This document shows, piece after piece, positions 1 to 25,258 of a DNA stretch of 25,258 nucleotides. The stretch is taken from assembly GCA_043819795.1 (NCBI GenBank), contig JBDREN010000069.1, positions 1-25,258 on the forward strand, read 5' to 3'. Source of the stretch: Elusimicrobiota bacterium. Lineage in GTDB: Bacteria; Elusimicrobiota; Elusimicrobia; UBA1565. A program made the position numbers and the translations under genes. Numbering within the stretch: the first letter of the stretch is position 1; the number at the start of each line of letters is the position of its first letter. The notes beneath the pieces are model-generated. The model saw only the letters and a list, made by a program, of their open reading frames with translations. It did no database searches and was not told the origin of the DNA.

Positions 1-141
1 ATGGCGAAATCGCCTGGAGCGAGCCGAGCCAAGGCGCGACGAGGGAGCATCCCTCGACGGGATGTGACCGAGGAGCAACGCAGGCGCAGGCCGCTTCCAG
101 GCGATTGCAGGCCCCGGAAGACTTTTGCCACGGGCTGCTAG
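1..141. mobile_element. Right end of a putative MITE / structured repeat (truncated by window start), ending at a CTAG that contains the phoH stop codon
   Basis: Nested inverted repeats AATCGCCTGGA (8-18)/TCCAGGCGATT (96-106) and CATCCC (48-53)/GGGATG (59-64). Ends ACTTTTGCCACGGGCTG-CTAG, resembling (from recall) IS5/IS1182-type termini with CTAG targets. Left end not visible. Confidence 0.45.
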
Positions 142-1436
142 AGCAGCTCCGCGGCGAGCCCGGCGAGCGTCGAGCGCTCGACCTTCGAGAACCAGACATG
201 GCCGTAGAGGGACTGCCCCTTGAAACGCTCGACGAGGTTGGATAGCCCGTTCGAGGCCGAGTCCAGGTAGTAGTTGTCGATCTGGTAGGGGTCGCCCGTC
301 AGCACGATCTTCGATCCGCGGCCCACGCGCGAGATGATGGTCTTGATCTCGTGCGGCGTCAGGTTCTGGGCGTCGTCGATGAGGATGTATTGGTTCGGCA
401 GGGTGCGGCCGCGGAGATAGGTCACCGCCTCCACCTCGAGCCTGCCGTCGTCGAGCATCATCTGGATGTCGACGTTGGTCTCCTCGCGCCGAGGACGGTC
501 CAGCAGGAACTCGAGGTTGTCGAAGATGGCCCCCATCCACGTGCTCAGCTTCTCCTGCTTGGTCCCGGGAAGGAAGCCTATGTCGCGGCCCACCGGGATG
601 ACCGGGCGCCCCACCATCACCCGCCGGTACGTCCTATCCCCCTCCCCCATGGCCTGCTCGAGGCCCGCGGCCAAGGCCAGCAGGGTCTTGCCCGAGCCCG
701 GCAGGCCCACGAGCGTCACCAGCTGGACATCGGGATCGAGCAGCAGCTCCAGCGCGAAGCGCTGCTCGGTGTTCAAGGGCTTCAGGCCCCACGGAGCCGA
801 GTCGGCGCGCCGGAGCGGGACCAGGGCCTTCCCCTTCGCGTCGTAGCGGGCCAGGGCGCTGGCCGACGGGTCTTCCAGTCCCTTGAGGACGGCGCATTCG
901 TTCGGCAGGAACTCGCCGGACTCCAGGCGCTTGTCTTTATAGAACCGGTTGATGTCCTCCTTGGCGACCTGAAGCTCCTTCCACCCGTCGTAAAGCTCCG
1001 CGACCTTGACCTTCTCTTTCTCGTAGTCCTGGGTCTCGATCCCGACCGCCTCGGCCTTGATGCGCAGGTTGATGTCCTTGGAGATGAACACCACATTTTC
1101 CTTCCTCTCGCGCAGGTACAGGGCGACGCTAAGGATCATGTTGTCCTTGGAGTCCATGCTGAAGGGCGCCGGCAGGCCGTTGGCGTGGACCATCTCGACC
1201 TTCAGGCTGCCGCCGTGCTCGAGCCGGACCCCGTCCGAGAGCTTCCCCTTCTTGCGCAGGCCGTCGAGAGCCCTGGCGACGAGGCGCGCGTTGCGGCCGC
1301 GCTCGTCGTTGCTGCGCTTGAAGCCGTCGAGCTCCTCGATGACCGGCAGCGGGATGGCGACCTTCGAGCCCACGAAGGCGAACATGGCCTCGGGGTCGTG
1401 GATGATGACGTTGGTGTCCAGGACGAATGTTTTCAT
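138..1436 (-). CDS. phoH: PhoH-family protein (N-terminal PIN domain + PhoH ATPase)
   Basis: PIN motif MKTFVLDTNV, Walker A GLPGSGKT, RGRT and DxAQN motifs, LTGDPYQID. Start moved to ATG 1436, which gives an ATGA overlap with the hemW stop. Confidence 0.93.
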   Translation of the reverse strand: MKTFVLDTNVIIHDPEAMFAFVGSKVAIPLPVIEELDGFKRSNDERGRNARLVARALDGLRKKGKLSDGVRLEHGGSLKVEMVHANGLPAPFSMDSKDNMILSVALYLRERKENVVFISKDINLRIKAEAVGIETQDYEKEKVKVAELYDGWKELQVAKEDINRFYKDKRLESGEFLPNECAVLKGLEDPSASALARYDAKGKALVPLRRADSAPWGLKPLNTEQRFALELLLDPDVQLVTLVGLPGSGKTLLALAAGLEQAMGEGDRTYRRVMVGRPVIPVGRDIGFLPGTKQEKLSTWMGAIFDNLEFLLDRPRREETNVDIQMMLDDGRLEVEAVTYLRGRTLPNQYILIDDAQNLTPHEIKTIISRVGRGSKIVLTGDPYQIDNYYLDSASNGLSNLVERFKGQSLYGHVWFSKVERSTLAGLAAELL

Positions 1437-2614
1437 GATTTTTCCTCGGCGAGCACGGAATGCGGAAGATCCGTCCGCGGATCCGCGGGATCTCCGATAT
1501 CGTCGTCGAAAGGAGGGACGAAGCTGCGGAAGACCTCGTTGGCCCAAAAGACCCCCTCCGCGCTCAGCCGCGCCAGGGGCGGACGCTCCGAACGCTCGGC
1601 GGCCTCTTGGACCACGAGACCGCGCTCGATCAGCCGCTTGAGTTCCCCGCGGAAGGCCGTCCGCATCTCCCTGGTCAGCGGGACGCCGTCGATCAGCCTG
1701 AGCCCCAGCATCAGCGTCTCCCCGAGCTTCTCCTTGCCCTCAAGGCGCTCCTGATGGGCGACGGGGCGCCGCCCGTCCTCGACGCGCTCCAGATACCGCT
1801 TCAGGCGGTCCTCGTTCTGATAGCGCGCGCCGTCCATATAGCCCGCCGCCCCGCAGCCCAGCCCGAGATAGGGGCCGTCAAGCCAATAGTTGATGTTATG
1901 AACGGACTCCTTGCCGGGCCGCGCGAAGTTCGAGATTTCGTAGTGCTTGAACCCGGCCTCGCGCAGCCGTTGGATCGAAGCCTCCATCATATCGCGCGCG
2001 AACCCGTCGTCCACGTCCACCCGGCGCTTGGCGAAGAGCGTCCGGTCCTCCACCTGCAGGCCGTAGAGCGAGAGGTGGTCGGGCCCCAGGTCCAGTATCC
2101 GGTCCAGGCTCTCCAGCGCCTCGGCTTGGCTCTGGCCCGGAAGCCCGAACATGAGGTCCACGTTCACCGACAGGCCGCGCGCCCGGGCTTCGCGATAGAC
2201 GCGCGCGAAGTCCGCCCACGTGTGCTTGCGTCCGATTTCCTTAAGGAGGCGGTCCTGGGTGGTCTGCAGGCCGAAGCTCACGCGGCTCACCCCCCCGCGC
2301 CGCAAGACGTCCAGCTTGGAGGCATCGGCGCTCTCGGGGCTGGCCTCGATCGTCGCCTCGCGCAGGGAAGCCAAGTCCCCGTAGCGGTCCGAAAGGCCCC
2401 GCAGCAGCATGTCGAGCTCGACGGCCGTGAGCTCGCTCGGCGTCCCCCCGCCGATGTAGAGGGTCTCGGGACGGAGGCTCGGATAGAGGACGGCCTCCCG
2501 CAGAAGGGCCCTCACGTAGCGCTCGGCCGCGCCTCCCTGCCCCGAAAAGGCGACGAAGTCGCAGTAGAAGCACTTGACCGAACAGAACGGTATATGGACG
2601 TAAAGCCCGATCAT
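1433..2614 (-). CDS. hemW: Radical SAM heme chaperone HemW (HemN-like)
   Basis: LYVHIPFCSVKCFYCDF (CxxxCxxC), YIGGGTPS, HYEISNFA, HNINYW. ATG at 2614 preferred over the upstream TTG. Confidence 0.92.
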   Translation of the reverse strand: MIGLYVHIPFCSVKCFYCDFVAFSGQGGAAERYVRALLREAVLYPSLRPETLYIGGGTPSELTAVELDMLLRGLSDRYGDLASLREATIEASPESADASKLDVLRRGGVSRVSFGLQTTQDRLLKEIGRKHTWADFARVYREARARGLSVNVDLMFGLPGQSQAEALESLDRILDLGPDHLSLYGLQVEDRTLFAKRRVDVDDGFARDMMEASIQRLREAGFKHYEISNFARPGKESVHNINYWLDGPYLGLGCGAAGYMDGARYQNEDRLKRYLERVEDGRRPVAHQERLEGKEKLGETLMLGLRLIDGVPLTREMRTAFRGELKRLIERGLVVQEAAERSERPPLARLSAEGVFWANEVFRSFVPPFDDDIGDPADPRTDLPHSVLAEEKS

Positions 2615-2650
2615 GGCTCGTCCCCGCCCGCCTGACCCGCCCAATCGACC

Positions 2651-3403
2651 CTAGTCGGCGCCTCCGGCCCTCGGCATGAAGGCCTTGATGAGGTCCATCG
2701 GCAGCGGGAAGACCACCGTGGAGTTCTTGTCCACGGAGATCTCGGTCAGGGTCTGCAGGTAGCGCAGCTGAATGGCGGCCGGGTCCCTGCTGATGATCAC
2801 CGCGGCCTGGGACAGCTTCTCGGAGGCCTGGAGCTCGCCTTCCGCGTGGATTACCTTCGCGCGGCGCTCTCGCTCGGCCTCGGCCTGTTTGGCCATGGCC
2901 CGCTGCATGGACTCGGGGAGGTCGACGTTCTTGACCTCGACCTTCGAGACCTTCACGCCCCACGGCTCGGTATCCTGGTCGAGGATCTGCTGCAGCTCCA
3001 TGTTGATCTTCTCGCGGTTGCTGAGCAGGTCGTCGAGGTCCATCTTGCCGAGCACGCTGCGCAGCGTGGTCTGGGCCAGCTGGCTGGTGGCGTAGTAGAA
3101 GTTCTCGACCTGGAGCACCGCCTTGCCGGCGTCCATCACGCGATAGTACACGACCGCGTTCACCTTCACCGTCACGTTGTCCCGGGTGATGATGTCCTGC
3201 GGCGGGACGTCCAGGACGATGGTCCGCAGGCTGATGCGGTTCATCTGCTGGATGCCCGGGAAAAGGATGATCAGGCCGGGTCCCTTGATGCCGGAGAAGC
3301 GCCCGAGCGTGAAGACGACGCCGCGCTCGTACTCCTTGAGGATCTTGATACAGGTGAACGCGAGGATGACGACGATCACTACTATCGGAGAAAGACCGAA
3401 CAT
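2651..3403 (-). CDS. SPFH/band-7 stomatin-like (slipin) membrane protein
   Basis: N-terminal TM segment, [57 protein letters not shown] upstream. Confidence 0.95.
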
Positions 3404-3478
3404 GGCATGAACCTCCCGCGGGGAATAGCCTCAACGACGGCTCATTGTCCCATAAAACCCCTGTTTAGGCAAGCAGTC

Positions 3479-3505
3479 AGCGCCGGAGGCTTGCCCTCCG
3501 GCGCT
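3479..3505. repeat. Perfect 11-bp inverted repeat in the divergent spfh/era intergenic region
   Basis: AGCGCCGGAGG-cttgc-CCTCCGGCGCT. Confidence 0.8.
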
Positions 3506-3561
3506 CAGTCCTCTGCGTTATCGAGGATTCCGTCGGAAGAATGTCGTTCTTACTCCATCTT

Positions 3562-3570
3562 TGATACCAT
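3562..3570 (+). promoter_or_regulatory. Extended -10 element for era (probably leaderless transcript)
   Basis: TG-a-TACCAT ends 6 nt before the era ATG; no Shine-Dalgarno. Confidence 0.55.
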
Positions 3571-3576
3571 CCCTGT

Positions 3577-4494
3577 ATGAGCAAGCCGCCGCAGTCCCCG
3601 TTCAAGTCCGGGTTCGTGGCCCTGATCGGCCCCCCGAACGCCGGCAAGTCCACGCTGCTCAACGCGCTCCTCAAGTTCCCGCTTTCGATCGTCTCGCCGA
3701 AGCCGCAGACCACGCGCCACAAGCTGGTGGGCATCCTGAACGGCAAGGGCTGGCAGCTCTGCCTGCTGGACACCCCGGGCTGGCTCGAGCGCGCCGAGGA
3801 CAAGCTCCAGGACGCGCTCATCCACGCCACGCACGGCGCCGTGCGGCAGGACGCGGACATCATCGTGCTGCTGGTCGCGCCCTCGCCCCCGGCCCCCGAG
3901 ACGCTCGCCGGGCTCGGCAGGCTGGCGGCGCGAGGCAAGCCCCTGATCCTCGCCGTCAACAAGGTGGACAAGGCCGGCCTCCGCAAGGCGGAGTCCGTCG
4001 CGGCGCTCTACGCCAAGGAGCTGCCCGTCTCAGGGACGCACATCCTGAGCGCGCTCAAAGGCGACGGCGTCGACGCCCTGCTCACCGCGATCGTAAAGAG
4101 CCTCCCGGAGTCCCCCGCCTATTACGGGACGGACCAGCTCTCGGACCGATGGGAGCGCTTCTTCGCGGCCGAGATCGTCCGTGAGGAGATCTTCAACCAG
4201 TACCACGAGGAGATCCCGCACGCGAGCGCGGTCGTCCTCGAGGAGTTCCGGGAGCGCGCGGGCCGCAAGGACAGCATCCGCGTCACGGTCTACGTGGAGC
4301 GCCCCCCGCAGAAGGCGATCCTGATCGGCAAGAACGGCAAGGCGATCAGCGAGCTGCGCAAGGCGAGCCTGAAGGCTATCGAGGCTTTCCTCGGCCGGAG
4401 AGCGGAGCTGGAGATATGGGTCAAGGTCCGAAAGAACTGGCGCAAGGATCCCCGGTCCATCAAGGAGTTCGGCTACACTTCTAGGGTGTCTTGA
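3577..4494 (+). CDS. era: GTPase Era
   Basis: GFVALIGPPNAGKSTLLN, PKPQTTR, DTPG, NKVD, EEIPH, C-terminal KH domain ending WVKVRKNWR. Confidence 0.97.
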   Translation: MSKPPQSPFKSGFVALIGPPNAGKSTLLNALLKFPLSIVSPKPQTTRHKLVGILNGKGWQLCLLDTPGWLERAEDKLQDALIHATHGAVRQDADIIVLLVAPSPPAPETLAGLGRLAARGKPLILAVNKVDKAGLRKAESVAALYAKELPVSGTHILSALKGDGVDALLTAIVKSLPESPAYYGTDQLSDRWERFFAAEIVREEIFNQYHEEIPHASAVVLEEFRERAGRKDSIRVTVYVERPPQKAILIGKNGKAISELRKASLKAIEAFLGRRAELEIWVKVRKNWRKDPRSIKEFGYTSRVS

Positions 4495-4545
4495 ATATAT
4501 GCTTAAGTGTATTTGAAGGCCAAGACACATCGGAGGCGGTGAACC

Positions 4546-4806
4546 ATGGAAGAGAAGAACACGCAGACCACGAAGGGCTTCGCAGGGCTCGCCATCGCGG
4601 TGACGGGAGTGATCATCGGGACGGCGATCGGGATCCTGACCGCGCCGTTCAAGGGCAAAGAGTCCCGCGAGAAGGTCGGCGACTGGTGCAAGGACGCGAA
4701 GCAGAAGTGGTCCGAGCACTGCTGCAAGAAGGATCAGGCCGTCGACACGAAAGAAGCGGCCACGAAGACGAACAGCAAGACGAGCGAAGAGACCGTCGCG
4801 ACCTGA
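4546..4806 (+). CDS. Small YtxH-like membrane-anchored protein
   Basis: GVIIGTAIGILTAPFKGKESRE matches the YtxH G..G....LL.AP..G.E.R pattern; GGAGG RBS upstream. Confidence 0.75.
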   Translation: MEEKNTQTTKGFAGLAIAVTGVIIGTAIGILTAPFKGKESREKVGDWCKDAKQKWSEHCCKKDQAVDTKEAATKTNSKTSEETVAT

Positions 4807-4863
4807 ATTCGCTCGGCGGGAGGCTCCCAACGCGAAGCCCTCGCCGTAGCGAGATCTTATCGG

Positions 4864-4900
4864 TCCTGAATGTCGGGCGCCGCGCGCCCGACATTCAGGA
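4864..4900. repeat. Perfect 17-bp-stem palindrome (REP-like)
   Basis: TCCTGAATGTCGGGCGC-cgc-GCGCCCGACATTCAGGA; no U-tract directly after the stem. Confidence 0.85.
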
Positions 4901-4965
4901 GATTCTTCCGTTCCTTCCTCAGCAGTCCGCTCCCGACATTGCGGGTCGACCGCTACTGCCCCCTT

Positions 4966-4994
4966 TTGACGAAATAGACGTAATTTGCTAAAAT
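4966..4994 (+). promoter_or_regulatory. Sigma70-type promoter of the adh-rib-nusB operon
   Basis: TTGACG (4966-4971), 17-nt spacer, TAAAAT (4989-4994) preceded by TGn; AT-rich island in GC-rich DNA. Confidence 0.8.
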
Positions 4995-5009
4995 TTATCA
5001 GTTCTTTTT

Positions 5010-6059
5010 ATGAAAGCCCTCCTGTATGAAGGACCGCGCAAGGTCCGCCTCCAAGACGTCGGTGTCCCCGCGATAGGGGAAGGCGAGGTCCTTCTGGCCG
5101 TAGAGGCCTGCGCCCTCTCCGCCTCCGACGTCGCCAAGATCGACTCCAACATCCGCGGTCTCCCGGTCTCTCTCGGGCACGAGGTATCCGGACGCATCGC
5201 CGAGCTGGGCCCCGGCGTCGAGGGGTTCCGCCAAGGAGCGCGCGTCGTCGTCTCCCCGCAGGTTCCGTGCCTCGAATGCCACTACTGCCGCAAGGGCGAC
5301 GAGTCGATGTGCCGGGAGTTCAAGCGCAGCGGGCTCGAGCCGGGAGGGTTCTCCCAGTTCGTCCGCGTGTCGGCGCGCCACGTCGAGCGCGTCATGCTCC
5401 CCATCCCGGCCAAGACCGGCTTCGTCCAGGCCGCGATGACCGAGCCCGTGGCCCGCTGCCTGCGCAACGTGCGGCGGCTCGGGATCGGGGACGGCGACTG
5501 CGCGATCGTGGTGGGTCTCGGGTTCACGGGCCTTCTGGCCGTCCAGGCCTTGCTCCGGCGGGACGTCCGCGTGCTAGGGCTCGACGCCGACCCGGCCCGC
5601 GTCCGCCTCGCCCAGAAGTTCGGGGTGGAGCACGCCTACACCGGCAAGGACGGACGCACCCAGCAGATCATCGGCTCGCTCACGCAGAACCGGGGGGCCG
5701 ACGCCGTGGTCTTCACGGACGGCCCGCCGTCGCTGGTGTCCCGGAGGCTCGACTGGGTGCGCGACGGCGGGATCGTCAACCTCTCCGCAGCCTATGACGG
5801 CGACCCGGCCGCCTCGGCCTCGCTCGACTTCGCCGCGGTCAGCCGCCGAGAGATCACCGTGACGTCGGGCCACTCGCCTTCGATCGCCGACCTGCGCGAG
5901 GCGCGCCGCCTCATCGCCTCGGGCGGGATCAACGTCGCGCCCTTCGCGAAGCACACGTTCCCCCTGGACCGTTATGAGGAGGCCCTGCGCCAGCTGCGCG
6001 GGCACGAGATCGTCAAGGCCGTCCTCCTGCCCCAGAAATGCTCGACGGAGGCCGCGTGA
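5010..6059 (+). CDS. Zn-binding medium-chain dehydrogenase/reductase (sorbitol/threonine DH-like), atypical catalytic site
   Basis: GHE motif, structural Zn CLECHYCRKGDESMC, Rossmann GLGFTG; the usual first catalytic Cys position is Ser (ALSASD). Confidence 0.88.
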   Translation: MKALLYEGPRKVRLQDVGVPAIGEGEVLLAVEACALSASDVAKIDSNIRGLPVSLGHEVSGRIAELGPGVEGFRQGARVVVSPQVPCLECHYCRKGDESMCREFKRSGLEPGGFSQFVRVSARHVERVMLPIPAKTGFVQAAMTEPVARCLRNVRRLGIGDGDCAIVVGLGFTGLLAVQALLRRDVRVLGLDADPARVRLAQKFGVEHAYTGKDGRTQQIIGSLTQNRGADAVVFTDGPPSLVSRRLDWVRDGGIVNLSAAYDGDPAASASLDFAAVSRREITVTSGHSPSIADLREARRLIASGGINVAPFAKHTFPLDRYEEALRQLRGHEIVKAVLLPQKCSTEAA

Positions 6060-7219
6060 GGAGCGCCGACGCCCGGTTCATGCGCCGGGCACTGACTCTC
6101 GCCGGACGCGGCCTCGGCCGGGTGAGCCCGAACCCGATGGTCGGCTGCGTCCTGGTCAAAGGCGGCCGCGTGGTCGCCGAGGGCTGGCATCGGCGCTTCG
6201 GGGGTCCGCACGCCGAGCCGGACGCGCTGCGCCGCGCCGGAGCCCGGGCGCGCGGCGCGACCGTCTATATCAACCTCGAGCCCTGCTGTTACCGCGGCAA
6301 GACCCCGCCTTGCACCGAGGCGCTGATCCGCGCCGGCGTGCGCCGCGTCGTGGCGGCTATGACGGACCCGAACCCGAAGGTCTCCGGCAAGGGCCTGGCG
6401 ACGCTCCGGCGCGCCGGCATCGCCGTCACCACGGGCGTGCTCGAGGACGAGGCCCGCGCCCTTAACCGGGCGTTCGCCACCTGGGTGACCCGGAAGCGCC
6501 CGTACGTGATCCTGAAGGCCGCGACGAGCCTCGACGGCCGCATCGAGACCTCGGCCCGCCGGTCCAAGTGGATCACCTCGCCCGAAGCGCGCGCCTTGAG
6601 CCGGCGCATGCGCGCCGGAGTGGACGCGATCCTGGTCGGGGTCGGGACCGTGCTGGCCGACGACCCCCACCTGACAGCCTCCCCGGAGGGGAGCGGTGCC
6701 CGGCCCCATACGAAATTGCGAGGGGGCCGTGGTGCGGCCTCCCCGGAGGGGCGCCGCGACCCGATCCGCGTCATCCTGGACTCGAGACTGAGGATCCCGC
6801 TCCGCTCCAAGGCGCTGACCGGACCCGGCCGCGCGATCATCGCGACAGCGGTCGCGCCGAACGGACGCGTCGCGGCATCGGAGGCGGTCCATTGTATTCG
6901 CGTCCCGCGCCGGAAAGGCGGCCTGGACCTGCGGGCGCTCCTCAAAAAGCTCGCCGCCGAAGGGATCGCGTCTCTACTCGTGGAGGGCGGCAGCCGGGTG
7001 CATACGGCGTTCCTCGAGGCCGGCCTGGTCGACGAGCTGCGCCTGTTCATGGCCCCGCGCCTGATCGGCGGTGCGGCGGCGCGCACGTTTTTCGAGGGCA
7101 GGGGTTTTCGCACGCTGGACGCTTCGCCGAGGCTGGCCGAGATCGACGTGCGCCGCGTGGGGCCGGACCTGCTGGTGACGGGGAGGATAACGAAAGGAAA
7201 ACCAGGAAGGAAAACCTGA
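6056..7219 (+). CDS. ribD: Bifunctional riboflavin deaminase/reductase RibD
   Basis: SPNPMVG, HAE, LEPCC..GKTPPC, SLDG, WITS, LVGVGTVLADDP, LLVEGG. GTG at 6056 with GGAGG upstream and GTGA overlap with the previous stop. Confidence 0.96.
   Translation: MRSADARFMRRALTLAGRGLGRVSPNPMVGCVLVKGGRVVAEGWHRRFGGPHAEPDALRRAGARARGATVYINLEPCCYRGKTPPCTEALIRAGVRRVVAAMTDPNPKVSGKGLATLRRAGIAVTTGVLEDEARALNRAFATWVTRKRPYVILKAATSLDGRIETSARRSKWITSPEARALSRRMRAGVDAILVGVGTVLADDPHLTASPEGSGARPHTKLRGGRGAASPEGRRDPIRVILDSRLRIPLRSKALTGPGRAIIATAVAPNGRVAASEAVHCIRVPRRKGGLDLRALLKKLAAEGIASLLVEGGSRVHTAFLEAGLVDELRLFMAPRLIGGAAARTFFEGRGFRTLDASPRLAEIDVRRVGPDLLVTGRITKGKPGRKT
6677..6751. repeat. 15-bp direct repeat (period 60 nt) flanking a hairpin, in frame within ribD
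   Basis: GCCTCCCCGGAGGGG at 6677-6691 and 6737-6751; internal CGGCCCC...GGGGCCG. Confidence 0.85.
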
Positions 7220-7251
7220 TGGAAGAATATCTGCCCCCTCGACGAATCGCA

Positions 7252-7274
7252 ATCCCTCCCCGTGGGGGAGGGAT
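7252..7274. repeat. 10-bp-stem palindrome between ribD and ribE
   Basis: ATCCCTCCCC-gtg-GGGGAGGGAT. Confidence 0.75.
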
Positions 7275-7301
7275 GCGTGCATGGGGGAGGAACGCGGATT
7301 A

Positions 7302-7931
7302 ATGTTCACGGGGATCATACAGAAGATGGGGACCGTGGCCGCGAACCGGGCCCGGCGCTCCGGCGCGCGCGGCCGGAGCGAGTGGTCCACGCGTGGGGGC
7401 CGCGTCCTGAGCGTGCGAGCCGGCCTCGGACGCTTGCCCCGCGGGGCGAGCGTCGCCATCAACGGCACTTGCCTGACTGTGACGCGACGACGCGACCGGA
7501 CGCTCGACTTCGACGTCAGCCAGGAGACCCTGCGCCTCACCAATCTGGGCCGCCTGCGGCCCGGGGACGCGGTGAACCTGGAGACGCCGCTGAAGGCCTC
7601 TGACTTCATCGGGGGGCACTGGGTCAGCGGCCACGTGGACGCCTGCGGCCCGGTCCTCGAGCGGGAGGACCTGTCCGGCGGGTTCGTCCGGATGCGCGTC
7701 CGCCTGCCGCGGGGCCTGCGGAGGTTCGTCGCCCTCAAGGGCTCGATCGCGGTGGATGGGACGAGCCTGACCGTCACCGGCGTCGGCCGGGACTGGTTCG
7801 AGACCGTGCTCATCCCCGAGACGCTTCAGAAGACCACGCTCGGCGCGCGCCGTCCGGGCGATCCCGTCAATCTCGAGGTGGACTTGATGGCGCGCTACAT
7901 AGTCAACGTCCTCAAGGGGCTCAAGAGATGA
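7302..7931 (+). CDS. ribE: Riboflavin synthase (alpha chain)
   Basis: Invariant N-terminus [44 protein letters not shown]. Confidence 0.96.
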
Positions 7932-7986
7932 CCGAAGCATTTGCGGCCAAATGCGAGGAAATGGTTGAGGCAAGGAGACGAATACC

Positions 7987-9279
7987 ATGACCGCCAAGAC
8001 CGCCTGCCGATTCCATTCGATCCCGGACGCCATCCGGGACATCAAGAAGGGCCGGATGGTCATCGTCGTGGACGACCCTAACCGCGAGAACGAGGGCGAC
8101 CTCGTGATGGCGGCCGAGAAGGCCACGCCGAAGGCCATCAACTTCATGGCCCGCTACGGGAGAGGGTTGATCTGCGCGCCCATGCCGTGCAGGACCCTCG
8201 ACCGGCTCCAGATCGAGCCCATGGTCCAGAACCGCGAGATCGGCCCCGGCCGCGACACGGCCTTCTCGGTCAGCGTGGACGCGCGGCGCGGCACCACGAC
8301 CGGCATCTCGGCGCGCGACCGCGCGACGACGATCAGGGGGCTCCTCGATCCTGAGGCGAAGCCCGACGACTTCATCCGGCCGGGCCACATCTTCCCCCTG
8401 CGCTGCAAGGAGGGCGGCGTGCTCGTGCGGGCGGGGCACACCGAGGCCGCGATCGACCTTTCGCGCCTCGCGCGGCTCAAGCCGGCCGGCGTGATCTGCG
8501 AGATCATGCACTCCGACGGCACCATGGCCCGCGTGCCGCAGCTGATGCGCTTCGCGAAGACCCACCGGCTCAAGATCGTCACGATCCAGGCGCTCATCGA
8601 GCACCGCCGCCTGACCGAGAAGCTGGTCCGCAGGCTGGTCTCGGGACGCATCCCGACGCCGTTCGGGGAATTCGCGATCCACGTCTACCAGGAGATGCTG
8701 ACCGGCAAGCAGCACCTGGCGATGGTGATGGGAGAGGTGTCGGGTGCCAAAAACGTGCTCGTCCGGGTCCATTCCTCGTGCATCACCGGCGACACGCTCT
8801 TCTCGCTCCGCTGCGACTGCGGGGCCCAGCTCGAGGCCGCGATGCGCGTGATCGCCCAGAACCGACGGGGCGTGCTCCTCTACTTGGCCCAGGAAGGACG
8901 CGGCATCGGCCTGCCCAAGAAGATCCAGTCCTACGTCCTCCAGGACCAAGGCCTCGACACGGTCCAGGCCAACGAGGCCCTCGGATTCAAGCCGGACCTG
9001 CGCGAGTACGGCATCGGGGCGCAGATCCTCTCGGACCTCGGCCTGACGACCCTGCGCATCCTGACGAACAACCCCCGCAAGATCATCGGGATCGACGCGT
9101 TCGGCCTCAAGGTCGTGGCGCGCGTGCCGATCCAGATGAAGATGAACCGGCACAGCGCCCGATACCTCCAGACCAAGAGCAAGAAGCTCGGGCACCTGCT
9201 CGACCTGGGCGGGCCGGGGCAGGCCCTGTCCCCCCATTTCAGCCTCTGCGACCACGAGCCCCCAAAGGAGGGAGAGTGA
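7987..9279 (+). CDS. ribBA: Bifunctional DHBP synthase / GTP cyclohydrolase II
   Basis: [41 protein letters not shown]...[22 protein letters not shown]. Confidence 0.97.
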
Positions 9280-9728
9280 ACCCCCGATTCGGCATCGTCG
9301 TCTCCCGCTTCAACGAGGAGATCACCGGGAAGCTCCTGGTCAACTGCCTCCGGACCCTGAAGGAGAACGGCGTGCCCGCCCGCCGCATCCACGTCGTCCG
9401 GGTACCGGGCGGCTTCGAGATCCCCTGGGCCGCCCAAGAGCTGGCCCGGTCCCGCCGTTTCGACGCCGTGATCTGCCTCGGCGCCGTGCTTAAGGGACAG
9501 ACGCCGCAGAACGACTTCATCTCCGCGGCGACATTCGTCCACATCCAGCGCATATCCCTGGAGACCCGGGTCCCCTGCATCCTCGGCGTCATCACGCCAA
9601 AGACCTGGGCCCAGGCGGTGGCGCGCACGAAGGGAAGCTTCGACCGCGGCTCCGAAGCCGCGCAAGCGGCGCTCGAGATGGCCGCCCTAAAAGCCGAGAC
9701 CGCCAAGCTGAGACGCAAGAATGGGTAG
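9276..9728 (+). CDS. ribH: 6,7-dimethyl-8-ribityllumazine synthase
   Basis: GIVVSRFN, VPGGFEIP, DAVICLGAV, G.EAA..ALEM. GTG 9276 with AAGGAGG upstream and GTGA overlap. Confidence 0.93.
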   Translation: MNPRFGIVVSRFNEEITGKLLVNCLRTLKENGVPARRIHVVRVPGGFEIPWAAQELARSRRFDAVICLGAVLKGQTPQNDFISAATFVHIQRISLETRVPCILGVITPKTWAQAVARTKGSFDRGSEAAQAALEMAALKAETAKLRRKNG

Positions 9729-10170
9729 GAGGCGACAAGCCCGAGAGCTCGCGCTGCAGACGCTCTACCTGGCCGAGACCGGGAGGATGAGCGTCTCGGA
9801 GGCCATGCTCATCGTGCGCGCCGGCGCCAAGCTCGACGAGAAGTCGGAAAGCTTCGCGCGCGAGCTTGCCGAAAAGACCGCCGATCACCGCAAGGCCCTC
9901 GACGCGTACATCCAGAAGATCGCCAAGAACTGGGAGCTCGGCCGGATGGCGGCCGTCGACCGCAACCTTCTCCGCATGGCCTCCTACGAGCTTCTGAACT
10001 GCCCCGAAACGCCGGTCAGCGTCGTCATAGACGAGGCCCTCGAAATCGCCAAAAAATTCTCCTCCCAGGACTCGAGCAAGTTCGTCAACGGCATCCTCGA
10101 CAAGATCAAGGCGCACCGGCCCGCCGACGGCCGGCCGCCCCCTAAGGCGCGGACGAGGATCGAGCGGTGA
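9721..10170 (+). CDS. nusB: Transcription antitermination factor NusB
   Basis: MGRRRQARELALQTLY, VDRNLLR, VVIDEALEIAKKF, KFVNGILD; canonical position after ribH. Confidence 0.96.
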   Translation: MGRRRQARELALQTLYLAETGRMSVSEAMLIVRAGAKLDEKSESFARELAEKTADHRKALDAYIQKIAKNWELGRMAAVDRNLLRMASYELLNCPETPVSVVIDEALEIAKKFSSQDSSKFVNGILDKIKAHRPADGRPPPKARTRIER

Positions 10171-10646
10171 CGGCCGCGGAGCCGTCCCTCCAGGAGCGCT
10201 ACGCGCCCGGCAACGCCTGTTTCGGCTGCGGCCCGGCCAACCCCAAGGGCCTGCGCATCCGGAGCTTCCCATCCGGAGGCCCGGCGGACGAATGCGTCTG
10301 CGACTGGACCCCCGAGAGGCATCACGAGGCCTTCCCCGGGGCGCTCAACGGCGGGATCATCGGGACGCTGCTCGACTGCCACAGCAACTGGACGGCGGTC
10401 CACCACCTGATGAAGCGCCGGGGCGCCGATTCCCCTCCCTGCACGGTGACGGCCGACTACGCGATCAGGCTGTTGCGCCCGGCGGCGTCCGGCGGGCCCG
10501 TCCGGATTACCGCGCACATCGCGGAGTCGACTAACGACCGCGCCGTGGTCAAGGCCGAGCTCAGCGCCGGCGGGAAGCGCTGCGCGACCTGCCGCGGGAC
10601 CTTCGTGGCCGTGCGCCCGGGCCATCCCGCCTACCACCGATGGTAA
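10167..10646 (+). CDS. PaaI-family hotdog-fold thioesterase
   Basis: CFGCGPANPKGL, GALNGGIIGTLLDCH, VTADYAIRLLRP; GTGA overlap with nusB. Confidence 0.85.
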   Translation: MTAAEPSLQERYAPGNACFGCGPANPKGLRIRSFPSGGPADECVCDWTPERHHEAFPGALNGGIIGTLLDCHSNWTAVHHLMKRRGADSPPCTVTADYAIRLLRPAASGGPVRITAHIAESTNDRAVVKAELSAGGKRCATCRGTFVAVRPGHPAYHRW

Positions 10647-10665
10647 GGAGCCGGGAGACGAGAGC

Positions 10666-15736
<5,071 letters not shown>

Positions 15737-15742
15737 CGCCGG

Positions 15743-15807
15743 CGGCCCCCCCGCGGGGAAGTCAGCAGCCCCCCACGGGGAAGGATCGCGCTTTGTTGAG
15801 GGGGCCG
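15743..15807. repeat. GC-rich structured repeat in the convergent intergenic region
   Basis: Near-direct repeats GCCCCCCCGCGGGGAAG (15745-15761) and GCCCCCCACGGGGAAG (15768-15783), with CGGCCCCC (15743-15750) able to pair with GGGGGCCG (15800-15807). Confidence 0.6.
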
Positions 15808-15861
15808 ATTCTATCCCCTTTAGGACTTCCTTGACTTGTCCAAGGACGGCCGGGGGAGCCG

Positions 15862-17154
15862 CTATCTTGAAGCCAGCTGAGTGGCCGGCTCCGACCCGTA
15901 CCGCCGCCGCATCCCCCGGGAGACGACGTTCGATATCTCGCGGATCACGTCGCCGCGGGAGCGGATCCAGCGGGTGTAGTTCCTCGCGGGGCGGTCTTTC
16001 TGGATGACGCCGACCAGCGTGTAGGCGTGACGTCCGCCCCGCGGGCCGCGCGTCACTAGGATGCCCATGTCACCGCAGAGGTACTTGGTGCTGCCTGTCT
16101 TGTTGTAGACTTTCGTCCCGCGCGGCACTTCCCGGGCCCCCGTATAGAGGCGGTCCCGGTTCGGAAGGGCCATCAGCCGCTTCATCTCATGCGAGCCCGG
16201 CAGATCGTTGTCCCAAAGCGCGGACAGGAAGCGGCTGTAGTCGTGCGCCGACGCCTTGTTGCGATAAGTGCGTCCTCCGGAGGGGATGTACTCGACGATC
16301 GATATGTCGCGCAGGATCCCGCCGTAATGGCGCTCGAGCAGCCGCTGGGCCGCCCGCGGCCCGCCGATCTTCCGCAGGACCCAGTTCGCGGCGCCGTTGC
16401 TCGAGCGCTGGATCATGTCCCGCATCATGCGCCGGCTTTGGGGCCCGTAGCGAAGCTCCCCGGCGCGCACCTTGTGGAAGTAGGCGAGCGCGAAGAACGG
16501 CTTGACCATGCTCGCCGCCTGAAACCGCGCGTCTTCGTTGATGTCCACCAGCTTCCGGCCGGAGGTCAGATCGTAGACGGACCAGGCGGTCCGCTCGTCG
16601 GCGGCGATCCGTCCCCGGCGGCGCAGACGCTTGACGGCGTCCTCGACCGCGGCCTCCAGCCCGGTGGGCGGCCGCGCCGCCTCCATCCCCCCCCGCTCCG
16701 GGAGGGCCTTCCGTTTCGCGCGACGTGCGAACGAGACCACCTCGGTCCAGTCCCGGTCCGGGATGGCCGAGGCGGGCTCGAGCCCCCGGGACCCCAGTAT
16801 CCGCGAGTGGGCCCGCGCGACCTCCCAGGTGCCGCGGGCGTCCCCGTCGCGGTCGTAGATCAGACCGTACCGCCTCGGTCCCTTCACGATGCGCAGACGC
16901 GCCGCCAGCCGCGGACCCAGGACGCGCCCCAGCTTCTTCTTATAGGCGCGGATGCCGCTCAGGTCCGGGTGCCAGAGGTAGGAGACGTCGTAGAGCCGCC
17001 CCGCCTGCGGCAAAGCGGACAGGCGCGACGGCCGGGCGCTCTGGGCCCAGACGCCGCCAGACACAAGCAGGCCCGTCGCGCAGACAAGCGGGATCAGGGC
17101 CGGCGCCAAAGCGCGGCCGAACGTCGGCGTTCCCGCGAGCTGCCGTCCGTCCAT
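15862..17154 (-). CDS. Secreted serine hydrolase of class A beta-lactamase / PBP fold with extra N-terminal domain
   Basis: Signal peptide (..GGVWA), SxxK (ASMVK), SxN (SSN), KTG (NKTGST). Confidence 0.85.
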   Translation of the reverse strand: MDGRQLAGTPTFGRALAPALIPLVCATGLLVSGGVWAQSARPSRLSALPQAGRLYDVSYLWHPDLSGIRAYKKKLGRVLGPRLAARLRIVKGPRRYGLIYDRDGDARGTWEVARAHSRILGSRGLEPASAIPDRDWTEVVSFARRAKRKALPERGGMEAARPPTGLEAAVEDAVKRLRRRGRIAADERTAWSVYDLTSGRKLVDINEDARFQAASMVKPFFALAYFHKVRAGELRYGPQSRRMMRDMIQRSSNGAANWVLRKIGGPRAAQRLLERHYGGILRDISIVEYIPSGGRTYRNKASAHDYSRFLSALWDNDLPGSHEMKRLMALPNRDRLYTGAREVPRGTKVYNKTGSTKYLCGDMGILVTRGPRGGRHAYTLVGVIQKDRPARNYTRWIRSRGDVIREISNVVSRGMRRRYGSEPATQLASR

Positions 17155-17227
17155 CGGTGGGTAGTATGCATGTATCAGGGAACCGCCCGCTTTTCAATAC
17201 CACTTTTGTTACATATGGCCAGGCGGG

Positions 17228-17270
17228 AAAAGGACGCGGCGAGGGCCCCTATGAGGCCCCCGCCGCGTCC
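17228..17270 (-). terminator. Intrinsic terminator after the kbl-like gene
   Basis: On the minus strand GGACGCGGCG...CGCCGCGTCC (10-bp perfect outer stem, extendable with G-U pairs) followed by TTTT, a few nt after the stop. Confidence 0.6.
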
Positions 17271-17274
17271 GCGG

Positions 17275-18474
17275 CTAGATGATCCCGAGCTCCGAGCCGA
17301 CCTTCCGGAACTTATCCAGGGCCGTCTCGAGCTCCTCCGCGGTGTGGCCGGCCGTCACGATCGTGCGCAGGCGCTCCTTCCCGCGCGGCACGGTCGGGAA
17401 GCCGATCGACAAGGCGAATACCCCCTCCTCGAAGAGCCGCCCGCTGAAAGCGCGGGCCTTATGCGTGTCGCCGACCATGACCGGCGTGATCGGCGTCTCG
17501 CTCAGGCCGGTGTCGAAACCGGACTTCCGGAGGCCTTCCTTGAACAGGCGGGTGTTCTCCCAAAGCCTCTCGATGCGCTCGGGCTCGCCCTCGAGCACGT
17601 CGAGAGCCGCCATGCAGGTGGCCGTGACGGACGGCGGATGGGAGCTCGAGAACAAAAAAGGCCGCGCGGTGGAGACGAGGTACTCGCGCAGGTCCTTGGA
17701 GGAGGCGACGTAGCCGCCGATCGACGCGATCGCCTTCGAGAGCGTGCCGATCTGGATCTGGACGCGGTCGGTGAGGCCGAAGTGGCTCGGGGTGCCGCGC
17801 CCGTTGACGCCCATGACGCCGCTCGCGTGCGCGTCGTCGACCATCACGAAGGCTTCGTAGCGCGCGGCGAGGTCCACGATCTCCGGCAGGGGGGCGAGGT
17901 CCCCGTCCATCGAGAAGACGCCGTCGGTGACGATCATGCGGCGCCGCGCCTTGCGGGACTCGGCGGACTCGAGCAGCTCCCGGAGGGCCTTCATGTCCTT
18001 GTGCGGGTAGATCCGGCGCGCGGCCTTCGAGAGCCTGCCGCCGTCGATGATCGAGGCGTGGTTGAGCTGGTCGGAGATCAGCAGGTCGTCGGGGCTCGTC
18101 ATCAGGCTCTGGCACACCGCCACGTTCGTCGTGAAGCCCGATTGGAACACGAGCGCGGCCTCGGTCTCCTTGAAGCGGGCGAGGCGCCGCTCAAGCTCCT
18201 GATGGATGTCCATGGTCCCGATGATCGTGCGGACGGCCGCGGTCCCCACGCCGTAGCGGTCGATCGCTTCCTTGGCCGCCCGCATGAGCTTGGGGTGCGT
18301 GGTGAGTGCGAGGTAGTTGTTCGAGGTGAGGTTGATCACCTTCTTCCCGTCGATGACCGAGACCGGCTCCTGCGAGCCCCCGAGGATCCTCAGCGTGATG
18401 GCGAGACCGTCGCGCTCGAGCGCGGCCAGATCCTCGCGAAGGAAGGACATCAAATCGCCCGTATCCGTGGTCAT
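17275..18474 (-). CDS. kbl: Glycine C-acetyltransferase / 8-amino-7-oxononanoate synthase family PLP enzyme
   Basis: SNNYL, SDQLNHASIIDG, TDGVFSMDGD, VDDAHASG, GTLSKA, ARPFLFSS, FPTVPRG. ATG 18474 overlaps the upstream stop (ATGA). kbl vs bioF not resolvable. Confidence 0.85.
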   Translation of the reverse strand: MTTDTGDLMSFLREDLAALERDGLAITLRILGGSQEPVSVIDGKKVINLTSNNYLALTTHPKLMRAAKEAIDRYGVGTAAVRTIIGTMDIHQELERRLARFKETEAALVFQSGFTTNVAVCQSLMTSPDDLLISDQLNHASIIDGGRLSKAARRIYPHKDMKALRELLESAESRKARRRMIVTDGVFSMDGDLAPLPEIVDLAARYEAFVMVDDAHASGVMGVNGRGTPSHFGLTDRVQIQIGTLSKAIASIGGYVASSKDLREYLVSTARPFLFSSSHPPSVTATCMAALDVLEGEPERIERLWENTRLFKEGLRKSGFDTGLSETPITPVMVGDTHKARAFSGRLFEEGVFALSIGFPTVPRGKERLRTIVTAGHTAEELETALDKFRKVGSELGII

Positions 18475-19349
18475 GAGTTGTTCTCCGGTCGGATGGATGT
18501 CCATCCCCGCGCCAGGTTCTTCAGGACGAACATCCAGTTCTCCTTGCGCTCGCGCAGGCGGCGCATGAAATAGGGCAGCCAGTGCGTGCCGTAGGGGACG
18601 TAGACCCTCACGACGAAGCCGGAGGCCGCCAGCTCCCCCCACCACTTGGGCCGGAGTCCGTAGAGCATCTGGAACTCGAAGCGGTCCGGGGGGATGCCTT
18701 TCTTCCGGGAGAAACGGATGGCCGCGCGGATGCGGTCCTCGTCGTGGGTGGCCAAGCCGGGATAGTTTCCGTTCTCGAGCAGCTCGGCCGCGAGGCGGTC
18801 GAAGCTCTCGTTGACCTCCTCTTTCTCCTGAAAAGCGACCTCGGCCGGCTCGCGGTAGGCGCCCTTGCAGAGCCGCACGCGGGCCCCGGCCCGGTTCATC
18901 CTCGCCACGTCCGCCCGGCTCCGCTTGAGGGCCGCCTGGATCACCACGCCGACGTTGTTATGCGCCTCGAAGACGTCGTGGAAAAGGTCGAGGGTCCGCT
19001 GGGTGTAGGCGGAGCCCTCCATGTCGATCCGGACGAAGTTCCGGCGCGCGTGCGCCTCCTCGACGACGCGCAACAGATTGCGCCGGGCGAGCCCGGCGTC
19101 GAGGTTCAGCCCGAACTGGGTAAGCTTCAGGCTGACGTTGCAGTCGAGCCCGGCCTCCGCGATGCGGCGCAGAAGCTGGACGTACTCCCCGGCGGCGGCG
19201 TCCGCCTGAGCCTCGCTCGCGCAGTCCTCGCCGAGATAGTCGAGCGTCGCCTTCAAGCCCCGCTCGTTGAGCGCCCGGACGGCCCGCATGGCCTCGGCCG
19301 CCGTGTCGCCGGCGACGAAGCGGCCGGCAAGAAACGTGAGCGCGCGCAT
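18471..19349 (-). CDS. putB: Monofunctional proline dehydrogenase
   Basis: RFVAG, LDYLGE, SLKLTQFG, VRIDME, VRLCKGAY, ATHD, EFQMLYG, VYVPYG, YFMRRLRER. Confidence 0.95.
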   Translation of the reverse strand: MRALTFLAGRFVAGDTAAEAMRAVRALNERGLKATLDYLGEDCASEAQADAAAGEYVQLLRRIAEAGLDCNVSLKLTQFGLNLDAGLARRNLLRVVEEAHARRNFVRIDMEGSAYTQRTLDLFHDVFEAHNNVGVVIQAALKRSRADVARMNRAGARVRLCKGAYREPAEVAFQEKEEVNESFDRLAAELLENGNYPGLATHDEDRIRAAIRFSRKKGIPPDRFEFQMLYGLRPKWWGELAASGFVVRVYVPYGTHWLPYFMRRLRERKENWMFVLKNLARGWTSIRPENNS

Positions 19350-19574
19350 ACGCCTTCTTTTACCATTTTTCGCGGCCGCCGGTCAGACGGGGCACGTCTT
19401 ATCGACGGCGCTCACACCCGTGCGCGAGCCCCGGTCGAGGGAGAAAGCTGAAACTGGAGCCGTTTTGGGGAAGCGCCCTGAAAAATCCGCCCGCATGGCT
19501 GAATAAATCCTGACAGAAATTTTTTCTCTTTTATTTATAAGGCTTATTTCTGTTCTCATGTCAGCGCGTTGTCC

Positions 19575-19603
19575 TTGACTTTTCCTTAGTGTGGGGCTAT
19601 ACG
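19575..19603 (+). promoter_or_regulatory. Possible sigma70 promoter of the surface-protein operon
   Basis: TTGACT, 17-nt spacer, TATACG (imperfect -10), preceded by a strongly AT-rich tract at about 19500-19560. Confidence 0.45.
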
Positions 19604-19696
19604 AATAAACAGTGCAGGTTGGAAGGAACGCGCGCCTCGCGCGCGCGGTCCTTGCCCGTGGAATCGTCGAGTCCCGCATTCAGCGCGGAGGCATTT

Positions 19697-20956
19697 ATGC
19701 CGGTACAGCGGGTGCCGAATCTGACTCCGGCTCTTATCGAAGCGCCGTCTAAAGGCCCTCTCCCAAACGAGAGGGCCTTTCTGCCGCCAATCGTGGCGTC
19801 CGCGTTCATCACGGCGTTCCTCTTCGCGGCGCCGTCCGCCCGCGCCGCGGACATACCCTCGATCATCAACTTCCAAGGCAGGCTGCTCGAAGCCGGGCAG
19901 CCCGTCACGGGAACGCGCGACCTGTCGTTCGCCGTCTACGGCTCCGCCGACGGTTCGGACCAGCTGTGGACCGAGACGCAAGCCGGAGTCTCCGTGAACG
20001 CCGGGGTGTTCTCCGTCCATCTCGGCGCCGCGGCGCCCCTGCCCGCCGAGATCTTCAACGCGGCGGAACTCTACCTCGAGATCCAGGCCAACGGCAAGAC
20101 GTTGAGCCCGCGGGAGCGCCTCGCCGCGAGCCCTTACGCGTTCAACGCCCAGCGCCTGCAGGGGCTGGAGCCCGCCTCTTTCGCCGCGAAAGAGCCCGAC
20201 GGCTCCCTGGAGATGGGCAACAAGCAGATCACCGGATTCCGAGTGGAGAACGCCGCCGCCGCGCCCGTGCCCTGCGACGAAGACCACAAAGGCTACATCT
20301 ACTTCAACACCATGGACGGGACCTTCTATGGATGCAACGGCGCCCGGTTCAAGTCCTTGAGCGACAAGCCCGACGTAGAGGGATGCGGGGAAACCCAGGA
20401 CACGGCCGGCCGCGCCTGCAAGGACATCCTGGACACATGCCCCGGCTCGCTGAGCGGCGCCTACTGGATCGATCCCAACGAGGGCGATCCCACCGACGCC
20501 TTCCAGGTCTACTGCGACATGGGCGGCCACGACGGCGGCTGGACGCTGGTCGCGGGCATATCCAGCGGCGACCAGGCCCACGTGAACAGCGCGTCCGTCT
20601 CCCCCGGGAACCTCATATCTCCGAGCGGCAAAGGAAAGCTGGCGGACTCCACGATAAACCTTATCAACTCCAATACCGATCCGGCCTACCGGCTGACCTG
20701 CGCGGGTGTCACCGGCTTCTTCCAGGGGTCATGCGTGTTCTCCGCGACGACCGCCGCCAGCGGGCCCTGCGTGGCGGTAAGCTACAGCTACCCGCCGACG
20801 TCGTACGTCGGGACCACGTCTCAGCCCGGCAACAATGGTCTGGCGGACGGAAACAGCGGCTATTCGAACCGCCTGATATACGGAGCGCCGGGCGTCACGG
20901 GCTGCGACACCGGACCAACGGGATGGGGACAGGATGGGACACTCTATGTACGATAA
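19697..20956 (+). CDS. Secreted fibre-type protein: signal peptide, NFQGR N-terminal domain, C-terminal fibrinogen-like YCDxxxxGGW domain
   Basis: GGAGG RBS then ATG 19697; A-R-A cleavage site; IPSIINFQGRL domain; PC...KGYIYFN...FYGCNG module; ACKDIL..SGAYWIDP..FQVYCDMGGHDGGWTLV. Confidence 0.82.
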   Translation: MPVQRVPNLTPALIEAPSKGPLPNERAFLPPIVASAFITAFLFAAPSARAADIPSIINFQGRLLEAGQPVTGTRDLSFAVYGSADGSDQLWTETQAGVSVNAGVFSVHLGAAAPLPAEIFNAAELYLEIQANGKTLSPRERLAASPYAFNAQRLQGLEPASFAAKEPDGSLEMGNKQITGFRVENAAAAPVPCDEDHKGYIYFNTMDGTFYGCNGARFKSLSDKPDVEGCGETQDTAGRACKDILDTCPGSLSGAYWIDPNEGDPTDAFQVYCDMGGHDGGWTLVAGISSGDQAHVNSASVSPGNLISPSGKGKLADSTINLINSNTDPAYRLTCAGVTGFFQGSCVFSATTAASGPCVAVSYSYPPTSYVGTTSQPGNNGLADGNSGYSNRLIYGAPGVTGCDTGPTGWGQDGTLYVR

Positions 20957-23900
20957 GACGACGAGAATCCGGCACGCTTTGAGCCTGGGCCTGCGGGCGG
21001 CGTGCATCGCGGGTCTCTTGCACACCAGCGGCCTGGCCCAGGCCGTTCCACCTTGGATGAACTTCCAGGGCAGGGTCCTGATCGCCGGTCAGGCCTTCGA
21101 CGGAAGCAAGGACATGGCCTTCCGAATATTCGGCTCGGAAGCCGGCGCCGACGTCCTTTGGTCGGAGACCCAATCGGCGGTCCCCGTGGACAACGGGGTG
21201 TTCTCCGTACGGCTGGGCTCCCAGACGCCCTTAGACGACGCGATCTTCGCCGCGCCGAGCCTCTATCTCGAGATCGAGGTGGACGGGAAGATCCTTCCCC
21301 CCGCGAGCCGCTCGCGACCAGCCCCTACTCCTTCAACGCCCAGCGCCTGCAGGGGAAGGACCTCAGCGATATCGTGGTCAAGGACGCTTCCGGCAACGTG
21401 GGCATCGGGACGACGAGTCCTGGAACGATGCTTCATATACTCCAAAATGGGAATTATTCCACTTTATCAAGCGGTCCTTTTGGCGGCGGGAGGAGCGCCG
21501 TAGTCCAAGCCCTCGAGCCCGCCTTTACCCTCTCCTCGGACATGAATGGAGCGGGTTGGCACACCGGCACCGAAGCGGCTGTGGGAGGCATGGCCTTCAC
21601 TCACCGTGGCTCTAGTGATTACAACAACCTTCGGGTCGGCACACGGATCGGGGGTGGGCTGTATTTAGTGACGAATAATGCCGACAGGATGGTGATCAAC
21701 ACATCGGGCAACGTCGGCATCGGGACGACGAGCCCATCGTCGAAGCTCGACGTGGCCGGGACGATCAAGGCCACGAGCTTCAGCCTCAACAACGAGACGA
21801 TCACGTCGTGGCCCTCGGGCGGGGAAGGCAGCCTTTGGACGGAGCTCAACTCCAATGTGTACAGGCCGAGCGGCAACGTCGGCATCGGGACGGCGACTCC
21901 CGAGTCGATATTCCACATAGTCAAGAACGGCAATTATTCCACGCTTACAAGCGGCCCGTTCGGCGGCGGGAGGACGGTCGTGGTCCAAGCCCTCGAGCCC
22001 GCTTTCACCCTCTCCTCCGACATGAACGGAGCGGGCATGCACACCGGCACCGAAGCGGCCGTGGGCGGGATGAGCTTCACGCATCGTGGTTCCAGCGACT
22101 ACAACAACCTTCGGATCGGCACACGGATCGGTGGCGGACTGTATTTCGTGACGAGCAATGCCGACAGAATGGCAATCAATACGTCGGGCAACGTCGGCAT
22201 CGGGACGACAAGCCCGGCGGCAAAGCTGGACGTCGCGGGCACGGTCAAGGCGACCTCGTTCGTCGGCGACGGCTCGGGCCTGACCGGAATATCCGGCGGC
22301 GGCCTCTGGACCGAAAGCGGCGGGGACGTCTATAGGGCGAGTGGCAACGTCGGCATCGGAACGAGCCCCGACGCCGATATGAACCTGCATGTCAAGAACG
22401 CCGGGGGGTCAACGGCCCAGATCAAGCTGGAGAATCCCACCGACAACCAGGTCAGATTTTGGATGAAGTCCCCCTCCTACTCCTGGGCCCACGGCGTCCT
22501 CATGTCCAACGGCGGCTCGTACTCCATCAGCAACAGCGCCACCGGAGACATCGGGAGCGACGCCAAGCTCACCATCAAGCAGGACGGGAAGGTCGGCATC
22601 GGCACGACGGGGCCAAGCGCAAAGCTGGACGTTCTCCATGACAGCTCATTCGTTCTTCGTTTGGCACGGACAAATAACGCCCCGCACGTCAAATTCGAGA
22701 ATACGGGTCAAGCCGGCAAGCATGCGGTCATCTTTGGTCAGAATGACCTATTTAGCATACAGAGGAGAGCCGCAGACAACTCGATAGAGGCCATCTGGTT
22801 GTACGGGCTAAGCAACGGCAACGTCGGCATCGGGACGGCGACTCCGACCGCGCGATTGCAGGTGCAGACGCCCGGGGCTTCTCCATTCGAGAGCGGCCTA
22901 CGGATATACAATCCCTACGGCCAGTCCGGAGGCTCAGCCGCGCTTTTGTTCAAGTCCGAGTGGACCGACGGACCCGGTCAGGCGGACCGATATTGGAAAG
23001 CGGGCATCGCCTACGAGGACGCGGGCACCTACGGACGAGGCAACCTGCATTTCCTGCTCGAGGATCAGGCCGATTACGGCGCCGCCGACCTTACAGACTC
23101 GAAGATGATGATAAGCTACGCCGGCAACGTCGGCATCGGGACGGCGACCCCGGGAGCGAGGCTTGAGGTGAACGGCGGAGATTTCATCCTCGACAACACG
23201 GATGGAGGCCTCATGGCCTTCAAGAATTCAGGCACGGCCTACGGCTACATCGGGAACGCCGCCGATCTGATCTCCGGCGCGTCGAACACCGACCTCGCGA
23301 TCCGCGCCAACGTGGGCAAGAACCTGCATTTCTCGATCGACAACATCGCGAAGATGACGTTGTCCAATAACGGCAACTTCGGCGTCGGAACGACGGCCCC
23401 GGCCAACCTCCTGCATGTCGTCGGGGGGGAGCACCAAGGCATCACGGTGAGCGGTTCGCAGACCCCGCGGATCAACCTCGACGCGAACGACGCTTCGGAC
23501 GGGCACGCGGGCTTGTGGTTCATGCAGCAGGGGACGAACATGTGGGAGATGAGGCGATACGCCAGCTCCTATAACACGGCCTCGCTGCAGAACGCCTTCG
23601 AGATTTTCCAGCTGAGGAACAAGTCGGGCTCCGAGATCAACCGGTCCCGGCTGGTCATCGACGACTACGGCAAAGTCGGCATCGGCACAACGAGCCCGGA
23701 CCAGTTCCTGACCGTCAACGGCGACGCCTCGAAGCCGGGAGGCGGGTCCTGGGCCACCTTCTCGGACGAGCGGCTCAAGGACATCAAGGGCGCTTTCGAC
23801 TCCGGCCTCGACGAGGTCCTCAGGCTCAGCCCCGTGCGCTACAGGTACAGCAAGGACAACCCCCTGGGGATCCGCGACCAAGGCGTGCACGTGGGCTTGA

Positions 23901-24073
23901 GCGCCCAGGAGGTCGAGAAGGTCATCCCCGAGGCGGTGAGCACCGGCAGCAAGGGCTACCGCCTGGTGAACAACGATCCGATCGTGTGGGCCATGCTCAA
24001 CGCTATAAAAGAGCAGCAAAGAGAGATCAAATCGCTCCGCGAGGAGATCGAGGAGCTGAAGTCGGAGAGGTAA
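20946..24073 (+). CDS. Phage tail-fibre-like secreted protein (NFQGR domain, 10 GNVGIGT-type modules, C-terminal peptidase S74 chaperone), interrupted by a 1-nt frameshift at 21297-21302
   Basis: ORF 20934-21503 carries the signal peptide and most of the NFQGR domain; ORF 21002-24073 continues the homology (PREPLATSPYSFNAQRLQG) in the -1 frame. SDERLK...GLSAQEV..VIPEAV...NAIKEQQ is the S74 signature. Start 20946 or 20934. Confidence 0.85.
21392..22261 (+). repeat. Internal duplication of a ~130-aa module, period 480 nt
   Basis: 21392-21781 vs 21872-22261: ...VQALEPAFTLSSDMNGAG.HTGTEAAVGGM.FTHRGSSDYNNLR.GTRIGGGLY... in both copies. Confidence 0.95.
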
Positions 24074-24127
24074 GAAGGGCGGCATGTTCGATAGACGGAT
24101 TCCGACAAGGACGGGCCTGAAAGCGGC

Positions 24128-25258
24128 ATGAGACGCCAGGCGCTTCCTTATATATACGCATCCCTGCTCCTGGGAGCCTGGGCGGTCGCCTCCTGGGCCG
24201 CCGGCCCGTTTACCAGCGGCACCGATGAGATCGACATGACGTCCATCAACTCGGGCGGGAGCTCCAAGCCGACCTACTCGGCCGCCGGGGAGCCGACCCT
24301 CGATCTGACCGGCTCGGTGGGCGAAATCGGGGTTTCCACCTTCGAGGGCACCAACGAAACGATCGAGGCCGGGTTGATGAACGCGCTGCCCCCCCCGGCA
24401 CCGCCGCCCGACGCGGACGGCGACGGGGTCCCGGACAGCGCCGACGCCTGCGACAACGCCACGGCGCCCGCCGGGCTAATGAGCTACTGGGGCTTCGAGG
24501 ACGGCTCGGGGACCGCGGCGTCCGATTCCTTCGATGGGAATCCCGGGACGGTCGTTGGCGCGACCTGGACGACCGGCAAAGTGGGCGGCGCTTTGAGTTT
24601 TGACGGCGCGGATGATTACGTCAACACGGCGCCGGATATATTCTCCAAGTCTGATTTCTCGAATGGCGCCACACTTGAGGCTTGGGTATACCCGACGGCG
24701 ACTCCCGCTAATGCCGCGACCGTGCTCGGCATTGAAGGGAGATTCACCATAAACGAAGACTTCGATCACGCCAATAAGTGGTCGGCGACGCTATATGACG
24801 GCGCGAACCACGGCGCCACCGCGGATGGAACGATCTCTGTCAATCAATGGGCGCATCTGGTCGCGGTATGGGACACGACCCGCGTGATCTTGTATGTCGA
24901 TGGAGTCCAACAGGCGGATGTCCCCGCCGTCGCGAACTTCGCGAGCATAGACGTCGTGAGCCGGCCGCTTGATATCGGCGCTTTCGGGGGCGGCCCGAGC
25001 CAGTTCTTTAATGGGCTCATCGACGAGGCCGCGATATACAATAGGGCCCTGACCCCCGCCGAGATCGCCGAGCATTACAGCGCCGGACAGGGCAAGAGCT
25101 ACTGCGAGCCCCCTGCCCCCGACGCGGACGGCGACGGGATCCCGGACGACGCCGACGCCTGCGACGACAACGACGCTCCGGCAGGGCTTGTCAGCTACTG
25201 GGGCTTTGAAGAAGGCTCCGGCGATACGGCCCAGGATTCCTATGATGCGCATCCGGGG
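24128..25258 (+). CDS. Secreted protein with tandem [DADGDG Asp-rich repeat + LamG-like jellyroll] units; 3' truncated by window
   Basis: Hand-translated, open from ATG 24128 to the end: MRRQALPYIYASLLLGAWAVASWA signal; DADGDGVPDSADAC; LMSYWGFEDGSG..GKVGGALSFDG..TLEAWVYP..QWAHLVAVWD..LYVDG..FNGLIDEAAIYNRAL. Second unit starts at 25121 (period 711 nt). Confidence 0.9.
   Translation, partial: MRRQALPYIYASLLLGAWAVASWAAGPFTSGTDEIDMTSINSGGSSKPTYSAAGEPTLDLTGSVGEIGVSTFEGTNETIEAGLMNALPPPAPPPDADGDGVPDSADACDNATAPAGLMSYWGFEDGSGTAASDSFDGNPGTVVGATWTTGKVGGALSFDGADDYVNTAPDIFSKSDFSNGATLEAWVYPTATPANAATVLGIEGRFTINEDFDHANKWSATLYDGANHGATADGTISVNQWAHLVAVWDTTRVILYVDGVQQADVPAVANFASIDVVSRPLDIGAFGGGPSQFFNGLIDEAAIYNRALTPAEIAEHYSAGQGKSYCEPPAPDADGDGIPDDADACDDNDAPAGLVSYWGFEEGSGDTAQDSYDAHPG

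Follow-up and report, generated by a model that had tools for sequence, protein, structure and literature searches.

Fibre base domains related to Bdellovibrio adhesins and a candidate three-repeat dock on a giant surface protein of an Elusimicrobiota bacterium

The end of the window, the 25,258-nucleotide stretch of Elusimicrobiota DNA analysed here, carries three surface protein genes, two of which encode fibres built on a common base domain. We consider it probable that this shared base plugs into a dock of three repeats, located at the beginning of the gene 3 product, which would hold a predicted trimeric, secreted fibre on the surface. A common base, distinct tips, an S74 motif and a dock straight after the gene 3 signal peptide can be read directly from the DNA, and we infer the binding of base to dock from genomics.

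RESULTS

Two fibre genes precede the start of a giant surface protein

The three genes are co-oriented on the + strand, as the original prediction had placed them (gene 1, 19697-20956; gene 2, 20934/20946-24073; gene 3, from 24128). Gene 1 (19697..20956) encodes a short fibre of 419 aa when read from the ATG at 19697, or 387 aa from the GTG at 19793, consisting of a predicted signal peptide with a hydrophobic core and AxA end (19793..19846), a MAT-N-like base domain (PF30789; 19853..20164), a neck, and a fibrinogen-like tip (COLFI/Fibrinogen_C, YCDxxxxGGGW; 20393..20953) that also matches NF040941. Gene 2 (20946..24073, alternative start 20934) is a long fibre of ~1,042 aa if a break in its base domain (21045..21355) is read through. 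The break is a one-base frameshift in a pyrimidine run ending in six C (21293..21302), and may be an assembly error or a real lesion. In one DNA run with a small share, two contigs begin aligning at 21295 and 21296, beside the break, and none spans it; among the sequencing runs listed as containing the sequence, none was an RNA run. The shaft of gene 2 (21356..23761) matches phage tail-fibre PHROGs and has 10 GNVGIGT-type repeats (G[NK][VF]G[IV]GT), with an internal duplication starting at 21395 and 21875 (109/135 aa identical). It is followed by an S74 autocleaving chaperone with a C-terminal coiled coil (23762..24070; PF13884, Peptidase_S74, E 4.7e-12; SDERLK at 23762). The expected divergence of the tips, fibrinogen-like in gene 1 and a GNVGIGT fibre with S74 in gene 2, is thus upheld by domain matches, and both genes end in their tips, without a T9SS tail. 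S74 fibres form trimers, as do MATs, and self-cleavage of the S74 domain occurs at the Ser of SDxxxK (Caulton 2024, PMC10769870). From the S74 domain and the repeats, the fibres of genes 1 and 2 are predicted to be trimeric as well.

Signal peptides had been proposed for all three genes, and hydrophobic cores with AxA-type ends were found in each; the calls use hydropathy and these ends alone (best 12-residue means 2.2-2.4, 1.86, and 1.84). By the same hydropathy reading, the base domain begins 2 residues (gene 1) or 0 residues (gene 2) past the AxA-type end.

The window holds the first 377 aa of gene 3 (24128..25258). Directly after the predicted signal peptide lies the candidate dock, the first ~65 mature residues, arranged in three ~19-20-aa repeats (24197..24391). 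Then follow a TSP3-like acidic motif with the first LamG domain (24410..25069) and the start of a second TSP3-LamG unit, broken off at the contig end (25121..25258); of the tandem LamG units described earlier, one is whole and the second is only begun within the window. Gene 3 runs off the contig and, across an exact overlap of 82 bp, continues on contig C15 (G000:C15:2-30037) as an open frame of 10,012 aa; the usual overlap in this assembly is longer, at 141 bp. The joined product is a ~10,360-aa surface protein with LamG, TSP3, F5/8, Ig-like, and FnIII domains, and its C-terminal end is without a type A T9SS tail. It is followed on C15 by a T9SS-tail protein and then a third fibre gene. There is one dock, that of gene 3, for three fibre genes at this locus, a point against the proposed pairing. 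The LamG units, which had been put forward as the fibre partner, were rejected because LamG proteins are abundant across the genome and LamG is missing from small dock proteins; the likelier partner is the N-terminal three-repeat dock.

The base domain is a distant homologue of the MAT N-terminal domain

With an X placed at the break of gene 2, the base domains of genes 1 and 2 align gap-free with 59/104 identities, in agreement with the ~60 over ~104 aa reported earlier for the corrected frame (BLASTP E 7e-29 before and 7e-9 after the break). Both match Bdello_MAT_N (NF053851; E 1.1e-7, 31.7 bits, and E 4.9e-6, 26.5 bits, for genes 1 and 2), and none of the six matches in this genome reaches the curated cut-off of 60 bits. 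Judged by sequence, the base and the N-terminal domain of Bdellovibrio MAT fibres are distant homologues, and by that model the base is not a member of NF053851. The suggested relationship to MAT fibres is borne out by the base-domain alignment, in which 97/133 members match NF053851 at E<=0.01. Like the MAT fibres of Bdellovibrio bacteriovorus (PMC10769870), the proteins described here combine a signal peptide, a beta-rich N-terminal domain with sequence homology (E 1e-7), and variable tips in a multi-copy family with both S74 and non-S74 members. Unlike in MAT fibres, the base is ~104 rather than ~130 aa long, scores 31.7 bits against the cut-off of 60, and occurs in another phylum, with fibrinogen and collagen types and with genes beside a dock, T9SS-like tails, and PorV. 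A monomer model of the base gave a beta-sandwich (pLDDT 84.7, with the C-terminal ~15 residues at low confidence). Foldseek comparison of this model with the PDB returned nothing at E<=0.001 and weak beta-sandwich matches only, and PDB sequence searches with base and dock gave no significant match.

Since the shaft and S74 domain match many tail-fibre PHROGs and gene 2 is broken, the locus could be what is left of a tail module from a prophage or tailocin. This is extremely improbable and, in our view, largely refuted: neither the base domain nor the three flanking genes tested has a PHROG match, the genes have signal-peptide-like starts, and the flanks are cellular, with housekeeping genes upstream and a rhodanese protein and a T9SS-tail protein also among the neighbours. 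Moreover, base genes are present in 20/21 genomes searched, with 10 full copies in this genome. The statement that no phage structural genes lie nearby holds for these flanks. As far as the citing text (PMC10769870) describes the S74 phage tail fibres, such as the T5 L-shaped fibre and the K1F endosialidase, they resemble gene 2 in the GNVGIGT shaft, the SDxxxK chaperone, and the tail-fibre PHROGs, and differ in that gene 2 has a signal peptide and a PHROG-less base in place of the virion-attachment end.

The original prediction also suggested a predatory or host-attached lifestyle, with fibres that, like those of Bdellovibrio, would target prey or a host cell. The homology of the base to MAT fibres would fit this, as would the giant proteins linked to predation in Omnitrophota (10.1101/2023.11.21.568195), and the Patescibacteria, which have the same dock-base pair and are episymbionts (PMC13278184). 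We nevertheless find it unsupported and regard it as unlikely, given a genome size of 5.0 Mb, the genes for riboflavin and purine synthesis in the window, and the wide spread of the dock-base pair across phyla. To our knowledge, these phyla are not known as predators. Proteins with the same base are labelled Planctomycetes, Acidobacteria, Verrucomicrobia, and Patescibacteria, and base-domain clusters come mostly from Bacteroidota, Chloroflexota, and Myxococcota. Because of this spread, the base marks adhesion, not predation.

The dock is confined to fibre loci in this genome

In this genome, all five docks adjoin fibre genes, and a dock is present at 5/6 fibre loci. With a model that contained no own-genome sequences, the five docks took the top ranks of 3,533 N-termini (E 5.5e-15 to 1.1e-4; gene 3, E 2.1e-9), the next other protein scoring E 0.67. 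Internal repetition is apparent at offsets 19, 20, and 39 (z 3.1, 3.0, and 3.7). Only 2/30 tail-motif proteins of this genome carry the dock, which is not a general feature of T9SS-tail proteins. No dock was detected at three collagen fibres on C96, where the upstream giant gene is cut and has no join.

The gene 3 dock is divergent, with E 0.12 in a model of Patescibacteria and Verrucomicrobia and E 2 in a Patescibacteria-only model. A single-sequence search with it found no short homologues, its N-terminus had no PamT or other NCBIfam match, and a five-sequence dock profile gave 17 matches, mostly repeat matches over several stretches. For the C82 dock, the ESM Atlas contained nothing at 0.9 or above. 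Modelled alone, the dock reached a pLDDT of 56 and a pTM of 0.25.

Dock and base occur together in relatives and in distant groups

Profile searches with a check for co-occurrence, as proposed for the shared domain, were carried out across genomes. Among relatives, the dock was found at 31/56 full-length base loci, 0/4 truncated-copy loci, and in 0 reversed decoys, by a model trained on most of those loci; a first pass with the five own-genome sequences had given 14/60. Of 32 dock matches, 31 share the fibre strand. The 25 loci without an HMM match include six with candidates by eye, one with a dock just beyond the fetched stretch, and several cut by contig ends. In a blind test, a lineage-only model (E<=1e-3) recovered docks at 35/79 mostly Patescibacteria loci and 18/80 Verrucomicrobia-type loci, with 0 decoys, all on the fibre strand at a median distance of 2.2 kb. 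When 60 Patescibacteria genomes, evenly drawn and including kin that are not independent, were searched, 14 had a dock, 19 a base, and 13 both, leaving 6/19 base-positive genomes without a dock match; 10/16 docks lay <=11 kb from a base on the same strand. Carriers in Patescibacteria and Verrucomicrobia-type loci are PamT-like pilins, membrane anchors, and five in-frame fibre fusions, the latter (5/37 Patescibacteria dock loci) having dock, anchor, two hydrophobic segments, and fibre in a single open frame.

Dock and base similarities covary across 33 loci (Mantel r 0.57, p 0.0005). Mutual information over 88 pairs was too weak, and too confounded by kinship, to count as evidence (top z 7.0 versus 5.7 in within-clade shuffles, p 0.03), and co-inheritance in an operon alone would also yield both co-occurrence and co-divergence. 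On a rival reading, the two parts do not touch at all: the dock could be a self-associating or donor-strand module of its carrier, with the base bound to, e.g., a PorV barrel and adhesion genes simply clustering. In line with this, PorV accompanies the base more often than a detectable dock does (38 versus 31 of 56 loci), and 42/96 dock members align with the pilin PamT over its N-terminal part. Docks without base genes also exist, including two dock, tail, and PorV cassettes with full flanks (L105 and L107); G016 is a genome with such a cassette and no base match anywhere. Thirteen dock matches fell outside the training loci: two lie behind a fibre-like gene that is truncated at a contig end, two are fully flanked without a base gene, eight are cut by contig ends, and one was not reproduced. 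What makes a lack of contact decidedly unlikely is that the pairing persists in Patescibacteria and Verrucomicrobia-type loci while the carriers vary, that five fusions join dock and fibre in one frame, that the dock is confined to fibre loci despite 28 PorV-like genes and 21 proteins of >=3,000 aa in this genome, and that a threefold repeat suits a trimeric partner.

At least 7,989 of 7,995 scored candidates belong to the dock family at E<=0.001, and among the best 120 of these no Pfam family names the dock; we found no description of a three-repeat dock in the literature. PamT of the Pam pilus of Ca. Mycosynbacter amalyticus (NF058579, PMC13278184) is the nearest likeness through the 42 members mentioned. 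The C82 dock is the sole PamT match in the genome (E 4e-7, positions 8-76 of 241), whereas gene 3 has neither such a match nor the PamT-type truncated Ig pilin domain. In the sections of the preprint consulted, PamT is called a single truncated Ig domain and no fibre binding is proposed.

T9SS-type parts accompany docks and fibres

The statement that no anchor or transporter is visible holds for the window but not beyond it, where the protein following gene 3 on C15 has a T9SS tail (TIGR04183, 24.3 bits, cut-off 23). The recommended search for a downstream barrel or sorting domain thus yielded the sorting tail, and no PorV/PorQ gene in this locus (window and C15 part). Elsewhere in the genome, the C141 dock protein has a tail of 31.4 bits by the same model, and PorV/PorQ barrels lie beside fibres on C37 and C141 (NF033709, 168.6 and 142.5 bits, cut-off 90). 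An SprA-like frame of 1,889 aa contains three ordered TIGR04189 segments (E 2e-15 to 1e-13), a partial match below the cut-off; 0/14 control genomes match. The only PorU match is to the tail region (positions ~992-1094 of 1095). The genome resembles the Bacteroidota T9SS in its tails and barrels and, tentatively, in the SprA-like frame, and differs in the partial SprA and tail-only PorU matches.

In relatives, 23/32 dock proteins have a T9SS-like tail and 38/56 base loci a PorV-like gene. Together with the tailless genes 1 and 2 and the poor model of the dock alone, these counts would suit a transient export or assembly aid that guides the base across the envelope or starts trimer formation, after which the fibre is released or otherwise held. 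We find this doubtful, as docks on giant adhesins, PamT-like pilins, and membrane-anchored Patescibacteria proteins occupy positions of display rather than of a shuttle. That the base is a docking module for interchangeable fibres, as originally proposed, is most likely; a single envelope platform is not retained, because dock carriers differ between loci.

DISCUSSION

If base and dock bind, a single dock chain with three ~19.5-aa repeats could contact the three base protomers at their threefold axis, and the dock may fold upon binding. In this lineage, the dock would have one of two carriers: a small protein with a T9SS tail, paired with a PorV/PorQ barrel, or a giant adhesin that a neighbouring T9SS-tail protein holds in turn. 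Export would presumably go through the SprA-like protein encoded in this genome. For Patescibacteria, the carriers would be membrane anchors or tip pilins resembling PamT. Most likely, the fibres serve for adhesion at some distance from the cell, with specificity for glycans or surfaces.

A broader version, to which we give an even chance, is a general bacterial plug-and-socket, in which any trimeric fibre with this base fits one three-repeat dock that has moved between carriers: a T9SS-tail protein on PorV, a 10,000-residue adhesin, a Pam pilus tip, a membrane anchor, or a cleaved polyprotein. What the MAT N-terminal domain binds on the cell surface has still to be identified (Caulton et al. 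2024, PMC10769870), and the dock is a concrete 65-residue candidate for this partner. According to a preprint, a tail-fibre-like gene co-localises with the pam operon (Troman et al. 2026, PMC13278184). If true, the plug-and-socket would identify the anchor still missing for MATs and place a tail fibre at the tip of the CPR Pam pilus, and base and dock would form a portable pair for surface display. One interaction would then account for the display of anchorless tail-fibre-like adhesins in this lineage, Patescibacteria, and Verrucomicrobia-type bacteria alike, as well as for a tail-fibre gene accompanying the pam operon.

The locus and its fibre genes

The window is contig C69 in full, from an assembly of 4.99 Mb in 241 contigs. 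Below position 19500 it carries housekeeping genes, among them those for riboflavin synthesis, DNA ligase, PurH and proline dehydrogenase. A serine beta-lactamase-like frame (PF13354; 15862-17154, minus strand) lies amid these, and they are followed by three genes on the plus strand, the signal peptides of which were called from hydropathy and AxA-type ends only. As originally predicted, gene 1 (19697-20956) and gene 2 (20934/20946-24073) share a gap-free base domain of ~104 aa (19853-20164 and 21045-21355), with 59 of 104 residues identical when gene 2, which as assembled has a one-base frameshift near 21293-21302, is read with an X at the frameshift. The proposed difference between their tips was also found, gene 1 ending in a fibrinogen-like domain and gene 2 in a shaft with 10 repeats of the GNVGIGT type, followed by an S74 domain that contains SDERLK. 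In PHROG, the base domain has no match, whereas both the shaft and the S74 domain match tail fibres. GNVGIGT repeats also occur in five other fibre frames of this genome (on contigs C61, C73, C189, C220 and C235); these lack the base domain, and some carry different N-terminal modules.

The base domain matched the NCBIfam model NF053851 (Bdello_MAT_N) with an E-value of 1.1e-7 and 31.7 bits, below the cut-off of 60, and 97 of the 133 aligned members of the base family matched this model at E<=0.01. In the ESM Atlas, PF30789 was assigned to the aligned part in 9 of 10 structure rows. AlphaFold2 predicted a beta-sandwich (pLDDT 84.7), the C-terminal end of which was modelled with low confidence, and the model had no match in the PDB at E<=0.001. 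In 21 of 21 mosaic adhesive trimers (MATs) of Bdellovibrio, a ~130-aa domain that is conserved and rich in beta structure follows the signal peptide, and its partner on the surface was left for future work (Caulton et al. 2024, PMC10769870). The literature searched, with most subscription journals outside its scope, contained no mention of the accession PF30789 and no named partner for the base domain; further related work is found in PMC13689555, PMC12034629 and PMC12204202. The locus is real, and the fibres of genes 1 and 2 are MAT-like yet fall under the family cut-off.

The genome contains 10 full copies of the base domain, every one near an N-terminus, with tips that are S74 (three), fibrinogen-like (one), collagen-stalked (three) or without Pfam match (three). 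The tip of the fibre at C141:47582-49936 (minus strand), which has no Pfam match, resembles an FGE-sulfatase/C-type-lectin fold by eye. The base domain was present in 20 of 21 genomes searched from the family and order. Going by the database labels of homologues, the phylum of this genome is taken to be Elusimicrobiota. Three truncated copies (C83:4875-6011, C83:7905-8600 and C122:12807-13619, all minus strand) lack the C-terminal segment and retain the first ~70 residues, joined to AMIN or to a coiled-coil plus LysM; they are conserved in relatives (loci L095-L098) and may represent a monomeric version of the fold that resides in the periplasm.

The giant protein of gene 3

An exact 82-base overlap joins the end of the window to the start of contig C15, and no other link leads away from this end. 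The frame of gene 3 (from 24128) extends 10,012 aa into C15, giving a protein of about 10,360 aa that contains LamG domains (12 passing stretches) as well as TSP3, F5/8, Ig-like and FnIII domains. Genes of at least 10,000 aa are frequent in Elusimicrobiota (10.1101/2023.11.21.568195). In this genome, 21 predicted proteins have at least 3,000 aa, the largest 12,270 aa, and contig ends cut many of them.

On C15 the giant is followed by a secreted-looking double rhodanese protein (29923-30978, plus strand), then its ~2,710-aa partner (30974-39103) with a type IX secretion system (T9SS) type A C-terminal domain (tail), and then a third fibre, the base domain of which is 70% identical to that of gene 1. 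The giant itself lacks such a tail. Since C160, C38 and C2 each have its C-terminal module together with the N-terminal module of the tail protein, both on one strand of that contig, the giant probably is held through this partner, and on the basis of these conserved modules the two form a second candidate docking pair, likewise on C160, C38 and C2. The module-paired partners of tail-less giants end in a T9SS-like tail on C15 and C160.

A candidate dock for the base domain

Directly after its predicted signal peptide, gene 3 encodes a domain of ~65 residues (24197-24391, plus strand), here called the dock, with four homologues in the genome. Two docks begin giants located after the fibres of C81/C162 and C82, and two sit in small proteins of dock and tail, accompanied by a PorV/PorQ barrel and a fibre (C37, C141); at least six near-identical response-regulator genes lie around the C37 operon (within C37:19391-32398). 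At the sixth fibre locus (C96, three collagen fibres) no dock was detected, and the upstream giant there is cut. With a model built without sequences from this genome, the five docks were the top five of 3,533 N-termini. The dock is a threefold internal repeat, since the family profile resembles itself at offsets of 19, 20 and 39 (p 0.0015, 0.003 and 0.0005; column shuffling, 40 offsets tested); on its own it has a poor predicted fold.

The full-length base loci of 20 relatives with E about 1e-11 or better, 56 in total, were all taken, along with 4 of the truncated-copy loci. A dock was found at 31 of the 56, at none of the 4 and in no reversed decoy, with a model trained on most of these 56 loci; the untrained first pass gave 14 of 60. 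A tail was present on 23 of 32 dock frames, and a PorV-like gene at 38 of the 56 loci. Genome-wide, the model gave 50 matches spread over 21 of 21 genomes. Thirteen lay outside the base loci already known: 2 come after a fibre-like gene that is cut, contig ends truncate 8, 1 was not reproduced and 2 have full flanks with no base gene. Dock and base similarity were correlated across 33 lineage loci (r 0.57), which could also stem from shared operon history; nearest neighbours shared a genome in only 3 of these 33. One recurring cassette (L040-L044, L046, L049, L058, L100, L103, L105-L107) encodes a ~770-aa protein of dock, FnIII-like domains and tail, and after it a PorV barrel with a long extension at its C-terminus; in two cases no fibre gene lies near the cassette.

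The lineage-only dock model was then tested blind on loci fetched by base queries from other phyla. It found a dock (E<=1e-3) at 35 of 79 mostly Patescibacteria loci and at 18 of 80 metagenome loci of Verrucomicrobia type (10 of the 28 that span at least 9 kb), on the fibre strand in every case, with no decoy matched. Patescibacteria genomes have 0-2 docks each, therefore a chance dock in a ~15-kb locus is expected in a few percent of cases. Sixty evenly drawn Patescibacteria genomes (centre genome excluded) were surveyed with models built in part on Patescibacteria sequences of the fetched loci. A dock was present in 14, a base domain in 19 and both in 13 (Fisher p 6e-8, which kinship overstates), and 10 of 16 docks lay within 11 kb of a same-strand base domain. 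Carriers there have an N-terminal dock and are of two kinds, PamT-like proteins of ~250-270 aa encoded in pilus-like operons and membrane-anchored proteins of ~410-470 aa; NF058579 was matched by 42 of 96 dock members. PamT is a proposed tip pilin, and the pam operon co-localises with a tail-fibre-like gene (Troman et al. 2026, PMC13278184). At 5 of 37 Patescibacteria dock loci (L122, L133, L144, L146, L168), a single open frame runs from the dock through the anchor and two hydrophobic segments to the fibre. These are likely polyproteins cut by signal peptidase, and cleavage of the second hydrophobic segment as a signal peptide would leave a membrane-bound dock and a released fibre.

Probable export and display

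The genome encodes 30 tail proteins by motif (40 by HMM), 28 PorV-like genes and, near one of the latter, a SprA/Sov-like protein (C134:13528-16377, plus strand, within a 1,889-aa frame) that scores under its family cut-off; a PorU body was not found in this genome. The SprA/Sov-like protein and the 28 PorV-like genes point to a T9SS-like system outside Bacteroidota.

Most likely, the fibre would be exported, here by such a T9SS-like route, would trimerise and would bind one dock, with each repeat against one protomer. Trimerisation of gene 2 may be aided by S74, which would then cleave itself, as demonstrated for Bd3182 (Caulton et al. 2024, PMC10769870). Against this mechanism stand the many base loci without a detected dock, the two fully flanked docks without a base gene, and the weak match of the gene 3 dock to models from other phyla (E 0.12 and 2). 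The dock is a strong genomic candidate for the anchor of these MAT-like fibres, and its carrier would determine the place and height at which a fibre is displayed.
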